A DNA stretch of 64,000 nt from the IMG/VR virus record IMGVR_UViG_2778261268_000002. One strand, given 5' to 3'. Each line of letters starts with the position of its first letter. The stretch's first letter is position 1. Below the pieces are notes generated by a model that saw only the letters and a list, made by a program, of their open reading frames with translations, had not been told where the DNA came from and did not search any database. The position numbers were made by a program, and so were the translations under genes. This document shows positions 1-64,000 of the stretch, piece after piece. This DNA comes from a virus. Its lineage: Duplodnaviria; Heunggongvirae; Uroviricota; Caudoviricetes.

Positions 1-17
1 ACCTCGGTTTACAGGAA
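1..17 (-). other. cix: Cin/Gin/Hin-type inversion crossover site (partial, cut by window edge)
   Basis: Reverse complement TTCCTGTAAACCGAGGT matches the left 17 bp of the gix/cix 26-bp consensus; inverted partner at 3664-3689. Confidence 0.6.
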
Positions 18-1025
18 ACGGTAAACAGGGCTGGTAACGCCGTGCAAAAAAATGGCGATACCTTGTCCGGTGGGCTTACTTTTGAAAATGACTCAATCCT
101 TGCCTGGATTCGAAATACTGACTGGGCGAAGATTGGATTTAAAAATGATGCCGATGGTGACACTGATTCATACATGTGGTTTGAAACAGGCGACAACGGC
201 AATGAATATTTCAAATGGAGAAGCAAACAAAGCACCACAACAAAAGACCTGATGAATCTTAAATGGGATGCTTTGTCTGTTCTTGTTAAAGCCCTTTTCA
301 GCAGTGAAGTAAAAATATCGACAGTCAATGCACTGAGGATATTTAATTCATCTTTTGGTGCCATTTTTCGCCGTTCTGAAGAATGCCTGCATATCATCCC
401 TACACGAGAGAACGAGGGAGAAAATGGTGATATAGGGCCACTACGCCCCTTTACGCTTAATCTTAGAACTGGTCGGATAAGCATGGGGCATGGTCTTGAT
501 GTTACAGGGGATATATTTGCAAACCGTTTTGCAATTAACAGTAGTACCGGCATGTGGATTCATATGCGTGACCAGAATGTTATTTTGGGACGCAATGCGG
601 TATCCACCGATGGTGCGCAGGCATTACTTCGTCAGGACCATGCTGATCGCAAATTTATGATTGGTGGGCTGGGAAATAAGCAATTTGGCATCTACATGAT
701 TAATAACTCAAGGACAGCCAATGGCACCGATGGTCAGGCGTACATGGATAATAACGGGAATTGGCTTTGCGGCTCGCAAGTTATTCCCGGCAACTATGGC
801 AATTTTGATTCCAGATATGTGAAAGATGTTCGACTTGGTTCACAGCAATATTATGGAGTGAACAACTGGCAAACATGGAATTTCCAGTGCCCTTCAGGTC
901 ATGTATTGTCTGGTATTAATGTTCAGGATACAGGTTCCAACTCTGCCGATAATATAGCGGGCGTTTATTACAGACCCGTTCAAAAGTATATAAATGGCAC
1001 CTGGTATAATGTAGCGAGCGTTTAA
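3..1025 (+). CDS. Sv': Alternative tail-fibre variable C-terminal module (5' partial; only joined to the constant part after inversion)
   Basis: ORF open to window start in frame 3; C-terminus ...[12 protein letters not shown] parallels the end of the full tail-fibre gene; reading frame through the crossover site encodes LGLQE like LGLRE in S. Confidence 0.7.
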
Positions 1026-1026
1026 T

Positions 1027-1554
1027 ATGATGCACTTAAAGAACATAAAAGCGGGTAACGCTAAAACACTGGAACAGTATGAGTTAACAAAGAAACACGG
1101 AGTTATCTGGCTTTACTCTGAGGACGGAAAAAACTGGTATGAGGAAGTGAAAAACTTTCAGCCAGACACAATAAAGATTGTTTACGATGCAAATAATATT
1201 ATTGTCGCCATCACTAAAGATGCCTCCACGCTTAACCCTGAAGGTTTTAGCGTCGTTGAGGTTCCCGATATAACAGCCAACCGCCGCGCTGATGATTCAG
1301 GAAAGTGGATGTTTAAGGATGGATCTGTAGTTAAACGGATTTATACGGCAGACGAACAGCAACAACAAGCCGAATCACAAAAGGCCGCATTGCTTTCCGA
1401 AGCTGAATCAGTCATCCAGCCGCTGGAACGCGCTGTCAGGCTGAATATGGCAACAGACGAGGAACGCACACGACTGGAAGCATGGGAACGCTATAGTGTT
1501 CTGGTCAGCCGTGTGGATACGGCAAATCCTGAATGGCCACAAAAGCCTGAATAA
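1027..1554 (+). CDS. U': Tail-fibre assembly chaperone (alternative copy)
   Basis: 175 aa; N-terminus [11 protein letters not shown]...[13 protein letters not shown] and [10 protein letters not shown]...GKWMFKDG are typical of Tfa; paralogue of 1583-2116. Confidence 0.85.
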
Positions 1555-1560
1555 AAATTA

Positions 1561-1580
1561 AGGCCCGCTATCGGGCCTTG
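1561..1580. terminator. Bidirectional stem-loop between convergent tfa genes
   Basis: AGGCCCG-CTAT-CGGGCCTT hairpin flanked by A/T runs. Confidence 0.45.
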
Positions 1581-1582
1581 TC

Positions 1583-2116
1583 TCATTCAGGTTGTTCGGG
1601 AAATGTTACTGGCAGGCTGGAGGTGTCTGTAGATTCGACTTTCTGCGCATAGAGCATCCACTCAGTTAATTTTTGTTTATTCTCGTCGGAAATGATGCCC
1701 AGCCGTAGCTGTGAGTCCCATAGCTGGGTTTTATCCCTGACAAGTTGCAACAGGCTTTGCTTTTCATTCTCTGCCTGCTGCCTCTGTTCCTCCTCGGTAT
1801 AAGTTCGCTTTATCACTACGCCATCTTTGAACATCCATTTACCCGAAATATCAGCCCGGCGATTTGCTGTAATATCAGGAACCTCAACGACGCTTGCGCC
1901 TTCTGGATTAATTGCTGAAACATCCTTTTCAATACAAATAATAACGTTGTTGTGGTCATAGACCATTTTCAACGTATCAGGCTGAAAGTTCTTTTGTTCC
2001 TCATACCAGTTTTTCCCATCCTCTGTATAAAGCCATTTGATGTTAAATTGTTTCGTTAGCTGGTATTGCTCTTTTGTTTTAGGGTTGCCAGCAGTAATAT
2101 TTTTTAAGTGCATCAT
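1583..2116 (-). CDS. U: Tail-fibre assembly chaperone
   Basis: 177 aa, about 60% identical by eye to the plus-strand copy; immediately downstream of the tail-fibre gene. Confidence 0.85.
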
Positions 2117-2118
2117 AA

Positions 2119-5037
2119 TTAAATACTCCCCGCGTTATACCACGTTCCATTAATGCAATACTGAATTGGCCTTGCCTGAGTTGTATCAATTAATTCATCA
2201 CGGTTTCCGTTAACTGAACCCGTAACGACATAACCTGACCTGTCAGACCAGCCGGGACCATTCCATGTCTGAACAGATGACAGACCGCCAAGGCGAATAC
2301 CTGTAATAAACCTTGAGTTACATTCTGCCTGCGTATATGCTCCAACATCTCCCGCAGAGGGTTTGCGGGTTGTGGTGTAAAACTCTGACCAGTCAGCTTC
2401 AAAGCCATAACCATCTCGCGCTGAACGATAATAAATACCGCCGTTCTTATAATTCACACGGAACTGAACCGCCGGGCAACTCCCCGCATTCATATTAAAG
2501 TGAAGAATCAATGTTGACGCTCCACTAATAGTCGCATTATAAACGCCGCTATTTGAGTTCCATCCAACAGCTTTGTCATTTCCAACAGTGCTTCCTGTCT
2601 GCCCTAAAGCAAATGCAGGCTGCTGATTTTTGGTACTGTAGTCACGCCGCCAGCCTGGCGCATAATCTCCACCGTGGTTTATATAAGTAAATTGTGCATT
2701 AGTAGTTCCGCCACCGCTGGAAGTGCTCGGGGTGGTTACACGGATGGTCATGGCACCTTTATTACCCATAACCTCAATAACGCAACCTGCAAGATGAATA
2801 GTTCCACAGCCAGTATCGGTAATAATTTTATTATTGCCGTATGACCATGAACATTTGCACATCCAGTATGGGTGATTGAATGCCCCTTGAGAATCCAGCC
2901 ATTCAATCAATTGTGCCGTCGTCCAGTTTCCTGCACCTGTGCTAATAGCACCATGAAAAGAGCGGCAAGCACCTATTGTTTGCGTAAATTTATCTTTGTT
3001 TGGAATATCTGCGCCGTTCTGTTTTTTCTGCAATGATCCAGCGGCTAATTCTACGGTTTGCTCAAGATTTAAATCTTCCGCCGTTAACTCAATGTTTTTA
3101 GAACCATCAAACGAGACACCGTTAATAGTACGTGCTGTCTGCAATTTAGTCGCTGTAGCCGCATTACCAGAGGTATCCTGATTCCCTTTGGCATTAACGC
3201 CGGGAACGGAATCTTTTGACGTATAGACCTGTGCCCATTCAGACCAGTTGGCAGAATCAGTATCCCGCCGCGAACGGATATGTACGGGCGCATGGGCACC
3301 GCTCGTGCCACTCCAGCCAATGAATAACTCACCTTCGCCAGCAGCGGTGGCACCTTTAAGGTGAAGCACATTGCCATAGGGGGAAGGGTAGCCATTGTTG
3401 TATGCCTCATACAGCTGAATCCCGGATGTTCCCTGTGCATTCGCCTCCAGGGCCGTTACGCGACCGCGCGATACCAGAGTATTGATATTAATGTCACCAG
3501 AACCATCGAACCTGACGCCATTAATGTTTCTGGCTGTTTTCAATTTCGTTGCGGTATCGGCGTTCCCTGTCAGCGCCCCGGTGATCCCGCCGTTGAAAGT
3601 CTGGCGTGCACTCCATGTGTTAGCCGTGCTCAACAGGGGGATCTTTTCACCGCTGGTACCGAGTTCTCTTAAACCAAGGTATTGGATAACGGCCAGTGTG
3701 CTTGTTTTAGCCAGAATATCGCGACCGACTGACGTTAAATCAGTCTGAGCTACCGTATCCTTACCAGTGAAATAAGGCAGTTTGTTTGCACCAGTCGCAA
3801 GGGCAGCGAGAGCGGTTAAAGTTGCATCCAGAGGCTGTTTGCCTGCCAGCGCATTTGTCATTGTTGTCGCAAAGTTCGGGTCATTGCCAAGTGCTGCGGC
3901 AAGCTCATTCAGGGTATCAAGAGCTTCTGGTGATGAACCAACCAATGCGGATATGGCAGCTCTTACATAAGCGGTCGTAGCAATCTGCGTGTTATTCGTA
4001 CCCTGTGCAGCGGTAGGCGCAGTAGGTATTCCCGTTAATGCAGGACTTGCTAAAGGAGCTTTAAGAGCCAGAGCATTGTTGATAGTTGTGCTGAAATTCG
4101 GGTCGTTATTGATCGCTGCAGCTATTTCTTTAAGCGTATCCAGTGTGCCTGGTGCACCGTTGATAAGTGCCGTTATAGCTGCCTTAACAAAGGCTGTATT
4201 TGCGATCTGCGTGCTATTTGTACCTTGCGCTGCCGTCGGCGCGGTTGGCGTTCCTGTCAGACTCGGGCTTTCTATTGGCGCTTTGGTATCAGCAAGATCT
4301 TTTACAGACTTAACGGCTTTAGGGGTAGCCGCCATTGTTTCGCTGTCGCTGTTAGTTTCGCTACTGAGCTGAACTAATCCCTTTTGCGTTGTGCTTGCAT
4401 CCTGCGCCGTATACTTACTTTTCGCCAGATCGTAAGCTTTTTTAACTGCCAGCGAACTTGCAGCAACATCACTTCTGCTACTGGTTACAGAGTCTGAAAT
4501 ATCAATGCCGATCGTGCGGTTGATACGCTCGGATGTATCAATCATCTCCTGGGTAATGGCAGATACACCAGCAGGGATATTCACCGTACAAACAAGCAGC
4601 TCCCCATCTCCTAACTGATATGAATCGGTATAGGTTCTGGCAATAAATTCGGCCGCATAAATATGTGACGCTGTATTAACCTGATAGGTATCTTCTCCAA
4701 GGAGGTATCTTCCCTTCAGCACAATTGCATATTTCTTGCCTGCGCTAAGTGCAAGAGAAATATCCTTACGTTGCTGAATAGTTACCTGGTAGAATTCACC
4801 AATATCCACCGACGCCGCGCCTGCGGTTTTATCACCATCCACTGAGGTGATTAACAGGTTCATCCCACCACTAGGCTTAGGTAAGAAACCGGCATAAAAT
4901 CCCGGGTCAACAATCCCTCTGAATTTTCGGTTTAGCGCGGCTGACAGATATGGTTCGTGGTATTGCACATCAGCCACCAGAGCCAACGACTCGGGTGATG
5001 GGTAAGTAACCGATGTAACAACTGTAACGTCATTCAT
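2119..5037 (-). CDS. S: Tail fibre protein (constant N-terminal part plus currently attached variable part)
   Basis: 973 aa from ATG at 5037 (RBS AAGGA upstream); Ala/Thr/Gly-rich repeats, [13 protein letters not shown] and [13 protein letters not shown] fibre motifs; the track ORF start at 5124 is an upstream in-frame extension. Confidence 0.85.
3664..3689 (+). other. cix: Inversion crossover site inside the tail-fibre gene
   Basis: TTCTCTTAAACCAAGGTATTGGATAA, 13/17 identical to the inverted site at 1-17; lies in codons ...VIQYLGLRE. Confidence 0.6.
3829..4269 (-). repeat. Internal tandem duplication (two units of about 73 codons) within the tail-fibre gene
   Basis: Protein residues about 257-329 and 330-403 repeat: SP(S/A)LTG(T/I)[23 protein letters not shown]...LDTL.E.AAA..NDPNF. 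Confidence 0.6.
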
Positions 5038-5048
5038 CAAGCATATCC

Positions 5049-5483
5049 TTATGCTGTAGTCGTGTTTATGGCCATAACTGCGGTATATGTTTTGCCTACA
5101 TACAGCGAGTCTTCCTGGACACAAATAATGGCGATTGGCTTGTTCTCGTTATCCAGAACAACCAGAGTGTTGAATGGGTAGTTTTTCCCTTCCTGCAACT
5201 GGCTTTGATCAAGGTCCATTCGGACAGTAATTATCCCACCTGAGTAGGTTGGCACGAGGTTGATGGTGCAAAATTGACTGGTCAGTTCTGCCAGATCGAA
5301 AGCCTTTGGCAGTTCTCCAATCTCATAAGTGCCATCTCCTTTCTTAGTAACCAGCGAACTGGTACCGAAAACGGCCTTGCTGATTAAAAATCGAGAGCCT
5401 TTGTTAATGGACGATTCAGCGCGCCGCTGATAGTAATAGTCCAACAACTGACTCTTATAGAGGTTTGTTGAGACGTCAGACAT
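5049..5483 (-). CDS. Tail/baseplate-associated structural protein (position of P1 R)
   Basis: 144 aa; stop 12 nt upstream of the tail-fibre start; same operon. Confidence 0.5.
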   Translation of the reverse strand: MSDVSTNLYKSQLLDYYYQRRAESSINKGSRFLISKAVFGTSSLVTKKGDGTYEIGELPKAFDLAELTSQFCTINLVPTYSGGIITVRMDLDQSQLQEGKNYPFNTLVVLDNENKPIAIICVQEDSLYVGKTYTAVMAINTTTA

Positions 5484-5561
5484 GATTTTCCCTAATCAAT
5501 GTTGTGAAGCCTCATTGTAAGATAAGTAACTTGTCACCCCGCCCTGCGGACGGGGTTATTG

Positions 5562-6401
5562 TCAGGCATCGCTATCCAGCAGCAAATCATCTGCGAGGGT
5601 GCGATCAAACGTAGGCGTTGCTTTCACAATAGTGCCGCCCGGCGTTGCAGTGATCGGAGCGCTAATCGACGTAACTCCAGTAAGCGAAGTTGTATCCGAA
5701 GTTTCAAACCAGCAGTACGCTTTTTCGGTATCAGAAATCTCGTTCAAAGTGATCATGTCGGCCTGTTCATTTACAACAACCGACAAATAGAGCGTAAGCC
5801 CATCAAACACTATATGCAGTGGCAGTAGAGGCTTTACGAACTGATTAAACTTTCTGAGAATTTCTTCTGTAATTGCAGACTGATCTATCGTGCCAGTAAT
5901 CCCCATTGTCCGGGCCAGGTCGTTTATGGGAATACTGATCATCCCTCTGGAAGTCAGAAACATCTCGCCGAATGTGCCGCCGGTAGTCTCCAGTGTGCTT
6001 TCTGGTATTAGAACCGTGCCATAGGGATGACGCTCAAGGTCCACCGGTGCATATATCGGATCCCATAAAACAGAAATACCGTTAAATTCGCGGTAAATTG
6101 TCTGGTTTATAGGGCGTTCAGTCCCCTTAAAGTGAATCTCATCAAGACGCTGTTGTAACAACATCGGAACGGAAGATGAGTTCGACGTTCTGATAGTAAA
6201 GAACTGGCCAAGTTCATTTGTCCTGGTCTCCAGATCCTCCTTGCTCATGGAGAAAATAGACTTCCGGTTGGTAATTCGCTCCAACCATGGGTCAACAAAG
6301 GTGTCCATCATTGACTGAACCAAATCAGCCAATGATTTATAGAGCAATGACTTTTGCTTAGCTGATGTAAGCCGGTTATTAAACCAGGAACGCTGCATCA
6401 C
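5562..6401 (-). CDS. Baseplate/tail structural protein
   Basis: 279 aa; start overlaps the stop of the upstream gene (ATGA), so translationally coupled within the tail operon. Confidence 0.5.
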   Translation of the reverse strand: MMQRSWFNNRLTSAKQKSLLYKSLADLVQSMMDTFVDPWLERITNRKSIFSMSKEDLETRTNELGQFFTIRTSNSSSVPMLLQQRLDEIHFKGTERPINQTIYREFNGISVLWDPIYAPVDLERHPYGTVLIPESTLETTGGTFGEMFLTSRGMISIPINDLARTMGITGTIDQSAITEEILRKFNQFVKPLLPLHIVFDGLTLYLSVVVNEQADMITLNEISDTEKAYCWFETSDTTSLTGVTSISAPITATPGGTIVKATPTFDRTLADDLLLDSDA

Positions 6402-7831
6402 TCCTCCTCATACGAAATATTAAAGGTGGAGTTTTCTGTATCCAGATAAACGAAATCGTAAAAGCCGTTGGACTCATTCCACTCGACAAATTCCAGATAA
6501 AAGTCGCGGAAATAACCCAGCGTTTCGATAAACGCCCAAACGTCTTTTTTCTTAATCAGGATGTACTTTCCAACGCGGTTCGGATCAAAAAAAGTTGAAT
6601 CGCGCCCAAATTTTGTTTCCAGTGCCGACTTCAGCTCATCGGTCACATTCTCAATGGTCAGGCTTGCCGATATCCGTCCGGTGATGGTGATCTTAAAGGG
6701 TAGTTTTCTGACCTCTTTATAAGAGAATTTCTTGTTCAGTTCATTCGGTACCTTCTTAAAGGCAGTCAGGATCATTTCTTCAAGCTCTGACTGGCTTTTA
6801 TTTGGATGCCATCCTGAAATAAATATCTTATTGATATTCTGAACATTATAAGCACCATCTAATTTCTCTTGCTGGCCTTCGCCCCATGCCTTTACCCAGG
6901 ACAGCCCCGGGATGTTACGAACCAGAAAATACGTATAGTCCCCGCCCCATACGACCTGATCATCATAGGCAAGGTAATATTGTGCACGGTTACGTGTGAT
7001 CTCCGTTGTTTCAGCATCGGTACCTGCGGTTATAGGTGTCGTTGTCTTAACTGAAATCAAATTAGCTAAATTAGCCGCAGAATCGACAGGCGTCAGGTTT
7101 TGGCCAGCAACCAGGGTTATATCGCCGTTGGTGCACCATACCTTAAGCGTAATTGTCGAGCCTTCTGGCGGTATTTGCCCAATTAGTCCATCGCCGAATC
7201 GAACCCCCAACTGCTCGGAAGGTTTATAAAACTCAACGTAGACCTGGCTTTTACTACCGGCTAACCGGAACATAGTGCTGGAAGACCACTGCGTGGTCTT
7301 ACCATCGGTCGTCACGAATACTTCCAGCTTATAGCAGACAGCAGTGAGAGCCTTTGATAACACGACTTCCAGAAATTCTTTGGCTGCCGTAACGGTATAT
7401 GTCACCTCCTGGATTTCCAACTGTGCCACTTCTACCGTACCGGTGCCGTCAACCAACCTGCATACATCCATAGTCATGTAAGGGTACTGGTCGTCAGATA
7501 TTAAAGGCATGTTTTTGGGTATTACCGCTGGGGCATCTTCACTTGTGGCAGTGATCTCAATCATCCCCGATGACGGTGTTGGCTTGGTACCAACGTAACT
7601 ATTCGTTTCTGCCGCTGCCAGGATAGAGGAACGCCGCGTCGCGGTCGATATAAAGCCTTCAGCCAGCGCCGCATCGGCATACTGAAAGCACCTGTAGACA
7701 ATCTGGGTAATAAACAATGTCAGCATCGAGACAAATTGAGAGCCGACAAACTTCGACCAGAATGAATCTTTCTCGACAAGCTCTTCAAACTCTGCACGAA
7801 TACTGTCTTTAGTCGGTGTTGTTTTACTCAT
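6398..7831 (-). CDS. Baseplate protein (baseplate-J-like by position and size)
   Basis: 477 aa; overlapping stop/start with neighbours on both sides. Confidence 0.45.
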   Translation of the reverse strand: MSKTTPTKDSIRAEFEELVEKDSFWSKFVGSQFVSMLTLFITQIVYRCFQYADAALAEGFISTATRRSSILAAAETNSYVGTKPTPSSGMIEITATSEDAPAVIPKNMPLISDDQYPYMTMDVCRLVDGTGTVEVAQLEIQEVTYTVTAAKEFLEVVLSKALTAVCYKLEVFVTTDGKTTQWSSSTMFRLAGSKSQVYVEFYKPSEQLGVRFGDGLIGQIPPEGSTITLKVWCTNGDITLVAGQNLTPVDSAANLANLISVKTTTPITAGTDAETTEITRNRAQYYLAYDDQVVWGGDYTYFLVRNIPGLSWVKAWGEGQQEKLDGAYNVQNINKIFISGWHPNKSQSELEEMILTAFKKVPNELNKKFSYKEVRKLPFKITITGRISASLTIENVTDELKSALETKFGRDSTFFDPNRVGKYILIKKKDVWAFIETLGYFRDFYLEFVEWNESNGFYDFVYLDTENSTFNISYEEE

Positions 7832-8187
7832 AGCACCACGTCCTGTGTGATAGTTATATCCCTGATACGAATGGATATTTTCAACTTATCAAAAGCATCT
7901 CCCTCGGCTACTGACAAGCCAGAAATCGGTATGTCGGGTAAATCTACCGTCAGTTTTTGCAAAAGCATTGCCTCAACCGCAATTTGAACATGTGACAAGT
8001 TGGTCGGTTCGTGTTTAAACTGCGGTAAAACATTGCCCCATGACGGATCTCCGTATACCTCACCCTGATAAGTGTTTAGCCACTCATATAAACGAGCGCC
8101 CCAGGCCTCCTCCTGGGACTCATACGTTTTTACGCCGGATAACTCCAGCGTCAGTAAAGGATCAATTTCATTATTGTTGGCCATCAA
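7828..8187 (-). CDS. Small baseplate-region protein (possibly GPW/gp25-like)
   Basis: 119 aa; coupled to the flanking baseplate genes. Confidence 0.4.
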   Translation of the reverse strand: MMANNNEIDPLLTLELSGVKTYESQEEAWGARLYEWLNTYQGEVYGDPSWGNVLPQFKHEPTNLSHVQIAVEAMLLQKLTVDLPDIPISGLSVAEGDAFDKLKISIRIRDITITQDVVL

Positions 8188-11100
8188 TCAACTCTCGCGT
8201 AGTCATTCATCAACGGATCATCAATTGACAGTGGCACCGTGCGCATAACGCCCGGTTGAGGCGTGCTGACCTTTACGACAGTTCCCTGGCCTTTCGCCGA
8301 GTCTTTAGTGTGCTCTTCAATCCTGGCAAGCAATGAGGTCATCTGCGCAAACAGCCGCTTCGTTTCACCATCAAGTGAAACGGTATTATCAGCCAACTGC
8401 ATTGTCGGCTTGGCACCGGAGCCGCCAAGGTCACTAATAACCTGTCCGTCTATCTGCATACGACCGGTTGGTTGCTGCAAATCGTTGGCGGCAGTCGTCA
8501 CCTGGGACGTGGAGGCTGGTTCAGGCGCATTATTTTTCCGCATCCCCGGCGAGTTGCGGAGTTTATCGAATAGTCCATCAATCCCCATTTGTGCGCCGAG
8601 TTGGTCAAAGTAACTTGAGTTGCTGGCCACCGGACGCGCCTCTTCAACTGGCATCGGAGTATCAACATACACATTGCCAGCTGCTGTTGCGGTCCCCTTC
8701 CCTCGTGCACGTTCTTCGAGCGTTCCCTGAACGACTTCCCGACGCATACCCCGGCCATTCATGAATTTGTTGACCAGATCGTTAACGCCAACAGCATTGC
8801 CGATTTTGTCTACCAGACCGCCTTTCTCAAACGGGCTATCACCAGGGGTAAACGCCAGGCCAGTAGACTGATCGATAACGGCGTTATCAGGTATCTTTTC
8901 GTAAATTGCTGGTGCGCTATGATCTACCTTAGAGCCATAAACGGCACCATTATTGAGCATCTGCTGATACCCTCTGACACGAGTAACATATTCGCCGGTA
9001 CCTGCGACTACTCTCCCCTTATCAACATGCCCCATACCAGCATGATAGGCAGCTATTGCACGACCCTGATCACCGTTATAACGGTTCATCAGCATACTTA
9101 GGTATCTGGCGGCACCATCAGCTGCTTTTCGTGTATCCATGGCATCAGCATCGCTGAGTCCAAGATCCTCCCTTGTACCTTTAGTGATCTGAAAAGCCCC
9201 AAGGGCAGATGAAAGTTTGTTCCCGTTTTTGTCTACTGGATTTCCAGTTCTCTGGCCTGCACTAGACTCTGCGGATGCAACTGCTGACAGAATCCCTTTT
9301 TCAAGCCCATACTTACGTTCAAGCTCATCAAAATAATCGGCATTGTCAGAAATCCATTGGTATCCGGCAGCATTTAATTTTGGCAAAGAAACATCCTTGC
9401 CATTGTTAAATCGACGTTTATCTATCTCATATGCACTTAATGCTTCCTCCTTACCTGTAGCAGACTGCCCCAAGGCAGCATCAATTGTTTGTGCTGCTTT
9501 ATTTCCTGTTTCTACGGCATTTGCATTGATAATCTGATTAGCAGTTTCTTTAACTGTTTTATTGCTATCTTTCGCCATATCCAGGGCCGCATTTATCACG
9601 CGGGCAGCAATATTAGTCTGTTTGGCATCGGATTCAGTTTTAGAATCAGATGTCCCCTGGTGGCTATTAACCGGAGCTTTTAACTCTGGAGTGATTTCTT
9701 TCGCATTAGCCTCGCCGATCGGATTGGGTATTTTTGATACAATCATTGCCGCAGGGGTATTTTTAACGGCATCAACCGCTGCATCTAATGCTTTACCTGG
9801 TAAATTTTTAACCCCATCCCAAATATTACCAGCCGCCTCTTTAATGTGTTTCCCTGGGTTCTTAATGAAATCAATTGCACTATCAATTGCATCACTGAAA
9901 ACCTGTTTCAGGTTATCGACAGTAAAGAAGTCTTTGATGGCATCCAGCTTTTCAAGCAGCTTATTAGATGTATCGCTAAACCATGCTGAAACAGCATCAC
10001 CAATCTTTGCTGTGTAATCATCGAACTTGGTAGAAATGGTGTCGCCAAGGTTAGAAATATATGTTTCTAAGTTGGTAATCCCACTATCAATGGCCAGGGC
10101 AATACTTTCCGTCGAAAATGATTGCAACATATTGCCGATATCCTCAAATCCAAGTGATTTGAGAACCTCACCAATGGCGCTGCTAATACCAGATACCAGT
10201 CCCCCCATATCAAGAACATTAGCTAACGTATAAGCGGCTTTTTGCTGGAATGATGGATCTTGCCCTGATTTAAGCCCAAACGCTCGACGTTGCGCTTCTG
10301 TATCATTCCAACCGGTTACCGCATCATAAATACCTCCAGCCACTGTGCCGACTAGGGGAATTGCGCGTAACGCCCCTTTACCAACTGCCTTTAATCCAAG
10401 TTTACCTGCTGCCCGGGCAGCCAAATCTCCGCCTTCATGGGCGAGAGTCTTCTTGCCACCACCGCGTAGCATTCCTACAAGTTTCTTTGCCCCCAGAGCG
10501 CCAAAAGCGAGTGCTCCAGCTTTTTTCAGCATGCCACGCCCCATTAACAACGACGCGACGCCACCGGCCCCCTTCCCTAACAGGCTAAATAATTTGGACA
10601 GCAAGCCGCCCTTCTTTTTCCCGGTGTTTTTGGCTATCTGATCAAGGGCGCTGAGAATCTTGTCATTGCCCTCTTTAATTTCGCTGGTCTGATCCTGAAG
10701 TTCCTGAACCGTCCGTTTTTGGGTGTTAACCTGAACGACATCGGCACTATTTTGCGATTTACGCCTAAAAAAACCTTTTCTACGGCTGTTATCGTCATTG
10801 CCACGAATCACATCGGCAATAGACTTTCTGGCACCATTAAGCGATCCACCAACTTCTTTTGATATCCCGCCAAGCTCCTTCCCTGCGGCCCACAATGGAC
10901 CAGCAACGGCATAACCTAACGCATCGACGGCACGAGTCTCTGAAGGGTTACCTATGCCTTCAGCTACTTTTGACAGTTTTTTTAATAAACCTGATTCAGC
11001 ATTTAGACGCTCATCATCCTCTTTTCGCCTGGCCTTTTCTGCTCGTTCAGCACGGGCATCTTCCGCTGCGGCCTTACTCCCTGACTTTCCAATAAAACGA

Positions 11101-11558
11101 CCACGCGCATCGCGTTGGTTTTGGCTTTTTTGCGCACCGCCTTTTTGACCGAACATTTCGCGAGCGTGTTCGGCTGCTTCGGTCCGTTGCGCCTTTACAT
11201 CCTCTGGTATAGCCTTCCTGCGTCGTTTTTTACCATTTGGTGTGGTTGATTTGGCCCGCTGTTCCTGTTGAGCAACATCTTCCTGAACTACACGAGAAAC
11301 GTCCCCTAAATTAAGCCGTTTCATTGCGTCAACAATAGGGTCTACTGATGGCGCTTTGGCCACAAAGTCAGGCCGGGAATTTTCGATTGTGTGATTTAAT
11401 GCCGACACGCTGCGAGAGACAGGATCAACAGTAGCAACTCGCCCACCTTTCAAATCTTCAACAGCTTCCCGGATACCAGCAAGCTCTTCCAGCTCTTTTG
11501 CGCTGGCGGTTTCAACTGTCCTTATAACATCGTCAATGTTGGCGTTTTTTCTTTCCAT
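8184..11558 (-). CDS. sit: Tape-measure-like injection protein with soluble lytic transglycosylase domain
   Basis: 1124 aa; Gly/Ala/Lys-rich helical central region; transglycosylase motif ...GAFQITKGTREDLGLSDADAMDTRKAADGAARYLSMLMNRYNGDQGRAIAAYHAGMG. Confidence 0.8.
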   Translation of the reverse strand: MERKNANIDDVIRTVETASAKELEELAGIREAVEDLKGGRVATVDPVSRSVSALNHTIENSRPDFVAKAPSVDPIVDAMKRLNLGDVSRVVQEDVAQQEQRAKSTTPNGKKRRRKAIPEDVKAQRTEAAEHAREMFGQKGGAQKSQNQRDARGRFIGKSGSKAAAEDARAERAEKARRKEDDERLNAESGLLKKLSKVAEGIGNPSETRAVDALGYAVAGPLWAAGKELGGISKEVGGSLNGARKSIADVIRGNDDNSRRKGFFRRKSQNSADVVQVNTQKRTVQELQDQTSEIKEGNDKILSALDQIAKNTGKKKGGLLSKLFSLLGKGAGGVASLLMGRGMLKKAGALAFGALGAKKLVGMLRGGGKKTLAHEGGDLAARAAGKLGLKAVGKGALRAIPLVGTVAGGIYDAVTGWNDTEAQRRAFGLKSGQDPSFQQKAAYTLANVLDMGGLVSGISSAIGEVLKSLGFEDIGNMLQSFSTESIALAIDSGITNLETYISNLGDTISTKFDDYTAKIGDAVSAWFSDTSNKLLEKLDAIKDFFTVDNLKQVFSDAIDSAIDFIKNPGKHIKEAAGNIWDGVKNLPGKALDAAVDAVKNTPAAMIVSKIPNPIGEANAKEITPELKAPVNSHQGTSDSKTESDAKQTNIAARVINAALDMAKDSNKTVKETANQIINANAVETGNKAAQTIDAALGQSATGKEEALSAYEIDKRRFNNGKDVSLPKLNAAGYQWISDNADYFDELERKYGLEKGILSAVASAESSAGQRTGNPVDKNGNKLSSALGAFQITKGTREDLGLSDADAMDTRKAADGAARYLSMLMNRYNGDQGRAIAAYHAGMGHVDKGRVVAGTGEYVTRVRGYQQMLNNGAVYGSKVDHSAPAIYEKIPDNAVIDQSTGLAFTPGDSPFEKGGLVDKIGNAVGVNDLVNKFMNGRGMRREVVQGTLEERARGKGTATAAGNVYVDTPMPVEEARPVASNSSYFDQLGAQMGIDGLFDKLRNSPGMRKNNAPEPASTSQVTTAANDLQQPTGRMQIDGQVISDLGGSGAKPTMQLADNTVSLDGETKRLFAQMTSLLARIEEHTKDSAKGQGTVVKVSTPQPGVMRTVPLSIDDPLMNDYARVD

Positions 11559-11639
11559 GATCTTATCGCCTACCGTTTCGGTTTAAGTTTTTCTTCCAGT
11601 TTCTCCAACAGGAAAAACGCATAGGATTCAGTGAGCCTT

Positions 11640-12521
11640 TCAGCGTCCTGAATCGGTATACCCCCATACAAAACCAGGTTGGACACTAAGGTCTGATAGC
11701 TTTTCAATCCCCACCTGTGGAATGAAGTCGGTAGCCCGAAAGGGCACCCACAGACGGGTATACGCACCCTCTGTGGACTCCTTTTTATCCTGGTTTGGGC
11801 ATTTATGCGGCGGGAGACGAAGACGCATTTCACCTTTATCGATGTAGCACGGTAAACCATGTTCGAGCTTTTCATGAGCCAGTCGGATGTGTGCCGCCAG
11901 CTTCATAAATTCAGTATCAATGGCCATCCGTTTAATCGTTTCATAACGACGCTCAGCCTGATCTTCACGAGTACCGCTAACATCGTTATAAAGCTCACAC
12001 TGATAAGCGAATTCCCAAAAACGCAAATCAACGATCGCTTCTTTGAATTCCGCGTCGTCTTCAGGTGGCAATGCTGCACGGCGCATCTCCAGCATTTCCA
12101 TTGCCCAACCATCAAGCGGCACGATACGCCATTGATAAGGCACTCCCTCTACAGACACCTCAATATCGTCAATGAAAGGTTCCACTTCCAGGACCTGGAT
12201 ATCTTCAGCCAGAGCATTCATATCGCAATCGTAATAATGCTCTTTACCGCAATGTTTACAGGTGTAGGTGAATGTCTCGACCGGTGTTTCACGGGAGCCG
12301 GTAAATATCCACCATAACGCGGTAATCCGGTCCTGCGCCGTCCATGTCAGGGGATCATGTTTCGCGGGTTCAGCCAGCAAGGCTTTTAAATATGCCGTTG
12401 TCTGTTGTTCTTGTTCCTCCGGTGTTATCGAGTTGAAACGCATCGCATCAGCAATATTTGGCTGACGGAACTGGATCAATTCAGTTGGCCGCGATGGTAG
12501 CGGGAAAAGGGGTAAAAGCAT
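11640..12521 (-). CDS. Tail morphogenesis protein (hypothetical)
   Basis: 293 aa; Cys cluster CKHCGKEHYYDC; an overlapping frame (11570-11875) has a protein-like C-terminus, so a frameshift is possible. Confidence 0.5.
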   Translation of the reverse strand: MLLPLFPLPSRPTELIQFRQPNIADAMRFNSITPEEQEQQTTAYLKALLAEPAKHDPLTWTAQDRITALWWIFTGSRETPVETFTYTCKHCGKEHYYDCDMNALAEDIQVLEVEPFIDDIEVSVEGVPYQWRIVPLDGWAMEMLEMRRAALPPEDDAEFKEAIVDLRFWEFAYQCELYNDVSGTREDQAERRYETIKRMAIDTEFMKLAAHIRLAHEKLEHGLPCYIDKGEMRLRLPPHKCPNQDKKESTEGAYTRLWVPFRATDFIPQVGIEKLSDLSVQPGFVWGYTDSGR

Positions 12522-12535
12522 CCTTGCTCCTTAAT

Positions 12536-13147
12536 TCAAAGAGAAAAACTAAAGCCCAGAAGGGAAGCCAAAGAACTTGAGGATTGGTTAAACGTGCTGT
12601 GCAATGCGAAGGTCATTGGGAATGACTTAAATTCCGTGACCTGATCCCGCGCATAGGTGACATCGCCGGTAGTAACCGGGAATACCGTCATCTCATTTTC
12701 CAGTTTGGTTAAACCGGAAGACAGCAACCGATAAATACGCACATTGAGCAAATATTTAGACGGTATGTTCACGGTGCCGTCAGGATTGATCACCCGACTT
12801 TTTGCCGTCTTAAACCAGTCCAAAACGAGGCCATCACCGGTATCCCTGACCATCATTGTTATCTGCCCAGGCGAACGCTCCGTTGGCTGAAGGATATTCC
12901 CTCCGCCGATTTTAATCGTTTCATATTCGATGCTGTAATCGTGGTAGGTAATGTCTTTGGCAAAGAAGTCTGCCCCCTCCAGCCCATCAACTTCGACAGA
13001 GAACTGCCATCCTTGCGCGAACAGCATTTTGTTCATGATGATTGACGTCAGCTTACCAACTTCCCGCTCACCAACGCCGGAGCCAAATAATGTCGTCGTT
13101 AATGCCGAAGATATATAAGACTTTACTGATGCAACATTAAGTCCCAT
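12536..13147 (-). CDS. Putative tail tube / tail structural protein
   Basis: 203 aa; position corresponds to the tail-tube gene of P1-type tail operons (from memory of gene order, not from sequence similarity). Confidence 0.4.
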   Translation of the reverse strand: MGLNVASVKSYISSALTTTLFGSGVGEREVGKLTSIIMNKMLFAQGWQFSVEVDGLEGADFFAKDITYHDYSIEYETIKIGGGNILQPTERSPGQITMMVRDTGDGLVLDWFKTAKSRVINPDGTVNIPSKYLLNVRIYRLLSSGLTKLENEMTVFPVTTGDVTYARDQVTEFKSFPMTFALHSTFNQSSSSLASLLGFSFSL

Positions 13148-13157
13148 ATCAACGACC

Positions 13158-13748
<591 letters not shown>

Positions 13749-13878
13749 TTAACCGATTCTACGAGTTGTCATTTGTTACCGGTCAGTCTACACATTTCAG
13801 ATACTACGTTAAAACAACTCAAGTGCTTCAAGTAGCACATCGTCATCAACACCCAATCCGAAGATGCGGAGATAAAAT

Positions 13879-15063
13879 TCAAGCCTTAAGAGGCTTTGTG
13901 TATGTTCGTGTAATCCAACCAGTAATAAACTCATCCCCTGATTTAACCTGCACGTAAAGCCATTGACGATCTTTCTTATCTAAAATAGCAACAATTGTGT
14001 TTTTGCCAATGCATTCAATCACTTCACTATTTAAAGAAGGACTGACATGTAATCTTACGTTATCACCAGTTATAAACCTAAAACCATTGAGATCTTCCCA
14101 CTTAATTTCTGTGTTTTCTTTAATTAATTTTTGTTTTGATATTGGTGCATCCTCATATAGGGATACAGAATATGATTCTGTCTTGTGTATTTGCGATAAG
14201 ATTTGTTCTTTTGCATAATCAGCAATAGCGCCAAGCACCACTTCTGTTAAAAGCCACATAATAATAAACTGAAGCGGGTGAGGGAGCGACTTAAATGAAT
14301 CAATGAACGTCGAACTGGATTTATTTAATCCTTTGTCTTGAACATCACTTTCGTTGTGAGATGTTTCAATAGCACCTTCGACATAAGCCTGTGCAATTGA
14401 TGAAAGACTTTGCTCCATTATTTGATGTAATGAAGCCTTTTGCGCTAGGGTATATTGTTTTAATGATTCTTTTATTTCATTGTTTAAATCTATCTTATGA
14501 CTTACATTTTGTCGCAATTCATTAAGTATTGCTTGCATGTTATTTAAACCAGCTTGCTTATTAAGCATCTCGAACTGGTTTCGTAACGGCATAGCAATTT
14601 CTGCCTGCTTCCTTAGCATTTGAATGTATTTATTTGCATCATGCGGGGGATAAACCTTGGCCTGTTTCTGTAGAATTTCAAGAAATTCACGATGCTTGCT
14701 ATTTATTCTTCTCAAGCTCGTCATGTTCGCAAGCTGTTTTTTAACAGAATCACTAAGTAACGATTGCAAATTCAATCTTGCTATTTGTTCTTGAGCTAGC
14801 CGCCCTATTCTTAACTGTTCTTGCAAGTTTGCCATATGTTCTCTATACGATGGAATGATTGCGTTTTTTTGCAGTTCTGCCAACTGTCTAACCAAATTAT
14901 TAGAAGCATATTCTGATTTTAATAAATCACTTGCCGATGTATATCCTGGCATTTTGATTTTACTTAAATTATCACGCCAGGTAATATTTGAATCTCTATT
15001 ATAGAGATCGCTTACTGAGCCAAGTGCAAGTTTTTTAATATCCTTCACTTTATTCACCGTCAT
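13879..15063 (-). CDS. Membrane-anchored coiled-coil protein with C-terminal SH3-like domain (sim-type exclusion operon)
   Basis: 394 aa, AT-rich; one hydrophobic segment FIIMWLLTEVVLGAIADY; C-terminal ...FRFITGDNVRLHVSPSLNSEVIECIG...WLYVQVKSGDEFITGWI. Confidence 0.5.
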   Translation of the reverse strand: MTVNKVKDIKKLALGSVSDLYNRDSNITWRDNLSKIKMPGYTSASDLLKSEYASNNLVRQLAELQKNAIIPSYREHMANLQEQLRIGRLAQEQIARLNLQSLLSDSVKKQLANMTSLRRINSKHREFLEILQKQAKVYPPHDANKYIQMLRKQAEIAMPLRNQFEMLNKQAGLNNMQAILNELRQNVSHKIDLNNEIKESLKQYTLAQKASLHQIMEQSLSSIAQAYVEGAIETSHNESDVQDKGLNKSSSTFIDSFKSLPHPLQFIIMWLLTEVVLGAIADYAKEQILSQIHKTESYSVSLYEDAPISKQKLIKENTEIKWEDLNGFRFITGDNVRLHVSPSLNSEVIECIGKNTIVAILDKKDRQWLYVQVKSGDEFITGWITRTYTKPLKA

Positions 15064-15556
15064 CTTGCTTTAAACATCCATCATTTTTAGCTTCCTTGTA
15101 AATACTTGAAATTCCATCAAGAGAGAATGATGTAATTCGACGCGATCCGATATATACATCCATGTTTTTTTCTTTTGTGGCTGACGCTGACTTCCAAAAA
15201 GAATACCATTCCCTACGATTTGGAGCAGTGTTTTGCGTACCAATATTAAAGCTATCCGGACCAACAATTAAGGTAATTACATCAGCTTTACGAGAAATTG
15301 TGTCGCGTGTAGAAAAATCAGCATTCTCTTTCCCTCCACTTACATACAAATTTCTTCCAGCTATATGATCTTCGGAACCTTCCCTTGCTCCAGCATCACA
15401 AGAAAAGTTAATTGTATAACCATCGTCATTGGTTGCAGAGATTTCTCTCCACCCTTGCTCACCTCCTACCGTCCAAACGGTAGAACCTGCCATTGCTGAT
15501 AATGGCAGAAAAGAGGACATTAATAAAAAGCTATACAATGACTTATATAATTTCAT
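15050..15556 (-). CDS. Secreted protein with signal peptide
   Basis: 168 aa; N-terminus MKLYKSLYSFLLMSSFLPLSAMA; 14-nt overlap with the downstream gene. Confidence 0.5.
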   Translation of the reverse strand: MKLYKSLYSFLLMSSFLPLSAMAGSTVWTVGGEQGWREISATNDDGYTINFSCDAGAREGSEDHIAGRNLYVSGGKENADFSTRDTISRKADVITLIVGPDSFNIGTQNTAPNRREWYSFWKSASATKEKNMDVYIGSRRITSFSLDGISSIYKEAKNDGCLKQDDGE

Positions 15557-15644
15557 ATTTTTATCCTTTTTGTTTTAGATATTATAGGCATAGTCCATAT
15601 TGTTAGATCCACTATGCCCAGAGAATTTAATATTATTCATTAAA

Positions 15645-16136
15645 TTATGGAGCTACACCCGGCCCCCTGGCTCGTTCTTCAAGCGTACCCTGCACGTTTT
15701 GATGGCGCATTCCTGGGGCATTTCTGATTGAGTCAATGCCATTTCTTCCAACATCTTCTTTATTAACGGCATTGCTCGCCACCAGCACACCCCAGCTAGG
15801 GATAGCAAAATCAGGAGCGGTTTCGCATGCCTTTACCATATAATCGAAAGTGCTTCGATTGATCTCATTTGCATCGGGGTTTAATAGGCGAGAATATTGG
15901 TATTTAGCATTTGCGTTGGTTGAGACTTTATACAGTTCCTGCTGCACCATCGCTTCAGAAAGTTTAAGGCGCTTCATATCTGACAGTAACTTCTTGCGCA
16001 TGGATTCGTCTTCACTGACAGCAAATCCGTAAACGTGCCCAAGGTATTTCGTATAATCGGTACAAATCTCCTTTACGCTTGATGCTGCATTAACAGTCCC
16101 AGCCATAAATAATAACGGTAGTAATAGTTTTCTCAT
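15645..16136 (-). CDS. Secreted protein with Sit-like C-terminal motif (SimC-like superinfection-exclusion candidate)
   Basis: 163 aa from ATG at 16136 (RBS AGGTGAGG); signal peptide MRKLLLPLLFMAGTVNA; C-terminal NAPGMRHQNVQGTLEERARGPG is 17/22 identical to Sit NGRGMRREVVQGTLEERARGKG. Confidence 0.55.
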   Translation of the reverse strand: MRKLLLPLLFMAGTVNAASSVKEICTDYTKYLGHVYGFAVSEDESMRKKLLSDMKRLKLSEAMVQQELYKVSTNANAKYQYSRLLNPDANEINRSTFDYMVKACETAPDFAIPSWGVLVASNAVNKEDVGRNGIDSIRNAPGMRHQNVQGTLEERARGPGVAP

Positions 16137-16232
16137 TATAACCTCACCTGCCTTATAACTCATTTAGGGTACATATTTTCGCCTTTAAAAAAAAGAGGTT
16201 ATTAGATCCAATTGTGCATTTATTAAACAAAC

Positions 16233-16249
16233 AATGCTCTAATAAATTT
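16233..16249 (+). promoter_or_regulatory. Repressor (C1-type) operator
   Basis: AATGCTCTAATAAATTT, one mismatch to the recurring ATTGCTCTAATAAATTT motif. Confidence 0.5.
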
Positions 16250-16399
16250 GTATTTTTAAGTCACGAATGCTATCTTTTCGCATCATATTGACCTTTTAAT
16301 CGTTCAGGCTTATAGTTCCGCCGTCGTAGCAAATTCTGCGACCAGGTTTGACAGCCTGAATGATTGTGCGGACAACCGCAGATTTCCGATATTGCGGTA

Positions 16400-16520
16400 T
16401 TTTTGTGTCCGTTAAACCGCGTTACGCCCAAATTATGGTGGGGCGTGATGGGGAGGCTTCGGCCTGCTGGTTTCACAATCGCCAGTCTGTCAACCCTGTC
16501 ACGTCCTGCCACCTGTTTGA
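16400..16520 (+). ncRNA. Candidate c4-type antisense regulatory RNA (boundaries approximate)
   Basis: Non-coding leader between operator and icd/ant with stable hairpins (GGCTTCGGCC, ACGCCC...GGGCGT) and segments complementary to downstream leader sequence. Confidence 0.25.
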
Positions 16521-16563
16521 CAGCGGGTAGCAGGTTGTTAAACCTGATTGTGAGGCCGTAACT

Positions 16564-16785
16564 ATGGGTAATGCCAATCCTTGCGCACGCCAAGAATTCA
16601 TCTGGCGTTTCTATTCCTGTAAAAAACACCACTATCACTTCGTTATCGCAGCAACAGAAGACGAAGCACGCTCTCAATTGCCTGACGGCCCCTGCATTTT
16701 TACTGCCCGTTTTTCAACTAACTCGCGCAATTCACTTAGTTACTGGAGCCTCCCCTTCTCTGCCGACGTTCAGGGGGGTTTATGA
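16564..16785 (+). CDS. icd: Small protein translationally coupled to ant (Icd-like, 73 aa)
   Basis: 73 aa; stop overlaps the ant start (ATGA at 16782-16785). Confidence 0.45.
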   Translation: MGNANPCARQEFIWRFYSCKKHHYHFVIAATEDEARSQLPDGPCIFTARFSTNSRNSLSYWSLPFSADVQGGL

Positions 16786-17825
16786 AAAAACCTCTCGTCA
16801 CCCGTAATGACATAGCCGAAGCGATCGCCCTGCATACTGCCTGTATGCCGACACGGGAGATCCCCGGCGCAATTGCCAACTATTTCATGATAACCAGACG
16901 TTTTTATACCCGAACAGATAAGGCTGTGATCAACAAGCTACTGATAGCCGAGATCAGGGATTATTTGATTGAACAAGGACGTCTACGTTACGCAACAGTG
17001 GCAGCAGAAATGAGAAAGGAGGCACATAGAATGACCGGTAATAATTTGAATGTTGAAAAAACAGCACCTGTTACGTCAGCTACGCCAGCACCAGCCGTGA
17101 ATATCATCCCCAACACCGGAGACACAATCGACAGCCTGACACTGTTAAAGATGGTCAATGAAGCGCGTAAGTTATGTGGGGAACCAGAGGTTCGGAACAA
17201 CAAATTCATCGAAAAAATACTCGACGAATTAGAAGGTGAGGACGGTTACACAAAAAGTGCAACCGTGCCGCCAGGTGGCGGTACGCCTATGGTTGTCATA
17301 ACCATGACCTACAAACAAGCCCTGCGAGTCGCCGCACGCGAATCAAAAGCCGTCCGCCGTTTGCTGATCGACAAACTGGAAGAATTGCAGCAGGCAAACT
17401 CCCCTGCCCCATCGATCCCCCAAACATTACCAGAAGCTCTACGCCTGGCTGCCGAGTTGGCAGAACAGAAAATGCAGCTGGAACAACAGCTGGTGGCCGC
17501 AGCCCCTAAAGTCGATTTTGCCGACCGGGTATCAGTGGCCAATGGAATCCTGATCGGGAACTTTGCAAAGGTCGTTGGACTTAAGCAAAACGCCCTTTTC
17601 TCATGGTTGCGCCAGAACGGCATTCTCATGGCTTTTGGTGCGCGCAAAAACGTACCGCGCCAACAGTACATCAACGCCGGGTATTTCACGGTGAAAGAAG
17701 TGGTGCTGGATGATGAAAATGGCTACCAGATACGGCTGACGCCCCAATTAACGGGTAAAGGCCAGCAGTGGTTAACTCGCAAGCTACTTGATGCTGGTTT
17801 GTTAAAACCAGTAGCAATAGGTTAA
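16782..17825 (+). CDS. ant: Antirepressor (KilAC-type C-terminal domain)
   Basis: 347 aa; C-terminal ...PKVDFADRVSVANGILIGNFAKVVGLKQNALFSWLRQNGIL... paralogous to the KilA C-terminus. Confidence 0.65.
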   Translation: MKKPLVTRNDIAEAIALHTACMPTREIPGAIANYFMITRRFYTRTDKAVINKLLIAEIRDYLIEQGRLRYATVAAEMRKEAHRMTGNNLNVEKTAPVTSATPAPAVNIIPNTGDTIDSLTLLKMVNEARKLCGEPEVRNNKFIEKILDELEGEDGYTKSATVPPGGGTPMVVITMTYKQALRVAARESKAVRRLLIDKLEELQQANSPAPSIPQTLPEALRLAAELAEQKMQLEQQLVAAAPKVDFADRVSVANGILIGNFAKVVGLKQNALFSWLRQNGILMAFGARKNVPRQQYINAGYFTVKEVVLDDENGYQIRLTPQLTGKGQQWLTRKLLDAGLLKPVAIG

Positions 17826-17838
17826 CAAAAGAAAAAAA

Positions 17839-17858
17839 CCTGCCAGCAAACTGGCAGG
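17839..17858 (+). terminator. Rho-independent terminator after ant
   Basis: CCTGCCAG-CAAA-CTGGCAGG followed by TTTC. Confidence 0.55.
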
Positions 17859-17903
17859 TTTCTGAGCAGATCGTCCAACCCGATCTGGATCGGGTCAGAA
17901 AAA

Positions 17904-17920
17904 TTTGCTCTAATAAATTT
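17904..17920 (+). promoter_or_regulatory. Repressor (C1-type) operator upstream of kilA-repL
   Basis: TTTGCTCTAATAAATTT. Confidence 0.55.
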
Positions 17921-17989
17921 CGTTTTCTAAGTGCAAAGAATCACCATTTCGAGCTGGTGATTGAAGGTTGATGCAAATTTGGAGAAAAA

Positions 17990-18790
17990 ATGCAACAAAC
18001 ATTCAATGCGGATATGAATATATCAAACCTTCATCAAAATGTCGATCCTTCAACCACTCTGCCCGTTATTTGTGGTGTTGAAATTACGACCGACCGCGCT
18101 GGCCGTTACAACCTTAATGCTCTACACAGAGCGAGCGGACTCGGTGCCCATAAAGCGCCAGCTCAATGGCTAAGAACGCTGTCAGCTAAACAGCTCATCG
18201 AAGAGCTTGAAAAAGAAACTATGCAGAATTGCATAGTTTCGTTCGAAGGCCGTGGCGGCGGCACTTTTGCCCATGAATTGCTCGCAGTGGAGTACGCTGG
18301 TTGGATTTCTCCCGCGTTTCGGCTGAAGGTAAACCAGACATTTATCGACTATCGAGCTGGAAGATTACAACCTGCTATTCCGAAGAGCCTCCCAGAAGCT
18401 CTCCGTTTGGCTGCCGACCTGGCAGAGCAAAAGCAACGGCTGGAGCAAAAAATGCTGATGGATGCACCTAAAGTCGAATTCGCCGAACGCGTTGCTACCG
18501 CCAGCGGGGTTCTAATCGGCAACTATGCCAAAGTGCTCGGCCTGGGCCAAAACTATCTCTTCACCTGGTTGCGTGATAACGGAATTCTGATCGCAACCGG
18601 TGAACGCAGGAACGTCCCCAAACAAGAATACATATCCCGTGGGTATTTCACCCTTAAAGAAACCGTGATCGATACAAGCAATGGAAGCAGGATTTCTTTC
18701 ACGACTCGTATAACCGGCAAAGGTCAGCAGTGGCTGATGAAGCGATTGCTTGATGCTGGTGTGCTGGTACCTGTCGCGGCAACGCGCTAA
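17990..18790 (+). CDS. kilA: KilA (KilA-N domain plus KilAC domain)
   Basis: 266 aa; N-terminal VICGVEITTDRAGRYNLNALHRASGLG; C-terminus paralogous to Ant. Confidence 0.7.
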   Translation: MQQTFNADMNISNLHQNVDPSTTLPVICGVEITTDRAGRYNLNALHRASGLGAHKAPAQWLRTLSAKQLIEELEKETMQNCIVSFEGRGGGTFAHELLAVEYAGWISPAFRLKVNQTFIDYRAGRLQPAIPKSLPEALRLAADLAEQKQRLEQKMLMDAPKVEFAERVATASGVLIGNYAKVLGLGQNYLFTWLRDNGILIATGERRNVPKQEYISRGYFTLKETVIDTSNGSRISFTTRITGKGQQWLMKRLLDAGVLVPVAATR

Positions 18791-18819
18791 CAGACGTAGT
18801 AAGAACCACCAGCATTGTA

Positions 18820-19665
18820 ATGCTGGCTAAAGTCACTTTCCTGAGCTGTATAACGATGAGCGATTTTACTTTTTCTGGCTATGAATTGGCCTGCTTTGTA
18901 ACACACTCCGGTCTATCCCGTAGCGCCGGGCATATCCTGTCGCAATGTGCAAATCTCGCGGCAACAACCAGTGAATACTTCATTCACAAGCCTCACCGCC
19001 TGATCGCGGCAGAAACTGGTTATAGCCAATCAACCGTCGTTCGTGCATTCCGTGAAGCTGTAAACAAAGGAATCCTGTCTGTAGAGATTGTTATCGGCGA
19101 TCACCGTGAACGTCGCGCTAACCTGTACCGGTTTACACCATCCTTTTTGGCCTTCGCACAACAAGCCAAAAATGCGCTGATTGAAAGCAAATTAAAGATC
19201 TCTTCAGCCGCAACCAAGGTTAAAGCTGTTCTCGCTAAGACATTGGCTTTATTTGATTTTTTATCCACACCCCCATGTCAAAATGATACCCCCTCCCCCT
19301 GTCAGGATGACGTGGCAATAAAGAATAAGAAGTCACAAATTAAAAAAACAAAAAGATCAGTTTCCGGCGGTGCCGGAACGACCAGACTCAAAAAATTGAC
19401 TTCATGGATCGCTGAGGCAAAAGCAAAGGCTGACAATCTGCGGTTATCCAAAAAACGCGCTCAAAAACATGAGTTCAAGCAGAAAGTAGAGGCGGCAGCG
19501 CGGAAATATACTTACCTGAAGAACAAGCGTTCTCCTGATATTAGCGGGATATCAAACTTCGATAATCTGCCGCATTGCATGACGGTAAACGAAGCTCTTA
19601 ATGCGGTTTTAGCCAAAAATAAAGATAACGAAAAATGGGGTATACCGGCAGGATTCAGAGGGTGA
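18820..19665 (+). CDS. repL: Lytic replication initiator (RepL-like)
   Basis: 281 aa immediately downstream of kilA; basic, helix-turn-helix-like N-terminal region; size and position as for P1 RepL. Confidence 0.55.
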   Translation: MLAKVTFLSCITMSDFTFSGYELACFVTHSGLSRSAGHILSQCANLAATTSEYFIHKPHRLIAAETGYSQSTVVRAFREAVNKGILSVEIVIGDHRERRANLYRFTPSFLAFAQQAKNALIESKLKISSAATKVKAVLAKTLALFDFLSTPPCQNDTPSPCQDDVAIKNKKSQIKKTKRSVSGGAGTTRLKKLTSWIAEAKAKADNLRLSKKRAQKHEFKQKVEAAARKYTYLKNKRSPDISGISNFDNLPHCMTVNEALNAVLAKNKDNEKWGIPAGFRG

Positions 19666-19928
19666 TAGATTGCTCTAATCTGGAGTCACCTGGCATTTTC
19701 AGTTTGAGGTCGGAGATGCAATCTGATTTTTACAGTTAGCGATCACTTTTTGCAGGGCATCGTTGAGACATATCCATATATAAAAACCCAAAGCCAGATC
19801 AAAACTTGTACTGATAAAAACACAGCTAACCATCACAACTTGTAACGTTTATAATGAGTAAAAGAGTGATACATTGCTACTTTTACATATTTTTTGACTT
19901 AATTCATGGATAGTAATGGAGATGCATA

Positions 19929-20984
19929 ATGACTTATGCTGGCACACAAACAGCAGATAACGCCGGGGATACCATGAAATCGTATGCTATTTGGAATAAT
20001 AAAGGTGGCGTAGGAAAGACCTACTTATCTTTCGCTATGGCCTGTGAATACGCAAGGCAAAATCCAGAAAAGCGTATTATTTTTGCAGATATGTGCCCGC
20101 AGGCTAACTTATCTGAAATATTGCTCGGCGGTAACGGTACTGGTGCTGCTAACCTCGCGAGCTTAATTCAACAACGAAAAACTGTCGGTGGGTACTTTGA
20201 CAGAAGAACTCGCAGCCCCCACATGCTTACCGGTTCAGAAACAAGTTTCTTAATTCATGTCTCTGAAATTAACGGGCATGTCCCTGACAATGTATTTTTG
20301 ATTGCAGGCGACCCAAGCCTGGAAGTTCAGGCGCAAGTAATCAATCAGTTAAGCAGCGTAAACTTACCAGTTGACTCATGGAAAAGCATCCACCTGTGGC
20401 TACGAGATTTGCTTGTTGCATGTGCACAACAACAAGGTATCGAAGAAACCATTTGCTTTATTGATTGCAACCCCAGTTTCTCTGCCTATACCGAACTATC
20501 ACTGATAGCAGCAAATGCAATTATAATACCTTGCTCAAGTGATGGTTCTTCGGCTCGAGCAGTGGATAACCTAAGCCAGTTGGTTTATGGCGTTGGAGTA
20601 CAAAACGATTATCGTTCTGTTAACTTTTACGATCGGTGTCAACAGTTTGGTCTAGCGGTTCCTGTCATTCATTCTCTAGTTTTTAATCGTTCGACAGAGT
20701 ATGACAAACGAGCAAGTAAAGCGTTTTCGGCAATGTTCGACGAAATCAGGGATAGAGCTGAAAATCTGCGGACGAATAAACCAACAGCGTTCCAAGGCGG
20801 AAATTTAAAAACGTTTACTGTGCCAGATAACCATTCCGTAGCTATAGTATCTTCCCATCTAGGAAGACCTCTATTTGATATAAAACCAGGCAGATATCAG
20901 ATCCATGATACTGAGCCACAAATCAATAATGAACCATTAGAAAGATATGGTGCAGCAATCGAACGTCTTGTTCAGAGTTTATAG
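19929..20984 (+). CDS. ParA/MinD-family P-loop ATPase (orphan)
   Basis: Deviant Walker A AIWNNKGGVGKT; probable start at ATG 19974; no adjacent ParB-like gene. Confidence 0.65.
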   Translation: MTYAGTQTADNAGDTMKSYAIWNNKGGVGKTYLSFAMACEYARQNPEKRIIFADMCPQANLSEILLGGNGTGAANLASLIQQRKTVGGYFDRRTRSPHMLTGSETSFLIHVSEINGHVPDNVFLIAGDPSLEVQAQVINQLSSVNLPVDSWKSIHLWLRDLLVACAQQQGIEETICFIDCNPSFSAYTELSLIAANAIIIPCSSDGSSARAVDNLSQLVYGVGVQNDYRSVNFYDRCQQFGLAVPVIHSLVFNRSTEYDKRASKAFSAMFDEIRDRAENLRTNKPTAFQGGNLKTFTVPDNHSVAIVSSHLGRPLFDIKPGRYQIHDTEPQINNEPLERYGAAIERLVQSL

Positions 20985-21010
20985 TGGCTTATCTCACTCA
21001 TAATGGCTAA

Positions 21011-21042
21011 AAAAAGGCTGCAACAGAGGTTGCAGCCTTTTT
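21011..21042. terminator. Bidirectional rho-independent terminator
   Basis: AAAAAGGCTGCAAC-AGAG-GTTGCAGCCTTTTT between convergent genes. Confidence 0.65.
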
Positions 21043-21054
21043 TATAAAATTACA

Positions 21055-21342
21055 TTAACAGACTGGTAGCGATAGTAAATTATTATTCCATCGATTGTCT
21101 GCATACGTTCTAATAAACTGCCTTCCACCATTACCAGGATTAACAACCCCAACTTCTACACGATTACCTGCATTATCTGTTACATAGAATGTATGGAGAT
21201 TATTATCAATAGCATTAATTACCTGCTCAACAGTCCATTTCCCATTGCTAGTATTAAATTGAGGACTTCCCACATGAGTAATATGCTCATGGATTGATTG
21301 CGAGCCGGAGAGGGTAATGCAAGTAATGCGTACATCAGCCAT
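21055..21342 (-). CDS. Small conserved protein (DUF3892-like)
   Basis: 95 aa from ATG at 21342 (RBS AAGGAAG); MADVRITCITLSGS...HITHVG...FYVTDNAGNRVEVGVV; AT-rich. Confidence 0.45.
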   Translation of the reverse strand: MADVRITCITLSGSQSIHEHITHVGSPQFNTSNGKWTVEQVINAIDNNLHTFYVTDNAGNRVEVGVVNPGNGGRQFIRTYADNRWNNNLLSLPVC

Positions 21343-21630
21343 ATATACTTCCTTTATTCTATAGATTATAGGAATTGCGTTGTCCAAAAAACAAACAACA
21401 CAATAACAATAAAGAAACATACACACAACAAAAACTAACGCTATTTATTGATAGATTTGCCTGATGAATGCTAGCTCTCTTTGCTGCCTAGCACTCAAAC
21501 AAATAACAGAAGAAAGCCCCAGATAACATTACGCGTCCTGCAAGACGCTTAACATTAATCTGAGGCCATATCCATGCTTAGCATATCTAGATTAACCCTC
21601 TCCCCTTTTAAGGAGCAAGGAATTTTACTG

Positions 21631-22227
21631 CTATGCCGCCTTTCCAGTTATGGATTCAGCGACAAGAACAACCCCATGCTTACTTCGATCTGGGTGTTCA
21701 CTCCATATCTCAGATTCAGGAATACTTACCCCGTCATAGCAAACACGTTCGCCGTCAAACGGGTAATACTGAGCGGCATCGGTGTCGAGGATAAACACTT
21801 TTAGCTCGGAAGAGCGACGGGCGATGTGTTGCCAAAGAGCTTTTCCACCTTCGTATTGCTCATTATCACTAAGCAAAACAACACCAGCTTTTGAGGCTAC
21901 GGTTTCGTAAACAAAAGTAGCTAAACCGACATCACGGACGGTTCCATCAACCACGATACCTTCAATCTGGGCAACATCGCTATCCTCCCAGAACTTCCTT
22001 ACCAGTACGCCTTCAAGCTGCGGGCGACGTTGAAGTTCAAGAGTAGCGACAACCTTATGGCGCATATCACCATCGATAACAGAAGGCGCAGCCTCTATTA
22101 CAGCTGCAAATGGGGTTTTGGAATCCCATATAACCTGGTAAAGCACACCCTGGATGGTAACTCCGTCCAGGATCGAAAATCGACGAGCGACAGTACCCGG
22201 GGAGTACGACATTGGAATCACAGCCAT
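21631..22227 (-). CDS. Hypothetical protein
   Basis: 198 aa from ATG at 22227 (RBS AAAGGGGGA). Confidence 0.5.
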   Translation of the reverse strand: MAVIPMSYSPGTVARRFSILDGVTIQGVLYQVIWDSKTPFAAVIEAAPSVIDGDMRHKVVATLELQRRPQLEGVLVRKFWEDSDVAQIEGIVVDGTVRDVGLATFVYETVASKAGVVLLSDNEQYEGGKALWQHIARRSSELKVFILDTDAAQYYPFDGERVCYDGVSIPESEIWSEHPDRSKHGVVLVAESITGKAA

Positions 22228-22360
22228 TTTAGAGTCCCCCTTTAACAGTACAGGCACAAACATCTACCTCAATAATTGTAGTTTATTAGAACATTAATAA
22301 TCTAACATAAAACTCCAGACAATGTTATCGATGCATGTTTATATAAAATAGTTATAAAAA

Positions 22361-22378
22361 AAGCTCCCGCAGGAGCTT
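22361..22378 (-). terminator. Stem-loop terminator downstream of the structural gene at 22399-22908
   Basis: AAGCTCC-CGCA-GGAGCTT flanked by A/T runs. Confidence 0.5.
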
Positions 22379-22398
22379 TAAAATACAAGGGATGACTC

Positions 22399-22908
22399 TT
22401 AATCCCACTCAATCCAGTTGTAAACGATACGAAGTGACGGACGCACAGCGGCAGTCACATCTTCGGTACTAAAGTCGATTGCATCACTGTAGATTTTGCA
22501 GTCCAACATTTCAATTGTTGTAGCAGCTTTTGTCACAGCGTTAACCCCGGAAGATTTGGATTCAGGGGTCGCAGCCATCGTGATATCAACATAGTCCTTC
22601 GCCGCAATGCGATCTTTAATGAACTGAAGAATATCGCCTTCGATAGTCTCCACGCACTGGACCTGGATTTCCCCAGAGTTTCGAATTGGACCGTGCTGGT
22701 TGAACTTCACACCATTCGGACCATAGTCCTCCACATCCTCGCGGGTCATTTCAGGAATTTGCGACGTGCGAACCAGTACGCTGATATCTTCATGGCCTGC
22801 AAAAGTGAGCTGGAATTCAGAAGATACCAGTCGTTCGCCTTTGGCCGCGTTGGCAGTATAGCGGCCCTTAATAAATTTACGGTTTCCCTTAGTGTTATTG
22901 TGCCCCAT
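22399..22908 (-). CDS. Putative baseplate/tail structural protein
   Basis: 169 aa; composition and size typical of tail tube or baseplate proteins; in operon with sheath and capsid genes. Confidence 0.45.
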   Translation of the reverse strand: MGHNNTKGNRKFIKGRYTANAAKGERLVSSEFQLTFAGHEDISVLVRTSQIPEMTREDVEDYGPNGVKFNQHGPIRNSGEIQVQCVETIEGDILQFIKDRIAAKDYVDITMAATPESKSSGVNAVTKAATTIEMLDCKIYSDAIDFSTEDVTAAVRPSLRIVYNWIEWD

Positions 22909-22919
22909 ATAAAATCCTT

Positions 22920-23501
22920 TTACTGGAACGCCCGAACAATATCGGAGCTGTTATATATCGAAGAACCGGTCAACTGGAGGTTGACGGTGTTTTTCAGGAA
23001 ATGCCCATTGCTGTCCCTGGGCGCATCGAGATCGAAACTTATGTCCTGGATAGCGACATCAATGATGTTGATCCGGCGACCAATGTTTAGCGTCACACGC
23101 TCCGGGATTCGACCTCCAATACTGGCATCTTTAAGTTCCGGGCTAATCATCGCTGACAATGCGGCGATAGCTCCTGAAACCTCCGTGAATGGATCAAACA
23201 AAGCGATGAAAGTTACTGGCAGCGTGAAAGTTGGCGGTGTTCCCCCCTCCCAAACCATTAAGCTGTTCCAACGGGCCACCGACGTTGTTTCAGTACCAAC
23301 CTGCGCAAAACCACTGAAGGCACCAGCAACAGACCCCATGGACATACCGGTAAACGGCGCTTCCCAATTCTGGGCCATGTTCATTGCTGCCCCCTGGCTG
23401 ATATATCCGGTAACCTGGTACTGAGAGTTCGTTAAAGTAACTTTCAGAAATGGCGATACACCGTCAGCCTGGCTGTAAACCCCATAAGGTATAGGTGCCA
23501 T
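22920..23501 (-). CDS. Hypothetical structural protein
   Basis: 193 aa; Gly/Ser/Ala/Thr-rich. Confidence 0.45.
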   Translation of the reverse strand: MAPIPYGVYSQADGVSPFLKVTLTNSQYQVTGYISQGAAMNMAQNWEAPFTGMSMGSVAGAFSGFAQVGTETTSVARWNSLMVWEGGTPPTFTLPVTFIALFDPFTEVSGAIAALSAMISPELKDASIGGRIPERVTLNIGRRINIIDVAIQDISFDLDAPRDSNGHFLKNTVNLQLTGSSIYNSSDIVRAFQ

Positions 23502-23536
23502 TCAAGTTAAAGGCCGGAGTTCTCCGGCCTCCTCCT

Positions 23537-24352
23537 TTAGCCAAGGCGCTTACGGCGCAGTTTCATTGACTTTTTGCGGGCAAGTTTTGCCGCACCCGTC
23601 TGGGCTTTTCGACGCGCTTTTTTCAGCGCCGATTTTTGAGCCGCAGTCAGACGTTTTTTACGCAGGCGTTTACGGATGAGTTTGATCTCACCGTTACGAA
23701 CAACCTTCTTAAATGCTTCAGTCAGCATTTCATCAGAAGTGCCAGCAACAACAAACGCCGCTTCCAGTTCGTCACGGTCGTCGCTATCTAAACCAGCGAT
23801 AGAGGCACCAACATCAGCAGCTGCGTCGTCGTCTTCATCGTCAGCCAGTGCTTCGATCAGGTCATCATCTACACCGCATGCTGCGAGGAAGTCAGCAACA
23901 TTTGCCCATGCTTCGTTATAGGCATCGTCCTGTTCTTCTGTAACTTCGGAGTCGTCGTCATCAGAGATACCAGCGATAGCCTGAACGAAACCATCAAGGG
24001 AGTCGAAAGTCAGATCACCGCTATCAGCCCAGGCGAAAACGGCGTCGGCCGCATCACTCAACGCATTCTGCATAGCACTTCGATTTGCAGCTTCCAGAAT
24101 CATCTGGTGCGCCTGTTCGACGGTCCATTCTTTACCGTCTTTCCCTTCCAGGATTTGCTCAGGAGCCGGGGCAGATGGAACGTTATCGTTAGTCTGTGCC
24201 GCCGGTTCCGGATTATTATTAATAACCGGATCTGTTGGCGGTTCGGCGCTTACTCGGGCAGACTCCATCAGCTGCACAGGATCAGAGTTCAAAGCGAAAC
24301 GAGACAGTCCATTCCCCAAAAATGCCCCGGATTGAAAAAAGTTTTTGCTCAT
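23537..24352 (-). CDS. Highly acidic protein with Lys/Arg-rich C-terminal tail
   Basis: 271 aa; central poly-Asp/Glu stretches (DDDDSEVTEEQDD, DDEDDDAAAD) and C-terminal RKRLRKKRL...KLRRKRLG. Confidence 0.5.
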   Translation of the reverse strand: MSKNFFQSGAFLGNGLSRFALNSDPVQLMESARVSAEPPTDPVINNNPEPAAQTNDNVPSAPAPEQILEGKDGKEWTVEQAHQMILEAANRSAMQNALSDAADAVFAWADSGDLTFDSLDGFVQAIAGISDDDDSEVTEEQDDAYNEAWANVADFLAACGVDDDLIEALADDEDDDAAADVGASIAGLDSDDRDELEAAFVVAGTSDEMLTEAFKKVVRNGEIKLIRKRLRKKRLTAAQKSALKKARRKAQTGAAKLARKKSMKLRRKRLG

Positions 24353-24361
24353 TGTATTCCC

Positions 24362-25951
24362 TTACTTAATAAGCAGCGGTACGCCCTGGATACGACGGGC
24401 TACGCCAGTCGGGCAGCAGGCCCAGACTACTTCCCATTTATCGAATTCCGCCTGCGTAACTTTCAGCACATACGGTTCTGTACCGTCAGCATCAGGATCA
24501 CGAGGAGCCACCAGAGCGCCGGAGGCGACAAAGCGATCCAAAAGTTTGGTCATCCCTTTAGTCAGACCAGCGGCAGTAATACCGTCAGGGCTATGCTTCA
24601 TCTGGCGGGCTAACTGGACAAAGAAACGGCTGATTGCATTCATCAGGGATGGGACGTGCTGGAAGTGCAGATAGTTATCCTGCGTGCAGCAAGTTAAAGC
24701 ATCGTCGATGATCATCTGGCCAGAGGTGCCAACAGATACTTTATTGAGACGGCCCTTGACCATTGCTTCTTCGTCCGGGGTATCTTCCGGATACAGCGGT
24801 TGAATTGACGCACGAGCAATGACGGCACGTTCTTCACCAGCCGGTGAGTAATGCCAACCGCCGACATCGGAGTTTTTCTTGACGCCACGAGCTTTCGCCG
24901 CATACGCCGCGCCAGACAGACCGAAGACCACGCGGGATTGGGTCCATTTGTCTTTGCAGGAGAACGGGAAATGATAGACAGCACAGCTTACATAATCGGT
25001 ACCAAGTAAACCGGTATCTTCAACAGCAGAGATCGCTTCCGTGTACGTCAATGTCGGTTTGACATCAAAGAAGCCATCAATCAGGCGATCAGAACAGATA
25101 TTACCTAACGCAGTGATCGCCGCATTGTCATAGCAACCCAGGCCGAGAACAGCGGTGTACATGTACGGCGCATTGTTCAGCACTTTCACCGCACGCAGGT
25201 AAGCAGCAGTGGAAATGTTCGACTGATCGCCGTTGGTACCGCCAGTGAACGCCAGCGATTTTTTATTTGTTACTTTCGCCGTCGAAATCAGCTCTTCATT
25301 AACAACCGCGCGCAGATATTTAGAACGGGCTTCCAGAGCCGTAGGCAGATAACACAAGCGGCCCATGTCATCTTTCGCTTCTTCCGCCAAAGACACAGTG
25401 TGTGTCTCCAGGGTCGTTACCACGCCGAGCGAAGTCGTCTGGGTCAGTTTTAAGAGGAAGCGTTCATTACCCGCGCTGTCCGCTGTTGCCGTTTCGATGG
25501 TTAACTCACGGGTAGGTGAAATACACGGATCACCATCATCAACGTAGATAGCAAAGGCTTCGCCGCTATCAAGTTCAATTTCAGAACCGTATGGCAACGC
25601 ACTGTAAGCCGGTTCGCCTGATTCATCGAACATAATAATCGGGAACTTCGCATCATCCGGAACAGCACGGACAACATAACCAGACGTTTGCTGAATAGCT
25701 TCGTACACATGGCGAATTGGTTCGAACTGTGAGCCGGAAGACGGCTTCAGCGGTTCGCCGAGAACATCTTCGTAATTGGACTCAGTAACCGCAAGAACAG
25801 TAAACGGCTTGCCACGCGCAAATACGCCAATACCAGCCCACAAGCTGCTATTTAATGCAACACCGGTAGATAACGTCGCATCGGCATTGATCGGGCTAAC
25901 AGCGACGCCGGATGCATTACCTAATGACTGTTGAATTGAATATTGAGACAT
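24362..25951 (-). CDS. Contractile tail sheath protein
   Basis: 529 aa (about 57 kDa); sheath-like composition and size; precedes tail structural genes. Confidence 0.65.
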   Translation of the reverse strand: MSQYSIQQSLGNASGVAVSPINADATLSTGVALNSSLWAGIGVFARGKPFTVLAVTESNYEDVLGEPLKPSSGSQFEPIRHVYEAIQQTSGYVVRAVPDDAKFPIIMFDESGEPAYSALPYGSEIELDSGEAFAIYVDDGDPCISPTRELTIETATADSAGNERFLLKLTQTTSLGVVTTLETHTVSLAEEAKDDMGRLCYLPTALEARSKYLRAVVNEELISTAKVTNKKSLAFTGGTNGDQSNISTAAYLRAVKVLNNAPYMYTAVLGLGCYDNAAITALGNICSDRLIDGFFDVKPTLTYTEAISAVEDTGLLGTDYVSCAVYHFPFSCKDKWTQSRVVFGLSGAAYAAKARGVKKNSDVGGWHYSPAGEERAVIARASIQPLYPEDTPDEEAMVKGRLNKVSVGTSGQMIIDDALTCCTQDNYLHFQHVPSLMNAISRFFVQLARQMKHSPDGITAAGLTKGMTKLLDRFVASGALVAPRDPDADGTEPYVLKVTQAEFDKWEVVWACCPTGVARRIQGVPLLIK

Positions 25952-26011
25952 AACTTTCCCTGTTATGCGCCCCGCACGGGGGCGCTATGTTAAACGGAGA
26001 ACTTCCCCTGA

Positions 26012-27739
26012 TTACTCAGAGTCACCGGCATCAATCGTGTCGCCGCTTATGAAGTTAAGCCCGCCTTTTTTGGCCATTGTCAGCGTTACACGAGTGAAGT
26101 AATCAGCGCCGTTGCGTGGGTGCATATCGTTGATAGCCGAACCCCACAGCGTGGTACGGTTGACCAGCGCCGGAGTGGTCGGATGCTGGAACGGGATGGC
26201 CGGGACAGCATCACCAGTCACGAAGCCTGCTTTACCCGGATTTTCATCACGGACGTAGCACAGCACATCCATCGAGCTGAACTGAATGTTCTCTGTCGTT
26301 AAGTTCTTACAAATACCAGCAGGTACTTCGTACACTTTCACGTTACCGAACAGGGTACCGATGTAGTGAACATACGGAGTCTGGATATAGTCTTCGGCTG
26401 GCTGGAAGAAATCCTTCGGCAACTGTTTGAAGAAAGATGCTGCATCAGCACCAGCAAACATCCCCATCGCACCAGAAGATTTAACGCGCTCAATAATGTC
26501 GCGATATACAGTCTGGAATTTGCCACGAATGATGGTTGCCCATACATCAAAGGACTGGTTAACCGGCAGAGCGATGTCAAAGGTGTCGGTCGCAAGAGTA
26601 CGCCAGATCATGATGCGAAGACGCAGCATATCCTGTTCATGAGACAGGTATTCCTTCAGGGTGCGGAACTGTAGGGAACCCAGGTCCAGACCAAATTCTC
26701 GCTGTGCTTCATACGCCGCCTGTACCGTGTGCTCAGCCGCGATAACGAACTGGCTTGGGAACAGGGTGTATTTCTTCATTTCGTGGTTGATCAGCGGGAT
26801 CAGCTCAGGAGCGGCTTCAATATTGATTTCCGTCTCAATTGCGATCTCAGTGCCTTTATCCGGCGCTTTGGAGAACGACAGGGCAATCTGACCAATGTTG
26901 TAGTTCAGAGAGCAGGTAACAGTGATTTGCTCACCAGCAGCATTAGTAAACGAGTGAAGTAGGCTGCCGGAACCGTTATCAACAACAGACTTAATACGGT
27001 TAACGTAGATATTAGTGCGACCTTTTCGGATTGGTACATTCTGGCCTTCGAAGTCTTCCATCTTGAAGGTTGCGGTTTTGCTGGTGCCATCGGAGCTTGC
27101 CACCAGCACATAGCGGCGGCGTAACTGGCTGTACACACCGACGGATTGCATGTCCAGAACATCACCAGCAGCATAAGAACCAAAAGAGGAACCTGCCACG
27201 TTAAAGACTTCATAGATGTCGGACTGGTCACGCGTAACCGGAATGAAGGTACACGCATCAGCGGTAGCTGCCCCCAACTGAACAGGCAGGATCATCGCGA
27301 GGAATAAAGGCAGACGCATAACACCGTCAGAAACGCTCATCATCTCTGCTGCGACGGATTCCAGCATCGCTTTATTAGTGGCATCCATGCTATTGCGGGT
27401 GGACTCAATCAGGCAGTTTTCCAGCGTCTGGTGGCAGGAGGCCAGAATTTCCGGACGCGGCATAGATTTATGTGCTGCGGCGTAGTCAGCCAGTGCACTT
27501 GCCCACGCTGTAGCGATTTGAGCGGTGGCATTATCAGAGATACCCGCAAAAACCGGGTCTTTACGTGCAGCTTCAAGGATAGATGCGGCACGCGCGGCAT
27601 CATCTTTAATGAATTGGTTATCAGTACCGAACTGCGCAGTGCTTGCCCAGCCAAGCACAGCTTTAGAGCGTTTTGCGATATCTGCAATACGATTCTGGTA
27701 TTCGCGTAAGTTACTCAATTTACTCTTCCTTAAACACAA
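26012..27739 (-). CDS. Major capsid (head) protein
   Basis: 575 aa; position directly upstream of parS as in P1 gene 23; track start is TTG, true start uncertain (alternative TTG at 27718 with RBS AGGAAG). Confidence 0.55.
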   Translation of the reverse strand: MCLRKSKLSNLREYQNRIADIAKRSKAVLGWASTAQFGTDNQFIKDDAARAASILEAARKDPVFAGISDNATAQIATAWASALADYAAAHKSMPRPEILASCHQTLENCLIESTRNSMDATNKAMLESVAAEMMSVSDGVMRLPLFLAMILPVQLGAATADACTFIPVTRDQSDIYEVFNVAGSSFGSYAAGDVLDMQSVGVYSQLRRRYVLVASSDGTSKTATFKMEDFEGQNVPIRKGRTNIYVNRIKSVVDNGSGSLLHSFTNAAGEQITVTCSLNYNIGQIALSFSKAPDKGTEIAIETEINIEAAPELIPLINHEMKKYTLFPSQFVIAAEHTVQAAYEAQREFGLDLGSLQFRTLKEYLSHEQDMLRLRIMIWRTLATDTFDIALPVNQSFDVWATIIRGKFQTVYRDIIERVKSSGAMGMFAGADAASFFKQLPKDFFQPAEDYIQTPYVHYIGTLFGNVKVYEVPAGICKNLTTENIQFSSMDVLCYVRDENPGKAGFVTGDAVPAIPFQHPTTPALVNRTTLWGSAINDMHPRNGADYFTRVTLTMAKKGGLNFISGDTIDAGDSE

Positions 27740-27855
27740 GGCACTTGTGTGAATCCCTTTTCGGAAGAGATTTTATTGAAAGTCACTTGTTGACTTTCTC
27801 GTGACAAGAAATTTTTTTATTTTTTTCGGGAGGAGGGGAGAAAGGTAAAATCCAA

Positions 27856-27941
27856 GGTGAAATCGTGGCGATTTCACCTTGAAATTTTAGAAGGATTTAC
27901 TTTAAAAACAGTAATTTAATGGTGAAATTTGAATGGCGAAA
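27856..27941. other. parS: Partition centromere parS
   Basis: GTGAAAT / TCGCCA-type ParB boxes flanking an AT-rich IHF-like core: GGTGAAATCGTGGCGATTTCACC...GGTGAAATTTGAATGGCGAA. Confidence 0.6.
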
Positions 27942-27943
27942 GT

Positions 27944-28945
27944 TTAAGGCTTCGGCTTTTTATCGAGGCTCTTTCTAAGGATATGCCCAATCATCCTGTC
28001 GAGTTCTTCCTGTAACTCTTTTGAGAGTCGATTAAACTCATAAGAAAATGCACGGCCTTTCACGCGCTTCCTTGCAAAGCGATCCTTGTCCTCAAATTTC
28101 CATAATTCAGTAACTACGGACTTATCTTTAGAACCTTTATCCGTGAGTAGTGAGGCTTCCTTTGTTATCAAGCGCAGGATTTTATTTTTAACTTCATCTT
28201 CGGCCATTTCTTCAATGGATAAGATGTCGTTTATTTCCGGGGATATGTTTTGAATAAGCTGATCAAACTCTAAATTCTTGTTCCCCATTTCGTCGCCAAC
28301 AGCACAAAGCGTTTTGTAGTCCGAAAAGGTTAATTCCGACTGCACAGGGAAAAGGGCGACTAATTCTTCCGGAGCACTCGCTGCCTGGAGAGCACGCGTG
28401 ACCTTCGCCTGAGACAGCCCTTCTTTGGCTGCAATATCCTTCTGACTCATCCCATCATTTTTCATTCGCATCAAACGCAGACCTATTTCTCGAATGCTGT
28501 GCTGCAATGCTGTCTGAACGTCTTTCGCTAAATTTTGCGCTTCCTGAACGCTGATCTCCTGATCCGTGACTAAAACCCGCAACCCTACGTTCTCTAAGAT
28601 GGCAGAAGCTCGACGCCGGGAACCATCCAAAATTTCAATTTTCCCTGTAGCCCGTCTAACACCTATTGCAGGGTAAAATTGCTGATGCTTAATAGTGCTT
28701 CGGATACTTTTTAATGATTTTGGCGTAAGAGATGCCTGGTCACGCCCGTTGTTATGCTGATCAACAAAGGTATCGCTTTCTACCTGGTTCGGAGGTATTA
28801 CCTCTTCAATAAATGTGGCCTGGCGACCAGTTGATAACTTGAATACCTGCTCGACTCGATCGCCAGAGGCTGAAGAACTATCAAATCCGCTTAATATTGA
28901 AGGATTAAGGGTTCGCCCAATTGTTGGTCTGTTTTTCTTTGACAT
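27944..28945 (-). CDS. parB: Partition protein ParB
   Basis: 333 aa; N-terminus MSKKNRPTIGRTLNPSILSGFDSSSASGDRVEQVFKL...; ParB box and HTH region; recognised as P1-type ParB. Confidence 0.9.
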   Translation of the reverse strand: MSKKNRPTIGRTLNPSILSGFDSSSASGDRVEQVFKLSTGRQATFIEEVIPPNQVESDTFVDQHNNGRDQASLTPKSLKSIRSTIKHQQFYPAIGVRRATGKIEILDGSRRRASAILENVGLRVLVTDQEISVQEAQNLAKDVQTALQHSIREIGLRLMRMKNDGMSQKDIAAKEGLSQAKVTRALQAASAPEELVALFPVQSELTFSDYKTLCAVGDEMGNKNLEFDQLIQNISPEINDILSIEEMAEDEVKNKILRLITKEASLLTDKGSKDKSVVTELWKFEDKDRFARKRVKGRAFSYEFNRLSKELQEELDRMIGHILRKSLDKKPKP

Positions 28946-28961
28946 GGGGGTTTCTTACTCC

Positions 28962-30158
28962 TCAGTTAGATCTGATAAATTCAATACGGTCAAAAACTGC
29001 TTTAGCAAAATCTTCCGCGGCAATTCGCGCGTTCTTCAATGCATCAGCACTACCAACATACGTTGCCGGGTTAGCTGAAATAACAGTGTCAAAAGACTCG
29101 CCGCAACGTTCAAAACCGTCAAGGCGAGGGAGGACGACATCGAGCATATCCCCACCGAACACTTCTTTAGCCAGGCTATGGCAATACTTATGATCTGCCT
29201 TGTTACTCAACTTGGACATAAAACCAATGTTAGTCGCAAGCTGGCACTCGCAGCCTTCATCCGAAATGAGTTTCACCAACTCAGGAAGGCGGGCAACGTA
29301 TTTAAGCGATGAGTGGAAATCGACAGTTGCTGGCGGCAGAGGTGTAAACAGTATATTGGCCGAGGCCAAAGCATTTTTCAGGAAGGCGTCAAGGTGAGGA
29401 CCACTATCAACGAGGATAAAGTCATAATCGCTCTTCAGCTTATCAATCACATTTTCTTTCAGGACAGCATGGATGTTCTGACCCGGTAGATGCTCATTGC
29501 ACAGCTCTCTCCAATCGGATGCAATAAAGGCATCGTCAATCGACGCAGGCATAACGTCAACCCCAGGTACAACAGAAGGAACAATAAACTCCTCTAACAG
29601 CTCTTCACGGCTTACATTCTGCAACATAGCCTGTGCAGATGTTGCGTTTACGATACCAATAGAGTGTTTATGGCTTAAAAACATCGTTGCTGAAGATTGC
29701 GGATCAAGGTCAATAACCAGAATCCTTAAATCTTCCATCAGAAGATGAGGGTGGGCACGCATTGCATGCGCCAGAGAAACCGTCGATACAGTTTTTGACA
29801 CACCGCCTTTAAGATTGGAGATGAAAATCACATACGCTTCGCTGTAGCGATCCCGGTATTTTGGCACTCCGCGATGTTCATATATGTCAATGATGTTCTG
29901 AATTGACATCGCATATTTCATTGAAGAGCCAGCAGGACGTTTATCGAAAACATAACCCTTTTCTTCCATTTCACTTACGGCATAGTCAACGTTCGCTCGA
30001 GTCAGTAGAGGCAATTTTGCCAGTGCCGCTTTCGCATAGACCTGGTAAAACTCGTTCGCGTGTAGCTCATCCTTTTGCAACTGTACTTGTTCAGTCAGAA
30101 CATTGAGCATTCTGTTTGCTCTTTGAGCAACCTTGTGAAGCTGGCTGGAATCACTCAT
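28962..30158 (-). CDS. parA: Partition ATPase ParA
   Basis: 398 aa; Walker A ISNLKGGVSKT; N-terminal DNA-binding extension; recognised as P1-type ParA. Confidence 0.9.
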   Translation of the reverse strand: MSDSSQLHKVAQRANRMLNVLTEQVQLQKDELHANEFYQVYAKAALAKLPLLTRANVDYAVSEMEEKGYVFDKRPAGSSMKYAMSIQNIIDIYEHRGVPKYRDRYSEAYVIFISNLKGGVSKTVSTVSLAHAMRAHPHLLMEDLRILVIDLDPQSSATMFLSHKHSIGIVNATSAQAMLQNVSREELLEEFIVPSVVPGVDVMPASIDDAFIASDWRELCNEHLPGQNIHAVLKENVIDKLKSDYDFILVDSGPHLDAFLKNALASANILFTPLPPATVDFHSSLKYVARLPELVKLISDEGCECQLATNIGFMSKLSNKADHKYCHSLAKEVFGGDMLDVVLPRLDGFERCGESFDTVISANPATYVGSADALKNARIAAEDFAKAVFDRIEFIRSN

Positions 30159-30431
30159 CGAAAGTCATCCTTTATGCTGTATTTTTGAATTTAATTAAAA
30201 ATGCTGCATAAAATAATAATGTATGCGTAGATGCTTGTACATAGCATTCCCTGCATGTTTACTCCTTTGCCAAGTGTGTCACAACATGCTTTGGCATCCT
30301 CCACGCATAAAGGACGCGGATTTCTTCTATGTTCAGGTTGTAGCCTGAATCATTTTGGTGATTTCCTGCTTCAACGGGCAGCCCGGCTTCACTCTCTATC
30401 AACTGGTGAGAACGGCTTGCCCGGCAGCTTC

Positions 30432-30716
30432 GATGTGTGCTGGAGGGAGAATAAAAGTCTAAGATGTGCGATAGAGGGAAGTCGCATTGAATTATGTGCT
30501 GTGGAGGGATCGCTGGTATCAAATATGTGTGCTGGAGGGAAAGACAGAGAATTACATGTGCACTGGAGGGAAAAACGGATGGACAGATGTGTGCTGGAGG
30601 GAAAGTCTGAGCAAACTGCGGGGCGTCCCCCTCCAGCGCACATCAAAAACGGGAAATTGGACAAGCCTTCCCGGCAGCACACATTTTTTGAATGCAGCTG
30701 CCCTCCAGCACACACT
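30432..30716. repeat. incA: incA iteron array (about 9 copies, both orientations)
   Basis: Repeats of GATGTGTGCTGGAGGGAAA and variants downstream of repA. Confidence 0.8.
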
Positions 30717-31576
30717 TATTCGGGGAGTTTCAGCTTTGGATTGCGAGAATGGACGATTACAAAACTTTCCCGGCCTTTCTTCTCAATTGAACAGTCGAGA
30801 TAGCCGATTGTTTTAAGCTGTTCTATCGCTTTCTTAATGATACGGTTTTGCTCGCCAACAGCTGACTGCAAAGCCAGGCGCTCACGGATTCGCGCGAACG
30901 ATAGCGGCAACGGGTTCTGCGGAAGGCTTTCGATGAAAGTGTAAATGGCTTGTGCAGCTTCTTTCTTCGGAAGGGCACGCAAGGCGTGGTGTTGCAACAG
31001 AACGCGATAATCAAGCTGGAACAGCTCCCACAGCTTCGAATCAGCCTCCAGCTCTATCAGATCAAGGTCAGCATCAAAACGCCCGACCTTCAGCAGACCA
31101 GTCTGATAGCCGCCTTTAGCATCTTTTCCGCGCTTAAAAGCGATACCCTTGTTACGCAAGCGTCCAAGTGATTCATGAATGGTTAAACGCAGTTTCGCAT
31201 CCAGACGTTTTGAGGGGAAACCACAGGCTTTAGCGAATTCCTGAAACGATAACTGGATGGTGTTTGAGGACAAGCCGTATTTGCTGAACGCGTAGATGAC
31301 ACCGATCCACGTTTTGAAATCAGTATCCATATCGAGTCGAGGACCGGTGATTTTAATATCATCGTAACCCTCGGCTTTAGCTATCTCCAGCTGGGAAAAC
31401 GCTTTGGTGGCATCAATCTCTTTACTTTCTCCTTTGCTCTTTGATGGCTTCGGAACGAATACCCCCAAGCGCATCAACGCTACAGGCTGGACAGTGTTGT
31501 TTGAATTAACTGTTAGTTCTTTTGCCTTACTTTCAATGTCTGCGTAAAGAATATCGGAGATAAATGATTGATTCAT
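30716..31576 (-). CDS. repA: Plasmid replication initiator RepA
   Basis: 286 aa; MNQSFISDILYADIESKAKELTV...; flanked by iteron arrays; recognised as P1-type RepA. Confidence 0.9.
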   Translation of the reverse strand: MNQSFISDILYADIESKAKELTVNSNNTVQPVALMRLGVFVPKPSKSKGESKEIDATKAFSQLEIAKAEGYDDIKITGPRLDMDTDFKTWIGVIYAFSKYGLSSNTIQLSFQEFAKACGFPSKRLDAKLRLTIHESLGRLRNKGIAFKRGKDAKGGYQTGLLKVGRFDADLDLIELEADSKLWELFQLDYRVLLQHHALRALPKKEAAQAIYTFIESLPQNPLPLSFARIRERLALQSAVGEQNRIIKKAIEQLKTIGYLDCSIEKKGRESFVIVHSRNPKLKLPE

Positions 31577-31632
31577 ATTACTTTTTCCGAATTGTGTGGA
31601 TAGTTTTTATAAGTGGTGATAACTACCCAGGC

Positions 31633-31736
31633 TTTCCCGTCAGCACACATCCTATATCCCGCCAGCACACATTAGCAACCCGTCAGCACACATTTTTATC
31701 CCTCCAGCACACATCGTTTTCCCTCCAGCACACATC
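31633..31736. repeat. incC: incC iterons within the plasmid origin (5 direct repeats)
   Basis: Five copies of TTTCCCTCCAGCACACATC-like 19-mers upstream of repA. Confidence 0.8.
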
Positions 31737-31775
31737 GCGATACACTTCTAAACCAGACGTGGCGCGGCCTGCAAC

Positions 31776-31853
31776 GATCAGGGATCTATATGGATCTAAT
31801 TGGGATCTGTATGGACCTAATTATTGGATCTACCCAGTGGATAATGTGGATAA
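31776..31853. other. oriR: Plasmid origin core: GATC cluster and tandem DnaA boxes
   Basis: Five GATC sites within 55 bp (31776-31830) followed by AGTGGATAA and TGTGGATAA DnaA boxes. Confidence 0.7.
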
Positions 31854-31893
31854 GTGAAAAACCGGCCAACATAGCCGGTTGGAAGGAAGGGTA

Positions 31894-32286
31894 TTATTCT
31901 ACGCTTTCGATAAGAAGACCATGTTCATAGCATTTAAGCTCATCGCCTTCATACAGGAACTGGTATCCAATACCACCATATTCAGGCACATTAGGGAATA
32001 ACTCATCACTTACCGAAGAACAAATCACACCAATGCAGCGATCAACGCCTTCTCGTTCTTCAGTGCTGAAAAAATCCTCTTCGGTAAGAACATGAGTGCA
32101 TTGCTCATCAGCATAGGTCGGAAATACATGCTCGATGCAATCCGGGTGTTTTAAACCAAGCTGATTGGCAAGCTCGAAAGCATGACGGTATTGTTCAGAT
32201 CCTGGCTTGCCAACAGTGATTTGCTCAATTTTGTAGATTGAAGTCGCTTTGTTGATAGTTTGCTTTACTGTTACTTTATCAGACAT
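31894..32286 (-). CDS. Hypothetical protein
   Basis: 130 aa, acidic; no recognised motif. Confidence 0.45.
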   Translation of the reverse strand: MSDKVTVKQTINKATSIYKIEQITVGKPGSEQYRHAFELANQLGLKHPDCIEHVFPTYADEQCTHVLTEEDFFSTEEREGVDRCIGVICSSVSDELFPNVPEYGGIGYQFLYEGDELKCYEHGLLIESVE

Positions 32287-32297
32287 AAAAATCCCTT

Positions 32298-32549
32298 TTA
32301 GTTACCGCTGATAGCGCGGTTGTAATCATTAACGTTGCGATTCTTCCTGTTAATCCCCATCAGCATCGTTTCTGTATCAAGGATATACGCTGGCAGATCA
32401 TCAAAATATTCACTGCTAAACTCTGGCATCCTGCACATAAACGCACTTTTGGGGGCAGGGTGGTTAACCTTTGTCGGCGTCGGCGTTAAATTCGCTGATC
32501 GACTCCCGGAGCAACCGCTGAGTGTCAGCAGGAATACGCTGGCGAACAT
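32298..32549 (-). CDS. Proline-rich lipoprotein (outer-membrane spanin-like)
   Basis: Lipobox LTLSGC then TPTPTKVNHPAPK and a single Cys; gene overlaps the 3' end of 32464-32886 in another frame. Confidence 0.5.
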   Translation of the reverse strand: MFASVFLLTLSGCSGSRSANLTPTPTKVNHPAPKSAFMCRMPEFSSEYFDDLPAYILDTETMLMGINRKNRNVNDYNRAISGN

Positions 32550-32886
32550 TACCCGCCGCAACCAGTTGTTTCTGAACTTCAGCTTTTCGTTCCATTTGCC
32601 TGTCAGCATACTTGGCTTGTTCTGATTCATTTTTCACTTCCTGGCTGTGAAAATGTTGCTCTGCTTTGTTCATCGTCTCAATGGTCTGGTTAAGATCCTT
32701 TATTGACTTATCACGTTCCTTAACAGCCTGATCAAGACTGCCAATTTTCTCGATGGCTTGCTTTAGCTGATGACGTTCCCATACAAACCCAGCACCAACA
32801 AGTGCGCAAATCAGAACAAGAACACCAGTAGCAGCAAGTTTCTCCTTCAAAGACAAAGCTGTTTTTAACGTAGAAAAGAATGACAT
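32464..32886 (-). CDS. N-terminally anchored coiled-coil protein (inner-membrane spanin-like)
   Basis: 141 aa from ATG at 32886; TM segment LAATGVLVLICALVGAGFVW then helical periplasmic region. Confidence 0.5.
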   Translation of the reverse strand: MSFFSTLKTALSLKEKLAATGVLVLICALVGAGFVWERHQLKQAIEKIGSLDQAVKERDKSIKDLNQTIETMNKAEQHFHSQEVKNESEQAKYADRQMERKAEVQKQLVAAGNVRQRIPADTQRLLRESISEFNADADKG

Positions 32887-32925
32887 GTCTTCCTCCTGAA
32901 GAAAAATTATCAATGAAGTCCTTTG

Positions 32926-33714
32926 TTACTGTGCCGCTTTGTTTAATTCATCAAGAACAGAATCAGGAACCAAAGCGGCAACTGCGCTGGCTGTGCTGGC
33001 CTTATTTGCTGATGCTTCCGCAAGCGCGGTACCGATAGCATGGTTATAAGCAGTTATGGCTACGTTGGCGCTTTCATTCGCTCGTTCATACTGCTGTTGT
33101 AACGCAGTTGTGGGCGCTGTTGTCTGGTTGAAAACAACCCCAAACTGTTCAGTTGCTACTTTCAGAGATTCAATTTGCTCTTCTGTTAGTGTTGGTGGGG
33201 GAGTGGCAGTGCCGCCGCCTGAACCAGAGCCTGACGAGCTTACTGAGCCAGTGTTAAGGGTCTGGTTAATCTCCCCCATAGCAGCGACTAAACTTGATGT
33301 ATTAAGCGCGTTAACAGCGTCCTCAAGCGATTTAGTAATATTCACATCACCAATGGCAATAGAGATCGGCAGTTCTGAAACTTCTCGCTCATTAGCACGG
33401 CAGTAAACATCCCAACCAATATCGAGTTGAAGCAGCATTGACAGATCTGCATAACCAGCCAACAGGTCCGCGTGCTTAGTTGCCAGTTCTCCAATGTTCG
33501 TTAAGCCGGTTGTAGTTGTTCTGATCGTTGAAACATAACTGGTAATAGTGTCGGGATAGACAATTGTATCCAGAATTAATCCGGTCAATTCTTCTGCAAG
33601 CAGTTTTGCTGTGTTAGCACTGTTTCGTGCCGATGTTATGGCACCAGGTGTTTTCATCCCACCAGCGGCGGCCAATTTTTTATATGCGGATAACTGGTAG
33701 TCTTTTTCCAGCAT
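32926..33714 (-). CDS. Hypothetical Ser/Gly/Thr-rich protein
   Basis: 263 aa from ATG at 33714 (RBS AGGAG); poly-Ser/Gly linker GSVSSSGSGSGGG. Confidence 0.5.
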   Translation of the reverse strand: MLEKDYQLSAYKKLAAAGGMKTPGAITSARNSANTAKLLAEELTGLILDTIVYPDTITSYVSTIRTTTTGLTNIGELATKHADLLAGYADLSMLLQLDIGWDVYCRANEREVSELPISIAIGDVNITKSLEDAVNALNTSSLVAAMGEINQTLNTGSVSSSGSGSGGGTATPPPTLTEEQIESLKVATEQFGVVFNQTTAPTTALQQQYERANESANVAITAYNHAIGTALAEASANKASTASAVAALVPDSVLDELNKAAQ

Positions 33715-33722
33715 GATATCTC

Positions 33723-34007
33723 CTAACTTACCTGAACCAGGCCGTCTCCGGACGCTACGGTAGATCCGCATGAAACAGGGTCACCAACGCATACGATCCC
33801 TTTACCATTGACGGTAAACCATGCCCTGGTTGATATAGCTTGCCCACCGTGCGTACTGTTTCCATCGGTATGCTGTGCATATTGCTTACCATCAACTAAC
33901 ACTTCGACTCCGTTGACTTTAAGTAGTGGTTCACTCTCTACAGGAGGCCTGGATGGGAATCCTCCGTGCCCCGAACAAATGCTGTCTTTTGTTGCAATAC
34001 TTGCCAC
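33723..34007 (-). CDS. PAAR-like / gp5.4-like spike-tip protein
   Basis: 94 aa; pattern VNG..V.VDG...HTDG..THGG....VNGKGIVCVGDPVSCGSTV resembles PAAR-repeat proteins. Confidence 0.4.
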   Translation of the reverse strand: MASIATKDSICSGHGGFPSRPPVESEPLLKVNGVEVLVDGKQYAQHTDGNSTHGGQAISTRAWFTVNGKGIVCVGDPVSCGSTVASGDGLVQVS

Positions 34008-34088
34008 GTCATCACCAATTATTTGCTCTGATTTTCGTTATTTTAACTCAGGTTGTTTGTGGTCTACATGGCGTTTACCTATTATAAA

Positions 34089-34105
34089 ATTGCTCTAATA
34101 AATAT
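34089..34105 (+). promoter_or_regulatory. Repressor (C1-type) operator
   Basis: ATTGCTCTAATAAATAT. Confidence 0.55.
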
Positions 34106-34176
34106 TGTTTTTTATGTCGTATTTTCGGTACCATTCAGCCATCGCCCTTCAATGGGCATTTGTTTGGAGTCGTCAG

Positions 34177-34461
34177 ATGCAGATGGAGCTAATAAGCCGC
34201 AAAGAGTTCGATAGCCGTGTAACCAGCGGTGAACTCGACAACTTGCAGGCTATCAAGGTGAAAGAAGGCTTTTGCCTCATTGGGAATCAGAGCGGAACAA
34301 ATCGCGTTTTTATGCTTCGCCGTACGGATTTGAAGCCATTTGTCTGGAAGAACGAAATTGGTCCCAGCTCATACGCTCAAACGAGGGGGGGCCACAACCT
34401 GGCCTTTTTCTACAAAGACGAGCTTTCTGTGGTTGATATTCAAGGGTTACAACATGTTTAA
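34177..34461 (+). CDS. Hypothetical protein upstream of the rdgC homologue
   Basis: Start uncertain (track ORF begins 34105). Confidence 0.4.
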
Positions 34462-35359
34462 GCACTGGAAAAACATTACTATTTATAAACTTTCTCGTGA
34501 GGCGGATCTGACCGACTTAGAAGATAAAAAGAAAATGATCCTTTTCACGCCATGCGGTAGTCAGGATATGGCCAAGTTCGGTTTTGTATCTCCATTTGGT
34601 GATAATTCCGAAGTTATCGCTATGCATGGAAATGGTTTTATCCTTGTTGAAGCAAAGCGCGAAACAAAAATTCTTCCCCCGCCGGTTATCCAGCGAGCTA
34701 TTCAAGAAAAAATTGAAAAACTTGAGCAAGAACAAGCGCGTAAACTGAAGAAAACAGAGAAGGACTCCCTGAAAGACGAAGTTCTGCATTCTCTTCTGCC
34801 ACGAGCTTTTTCAAAGTTTTCTGTTATCCAGGCGATCTACGACGGTTCAACTAAACGTATCTATATCAATGCCAGCGCGCGGCAGGCAGAGGATATGCTC
34901 GCGCTTATGCGTAAGTCTCTGGGTTCTCTTCCTGTTGTTCCCCTGAGTGTTGAAAATCCCATTGAATTAACGCTGACCGACTGGGTACGTGATGCTCGTG
35001 CTCCACAGGGATTTCAAATGGGGGATGCGGCAGAACTTAAGGCAGTGCTTGAGGATGGCGGTATCGCCCGAGTGAAAAAGCAGGATTTGGGAAGCGATGA
35101 AATTTCCACACACCTGGAAGCTGGCAAGCTCGTCACAAAGTTGGCACTCGACTGGCAGAACCGCATTAAATTTACACTGGACCATAACTTCAGCCTTACC
35201 AGCGTCAAATTTGCGGATGAATTGCTTGAGCAGAACTCTGATATTGATAGTGAAGATGTAGCGCAGCGACTGGACGCAGATTTCTTCCTGTTAACCAGTG
35301 AAATTTCGTGCCTGGTTGATGCTCTGGTAAATGCCCTGGGCGGAGAGGCTAAGCAGTGA
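34454..35359 (+). CDS. hrdC: Recombination-associated protein RdgC homologue
   Basis: 301 aa from ATG at 34454; ...[13 protein letters not shown]...KILPPPVIQ...[26 protein letters not shown]...[10 protein letters not shown]...LGGEAKQ, near-collinear with E. coli RdgC. Confidence 0.75.
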
Positions 35360-37374
35360 GAGAGCTGTGCTATGGATCTGTTTGCAGTGGAATTGAAGCC
35401 GCGAGCATTGCCTGGGAACCGTTGGGTATGCGTCCGGCGTGGTTTGCTGAGATCGAGCCTTTTCCATCTGCCGTTCTTGCGCACCGCTGGCCCCATGTCG
35501 CCAACCTTGGCGACATGACAAAACTCGCCCAAAAAGTCCAGGCAGGAGAAATTGAAGCCCCTGATATGCTCGTCGGGGGTACGCCTTGTCAGGCATTCAG
35601 TATCGCGGGCTTACGTGGTGGGCTTGATGATGAGCGCGGCGCGCTAACTTTGAAGTATGTGGAGCTTGCAAATGCAATTGACGACAAACGGGCTGAGTCC
35701 TTCCTCAAACCAGCAGTTATCGTCTGGGAAAATGTCCCAGGAGTCCTGTCATCAGCAGATAACGCGTTCGGATGTTTCCTTGCCGGATTGGCTGGAGAAG
35801 ATGCGCCATTCGAACCTGGTGATCGACCTGAATCACGAAAAAGTAATACGTTCTGGCGGTGGGATGTCAAAACCGGTTGCCATGCTCCAAAGTGGCCGCA
35901 GTGTGGTTGTATTTATGGACCGCAGCGAAAAGTGGCCTGGAGAATCCTTGATGCCCAATACTTCGGAGTGGCACAACGACGCCGACGCGTGTTTGTTGTC
36001 GCAAGTGCTCGAACAGACCTCGATCCCGCAACGGTACTTTTTGAGTTCGAAGGCGTGCGCCGGAATATTGCGCCGAGCAGAGGCGAGGGGAAGGAAACTA
36101 CCAGATATACTTCAAACATCGCTATCAGAACTTGCGATGATACAAACATAATTGCCATGGCACATGGGCAAGGAGGGGCTGAGATAAAAACCGATAATTC
36201 GGCACCAACTTTGACATGTAACCATGAAGCACCAATTGTATTGCTCGGCGACGGTAGAATGCGCCGTCTTACCCCTGTCGAATGTGAAAGGCTGCAAGGT
36301 TTTCCTGATGGGCATACGTTGATCCCGACGGAAAAGCGTAAAAAAGTTAATTCAGATGAACTGGCATATCTTCGCAATCACTATCCAGATTTAAGCGAAG
36401 AAGAGGTCGCGATGCTTGCAGCTGACGGACCGCGTTACAAAGCGATCGGCAATAGTATGGCAATACCAGTAATGTGCTGGATTGGAGATCGGATTACTAA
36501 GGCCGTATGTCGGCAGAAAGAAGGAAGTGAAACAAAAGAGCGAAAAGTTAAACCAGCGGCAGAATTCGAACGGTCCATATTCAAATGGGCTGGTGGAAAA
36601 TTTGGTGTTCTGGAACAAATCTTTCACTATTTGCCAGAAGGGAAGCGCCTGATTGAACCTTTCGTTGGTGGCGGAGCTGTCTTCATGAATGCCGGATACC
36701 AGGAAAATCTGCTAAATGATGTGAATGCTGACCTGATTAACTTTTACAAGACTCTGCAACGCGAGGCGCATTCACTTATCACTCTGGCACATCGTTTCTT
36801 CCTGGACTACAACACCCAGGAGGGATTCCTGGCAGTACGGAATGCGTTTAACAAACAAGTCTATGATGATTTACATCGCGCAGCGGCGTTTTTGTTCCTG
36901 AACCGACATTGTTTTAATGGATTGACGCGCTACAACCAGGCCGGTGAGTTCAATGTCGGTTATGGGAAGTATAAAACTCCGTATTTCCCATTACAGGAGA
37001 TGGAAGCCTTCCTCGGTGCGGAAGGGCGGTCTGAGTTTGTATGCGGTGATTTTGCAGCAGTGATTGAAGCTGCCGGAGAAGGAGATGTCATCTTTTGCGA
37101 TCCGCCGTATGAACCGCTCCCCAATACAGAGGGGTTTACGAACTATTCCGGTCATGACTTTAAGTTTGAAGAGCAAAAACGCCTGGTGTCTCTGTTGACG
37201 GATGCTCATCGCCGAGGTGCAAAGGTACTCATTACTAACAGTGGCGCGCCAAACGTCAGAGAACTTTATCAGGACAGTGGCTTCAGAGTGGAACCTCTCT
37301 TTGCCAGACGTTCTGTGTCTTGTAAGGGAGACACTCGTGGTGTTGCTCATGACGTTATGGCTATATTGCTCTAA
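35356..37374 (+). CDS. dmt: Bifunctional DNA methyltransferase (N-terminal cytosine-C5, C-terminal Dam-like adenine-N6)
   Basis: GTG start overlapping the hrdC stop; C5 motifs [27 protein letters not shown]; C-terminal WAGGK and DPPY motifs. Confidence 0.8.
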
Positions 37375-37381
37375 TAAATTT
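37365..37381 (+). promoter_or_regulatory. Repressor (C1-type) operator overlapping the dmt stop codon
   Basis: ATTGCTCTAATAAATTT followed by an inverted degenerate copy AAATTTATTAGTGTAAT. Confidence 0.55.
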
Positions 37382-37558
37382 ATTAGTGTAATATCACCTC
37401 AATGAATCGTGATTTATAGAGCGATTTAGCTGTTAGCCGCGACAGGCGCGGCGGCAAGTATGGCGGGGTAGTGACTCCTTCCCCATCATGACGCCGAGTT
37501 GCCAGGTTGACCATACGCCTAAGTGGCAACACCGAAGTGCGTTACGAGCTTCCAGTTT

Positions 37559-37584
37559 GCCCATCTTCGGGTGGGCGTTTTTTT
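37559..37584 (+). terminator. Rho-independent terminator
   Basis: GCCCATC-TTCG-GGTGGGC followed by TTTTTTT. Confidence 0.6.
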
Positions 37585-38050
37585 CAGGGTTTTCGTCATG
37601 GTTAGCGACTTTGCGGCGGTTTAGAAACTGACCATTAAAGTAAATGCAAACGATGATCTGATGATGGTAGCGGCCTAAGAAGCCAGACGCCACGGGGTAT
37701 GAGTCGTCCCCCGTCAAAAAATCGACCGCAGAGTGTCCCCGTCTGTGTATTAGGGAACGGGGAGGCACAACAGGTAAGGGCGCTGGTTCGATTAACCAGA
37801 TGAGCGAGAAGGGGTCATCTTTTTGGTCAGCGTCCTTACCTGTTACGTCCTTTTTCATTCTGCGTAACAGCAATTGCTTTTAGCAATTTGAAGATAACGT
37901 CCTACTACGGGTGTATCCCGTCATGCTGAAGGCGCTAATCACGCTGGAAGCCAGGGTTGTGCATCCCCTGTTACCGAATTGCAGCCAGGGCGCGGTGCGC
38001 CGAAAAGCATACGGAGGTGGAAGCCCTCGCCGGAGACGTACCCGGCAAGT

Positions 38051-38126
38051 GATGGTGTAGCTCAGCGGTTAGAGCGGTTGACTGTTAATCAACGGGTCGA
38101 TGGTTCAAATCCATCCACCATCGCCA
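38051..38126 (+). tRNA. tRNA-Asn (anticodon GTT)
   Basis: Cloverleaf with acceptor GATGGTG/CACCATC, anticodon loop CTGTTAA, T-loop GGTTCAAATCC, encoded CCA. Confidence 0.9.
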
Positions 38127-38128
38127 AT

Positions 38129-38204
38129 GCCGGTTTAGCTCAGTTGGTAGAGCGCCTGCCTTGTAAGCAGGATGTCAGCGGTTCGAGTCCGTTAACCGGC
38201 ACCA
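38129..38204 (+). tRNA. tRNA-Thr (anticodon TGT)
   Basis: GCCGGTTTAGCTCAGTTGGTAGAGC..., anticodon loop CTTGTAA, T-loop GGTTCGAGTCC, encoded CCA; 2 nt after tRNA-Asn. Confidence 0.9.
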
Positions 38205-38767
38205 GCACAACAGGTAAGGGCATTCTCCCTTATAGGGCTTGGCTTAAATGCATCGAGTGCTCTTACCGTTGTGATGAAGTGCAGCTCTTTGAAGCAACCA
38301 GAAGATAAGCATCTGGCTTCACAACATAAACCGCAGGAACGACCAATAAACGGTAGTCCGTATGGAGAACACCCCGTTGAGGAAGAGGCCTGGCCGGAAC
38401 CGTAACCGGCGACTGGTAATGTGTGTAAATGGAGCGAAATATGTGGGCGTTTAACGGGATACGGGTTGTAACAGCGATTATTAACGGCGAACTTAAGTAT
38501 TCACGTTTCGAGACAAATGAACGTGATGGGAAATGTATTGGTGTGCGGTTAGTAAGAGAATACGCATAACAACTACAACGTTGAGAACACTGGCGTAACG
38601 GGGTCATATCCCAATCTATGAATAAATGTTGCGTTGCAGCGTGACAACCAGTGTTCTCAACATTGTGGTGAATGCACAGGCTGATGTGCCGCAACTACAG
38701 TAGTGCGCGCTTTGCGGGGCTTGCTACAACCCTGTGTCGGAGTTCAGCACCGACCATCACAATCACT

Positions 38768-38854
38768 GGAGAGTAGGGAGCATGGTGCTCAAACGGTCTT
38801 GAAAACCGTCCCATTGCGCAAGCGATGATGGTTCGATTCCATTACTCTCCGCCA
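38768..38854 (+). tRNA. tRNA-Ser-like element (anticodon TGA; class II, possibly pseudo)
   Basis: Acceptor GGAGAGT/ACTCTCC, anticodon arm ACGGT-CTTGAAA-ACCGT, long variable arm with GCAA tetraloop, T-loop TTCGATT, CCA; D-arm is short. Confidence 0.45.
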
Positions 38855-39117
38855 GTGCAACGTTAAGAGTATTTGGCTAATTAAGCGAATGCCGGAAGCA
38901 GAACCGGATCACCAAATGCGTACAGGCGTCATCGCCGCCCAGCCAGCCAAGTGCTCTTACCATTGCGGTGAATGCGGCTATGCGCACGCGGAACAGTTAA
39001 AACAATCCTCCTTAGTGGTTAAGTCAAACATCCCGGCGTTAATTGTTAACTGGTTAACGTCACCTGGAGGCACCAGGCACCGCAGCTTTTTTATTCGTTA
39101 AATAATGGAGTGAGAGG

Positions 39118-39354
39118 ATGCAGAACAATCCGAACAAATGTCGAACGCTATGGGTGCGGTTATATATTTATGCCGTCCTCTGTTTGATTGTGTCACTGGT
39201 TCTGTATGTTTGGCTTTTGCCAAATATGATCTCATCTAACAGCACAATACTTGTATTGTTGGGAGTCCTTTTCGCGCTCATTTACCCGGCTTTCGCAGTA
39301 GTCTTTTTTCGTGAAAAAACCAGGAAATTAATTAATGAAAAAAACGTTGATTAG
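39118..39354 (+). CDS. Small integral membrane protein
   Basis: 78 aa, two hydrophobic helices; overlaps the start of the downstream lipoprotein gene. Confidence 0.5.
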   Translation: MQNNPNKCRTLWVRLYIYAVLCLIVSLVLYVWLLPNMISSNSTILVLLGVLFALIYPAFAVVFFREKTRKLINEKNVD

Positions 39355-51708: not shown

Positions 51709-52971
51709 ATGAGCACTTCAGCACAAAACCAATCAATCGAAAATGTATCTATCCCTGACGTCCTGAATGCCGGTATCCCGGCCATTATCCAGAACATCCG
51801 GGCCGCGCAACGCCGCGTTAGTTGTGATGACCTCACAGCGCGTTTTTTTGATAATGCGGTTCAGTCAGCGGAGATGCTTCACGCACAGCTTATTGATGTT
51901 TATAACGCAGAAGCTGATAGCCATAACTCCCTGGTAGATGCAGCTGAAAATATGCAGTTGGATCTCGGTCTGAAGGGTAAAGAAATTGAAGAGCTTCAGC
52001 TGCAAATTGAACATTTGAAACGCCAGCAACAGGACGCGATCGACGATGCGACGCATGACGCCAACCAGCGTGCTGATAATGCCGAACGTATAAGCATTGA
52101 GCTGGAAACAAAACTCAATGAAATGACCGCGATGGTTGAACTGCGGAACTCACAGATTTCAACGCTAAAATCTCAATATAAAGAGATCATGAAACTTGAT
52201 CCTTTTAACCTTGAGAAACGCTATAACAAAGCTAAAAGCGAGCGACAGGAACTGCGTAAGCAGGTCGCCGACCTTAACCAACAGCTCAAAAAAACTATTA
52301 AAGATGCAAGCGAAGCGCGCGTGGCATTTGCTAATAAAAAAGCAGAGGTTACCGCGCTGGTTAATGAGAATGCCAAATTTGCGACGCTCAAGAAGGAAAT
52401 GTATGGCATTACTGAGCGCCGTTTCCCTGCAAGAAAACTTCATCCGACGTTAGGGCAAATCTCCTTCTTCCCGCGCCTCCTGGCTTATGGGATCTCATCG
52501 CCTAAAGAGTTCAATAACGAGCGTCCTTATATCGTTTCTAAGCTGGACTTTGCTTATCAGTTCTGCTGCGACATGGGCTATGCCATTGATATCCGGATCA
52601 ACGAATGGTTGATGCCAAACTTCCAGCCGTTGGCCATTTTCCGCGAGTTCCAGCCGGAAGGTTGGGTAGAGTTCTTCCATGAATTGATCTGTAAAGAGAT
52701 GGAAAGCCGCCGCCCGGAACTGGTCCGTCGAGTTGAGTGGGCGCAAGAGGTTATATTGGCAGAGGCAGAGCTGCCGTTCGAACCGGAATTCATTGATGAT
52801 CTGGCAACTAAAGGGCTGCATACCCTGTTTGATGTGGTTACCCGCCGTCATGAGCAGTTGGTTGTCGAATTGGGTTTAGAGGAAACTGCGGCAAGAAGAC
52901 TTCTCGATGTTTGCTATGCACGTAGCGATGCATGGGAAAAAGAGAACGGCGGCACTATTTACGTTCGCTGA
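51709..52971 (+). CDS. Coiled-coil protein
   Basis: 420 aa; long heptad-repeat region then a globular C-terminal domain. Confidence 0.5.
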   Translation: MSTSAQNQSIENVSIPDVLNAGIPAIIQNIRAAQRRVSCDDLTARFFDNAVQSAEMLHAQLIDVYNAEADSHNSLVDAAENMQLDLGLKGKEIEELQLQIEHLKRQQQDAIDDATHDANQRADNAERISIELETKLNEMTAMVELRNSQISTLKSQYKEIMKLDPFNLEKRYNKAKSERQELRKQVADLNQQLKKTIKDASEARVAFANKKAEVTALVNENAKFATLKKEMYGITERRFPARKLHPTLGQISFFPRLLAYGISSPKEFNNERPYIVSKLDFAYQFCCDMGYAIDIRINEWLMPNFQPLAIFREFQPEGWVEFFHELICKEMESRRPELVRRVEWAQEVILAEAELPFEPEFIDDLATKGLHTLFDVVTRRHEQLVVELGLEETAARRLLDVCYARSDAWEKENGGTIYVR

Positions 52972-53044
52972 TAGTTACAGTGTCACTTTTAATGCTGGTG
53001 GAGTGCGTCCCACCAGCATTTTTTTCGTCCAATGAGGAGGGCAT

Positions 53045-53551
53045 TTGAGTATTTTCAATAAACACGCACACCAGGAACGTCCGTATATCGTCATAGTAGA
53101 TATTGATGGGACGATATCGGAGGCAACGGAAGACAGACTGCATTTACTTCCACCACCTGGCAAAGGTGCATTAACAGAGCACTGGAACGAGTTTAACCTT
53201 GCCTGTGACACTGATGCTCCCATCACTCCAGTTATTGATATGGTGCGCCAGTTGTCCAGCATTTACACGCTCTGGTTTGTAACCGGGCGCTGTGAGATAG
53301 CCAGGGATAAAACACGAGCTTGGTTGCGTAAGCACGTAACAAATGGGGCTGAGCCTTTGCTATCTATGCGTCCTGCCACCGATGACAGAAATGACGGCCC
53401 TGCAAAGATTGATCTCCTGAAGAAAATTGGTCTAAGTAAAATTGCGTTCGCGCTGGAAGATAAGATTGAAGTGGCGCGTGTTTTCAGGAGTCACGGCGTG
53501 CTTACGTTAATGGTCAGGGAGTATGAAAACGCGCTTCTCCATCAACAATAA
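53045..53551 (+). CDS. HAD-superfamily phosphatase
   Basis: Motif I VIVDIDGT near the N-terminus. Confidence 0.55.
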   Translation: MSIFNKHAHQERPYIVIVDIDGTISEATEDRLHLLPPPGKGALTEHWNEFNLACDTDAPITPVIDMVRQLSSIYTLWFVTGRCEIARDKTRAWLRKHVTNGAEPLLSMRPATDDRNDGPAKIDLLKKIGLSKIAFALEDKIEVARVFRSHGVLTLMVREYENALLHQQ

Positions 53552-53567
53552 TTGCTCTAATAAATAT
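53551..53567 (+). promoter_or_regulatory. Repressor (C1-type) operator
   Basis: ATTGCTCTAATAAATAT. Confidence 0.5.
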
Positions 53568-53745
53568 TGATTTTTAAAACAGAGAAAGTGAAAATAAAAA
53601 CATGCCGCAAGGCGCGGCATGTATCCAATCAATCACAGGAGCTGAAAATATGAACACGGCATTCAAAATCATTATGGCCGCGATCTATTTCTGGCTGTTC
53701 TCTATCACTTTTGGCGGCATCGTCGCACATGGGTAAGGGGGATGC

Positions 53746-54327
53746 ATGAAAGGCGAAGTGAAAGAGCGCGGCATGATTTTTAACGATGAGATGGTCCGGG
53801 CAATTCTTGGCGGGAATAAAACACAGACTCGCAGGATTGTTGAAGAAAAATTCTATGGACGGGCAGTGGCCGCAGAGTTGCTTGCCAAGCATTGTCCATA
53901 TGGTCAACCGGGCGATCGTATTTGGGTTCGCGAAACCTACCGGGTACATGGCAAAGCGACGGACGTCGCAACGCTGGTTTATCGCGCAAGCGTGCGTAAC
54001 TCCTGGACAGAACAAACGCACCGGGTTCCGGTCGAGGTTTGTAATAAACCAGTATCAGAAAAGTGGACGCCATCAATTCACATGCCGCGCTGGGCATCGC
54101 GCATTCTTCTGGAAATTACCAACGTGCGCGTTGAGCGGTTGAACGATATCAGCGAATGCGATGCAAGGGCTGAGGGCGCACCAACAGAATCGACCCTCAT
54201 TGGCGATAAGCATTACCCAGGTTTCCGTAGCCTATGGAAATCAATTTATGGCGAAGATAGTTGGAACGCTAATCCCTGGGTGTGGGTAATCGAGTTTGAG
54301 CGTATTCAGGGGGCAACCAGTGAGTAA
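53746..54327 (+). CDS. Conserved phage protein (ASCH/PUA-like fold suggested)
   Basis: 193 aa; MIFNDEMVRAILGGNKTQTRR. Confidence 0.4.
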   Translation: MKGEVKERGMIFNDEMVRAILGGNKTQTRRIVEEKFYGRAVAAELLAKHCPYGQPGDRIWVRETYRVHGKATDVATLVYRASVRNSWTEQTHRVPVEVCNKPVSEKWTPSIHMPRWASRILLEITNVRVERLNDISECDARAEGAPTESTLIGDKHYPGFRSLWKSIYGEDSWNANPWVWVIEFERIQGATSE

Positions 54328-54337
54328 CCGTTTTTAC

Positions 54338-54964
54338 ATGATGTGCTTGCGTGAAACTGTGGGTAATAACGCCTCATTCCATTGCCATAACGGCAATGGT
54401 TACAGTTCTGATATCGATCGCGCTCATATTTACACGCTGGAAGAAGCCCAAAAAGCCTGGAATTGTGGGCGAGATATCGATCAGCCTGTTTGTGCCGATA
54501 GTGTGGATGCAATGGCTGTGTGGCACGTTGATTGCCAGTACATCCCTACAGAAAGCCTGATTGAGTCAGATTGCACTGAGTATGTGGCCTACAAAAAAGG
54601 TAGCTGGAACGGCAACGATGTTTACTGGCTTCAACACGGTGGATTGCCAACAGATGACTTCAGTAAAGCGACCATCTTTAGCGTCGTCAACAAAAACGAA
54701 CCAGGAATAGTTTGGTTGCCATTTTCCATTGCTGATGCAGCAAAGCGCCGGACGTTCAATATCAATAACTTTAACCGCAGAACAATGGTTCAGGGCGCAG
54801 GTTTGGTCATGCCTGACTGGTTGAAAGAGCAGAACAGAAGAAAGAAGTCGCGAAGCGGGAAGGTGCGTTGGAATTGTCCGCATTGCGGAAAAATAACCTG
54901 GCAGTACAGCCCATATGATTTTGAAGGCTGTAGTGATTACAACTGTGAAGGATGGCGAGAATGA
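54338..54964 (+). CDS. Hypothetical Cys-rich protein
   Basis: Start uncertain (ATG 54338, GTG 54320 or TTG 54296); C-terminal CPHCGK...CSDYNCEGW. Confidence 0.4.
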   Translation: MMCLRETVGNNASFHCHNGNGYSSDIDRAHIYTLEEAQKAWNCGRDIDQPVCADSVDAMAVWHVDCQYIPTESLIESDCTEYVAYKKGSWNGNDVYWLQHGGLPTDDFSKATIFSVVNKNEPGIVWLPFSIADAAKRRTFNINNFNRRTMVQGAGLVMPDWLKEQNRRKKSRSGKVRWNCPHCGKITWQYSPYDFEGCSDYNCEGWRE

Positions 54965-55614
54965 CAATTGACTATCAGGTACTGCGTGAGGCGGCAGAAA
55001 AGGCAACACCAGACGAATGGGTCGCATTTATTTCGACGGATACTGGTACTTATGCGGTGCACACGCCCGGTGATGAACGATGTGAAGACGTTATCAAATG
55101 GACCGGCTTTGATGGACAGAAAAATGCAGAGAACAACGCTCGTCATGTTGCCGCGTTCAACCCAAAGGTTGCACTGGAGCTGCTTGGTGAAATTAAGTGC
55201 TTGGAGGACACAAATATTGATGCCACGTGCCGAATTTCAGAGCTTGAGACTAATCTCGCTGCGCTGGTGGCAGAGAACGCTGGGCTGAAACACGCAATGG
55301 CCGTAACTCTTGAGCATGTGTCGGTCACGGATGCAGGGCAGGCCGGAGTTGCTGCAATGATTATCAACGATGCCCTGCACCACAGCGAAACTCCAGCTAC
55401 CGATGCTTTCCTGTCTGAAGTGCGGGCGCAGGGGGTGGATGCTGCTATAGAAGCTGCAAAAAATCTGGTGGCCCAAGAATATGAGTATAAGGATTTCAAA
55501 GCGGCGCAGAGTGATTGCTGTATGCACCCTGGTTCAGACCTGGTAGGGAAGGTTGAAATGACTGAGTGGTTAGTTGACTTTGCTGCCCAGCTTCGCAAAG
55601 GAGGCAACCAGTGA
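54961..55614 (+). CDS. ead/Ea22-like protein
   Basis: MTIDYQVLREAAEKATPDEW...; ATGA overlap with the upstream stop. Confidence 0.55.
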   Translation: MTIDYQVLREAAEKATPDEWVAFISTDTGTYAVHTPGDERCEDVIKWTGFDGQKNAENNARHVAAFNPKVALELLGEIKCLEDTNIDATCRISELETNLAALVAENAGLKHAMAVTLEHVSVTDAGQAGVAAMIINDALHHSETPATDAFLSEVRAQGVDAAIEAAKNLVAQEYEYKDFKAAQSDCCMHPGSDLVGKVEMTEWLVDFAAQLRKGGNQ

Positions 55615-56363
55615 GCGAAATTAATTACCAGGCACTGCGTGAGGCGGCGGAACGTGCAATTCCAGCAATGGAACGCCTGTTAATGTTGCCAGCTGATGAT
55701 GATTTGTTAAGTGAACAGGAACTTAAAGATTACGGTGTGGATATTGATGCGCTCAACGCCTTCAAATTTCTGACCGGACCAGAAACCGTGCTGGCGCTGC
55801 TGGATGAACGGGAAAGAAACCAGCAATACATAAAACGCCGCGATCAGGAGAACGAGGATATTGCGCTAACGGTAGGGAAGCTGAGAGTTGAGCTTGAGGA
55901 AGTAAAACAACACGCTGAAGAATTATCCGAAACCAAGGCTGTTCGTAACCAATGGCGGCCAGATATTTGCCCAATAACCGGACGTGCATTTTTCATGTGG
56001 ATTGAGCATCCAACATTGGGAAATGTGCCGACATATGGTGGCCCATTAGATAGTTACACCATTCCAACAAAGGACGGTGACGGTGAGTTTTCATGTGAGC
56101 GTTACGATCATGATTTTGGCGGTTGGGTAGAAAGCGAATGTCTTGGGTTATATCTGATTGATGATAGAGAACAATGCAGGGTCTACGAACTGGAGGAACG
56201 CGTTAAGGAACTGGATGCTCGGGAAATATCGCTCCCGGAACGTAGCAGCATGCTTCATCGAACAGATTTTCACGATGATTACCAAACGGTAATGGCATAC
56301 AAAGTTTCTGAAGTCATCGCTGCAATCCGCGCCGCAGGCATTCGCATCAAAGGAGGTGAGTAA
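55611..56363 (+). CDS. ead/Ea22-like protein (second paralogue)
   Basis: GTG start; MSEINYQALREAAERAIPAMERLL... Confidence 0.55.
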   Translation: MSEINYQALREAAERAIPAMERLLMLPADDDLLSEQELKDYGVDIDALNAFKFLTGPETVLALLDERERNQQYIKRRDQENEDIALTVGKLRVELEEVKQHAEELSETKAVRNQWRPDICPITGRAFFMWIEHPTLGNVPTYGGPLDSYTIPTKDGDGEFSCERYDHDFGGWVESECLGLYLIDDREQCRVYELEERVKELDAREISLPERSSMLHRTDFHDDYQTVMAYKVSEVIAAIRAAGIRIKGGE

Positions 56364-56539
56364 TGCGTGTGGCATGTATCGGCTTGTTACCGTACCCGAC
56401 TCGTTTTTGGGCTTCTGCGCTAATTGCAAAGCCGTATGTCCTGATGGCTGACAACATCATCCCGGCACCAAAGCGCCGCCATACCGGTATTGCAGCGGCA
56501 CGACGAGCAGCAAAGAGACGCAGGAGAGCAAAGCGATGA
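56363..56539 (+). CDS. Small basic protein (58 aa)
   Basis: C-terminal RRAAKRRRRAKR; TAATG overlap upstream, ATGA overlap downstream. Confidence 0.35.
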   Translation: MRVACIGLLPYPTRFWASALIAKPYVLMADNIIPAPKRRHTGIAAARRAAKRRRRAKR

Positions 56540-56712
56540 AAAACCGTAAGGCAAAACGACTTTTTTTACAGCGACCTGTGCGTGTGGTGGAGCTGGTTAT
56601 TAGCAACCATAAGATAGCGGTACTCCATCCATTTGGTCAGGTGGCTTTTGCCGCAAAGCGTAAGCCTACTGCGTCACAGAACAGGCGGAAGAAAGGGTAC
56701 GCTGTAAGATGA
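56536..56712 (+). CDS. Small basic protein (58 aa), paralogue
   Basis: MKNRKAKRLFLQR...KPTASQNRRKKG; 5' 20 nt repeated at 56709. Confidence 0.4.
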   Translation: MKNRKAKRLFLQRPVRVVELVISNHKIAVLHPFGQVAFAAKRKPTASQNRRKKGYAVR

Positions 56713-56897
56713 AAAACCGTAAAGCAAAGATTCTGTTAGTTCGTAGAAACGCTCCTGGCGTCTGGCAGTGGGTGAGACTCAGCAACCGACGGATGGGGTT
56801 GATGAAATATTACGGGATGATGGATTGTGGTTTTTGCAAAAAGCCCAGCGCGGCGCAAAACCGCTGGAAAAACCACTTGCGCACTAAAGGAGAGTGA
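56709..56897 (+). CDS. Small basic protein (62 aa), paralogue
   Basis: MKNRKAKILLVRR...KPSAAQNRWKNH. Confidence 0.4.
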   Translation: MKNRKAKILLVRRNAPGVWQWVRLSNRRMGLMKYYGMMDCGFCKKPSAAQNRWKNHLRTKGE

Positions 56898-56898
56898 T

Positions 56899-57414
56899 AT
56901 GGCGTTAACACACCGCGAACTCTGTCAGATTGCGTATAAGTTCCTTAAGCGCAACGGGTTCAAGGTTTGTTTTCATGACCGCTTTATAGCTGTAACCAGT
57001 ACCGGAGAACAGCCAGATGCTATGGGATTCAGAAATTCAGCATCATGCCTGATAGAGGCGAAGTGTTCTCGTGCTGACTTGTTGGCAGATAGAAAAAAGC
57101 GTTTTCGTAAAAATCCATCTCTTGGAATGGGCGACTGGCGATTCTTTATTAGTGAGCCGGGAATTATTTCAGTTGAGGATTTACCACCTGGCTGGGGATT
57201 ACTTCACGTTGTTAACGGAAGAGTACGGAAAGTACATGGGTGGCCCAAGGGTAATTGCTGTTGGGGTAATCCTGACGATAAGCCATTTACTGGAAATAAG
57301 CAGGTTGAATGCGATTACATGTTATCTGCATTAAGGCGCATGGAGTTGAGAGGGCACCTTAATGAAATATATGACGGTGTAATTGTTAATAAGAAAGAAG
57401 GAAACGCGGCATGA
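56899..57414 (+). CDS. PD-(D/E)xK nuclease, Hjc-type resolvase-like
   Basis: 171 aa from ATG 56899 (RBS AAGGAGAG); ...KRNGFKVCF...GEQPDAMGF...CLIEAKCS. Confidence 0.5.
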   Translation: MALTHRELCQIAYKFLKRNGFKVCFHDRFIAVTSTGEQPDAMGFRNSASCLIEAKCSRADLLADRKKRFRKNPSLGMGDWRFFISEPGIISVEDLPPGWGLLHVVNGRVRKVHGWPKGNCCWGNPDDKPFTGNKQVECDYMLSALRRMELRGHLNEIYDGVIVNKKEGNAA

Positions 57415-58127
57415 TCACTATTACCAAAGAGCGACTACTGACAATCAAGCAGTGGCGCGAAACATACGGACCTGGTAGCAACGTTGTACTGCCAGCAGAA
57501 GAGGCGGAAGAACTGGCACGAATTGCGCTGGCATCGCTGGAAGCAGATCCAGTTGCTTATATTTTCAAACATCCGGCCGGGAAATTATTCTGGTCTTTAA
57601 CGGATGAAAGCAATAAAGAGCAAGCGGACGTTATTCCTGTTTATGCTGCCGCGCCTGCGTCGGTTGTGCCGGATAATGCATCAGAGCCTCTTGCTTATGC
57701 TTACAAAGAGCTTACGCCTGAGATTATGCGCAACCATTTAGCTGTATTCGAGCGATATGGAATAGCCCCAAACGATAGCTCTACCACAATTCAGGCACTG
57801 CGAATCGCGCTGGATGGCATAGAGCGGAGCGACGCCATGCTTCATGGTGCCGAACCTGTAAGCCAAACTTACAAGTTGAACCAGCTATCGGGCAACTCTC
57901 CGGCAACTCCGGATGGTTGGATAAGCTGTAGTGAGCGAATGCCGAATACCAAAACAGCCGTTCTTGTTGCCGTGGAGTTTGACAGGAAAGGTGACTGGCG
58001 AATGAAATGGGCTACTTACATCCCCGGGCATCCTGACGCTAATGATGGGTGGATAATTCCTGGTGCGTCGTGGAAACCGTCACACTGGATGCCGCTACCA
58101 GAACCGCCGCAGGAGGTGAATCAATGA
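57411..58127 (+). CDS. DUF551 domain protein
   Basis: C-terminal W..CSERMP...VLVAV...W...PSHWMPLPEPP. Confidence 0.6.
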   Translation: MITITKERLLTIKQWRETYGPGSNVVLPAEEAEELARIALASLEADPVAYIFKHPAGKLFWSLTDESNKEQADVIPVYAAAPASVVPDNASEPLAYAYKELTPEIMRNHLAVFERYGIAPNDSSTTIQALRIALDGIERSDAMLHGAEPVSQTYKLNQLSGNSPATPDGWISCSERMPNTKTAVLVAVEFDRKGDWRMKWATYIPGHPDANDGWIIPGASWKPSHWMPLPEPPQEVNQ

Positions 58128-58207
58128 GCTGGCCTGAAGCATTCACCACGGTAGGAATTGTGATGGCGGCAGCACTGGGTTTGTATTCAATTTGTCGCTG
58201 GTGGTAA
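58124..58207 (+). CDS. Possible 27-aa hydrophobic micro-protein
   Basis: MSWPEAFTTVGIVMAAALGLYSICRWW; ATGA-coupled to the DUF551 gene; below the ORF track length cut-off. Confidence 0.3.
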   Translation: MSWPEAFTTVGIVMAAALGLYSICRWW

Positions 58208-58443
58208 CGATGGGAAAAATAACTTTTGTAGTCGAATTTGAGGATGGCAAAGAGCCACCTGTTAGCGCCAATCTTGATGTTGCTGGTGGCAGGCTGGTTT
58301 CGGTTCTATTTGGTGATTACCGCGACGACTTCTTTCAGCCTGAAGAAGTTGATGTAGTGCGAGAAGCATTAAACGAGCTAAGTGTTGATAACGATGATGC
58401 TCATGCGGAAATCATCAAAAAAATGGAACTGCTAACTCACTAA
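58192..58443 (+). CDS. Small acidic hypothetical protein
   Basis: 83 aa. Confidence 0.4.
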   Translation: MSLVVTMGKITFVVEFEDGKEPPVSANLDVAGGRLVSVLFGDYRDDFFQPEEVDVVREALNELSVDNDDAHAEIIKKMELLTH

Positions 58444-58491
58444 ATTATCAATTATGGTGCTATCACCTACGACACCGAGAGAAAATTTATA

Positions 58492-58614
58492 ATGTCAAAA
58501 GTAAATGTTTTGATTTTTTCAGCAATTGTTTGCTTTGGTTTTACTGCCGGAGTGCAGATTTATATTGCGTGGGAAAAAATCATCAACTACGCATGGAGTT
58601 GTTTTATTAAGTGA
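58492..58614 (+). CDS. Possible 40-aa single-pass membrane peptide
   Basis: MSKVNVLIFSAIVCFGFTAGVQIYIAWEKIINYAWSCFIK in an AT-rich spacer. Confidence 0.3.
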   Translation: MSKVNVLIFSAIVCFGFTAGVQIYIAWEKIINYAWSCFIK

Positions 58615-58621
58615 GGTAAGT

Positions 58622-58915
58622 ATGTGGAGAGGTAATAGTCATGGCAAAAGCCAGATGATACTTACCGAATATAAGCTAGACCACAAAACCAATAAATCAC
58701 GCTCAGTATATTTGCTCCGGCACAATAGCCGCGTAAGAAATACCGTTCTGGAGCAAAATCTGACCGTTGAAATGGATAATTTGGGAAACTTCAAGCCAAC
58801 AATATCGCTTGATGATTTTCCGTGTGGTTTAAGCGAAAGAGAAGCAATGCTGAAATTAGCAGAATGGCTACAAAGATTAAGCATTGCTATTGAAGATAAC
58901 TGGTCTGAACCTTAA
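58622..58915 (+). CDS. Hypothetical protein
   Basis: 97 aa from ATG 58622 (RBS GAGGTAAG). Confidence 0.4.
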   Translation: MWRGNSHGKSQMILTEYKLDHKTNKSRSVYLLRHNSRVRNTVLEQNLTVEMDNLGNFKPTISLDDFPCGLSEREAMLKLAEWLQRLSIAIEDNWSEP

Positions 58916-58921
58916 ATTAAT

Positions 58922-59296
58922 ATGATGACACTAAAACATTTTCTTGACCGCCCATTATGGGCGGCAGCCGCAGGCTATGACTTTAATTATATGGATTGCA
59001 TGTCTTATACTGCCAATGCATACGACCATTCGTTCAGCCTGCTGTTTAATTCTTTAAGAATATTGCCGGAAACAGAAGTTGGAGAGCTTCATTTATGGAT
59101 ATTGGGCTTTATCGCGGCTGGAGTTGGTATTGCCGTATGGCCTTTTATTTTCTGGCTGGTGGCTGTTGTAGTGTGGTTTAAGTGCAAGACGTACCGGAAA
59201 AAGTATTTCTTAGGTGATGGAATGACTGATATTGCCAAAATGAACATTGAAAAATGGACTAAGGAATGTGAAAAGAAATGGCGCAAAAAGAAATGA
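58922..59296 (+). CDS. Membrane protein with Lys-rich C-terminal tail
   Basis: TM helix LWILGFIAAGVGIAVWPFIFWLVAVVVWF then KCKTYRKK...EKKWRKKK. Confidence 0.45.
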   Translation: MMTLKHFLDRPLWAAAAGYDFNYMDCMSYTANAYDHSFSLLFNSLRILPETEVGELHLWILGFIAAGVGIAVWPFIFWLVAVVVWFKCKTYRKKYFLGDGMTDIAKMNIEKWTKECEKKWRKKK

Positions 59297-59958
59297 CTAC
59301 TCTAACGACAGCATACTTACAGCAATTGGTATTTTTTGCAGGCGAGGCTACTTGTCATCCTGACGCAAACTATTTATTGGAATTTGAGAGGTTAGCGTCA
59401 CCCGGTATCGTTCTGGAACTGGCCCAACAGGTGCTGGCCTTGAGACAAAAAGAGCAACATGAAAGTAATACGTGTAGATTGAATTTTGAGCAGTGGCTGG
59501 AACAGCAACGCGGAAAAATCGATGTGGACTGTGGTTGTGTGTCCACTGAAACATTCATGCACTGGCTGCGGGTAGCTTACGAGGCTGGCAACTATCCGGA
59601 TATTCCGGATAGTTCGGTGCCAGCGCCAGGAAAGGGCGTCACCGGTGAACGTATCCGCATTAAGCCGCATGTTTATCGCGAACTGGTTAACCGTCTCCAC
59701 GATACAGCGATCAAGTGTGCTGGCACCCAGCAATTACGAGAAAGAATTAGCCGTGTTTTGGGCGACGTTATTACGCCAGATCATCATAAACAAGCCGAGA
59801 AAAGTGACCTGGAAAGGTGTCACCTTGAGGCGGCATTAAACATTAAGCCGGGGCATACGCTTGGCATTATCGATGCTCTGTTGGTTCATAAGATGGCCAG
59901 GGCTTTATTGCCGCTGGTGGCTGAAAAACATGAGGTGGACCATGCCAACGAAAGCTGA
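59278..59958 (+). CDS. Hypothetical protein
   Basis: 226 aa. Confidence 0.45.
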   Translation: MAQKEMTTLTTAYLQQLVFFAGEATCHPDANYLLEFERLASPGIVLELAQQVLALRQKEQHESNTCRLNFEQWLEQQRGKIDVDCGCVSTETFMHWLRVAYEAGNYPDIPDSSVPAPGKGVTGERIRIKPHVYRELVNRLHDTAIKCAGTQQLRERISRVLGDVITPDHHKQAEKSDLERCHLEAALNIKPGHTLGIIDALLVHKMARALLPLVAEKHEVDHANES

Positions 59959-60226
59959 GTTACAGGCGCGCATAGATATTCTTGAAAAAGAGAATGCGAG
60001 TCTAAAAGGAATGCTGGCGCGGGCGGAAAGGGAATTATCAGGCAAATTATTGCCAGAAGAGCTGCCACCAGCAGATATACCTGATCGAGTGTCCTGGTGG
60101 ATGAAGTATTTCCGTGCACCGTGGGAGGCGTTTTGGTGCTACGACCATCGCAGATGGTGTGATGAGCTTGATAGCAGTTTCCCCTATTTTGCGGAAGGGA
60201 ACTCTTGCCCTGAATGTAGGAGTTAA
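59942..60226 (+). CDS. Coiled-coil / CxxC protein, paralogue 1
   Basis: ...WWMKYFRAPWEAFWCYDHRRWCDELDSSFPYFAEGNSCPECRS. Confidence 0.45.
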   Translation: MPTKAELQARIDILEKENASLKGMLARAERELSGKLLPEELPPADIPDRVSWWMKYFRAPWEAFWCYDHRRWCDELDSSFPYFAEGNSCPECRS

Positions 60227-60531
60227 TGATGACCGGCGAGCTTTATTTTAAAATGGCACGGGAGCGGCGTGTGCATCTGGATCGGATATTTCATCTCCAG
60301 AAGAGAGTAGAAGAACTGGAACGTCGTCTGAACTGTTATCCTGTTGATATGGTGTCTGCAATACCGCCGATTCCAATAGAAATGCAGATCCGCCTATGGA
60401 TGGAAGAATATGGAATGCCGTGGGAGATATTTTTCTGCTTCGACCATAAACAGTGGGTAGATGAGCTGGATAATAGTTTCCCATATTTCACAGAGAACAC
60501 ATGCCCAGTATGCAGGAAGAACGGAATATGA
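60226..60531 (+). CDS. Coiled-coil / CxxC protein, paralogue 2
   Basis: ...LWMEEYGMPWEIFFCFDHKQWVDELDNSFPYFTENTCPVCRKNGI. Confidence 0.45.
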   Translation: MMTGELYFKMARERRVHLDRIFHLQKRVEELERRLNCYPVDMVSAIPPIPIEMQIRLWMEEYGMPWEIFFCFDHKQWVDELDNSFPYFTENTCPVCRKNGI

Positions 60532-61052
60532 CAAAATTTGGAAAGCTGGAAGCTCATTTGCTAACTCGTAACTACCGCCATGATATACACCCATATAGAC
60601 AGTGGATCGATGAAAGCGAAGGAGTAGTTACATTCCCTCTATACAGGTTTGATGGGATGTTGGCTGGGTATCAGACATATAGACCAGGTGCTCCTAAGCA
60701 GCATAGCAATCCGAAGATGGCCCGGTATTTCACGCGATCACACGGCAGACAATTACTTTGGGGAACCTATCTTCCTTTAAAAGATGGCCCAATATGGATA
60801 ACTGAGTCTATTTTTAAGAGCGCAGCTGTACACAATGCGGGCGGCAATTCGTGGGCGCTGTTAGGTTCGACTTTCTCCGCAGGATTACGCCGTCAACTTG
60901 CGATGCTGCCGTATGACTTTCGTGTAATAGGTGACAATGATGCGGCTGGTGAATTACTTGTGAAGTCTTTCGGAAAAGGTTTTGTGGCCCCGGATCTTGA
61001 CGAGCTACAACCACATGAAGTGTCTCATTTGATTTTTAGCCATAGCCAATAA
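60528..61052 (+). CDS. Toprim-like domain protein
   Basis: 175 aa; IWITESIFKSAAV ... RVIGDNDAAGELL (conserved Glu and DxD pattern). Confidence 0.4.
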   Translation: MTKFGKLEAHLLTRNYRHDIHPYRQWIDESEGVVTFPLYRFDGMLAGYQTYRPGAPKQHSNPKMARYFTRSHGRQLLWGTYLPLKDGPIWITESIFKSAAVHNAGGNSWALLGSTFSAGLRRQLAMLPYDFRVIGDNDAAGELLVKSFGKGFVAPDLDELQPHEVSHLIFSHSQ

Positions 61053-61067
61053 GCATCTCTCCCCTTT

Positions 61068-61088
61068 GAGGCCACAATTAGTGGCCTT
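61068..61088. terminator. Bidirectional stem-loop between convergent genes
   Basis: GAGGCCAC-AATTA-GTGGCCTT. Confidence 0.5.
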
Positions 61089-61112
61089 AAACAATGTGTT
61101 TTCTACCTCGAT

Positions 61113-61694
61113 TTAGCCTCTATTATCGTTTTGCATTTCTCTAATCCGGTTCAGAACTACTTCATGCTGGGCTTGGATAGCGGCTTTTTCGTTTTCAAGT
61201 CGGGCAATAGACATCTCTAATTCTTTGCTGTACCAGGCGAGTTGGGCCAGGTTCATCCGGTTGTGGTCGAGAGTTGGAGACACTTCGACGCGATCCCTTT
61301 CTTCCTGCTTTAATGAGAAGAGATTCATCTCATCCCTTGAGGAAAATTCAGCAACAATTTCTTGTTGATGATCCGGTCGCTGCGGCATCCTCGCCAGTAT
61401 AAATGGCGGTTCTTTTGAAAACATGAATGACGGTTTAGACCGTGTTTTGACCCATCTAGCTTGCTGTCTTTCGGCAAGTTCACAGGCTTCATCATAGTTA
61501 TCTACAAAACCAAGCACGGATGGACGGTCCCACGCGCCACCATTCAGACAATAAACAAGAATTTTCCCGTCAGGTTCTGTAACTCCATAGGGATGGTCCC
61601 ACCAGGCGTCCAGCTGGGCTTTGGAGCGTTTCTCGTTAGGAGTGCAGTCAAAATTTTTGGGCAATGCAGGATCGAGAGGAATGCGGGCAGGCAT
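61113..61694 (-). CDS. Hypothetical protein divergent from humD (possibly SOS-regulated)
   Basis: 193 aa; promoter region shared with the LexA-box-containing humD promoter. Confidence 0.45.
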   Translation of the reverse strand: MPARIPLDPALPKNFDCTPNEKRSKAQLDAWWDHPYGVTEPDGKILVYCLNGGAWDRPSVLGFVDNYDEACELAERQQARWVKTRSKPSFMFSKEPPFILARMPQRPDHQQEIVAEFSSRDEMNLFSLKQEERDRVEVSPTLDHNRMNLAQLAWYSKELEMSIARLENEKAAIQAQHEVVLNRIREMQNDNRG

Positions 61695-61828
61695 GGCTAA
61701 TTCCTTATTAATTGATTAGTAACGAGGTTACGCTGATCCAGCGGTGATGAATAGTAGCAAAGCGCACAAAGTCATCAGAGGGGTTAAGATCCATAACGCG
61801 TTTGCACCAAAGGTGTCTCTTTAATGTA

Positions 61829-61848
61829 TACTGTATAAATGAACAGTA
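61829..61848. promoter_or_regulatory. LexA (SOS) box
   Basis: TACTGTATAAATGAACAGTA = CTGT-N8-ACAG, 20 bp upstream of the humD start. Confidence 0.7.
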
Positions 61849-61867
61849 TTATTGAGGTGAAAACGCT

Positions 61868-62257
61868 ATGGGCTTCCCTTCTCCTGCGGCGGATTATGTT
61901 GAAAGCCGAATTTCTCTTGATCAGCAACTAATCAGGCATCCATCAGCAACCTACTTCATGCGGGCAGCTGATAGCCATCACCGTGAGGGAATATTGCAGG
62001 GTGCTTTGCTGGTGGTTGATTCTTCGCTTACTCCAGTTGATGGTTCGCTGCTTGTGTGCGCTATGGAGGGTGAATATCGCATAAAGAGATACCGAAAGTA
62101 TCCGCGCCAGCACCTGGAGGATTTAAGCACCGGGAAGAAAGAGGCGTTACCAGTAGATGACGATGGATGCACGGGCAGTAATGCTGTGTTTGGTGTGATC
62201 ACTCATGTCATTAATGATGCCCGAAGTGGGGAATTTGATGATTGTCCGGTGATTTAA
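61868..62257 (+). CDS. humD: UmuD-like S24 peptidase
   Basis: 129 aa; LexA/UmuD-type self-cleaving peptidase fold pattern; preceded by a LexA box. Confidence 0.75.
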   Translation: MGFPSPAADYVESRISLDQQLIRHPSATYFMRAADSHHREGILQGALLVVDSSLTPVDGSLLVCAMEGEYRIKRYRKYPRQHLEDLSTGKKEALPVDDDGCTGSNAVFGVITHVINDARSGEFDDCPVI

Positions 62258-62298
62258 GCTGCAAAGTGCTGGTGCTTTATGCCTGTGACGTTTATAAT

Positions 62299-62321
62299 TG
62301 TGTACACATAACGAGTACACG
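62299..62321 (+). promoter_or_regulatory. phd-doc operator (two GTAC-centred palindromes) overlapping the promoter
   Basis: TGTGTACACA and CGAGTACACG immediately downstream of TATAAT (62293-62298). Confidence 0.6.
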
Positions 62322-62329
62322 AGGTGTTT

Positions 62330-62551
62330 ATGCAATCCATTAACTTCCGTACCGCGCGCGGCAACCTTTCTGAAGTGCTCAACAATGTTGAAGCCGGGGA
62401 AGAGGTTGAAATCACCCGCAGAGGCCGTGAGCCAGCAGTAATTGTCAGCAAGGCTACTTTCGAAGCCTACAAAAAAGCGGCGCTGGATGCTGAATTTGCA
62501 TCCCTGTTTGACACCCTGGACTCCACCAACAAGGAACTGGTTAACCGATAA
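62330..62551 (+). CDS. phd: Antitoxin Phd
   Basis: 73 aa [41 protein letters not shown]...; RBS GAGGTG; stop overlaps doc start. Confidence 0.9.
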
Positions 62552-62931
62552 TGAGGCATATATCACCGGAAGAACTTATTGCGCTTCATGATGCGAATAT
62601 AAGCCGCTACGGCGGCCTGCCTGGCATGTCAGATCCGGGCAGGGCAGAGGCCATTATCGGGAGAGTTCAGGCCAGAGTTGCCTACGAAGAGATCACCGAC
62701 CTTTTCGAAGTCTCCGCCACCTACCTAGTGGCTACAGCGAGAGGGCATATATTCAATGATGCCAATAAGCGTACCGCGCTAAACAGCGCGCTGCTATTTC
62801 TACGCCGTAACGGGGTGCAGGTATTTGATTCACCTGAACTGGCAGACCTTACTGTAGGCGCTGCGACTGGCGAGATATCTGTATCTTCTGTCGCCGACAC
62901 GTTACGTAGATTGTATGGTTCTGCGGAGTAG
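62551..62931 (+). CDS. doc: Toxin Doc (Fic-fold kinase)
   Basis: 126 aa [25 protein letters not shown]...[19 protein letters not shown]. Confidence 0.9.
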
Positions 62932-62935
62932 ATTA

Positions 62936-63115
62936 ATGGCACGTAAATACAACAAGTTGTCCCGTGAAGCGTTAAAGATGCTTCTTGATGGCGTGAGTCG
63001 CCGCGAGGTAAAGCAATACCTGGTTGGTAAGCAAGTTGGTGTCAGGACCGCTATTGCTGTGTTATGCCGTCAGGAAATGGTTGTGCTTAAACAGAGAATG
63101 CCGGGCAGCAGATAA
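62936..63115 (+). CDS. Small basic protein downstream of doc
   Basis: 59 aa from ATG 62936 (RBS GGAG); MARKYNKLSREALKMLLDGVSRREVKQYL. Confidence 0.45.
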   Translation: MARKYNKLSREALKMLLDGVSRREVKQYLVGKQVGVRTAIAVLCRQEMVVLKQRMPGSR

Positions 63116-63142
63116 AGCCCAATCAGTGATGAAAGGTGTGAT

Positions 63143-64000
63143 GTGAAAGCCGTAATTACTCCCTTTGTACAAAAAGAGCTTGGCGTCGCCACATTCAAAG
63201 TGGATCAGGAGGTCAGAAAGCTGGTGGAGGCTGGCCGTAAATTTATTATGGAGCCGGTGCCGCGTGAGTTAATCGAGCACATGGACGACGGCCTCGTTGT
63301 TTCCGAGCAAACTATGGCAACAAATGAGGCGTTGCAGCCGTTTTTTAACAGCGATGAACTGTTTCGCCGTATTGGTGGGATTGACTCGCTGGTGGCGTGG
63401 TTGCGCAGGAAAGAGGGGCAATGCCAGGCCGCAGATCGTAGTTGGTGTGACAACCATATTGTCCACGCTGAACGAGACAATAGCGCGGTGTTGTTGTGCT
63501 GGCATCACGATAACCATTACCGGATGCGTGGTTTTAATGAGCTGAAAGAAACGCTGCATAATAATCGCGTTAACTGGATACTGGATGTCGCCCGTCAGGA
63601 AATGGGGCTTTCAGATGGCCATGATTTAAGTATTCAGGAACTGTGCTGGTGGGCTTTCATGCGCAACATGATGCACCTGATGCCGGAAGAAGTTTGCCGT
63701 ATATCAATAAATAAGATGAAAGCCGCAACGCAGGATAGCGGACCTCTGAAAGAGGCGGATATTCGCCCGTATGACGATCGCGCTACAGCATATGTTCAGA
63801 TGATGGAAGAACGCGCCGCGCCGATGCGTGCAAAAGTATGCCCTGTGGATGTTGACTCCGACCCTGGCATGGCGCATTTCAAAATACCAAAACTGCAATC
63901 GCTAAAATTACCTGAGTACATGGACTTTGTTGCTTCCCGTCCATGCTGTGGGTGTGGAGCGGCGGGAGCTGGCGCTCACATTATGCCTTATATCGTTCGT
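63143..64000 (+). CDS. Cys/His-rich hypothetical protein (3' partial; runs off window)
   Basis: GTG start after RBS AAAGG; uninterrupted ORF to the window end, not in the ORF track because it has no stop; motifs [31 protein letters not shown]. Confidence 0.5.

Follow-up and report, generated by a model that had tools for sequence, protein, structure and literature searches.

A predicted minimal DnaG-type primase core and two small CHCC paralogues in the hypervariable pmgT-lxr slot of a P1-like phage-plasmid

Gene organisation of the locus

We analysed a stretch of DNA of 64,000 nucleotides (the window), which belongs to a P1-like phage-plasmid: its flanking genes share 95% DNA identity with P1 and P1-like phages, and the P1 gene order lxr, humD, phd, doc is kept. 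A LexA box lies at 61831-61846, a genuine phd-doc pair at 62324-62931, and the element encodes its own DnaB-type helicase, Ban, at 40545-41915. The three open reading frames to which a preliminary description had drawn attention are all present on the + strand, in the same positions: CHCC-A (59942..60226, 94 aa), its paralogue CHCC-B (60226..60531, 101 aa) and a gene encoding a Toprim protein (60528..61052). A further + strand gene of the same operon lies immediately upstream (59278..59958, 226 aa; phrog_21459, E 4e-85), and the C-terminal half of its product is homologous to P1 PmgU and to the C-terminus of PmgT.

The genes are tightly coupled. The ATG of CHCC-A is preceded by GAGGTGG and falls within a 17-nt overlap with the upstream frame, CHCC-B starts at a TAATG overlap with AGGAG ahead of it, and the ATG of the Toprim gene at 60528 overlaps the stop codon of CHCC-B as ATGA, just as had been proposed. 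The third protein had been put at 175 aa; the frame itself is there, and translation from ATG 60528 yields 174 aa. Initiation further upstream, at the ATG at 60501, would lengthen the protein to 183 aa, yet sequence comparison makes 60528 the most likely start, because similarity begins at MTKFG in homologues and in copies with another upstream gene (L013).

In P1, the slot between pmgT and lxr/humD holds pmgU, pmgV, upfM/N/O and hot, and P1-like phage-plasmids have eight documented hypervariable regions, among them the stretch from pmgT to humD (PMC9603915). Here, the Toprim gene is the last of a chain of + strand genes spanning approximately 7.5 kb, which are small, tightly packed and mostly overlapping. 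The chain is headed by a C1-repressor operator-like site, ATTGCTCTAATAAATAT (53551..53567, + strand), with one mismatch to the consensus used; nine C1 operator-like sites were observed in the window against 0.41 expected. The site at 53551 occupies the position equivalent to OpmgT of P1, after pap in the P1 annotation, and by analogy the chain is probably under C1 control and would become active upon loss of that repressor. At the opposite end, a stable hairpin (61065..61091, -17.3 kcal/mol, z -3.8) lies between the convergent Toprim and lxr genes and likely marks the end of the operon; since a proper T-run is absent, we call it terminator-like only. The accessory region is rich in counter-defence-type cassettes, for example Ead/Ea22 and DUF551. 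Within the window, the tRNA gene nearest to the Toprim gene is 20 kb away.

The CHCC paralogues

Judged by their sequences, CHCC-A and CHCC-B are true paralogues, as had been suspected: both belong to PHROG 3797 (E 6e-58 and 1.6e-36, respectively), and a single BLASTP comparison aligns them significantly, with 28 identities in 54 positions (52%, E 4e-22). Each carries a conserved C-x2-H-x19-C-x2-C pattern, formed in CHCC-A by C66, H69, C89 and C92. The shared motif that had first linked the two genes turned out to be the signature of the whole CHCC family (34 members), in which P60, W61 and F64 never vary and conservation reaches 90% or more at C66, H69, W72, L76, F80, P81, C89 and C92. The coiled-coil N-termini attributed to both proteins are backed by an AlphaFold helix over residues 4-33 of CHCC-A and by weak leucine-zipper-type matches, the only ones returned for the CHCC N-termini by Pfam and the PDB; the coiled coil of CHCC-B differs from that of CHCC-A and is of the ELYFKMARERR type.

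CHCC genes form an accessory gene family of temperate enterobacterial phages. Most likely, CHCC-A and CHCC-B would bind zinc and pair via their coiled coils, in a role that is probably unrelated to the primase. DksA/TraR-type proteins, with their coiled coil and C4 zinc finger, offer a comparison: they too are small and phage- or plasmid-borne, and they combine a helical coiled coil with a single zinc motif of four ligands. Our first guess that CHCC-A corresponds to P1 PmgU was abandoned, PmgU instead matching the C-terminal half of the upstream frame, as was the guess that CHCC-B corresponds to P1 PmgV, an unrelated coiled-coil protein. Some RefSeq records name CHCC-A 'antitoxin PHD'. It has no PhdYeFM match in Pfam and the real phd-doc pair lies further downstream, so that this name is a RefSeq mislabel.

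The bacterial DnaG zinc ribbon follows the CHC2 pattern, and the ligand order Cys-x2-His...Cys-x2-Cys of CHCC-A and CHCC-B is the same, comparable to C-L-N-P-D-H...C-L-S-C in T5 pri; this is a pattern match only and zinc binding is putative. Five tests of the CHCC domain as a primase zinc ribbon were all negative. A Pfam scan of the 34 CHCC members at E<=10 gave coiled-coil noise only, with no match to the primase zinc-ribbon families zf-CHC2 and Prim_Zn_Ribbon, and a PDB profile search with the family returned no primase chain at the same threshold. Alignment with hhalign gave probabilities of 0.4% against the T5 primase zinc domain (the N-terminus of T5 pri) and 0.2% against the DUF3268 zinc finger, and neither CHCC-A nor CHCC-B displays the two beta-hairpin knuckles of a zinc-ribbon fold. 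Neither sequence nor fold thus links the CHCC domain to primase zinc ribbons.

The Toprim protein

Scanned singly against Pfam and NCBIfam, the three proteins gave nothing useful, and a single-sequence PDB search with the Toprim protein returned noise only; family profiles were needed. The protein matches PHROG 849, 'DNA primase', at E 3.5e-53, aligning to profile positions 145-333 of 435. When the family profile was searched against the PDB, DnaG catalytic domains were matched at E 0.001-0.02, with profile positions 21-140 aligned to DnaG residues ~94-212 (construct numbering), including the FP..d..G..G and PK...P motifs. The AlphaFold model has a pLDDT of 90.3, and the best 38 Foldseek matches to it in the PDB are all DnaG, T7 gp4 or T4 gp61 primase domains, with query-normalised TM scores of up to 0.68 and alignments covering ~165 residues of the primase cores.

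The N-terminal beta subdomain carries the motif FPL...G.L.GYQ.Y.P...K...NP...RYFT, and in the Toprim part E93, D136-N-D138 and D156 are placed in a predicted beta-alpha fold. Across 136 sequences, comprising the query and 135 stand-alone members that are mostly representatives of clusters at 50% identity, Y67 and G79 are conserved in 100%, E93 in 99%, D136 in 90%, D138 in 91% and D156 in 93%. The Toprim-like Glu and DxD pattern noticed in the preliminary description is therefore real, and profile and fold searches place it not merely in a Toprim fold but in a full primase core. The second acidic position of the Toprim motif (E-x3-D in DnaG and T7) is Lys97 here; Lys occupies it in 28% of the family and Asp in 62%. 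Eight of 12 family members match Toprim_2 of Pfam, which Iyer et al. 2017 (PMC5512222) place with those DnaG-like primases of mobile elements that are catalytically active. By these profile matches and the structural model, the product of the Toprim gene is a DnaG-type primase catalytic core that is minimal yet complete, consisting of the N-terminal subdomain and Toprim, and it conserves both the metal-binding acidic residues of Toprim and, ahead of them, the basic/aromatic motifs for nucleotide and template binding. This core fills all 174 residues, with zero Cys and no zinc-binding domain, and the chain stops ~15 residues past the last Toprim motif, with no helicase-binding element.

The same two-part core is found in the RNA polymerase domain of bacterial DnaG (E. 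coli 1DD9/1EQN/3B39, S. aureus 4E2K, A. aeolicus 2AU3), where a beta subdomain with F-P...G...G and P-K...P motifs likewise precedes the Toprim Glu and D-x-D (Foldseek E 1e-5, query-normalised TM 0.55-0.68). The DnaG domain is however larger (~320 aa against 174), only DnaG has a CHC2 zinc ribbon and a C-terminal helicase-binding domain, and its second Toprim Asp is replaced by Lys in the phage-borne, single-domain protein. The T7 gp4 fragment (1NUI) and T4 gp61 (8DVF) were matched at Foldseek E values of 2e-5 to 1e-3, the alignment spanning ~160 columns with T7 and ~110 with T4 gp61. T7 gp4 has a Cys4 zinc ribbon and a helicase fusion, T4 gp61 a zinc ribbon and gp41 binding, and the 174-aa protein has none of these features. 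Its C-terminal D-x-x-acidic motif, DLDE, resembles KDANE of T7. As for Toprim-containing defence systems of the OLD, Gabija or PARIS type, PADLOC returned no match at E<=0.1 among eight local proteins, and the list of surrounding ORFs showed no obvious candidate for an ATPase partner, nor did profile scans of the eight longer ones yield an ATPase match.

Family distribution and gene contexts

By sequence similarity, the Toprim protein is one of many stand-alone phage proteins of ~170 aa, a large family that includes T5p074. This mini-primase family has ~1,600 members and, at E<=1e-30, no fewer than 180 clusters (50% identity); among the 150 clusters listed, most are 160-190 aa long. A scan of genome contigs yielded just one distant locus, so that, within the collections covered, members are essentially confined to phages and plasmids. 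T5p074, annotated as a 'DNA primase-like protein', belongs to the same PHROG 849 family, as do the 'toprim domain-containing proteins' (~170 aa) of Guernseyvirinae and jumbo Erwinia phages; identity to the 174-aa protein is 41-49% over more than 90% of the length, and size and motifs are the same. This comparison supplies a name and not a function: literature searches on T5p074-like proteins and on this P1 region found annotation only, and found no enzymatic or genetic data for any family member.

Genomic settings differ markedly. In four separate lineages, T5-like phages among them, the gene lies inside tRNA arrays (L031, L034, L080, L089), and in Guernseyvirinae it overlaps the end of an SNF2/DEAD helicase gene within a polymerase/SSB cluster, whereas the copy described here sits in a P1 accessory operon; no tRNA gene is found nearby in P1-like, Guernseyvirinae and several metagenomic contexts. 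In one group of six contigs (L058; also in L062), the mini-primase is preceded by a 324-aa ORF that, by eye, we take to be a T4 gp32-like SSB. Two independent fusions join the family to the head domain of CCA-adding enzymes/poly(A) polymerases, with NTase and HD preceding the mini-primase in P0187 and the NTase following it in P0133, and in Vibrio phage F89 g2 the annotated CDS of the mini-primase and of a tRNA nucleotidyltransferase overlap. A CCA-adding enzyme was a neighbour in one of ~22 lineages with flanks. Further fusions involve Arr, GNAT, Mom, HAD or ParB_N domains, and one member carries the zinc-finger domain DUF3268 at its N-terminus. The T5-like phages and Guernseyvirinae examined have a separately annotated primase besides the mini-primase: besides T5p074, T5 encodes T5.121, a canonical primase with zinc ribbon and catalytic domain, beside the gene for DnaB-like D6, and in the Kagunavirus phiWAO78-1 a helicase-primase, gp55, is annotated besides gp37.

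We then asked how often the three genes occur together. Among 21 Toprim lineages (distinct at <85% identity; flanks of up to ~6 kb, less at contig ends), no neighbour is conserved and no zinc-ribbon gene or helicase recurs, and a CHCC gene was present in the available flanks of one lineage only, the P1-like one. Even within P1-like elements, six near-identical Toprim copies lack any CHCC gene and two have CHCC-A only, with two unrelated genes in between. Conversely, 67 of 80 CHCC loci, which hold one paralogue or the pair, lack the Toprim gene, and the CHCC-A, CHCC-B tandem occurs without it in L104, L161, L162 and L166. The complete triad was found only in P1-like copies that are at least 97% identical; in PLSDB, 13 of 266 matching plasmids contain a single aligned stretch over at least 80% of it. 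The three genes are independently mobile cassettes that became adjacent by chance in one P1-like sublineage. These counts do not support a dedicated three-part functional module, the triad being restricted to near-identical P1-like elements and every one of the genes being found elsewhere without its two partners. Of the small primase-like or nuclease-like module proposed in the preliminary description, the primase-like character thus stands, on PHROG, PDB profile and fold evidence, a nuclease role has no specific support, and the three-gene module does not stand, for want of co-occurrence across lineages.

Discussion

The explanation that we favour, and consider somewhat probable, is that of an accessory mini-primase whose gene, together with the two CHCC genes, forms the last three cistrons of a probably C1-repressed early operon in a hypervariable slot of a P1-like element. 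Our best guess, from sequence and the predicted structure, is that the 174-aa protein may be an accessory 'mini-primase' that synthesises RNA oligomers. It would be an active Mg2+-dependent ribonucleotidyl transferase, making short RNA oligomers on single-stranded DNA during early lytic growth, and would act beside Ban and the host replisome rather than as the main lagging-strand primase; an accessory status is suggested by T5 and phiWAO78-1, which carry another primase too. Replication-type settings of relatives favour this reading, namely the polymerase/SSB cluster of Guernseyvirinae, the putative gp32-like SSB neighbour and the DUF3268 fusion. Known DnaG-type primases rely on a zinc-binding domain to prime in a template-directed manner and on a helicase-binding element to work at the fork, and the absence of both from the 174-aa protein speaks against a primase function, as does Lys97. 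Without the zinc domain, priming would have little or no sequence specificity, or template selection would depend on a partner. Many relatives also occur in non-replication contexts, from tRNA arrays and the CCA-adding enzyme to the Arr, GNAT, Mom, HAD and ParB_N fusions, and because canonical primases co-exist with the family, its role may not be DNA replication priming. Expression from a C1-controlled promoter, moreover, is carried over from P1 by analogy.

Some of these contexts could instead point to an enzyme of RNA ends. The mini-DnaG family might act on RNA, especially tRNA, for example by rebuilding or trimming damaged tRNA 3' ends together with the CCA-adding enzyme, against host defences that target tRNA, and the P1-like copy would be such a cassette. 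The two CCA-adding head domain fusions, the overlapping CDS of Vibrio phage F89 g2, the location in tRNA arrays in four lineages and the canonical primase of T5 all point this way. Other Toprim proteins are RNases, with RNase M5 among the lower fold matches to our model, and AriB and OLD are described as tRNases (PMC12409363, PMC12445682). Against this, a CCA-adding enzyme neighbours the gene in a single lineage, the tRNA arrays of large phages harbour many accessory genes of unrelated kinds, a nearby tRNA gene is lacking for the P1-like, the Guernseyvirinae and several metagenomic copies, and the fold is that of a full primase core with its nucleotide-binding subdomain and not of a bare Toprim nuclease; we regard this explanation as unlikely. 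A Toprim nuclease akin to OLD, Gabija or RNase M5, or a non-catalytic binder that diverts a host replication protein, would be compatible with an acidic triad common to nucleases and primases, with Lys97 in place of the usual Asp, and with an accessory region that holds counter-defence-type cassettes. Yet neither a PADLOC match among eight local proteins nor an ATPase partner among the surrounding ORFs listed was seen, the N-terminal motifs specific to DnaG-type polymerisation are as conserved as the Toprim residues, and nuclease Toprim domains match over only ~100 residues at E>0.01, compared with ~165 for primase cores, which leaves this option very unlikely.

We also considered a split primase, in which CHCC-A and/or CHCC-B provide the core in trans with its missing template-recognising zinc domain and oligomerise through their coiled coils. 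The CHC2-like ligand order, the translational coupling of the CHCC and Toprim genes and the fusion of one family member to a different zinc finger, DUF3268, are in keeping with this idea, and jumbo phages provide a precedent, in which a stand-alone primase-type zinc ribbon accompanies DnaG-like Toprim primases (Iyer et al. 2021, PMC7824862). There, as at this locus, the core is encoded apart from the zinc domain, with a gene for a small Cys/His protein nearby; in contrast, the CHCC neighbours are neither primase-type zinc ribbons nor consistently linked to the core. The domain bears no similarity to primase zinc ribbons by Pfam, PDB profile or hhalign, and co-occurrence fails, with 20 of 21 Toprim lineages lacking CHCC in the available flanks and most CHCC loci lacking the Toprim gene. 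We therefore view a split primase as highly improbable, and CHCC paralogues as a new trans-acting zinc module for one as less likely than an RNA-end enzyme. In its boldest form, the RNA-end reading would take the mini-DnaG family, this P1-like copy included, out of DNA replication priming altogether and make it a phage enzyme that polymerises or processes RNA ends and cooperates with CCA-adding enzymes on damaged tRNAs, which in our estimate is distinctly unlikely.

All three genes fall in already catalogued phage families and the window departs from none of them. The locus illustrates how single-gene cassettes fill the pmgT-lxr hypervariable slot of P1. In this sublineage, the primase-core gene sits at the position of P1 hot, which encodes a homologue of the theta subunit of polymerase III, and in P1 and this sublineage alike the slot carries a replication-type accessory gene. 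If the RNA-end alternative were true, phages would have a further, new arm of counter-defence, directed against immunity that cleaves tRNA. More broadly, establishing the role of stand-alone DnaG cores that lack a zinc domain, be it unspecific priming, restart or an RNA-related activity, would fill a gap in phage genome annotation.

A minimal primase core encoded at the end of the triad

Three ORFs had been described at this locus, encoding two related CxxC-motif proteins (CHCC-A, 59942-60226, 94 aa; CHCC-B, 60226-60531, 101 aa) and a Toprim-like protein (60528-61052; 174 aa here, 175 aa in that description). All three were borne out, together with their Shine-Dalgarno sequences, the TAATG in which A overlaps B and the ATGA in which B overlaps the Toprim gene. 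Pfam and NCBIfam scans with the single Toprim-protein sequence gave no match. The protein belongs to an already catalogued family, PHROG 849 (“DNA primase”; E 3.5e-53, profile positions 145-333 of 435), and the gene already carried the RefSeq label “toprim domain-containing protein”. An alignment of 12 members displays the motifs FPL..f.G.L.GYQ.Y.P...K...NP...RYFT...WG in the N-terminal part, followed by tE(G/S)iF(D/K)a, (G/C)DnDaAG and D(L)(D/G)E; eight of these members match Pfam Toprim_2. Searched against the PDB, the 12-member profile retrieved the DnaG catalytic domains of S. aureus, E. coli, P. aeruginosa and A. aeolicus (E 0.001-0.02), in alignments covering both the N-terminal subdomain and Toprim. 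The AlphaFold model (pLDDT 90.3, pTM 0.86) was compared with the PDB using Foldseek, and the top 38 matches were all DnaG, T7 gp4 or T4 gp61 primase domains, with alignments of up to ~165 residues (DnaG, T7) and a query-normalised TM of up to 0.68, while bare Toprim domains such as that of RNase M5 ranked below them. Taken together, the profile and fold evidence identifies a primase catalytic core that is minimal yet complete (mini-primase), which both bears out and sharpens the earlier Toprim/primase-like call. Since the protein contains no cysteine it has no zinc domain, and no residues able to bind a helicase follow Toprim.

The CHCC paralogues form a family of their own

The proposed paralogy of CHCC-A and CHCC-B is likewise borne out (BLASTP, 52% identity over 54 residues, E 4e-22), both matching the already catalogued family PHROG 3797. 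PWE.F.C..H..W..EL..SFP......C..C is conserved across 34 family members, with C66, H69, C89 and C92 each at 90% or above. Two N-terminal types exist, A with MPTKAELQAR... at the start and B with ELYFKMARERR... within, and the window carries one of each. Some CHCC-A homologues are named “antitoxin PHD” in RefSeq/UniRef (P0023, P0032, P0037 and P0052; plasmids CP101300.1, NZ_CP067234.1 and others). We rejected this name as a propagated misannotation: the protein does not resemble Phd/YefM, and phd itself lies 2 kb downstream.

Other settings of CHCC genes are the nin region of P22-like phages and, in lambdoid prophages, the distal ends of early operons. The A-then-B tandem recurs without a Toprim gene in three contigs at 57-65% identity (L161, L162, L166) and in the P1-like contig L104, so A and B may form a separate functional unit. 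Two of the diverged contigs (L161:5663-6598, L166:5482-6467) have a HumD/UmuD-like gene immediately before the tandem; the CHCC pair and an SOS-type gene therefore travel together there, in an order unlike that of the window. Downstream of CHCC in five lambdoid-prophage loci is a gene for a ~112-136-aa protein starting MAKS(A/P)AERKAAQRARQ... and bearing a C-terminal Cys cluster, either directly after CHCC (L149, L151, L154, L157) or ~1.3 kb downstream with one ORF between (L159, 7590-7928). It is possibly a partner gene of CHCC, and is absent from the window.

Cassette shuffling at the triad locus

The preliminary description had also suggested that the three genes could form one module. We ran both family HMMs on 79 Toprim-protein and 80 CHCC-family loci from IMG/VR, and on annotated phage loci as well. 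Of 21 Toprim lineages defined at 85% identity, a single one, the P1-like lineage, had a CHCC gene in the flanking sequence available (up to about 6 kb), and 67 of the 80 CHCC loci had no Toprim gene; a three-gene module is thus not supported. Even within the P1-like lineage, whose 20 IMG/VR copies are nearly identical, the arrangement varies: 12 carry A, B and Toprim, in two A is followed by a pair of unrelated genes for small proteins (one of them a lipoprotein) and then Toprim, and six have Toprim without any CHCC gene. In PhiR41_1, an annotated CHCC-less copy, Toprim follows an EaA-like gene. Among PLSDB plasmids, 266 match part of the 1.1-kb query, only 13 of them with a single aligned stretch of at least 80% of it.

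Around the triad, DNA identity to phage P1 and P1-like phage-plasmids is 93-97%, but the match is confined to separate pieces. Flanking genes keep the P1 order: lxr (61113-61694, minus strand), humD (61868-62257), phd (62324-62551) and doc (62551-62931), with a LexA box of perfect core CTGTATAAATGAACAG (61831-61846) between the divergent lxr and humD, as in P1. The interval from pmgT to humD is one of eight hypervariable regions among 77 compared P1-like phage-plasmids (PMC9603915), and the triad locus is an ordinary case of cassette shuffling inside it. The ORF upstream of the triad (59278-59958) has the C-terminus ...HANES*, and that of P1 PmgV (L002:3373-3735), an unrelated protein, is ...NANES*; this shared gene end looks like a recombination junction and suggests cassette exchange at gene boundaries. 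Two chimeric database proteins suggest the same: P0021 joins a type A N-terminus to type B, and P0030 joins CHCC-B to the HumD C-terminus. Together with a truncated Toprim-gene remnant in another P1 genome (L001:4831-5061, MH422554.1), these chimeras are evidence that the slot is still recombining and decaying.

The window holds nine 17-mers resembling the C1-repressor operator, against 0.41 expected by chance. One, with a single mismatch (53551-53567), occupies the position equivalent to P1 OpmgT and heads a chain of closely packed, mostly overlapping plus-strand genes of which the triad forms the last three, with a stable hairpin (61065-61091) at the end; the others lie at 16233, 17904, 34089, 37365, 37376, 47785, 51409 and 51458. 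Two adjacent Ead/Ea22-like paralogues (54952-55614 and 55611-56363; Pfam E 2.6e-23 and 2.7e-29) and a DUF551 gene in the same chain (57411-58127) are typical lambdoid “ea”-type accessory genes within a P1-like operon. Three tiny, very basic ORFs (58-62 aa; 56363-56539, 56536-56712, 56709-56897) are translationally coupled, and the latter two look like tandem paralogues from a common N-terminus, MKNRKAK, and a K-K-P-x-A-x-Q-N-R stretch. Elsewhere in the window are four tRNA genes (Asn, Thr, Ser and Met/Ile-CAU type; 38051-40265). Reference P1 has three, so the element may have one more, tRNA-Ser.

The mini-primase belongs to a large family and is an extra gene in some phages

An exhaustive profile search returned 1,638 clusters (50% identity) at E<=0.001, 180 of them at E<=1e-30; among 150 clusters listed, the majority are 160-190-aa single-domain proteins. 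In 136 sequences (the query and 135 stand-alone members), conservation is 90-100% at the Toprim acidic residues and at several N-terminal ones, which argues that an enzymatic activity has been kept. At the second acidic position of Toprim, 62% have Asp and 28%, the window protein among them, have Lys. Members occur in jumbo Erwinia phages, many metagenomic phage contigs, T5-like phages (T5p074, “DNA primase-like protein” in GenBank AY734508, within the tRNA region) and Guernseyvirinae, where the gene overlaps the end of an SNF2/DEAD helicase gene. T5 additionally has T5.121, a canonical zinc-ribbon-plus-core primase encoded beside its DnaB-like helicase and similar to T5p074 at motif level only, and the annotation of Kagunavirus phiWAO78-1 also includes a helicase-primase. 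In these T5-like and Guernseyvirinae examples the mini-primase is therefore an extra gene alongside another annotated primase. In two metagenomic phage contigs (L171:3214-4641, L172:2818-4230), the mini-primase gene is preceded, at a distance of a few hundred bases, by genes for a DUF2828/DUF7788 protein (470-475 aa) and for a methyltransferase, which themselves come just after a tRNA-Arg.

Possible roles of the mini-primase

The CHCC proteins might supply the zinc domain absent from the primase core: their Cys-His-Cys-Cys ligand order matches that of zinc ribbons in bacterial-type primases, and a zinc ribbon encoded apart from the DnaG core has been reported in jumbo phages (PMC7824862). However, a Pfam scan of all 34 members gave coiled-coil families only (E<=10), a PDB profile search with the family gave no primase (E<=10), and hhalign against the T5 primase zinc domain gave a probability of 0.4%. 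With these similarity tests negative and co-occurrence lacking beyond the P1-like lineage, we consider such a role very unlikely. The main novel alternative, that the mini-primase acts on RNA or tRNA ends, is possible given its fusion, twice and in opposite orders, to CCA-adding/poly(A)-polymerase head domains (P0187, P0133), the overlap of the annotated mini-primase and tRNA nucleotidyltransferase CDSs in Vibrio phage F89 g2 (L176:1631-3465), and its position inside tRNA arrays in four separate lineages (L031, L034, L080, L089). We found no description of this association in the literature searched. It is nonetheless a minority association, with a CCA-enzyme neighbour in one fetched lineage only, and is absent from the P1-like context. 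The other rare fusions, none to helicases, involve Arr-type ADP-ribosyltransferases (two), a DUF3268 zinc finger (one) and GNAT, Mom, HAD, cytidylyltransferase-like and ParB_N domains.

A nucleotidyl-transferase reading is favoured by the conservation of the active site and, in some phages, by a replication-cluster context; we infer that the mini-primase would be a real enzyme of this kind, making short RNAs on single-stranded DNA. In the window's element, this RNA synthesis would take place early in lytic growth, alongside the DnaB-type helicase Ban (40545-41915).

Follow-up and report, generated by a model that had tools for sequence, protein, structure and literature searches.

The locus at 61113-62257 of the stretch of viral DNA analysed here (64,000 nucleotides, IMG/VR record IMGVR_UViG_2778261268_000002, henceforth the window) raises the question of whether a LexA operator situated between two divergently transcribed genes serves both genes, or only the one to which it lies closest. 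The rightward gene, humD (61868..62257, plus strand), is a 129-aa UmuD'-type open reading frame (ORF) with its ATG at 61868, and the leftward gene, lxr (61113..61694, minus strand; Upf94.2 in P7), is a 193-aa ORF taken from the ORF list of the window. The intergenic region between them is 173 bp long (61695-61867) and holds the LexA operator (SOS box) TACTGTATAAATGAACAGTA at 61829..61848 (no strand assigned), recognised by direct reading of the sequence and by its match to the consensus, with the arms CTGT at 61831-34 and ACAG at 61843-46. The 3' edge of the box is separated from the humD ATG by a gap of 19 nt, while the start of the box lies 134 nt from the lxr ATG. An initial sequence-only reading had proposed this box, at these coordinates and next to the UmuD-like gene, and direct reading of the sequence confirmed it in all three respects.

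The neighbourhood is a familiar one. In megablast comparisons P1, P7, SJ46 and JL22 are 95.6-96.8% identical to the window region, and across 61160-62700 the DNA of the window is 96.5% identical to that of P1; by its sequence, the window is a P1-type phage-plasmid. The gene order, the gene orientation, the 20-bp box and the spacing from box to humD are all the same as in P1 (annotation of Lobocka et al. 2004). The P1 record NC_005856 (86837-87973) carries lxr with the product note "LexA regulated function", a protein_bind feature over the same 20-mer with the wording "LexA binding site in the regulatory region of lxr and humD", and a note stating that humD "functionally complements E. coli UmuD'". 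In the DNA match, the P1 lxr annotation covers the 193-aa ORF of the window. P1 has been annotated since 2004 with the site, with both genes and with the idea of their joint control by LexA, all of which are thus already known. Likewise, the 193-aa gene, initially presented as an unknown, is rightly described as functionally uncharacterised but already bears the name lxr in the P1 record.

Differences from the relatives are few. Lxr has 193 aa and a P7-type C-terminus in the window, compared to 190 aa in P1, and the gene hot, which is present in P1, is missing from the window (no tblastn hit in the window). P7 and SJ46 have the same Lxr variant and the same box as the window. In P7-type elements, however, the gene upf93.6 (118 aa), missing in the window, directly follows the lxr homologue, and the P7-type records are 427 bp longer than the window across the lxr-humD region. 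Considering the evidence given below, we find it quite likely that the feature is the known humD SOS operator of a P1-type phage-plasmid, and that lxr has a promoter of its own and is probably not, or only marginally, controlled by LexA. In the undamaged cell a host LexA dimer would bind TACTGTATAAATGAACAGTA, to judge from its sequence and from the identical annotated site in P1 and P7. The operator is located directly upstream of the humD ribosome-binding site and would cover the likely -10/start region of the humD promoter. Following established SOS biology, DNA damage would lead to activation of RecA, self-cleavage of LexA and transcription of humD. The HumD protein, having the length of UmuD', would need no RecA-mediated cleavage and would pair with the UmuC of the host in a translesion polymerase resembling Pol V. 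The lxr gene would most probably be transcribed from its own promoter, near its start and outside the operator.

The protein encoded next to the box fits this scheme. It falls within the HumD family (NCBIfam NF051876, HumD equivalog; 219.3 bits against a cutoff of 120, residues 1-129 of 129). It also matches Pfam Peptidase_S24, and is 98.5% identical to the HumD of P1. Residue 2 of HumD pairs with the first residue of UmuD' (structure 1UMU) and with position 25 of full-length UmuD (8GMT_B), and the HumD-UmuD' alignment has an E value of 2e-23. The Ser and Lys equivalent to the catalytic dyad of UmuD are kept in HumD according to the structure-sequence alignment, and the N-terminal 24 residues and the Cys24-Gly25 cleavage site of UmuD are missing. 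As HumD starts at UmuD' residue 1, it is made already at the processed length. In E. coli umuDC, as in the window, a near-consensus gammaproteobacterial SOS box is found directly upstream of a umuD-type gene. Unlike that operon, the window has a HumD devoid of the N-terminal 24 residues with the cleavage site and no umuC downstream, the genes that follow humD being phd and doc. The HumD of P1 reportedly complements UmuD' (McLenigan et al. 1999), and is said to be poorly expressed.

Comparative analyses show which of the two genes the box accompanies. In a scan of viral contigs, the box was present at all humD-linked P1-like loci (59/59), mostly with the 19-nt gap to the humD ATG. D6 and RCS47 have the order hot (same strand), box and humD, with the box spacing kept and lxr absent, and Cyrano, with a different upstream sequence and again no lxr, has its box at the same distance from humD. 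Six P1-like IMG/VR contigs (L147-L152), in which only the first 28 lxr codons are recognisable and the LexA box and humD are intact, provide a further natural example of humD retaining its box. Among more distant humD-type genes (45-70% identity), CTGT-N8-ACAG was found upstream of six out of six, those of N15, phiKO2, HK140, vB_Ecl_MII_003, Huey and yong1. The box ends 15-18 nt from the humD-type ATG in N15, vB_Ecl_MII_003, Huey and yong1 and 44 nt before it in phiKO2, and in HK140 the box precedes a short leader ORF. Every humD-type gene examined hence keeps a box, usually 15-20 nt from its ATG, while the neighbours on the far side of the box are unrelated to each other (tail fibre genes, gtr genes, dinI, hot and lxr). 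The operator is part of a portable box-plus-humD module carried by many temperate phages, and the predicted LexA control of humD is well supported. New in relation to the existing annotation is that the presence of the box follows that of humD rather than that of lxr.

The converse comparison is equally consistent. No box was found within 400 bp upstream at any of the 52 genome loci (0/52) or the 12 viral loci (0/12) that have an lxr homologue and no adjacent humD. Seven further contexts with an lxr homologue and no humD are also box-free upstream; these comprise a Klebsiella phage-plasmid, Pseudomonas plasmids, a Salmonella island, a Salmonella phage-plasmid (full-length homologue, 65%), an Enterobacter-type context (full-length homologue, 57% identity), a Klebsiella IncFIB/HI1B plasmid (full-length homologue of ~55% identity, interrupted in frame) and the short-form lxr homologues generally. 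Nor is the alphaproteobacterial LexA motif GTTC-N7-GTTC present upstream of the alphaproteobacterial lxr homologues. In P1-type genomes, lxr apparently just happens to sit on the other side of the operator. The initial proposal that both genes may be under SOS control is therefore strongly supported in its humD part, with the box distance conserved in at least 10 genomic contexts, while LexA control of lxr would, going by these comparisons, be less likely. Box-free distant homologues can also be compatible with a regulation acquired locally by the P1-type lxr. What follows is a shift of emphasis: the name lxr ("LexA regulated") goes back to a hypothesis derived solely from gene position and lacks comparative backing, and annotation pipelines that copy "LexA regulated function" may spread a guess. 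The Salmonella phage-plasmid with the 65% homologue (L023, L024) has a strong LexA box, TACTGTGTTTTCATACAGTA, elsewhere (5332-5351), where it adjoins, upstream, an unrelated 88-aa ORF (5050-5316, minus strand).

The signals for expression of the two genes were also compared. By direct reading, the ribosome-binding site of humD is GAGGTG (61854..61859, plus strand), located 8 nt before the ATG, and that of lxr is AAGGAA (61701..61706, minus strand), at a distance of 6 nt from its ATG. The P1-like elements, D6, RCS47, Cyrano, MII_003, Huey and yong1 all have a GAGG-type ribosome-binding site at the same place before humD. Promoter candidates in 61690-61875 were ranked using a rough self-made sigma-70 weight matrix. 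A stricter sigma-70 consensus scan of 61000-62400 returned zero promoters, and both promoter assignments are weak for this reason. The best candidate for humD is TTGCAC-19-TATACT (61802..61832, plus strand), the score of which, 8.1, is the highest on the plus strand and corresponds to the 75th-90th percentile of same-size segments of the window. The -10 hexamer of this candidate and the left arm of the box overlap. The homologous place holds TTCACA-18-TATACT in D6 and RCS47 and TTCAAA-17-TATACT in Cyrano; the conservation of TATACT is weak as promoter evidence because four of the six -10 bases belong to the LexA consensus. At the position of this candidate -10 (61827-61832 in the window), the P1 reference has TGTACT (L001 3169-3174), as opposed to TATACT in the window and the rest of the other 31 of 32 variants. 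The TGTACT of P1 might contribute to the poor expression reported for HumD.

The highest-scoring promoter candidate for lxr, and the top one on its strand (7.55), is CTGATG-16-TACTAT (61751..61778, minus strand); a TG lies two bases ahead of its -10 hexamer. The -35 element starts 50 bp past the edge of the box in the direction of lxr, leaving no overlap with the box, and the segment GTGATGAATAGTAGCAAAG, which holds the candidate -10, is invariant in 32 out of 32 distinct P1-like intergenic sequences. With this promoter the centre of the box would be placed near -95 of the lxr start, so repression by occlusion is not expected. Two other proposed promoters can be set aside. The PhumD of the P1 record (TTGATG-15-CATCCT; 61365-61391, P1 87080-87106) lies 440 bp upstream of the LexA operator, within the lxr reading frame, and with a score of 4.65 is probably a weak computational call. 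A P1 late, Lpa-dependent promoter upstream of lxr was also considered, and no match with two or fewer mismatches to the -22 boxes of LPhot and LPpac was found. Rfam gave nothing at E <= 1 across 60400-62700, and the folding of the lxr leader is no better than that of shuffled sequence (z = -0.6).

The principal alternative to a humD operator is a bidirectional arrangement, in which one LexA dimer at 61829-61848 represses humD as well as lxr and Lxr is damage-inducible; we regard this as rather unlikely. It would agree with the location of the box within the shared 173-bp intergenic region, with the wording of the P1 record, which assigns the site to both genes, and with the existence of weak minus-strand promoter candidates overlapping the box. 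These candidates (ATAATA-18-TACATT and TTCACC-18-TATACA), however, score 4.7 and 4.1, both below 6.0, the median best score of random 186-bp segments of the window, and the best candidate lies beyond the box. The asymmetry of the box, 134 nt from one ATG and 19 nt from the other, argues in the same direction, as do the box-free lxr homologues outside the humD neighbourhood and the retention of the box by humD wherever lxr is missing. Annotators have moreover not been unanimous, as the P7 record ascribes the same site to "regulation of humD expression" and leaves lxr, there called Upf94.2, unmentioned.

A precedent for two-way control is nevertheless found in phiKO2, in which an annotated LexA site lies between the divergent genes gp22 (DinI-like) and gp23 (UmuD-like), so that, as in the window, a humD-type gene and its box occupy a divergent intergenic region. 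The phiKO2 site would be a genuine two-way SOS unit. Another precedent for a divergent pair with one LexA operator is uvrA-ssb of E. coli. The phiKO2 arrangement differs from that of the window in several respects. The intergenic region is 77 bp in phiKO2 and 173 bp in the window; the partner gene in phiKO2 is dinI, a recognised SOS family, whereas the lxr family is otherwise never associated with a box; and the annotated -10 elements of both phiKO2 genes abut the site, whereas the best lxr promoter candidate of the window is situated away from the box. The phiKO2 record shows overlapping divergent -10 elements at the LexA site, and a humD-type gene divergent from a dinI-like gene across a LexA box is seen both in phiKO2 (L155 537-556) and in HK140 (L156 319-338).

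Published data on the two genes are available for P1. In an RNA-seq analysis of lytic P1vir infection, which was unstranded, the log2 fold-change of lxr in the wild type was 5.86 at 10 min and 10.43 at 30 min, and that of humD was 3.78 and 6.84, respectively (PMC8201110 Table S1). Late in lytic infection the read levels of lxr and humD, again unstranded, are ~12-fold apart, a difference that speaks against their shared repression; humD is among the least expressed phage genes, lxr is near the values of most late genes, and the host recA appears in the list of genes up-regulated on P1vir infection (PMC8201110). Coming from unstranded data on lytic growth with no SOS induction of a lysogen, these values are suggestive of lxr and humD not being expressed in step. 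Both genes were non-essential for P1 lytic growth in a CRISPRi study (PMC10695390), and a survey of P1-like elements describes humD as LexA-regulated (PMC9603915). No LexA-binding or induction experiment on humD or lxr was found in the literature searched, which extended to neither Lobocka 2004 nor McLenigan 1999. The further idea that the P1-type lxr is SOS-induced via a shared operator, and that Lxr acts on DNA either in damaged cells or while the element establishes itself in a new host, appears doubtful.

The preferred reading, that of a humD operator, also presupposes that the box is genuine. By itself, the pattern CTGT-N8-ACAG has no statistical significance, as it occurs twice in the 64-kb window versus 0.82 expected, and at least twice in 22 of 100 shuffles. 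The full site is another matter. TACTGTATAAATGAACAGTA agrees with the 20-bp consensus TACTGTATATATATACAGTA at 17 of 20 positions and is the sole site in the window with three or fewer mismatches to it (0.00 expected, none in 100 shuffles). With a weight matrix derived from 23 SOS boxes of E. coli, the scores of which are approximate, TACTGTATAAATGAACAGTA reaches 23.5 bits, placing it between the third and fourth best of the 23 E. coli sites, while the runner-up in the window reaches 10.3 bits, which is below every genuine E. coli site in the matrix. No other credible LexA box is present in the 64 kb. Among 32 distinct intergenic sequences of P1-like elements, both arms, CTGT and ACAG, are unchanged and five of the eight spacer positions vary, in keeping with purifying selection on the half-sites. 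A chance palindrome or relic regulating neither gene, as might be argued from the frequency of the degenerate 16-nt pattern, from the failure to detect a strong sigma-70 promoter beside the box and from the reportedly poor expression of HumD, is highly improbable given the extent of the consensus match, a score comparable to those of the best true E. coli boxes, the invariant arms flanking a drifting spacer, and the conserved position of the box before humD-type genes across unrelated phages. The other CTGT-N8-ACAG of the window (37430-37445; CTGTTAGCCGCGACAG) has a GC-rich spacer, falls outside the top weight-matrix scores and is most likely a chance match.

Lxr itself belongs to a widespread family. 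The protein matches phrog_6164 over nearly its entire length (E = 1.9e-131, positions 1-193 of 194), a family without a functional label in PHROG, and is 95% identical to a cluster of 190-aa E. coli homologues, with homologues of 90-95% in P1-like elements. No significant match was obtained in Pfam, NCBIfam, PADLOC or the PDB sequences, and NCBI pipelines tag relatives of Lxr as "DNA-binding protein". In an alignment of 43 homologues, the N-terminal domain of ~125 residues is strongly conserved, with invariant positions that include W31, W32, D33, C49, L50, G52, G53, D56 and R57, and a C-terminal coiled-coil helix of ~45 residues is limited to the long enterobacterial forms. The AlphaFold2 model has a pLDDT of 89 for the full length and 92 for the N-domain, which is built of two successive units, each with three strands followed by a helix. 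A Foldseek comparison of the model against viral structures gave nothing at E <= 0.001. The predicted fold is thus confident and unmatched, and bears a faint resemblance to DNA-binding modules of the AP2 type and the integrase-arm type. This similarity to small DNA-binding modules, a weak one, is the sole lead on the function of Lxr.

In PLSDB the lxr family is represented in 904 plasmid records, mostly large conjugative Klebsiella plasmids, and it is abundant on clinically relevant plasmids. It forms 478 clusters at 50% identity in a library of 1.8 billion proteins, and is hosted by plasmids, conjugative elements and phage-plasmids of alpha-, beta- and gammaproteobacteria. Many other members of the family have an N-terminal extension of ~60 aa, and no informative fused Pfam domain was found in ten longer members. 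The genes next to lxr-family members are mixed, and include a resolvase, a small helical ORF, SNase, a DUF736-like ORF, a WGR-motif ORF, recA/gp32 and H-NS. Contexts called with Pfam represent the backbone or accessory regions of mobile elements (plasmid or conjugative element).

In the window, lxr is followed downstream by a 183-aa Toprim/primase-like ORF (60501-61052), which matches phrog_849 ('DNA primase') at profile positions 143-333 of 435 only. This ORF is preceded by two tandem phrog_3797 paralogues (59861-60226 and 60226-60531), which are 52% identical over the C-terminal SFPYF...CPxCR motif and belong to an uncharacterised family. A different and tighter arrangement is seen in Pseudomonas plasmids (L009-L014, 4786-6040), where a short Lxr-N homologue of 135 aa forms part of a three-gene array: an ORF of 66-67 aa is followed after 10 nt by the Lxr-N gene, which in turn is overlapped by 4 nt by a serine resolvase gene, and the array adjoins RepA and a Fic/VbhA pair.
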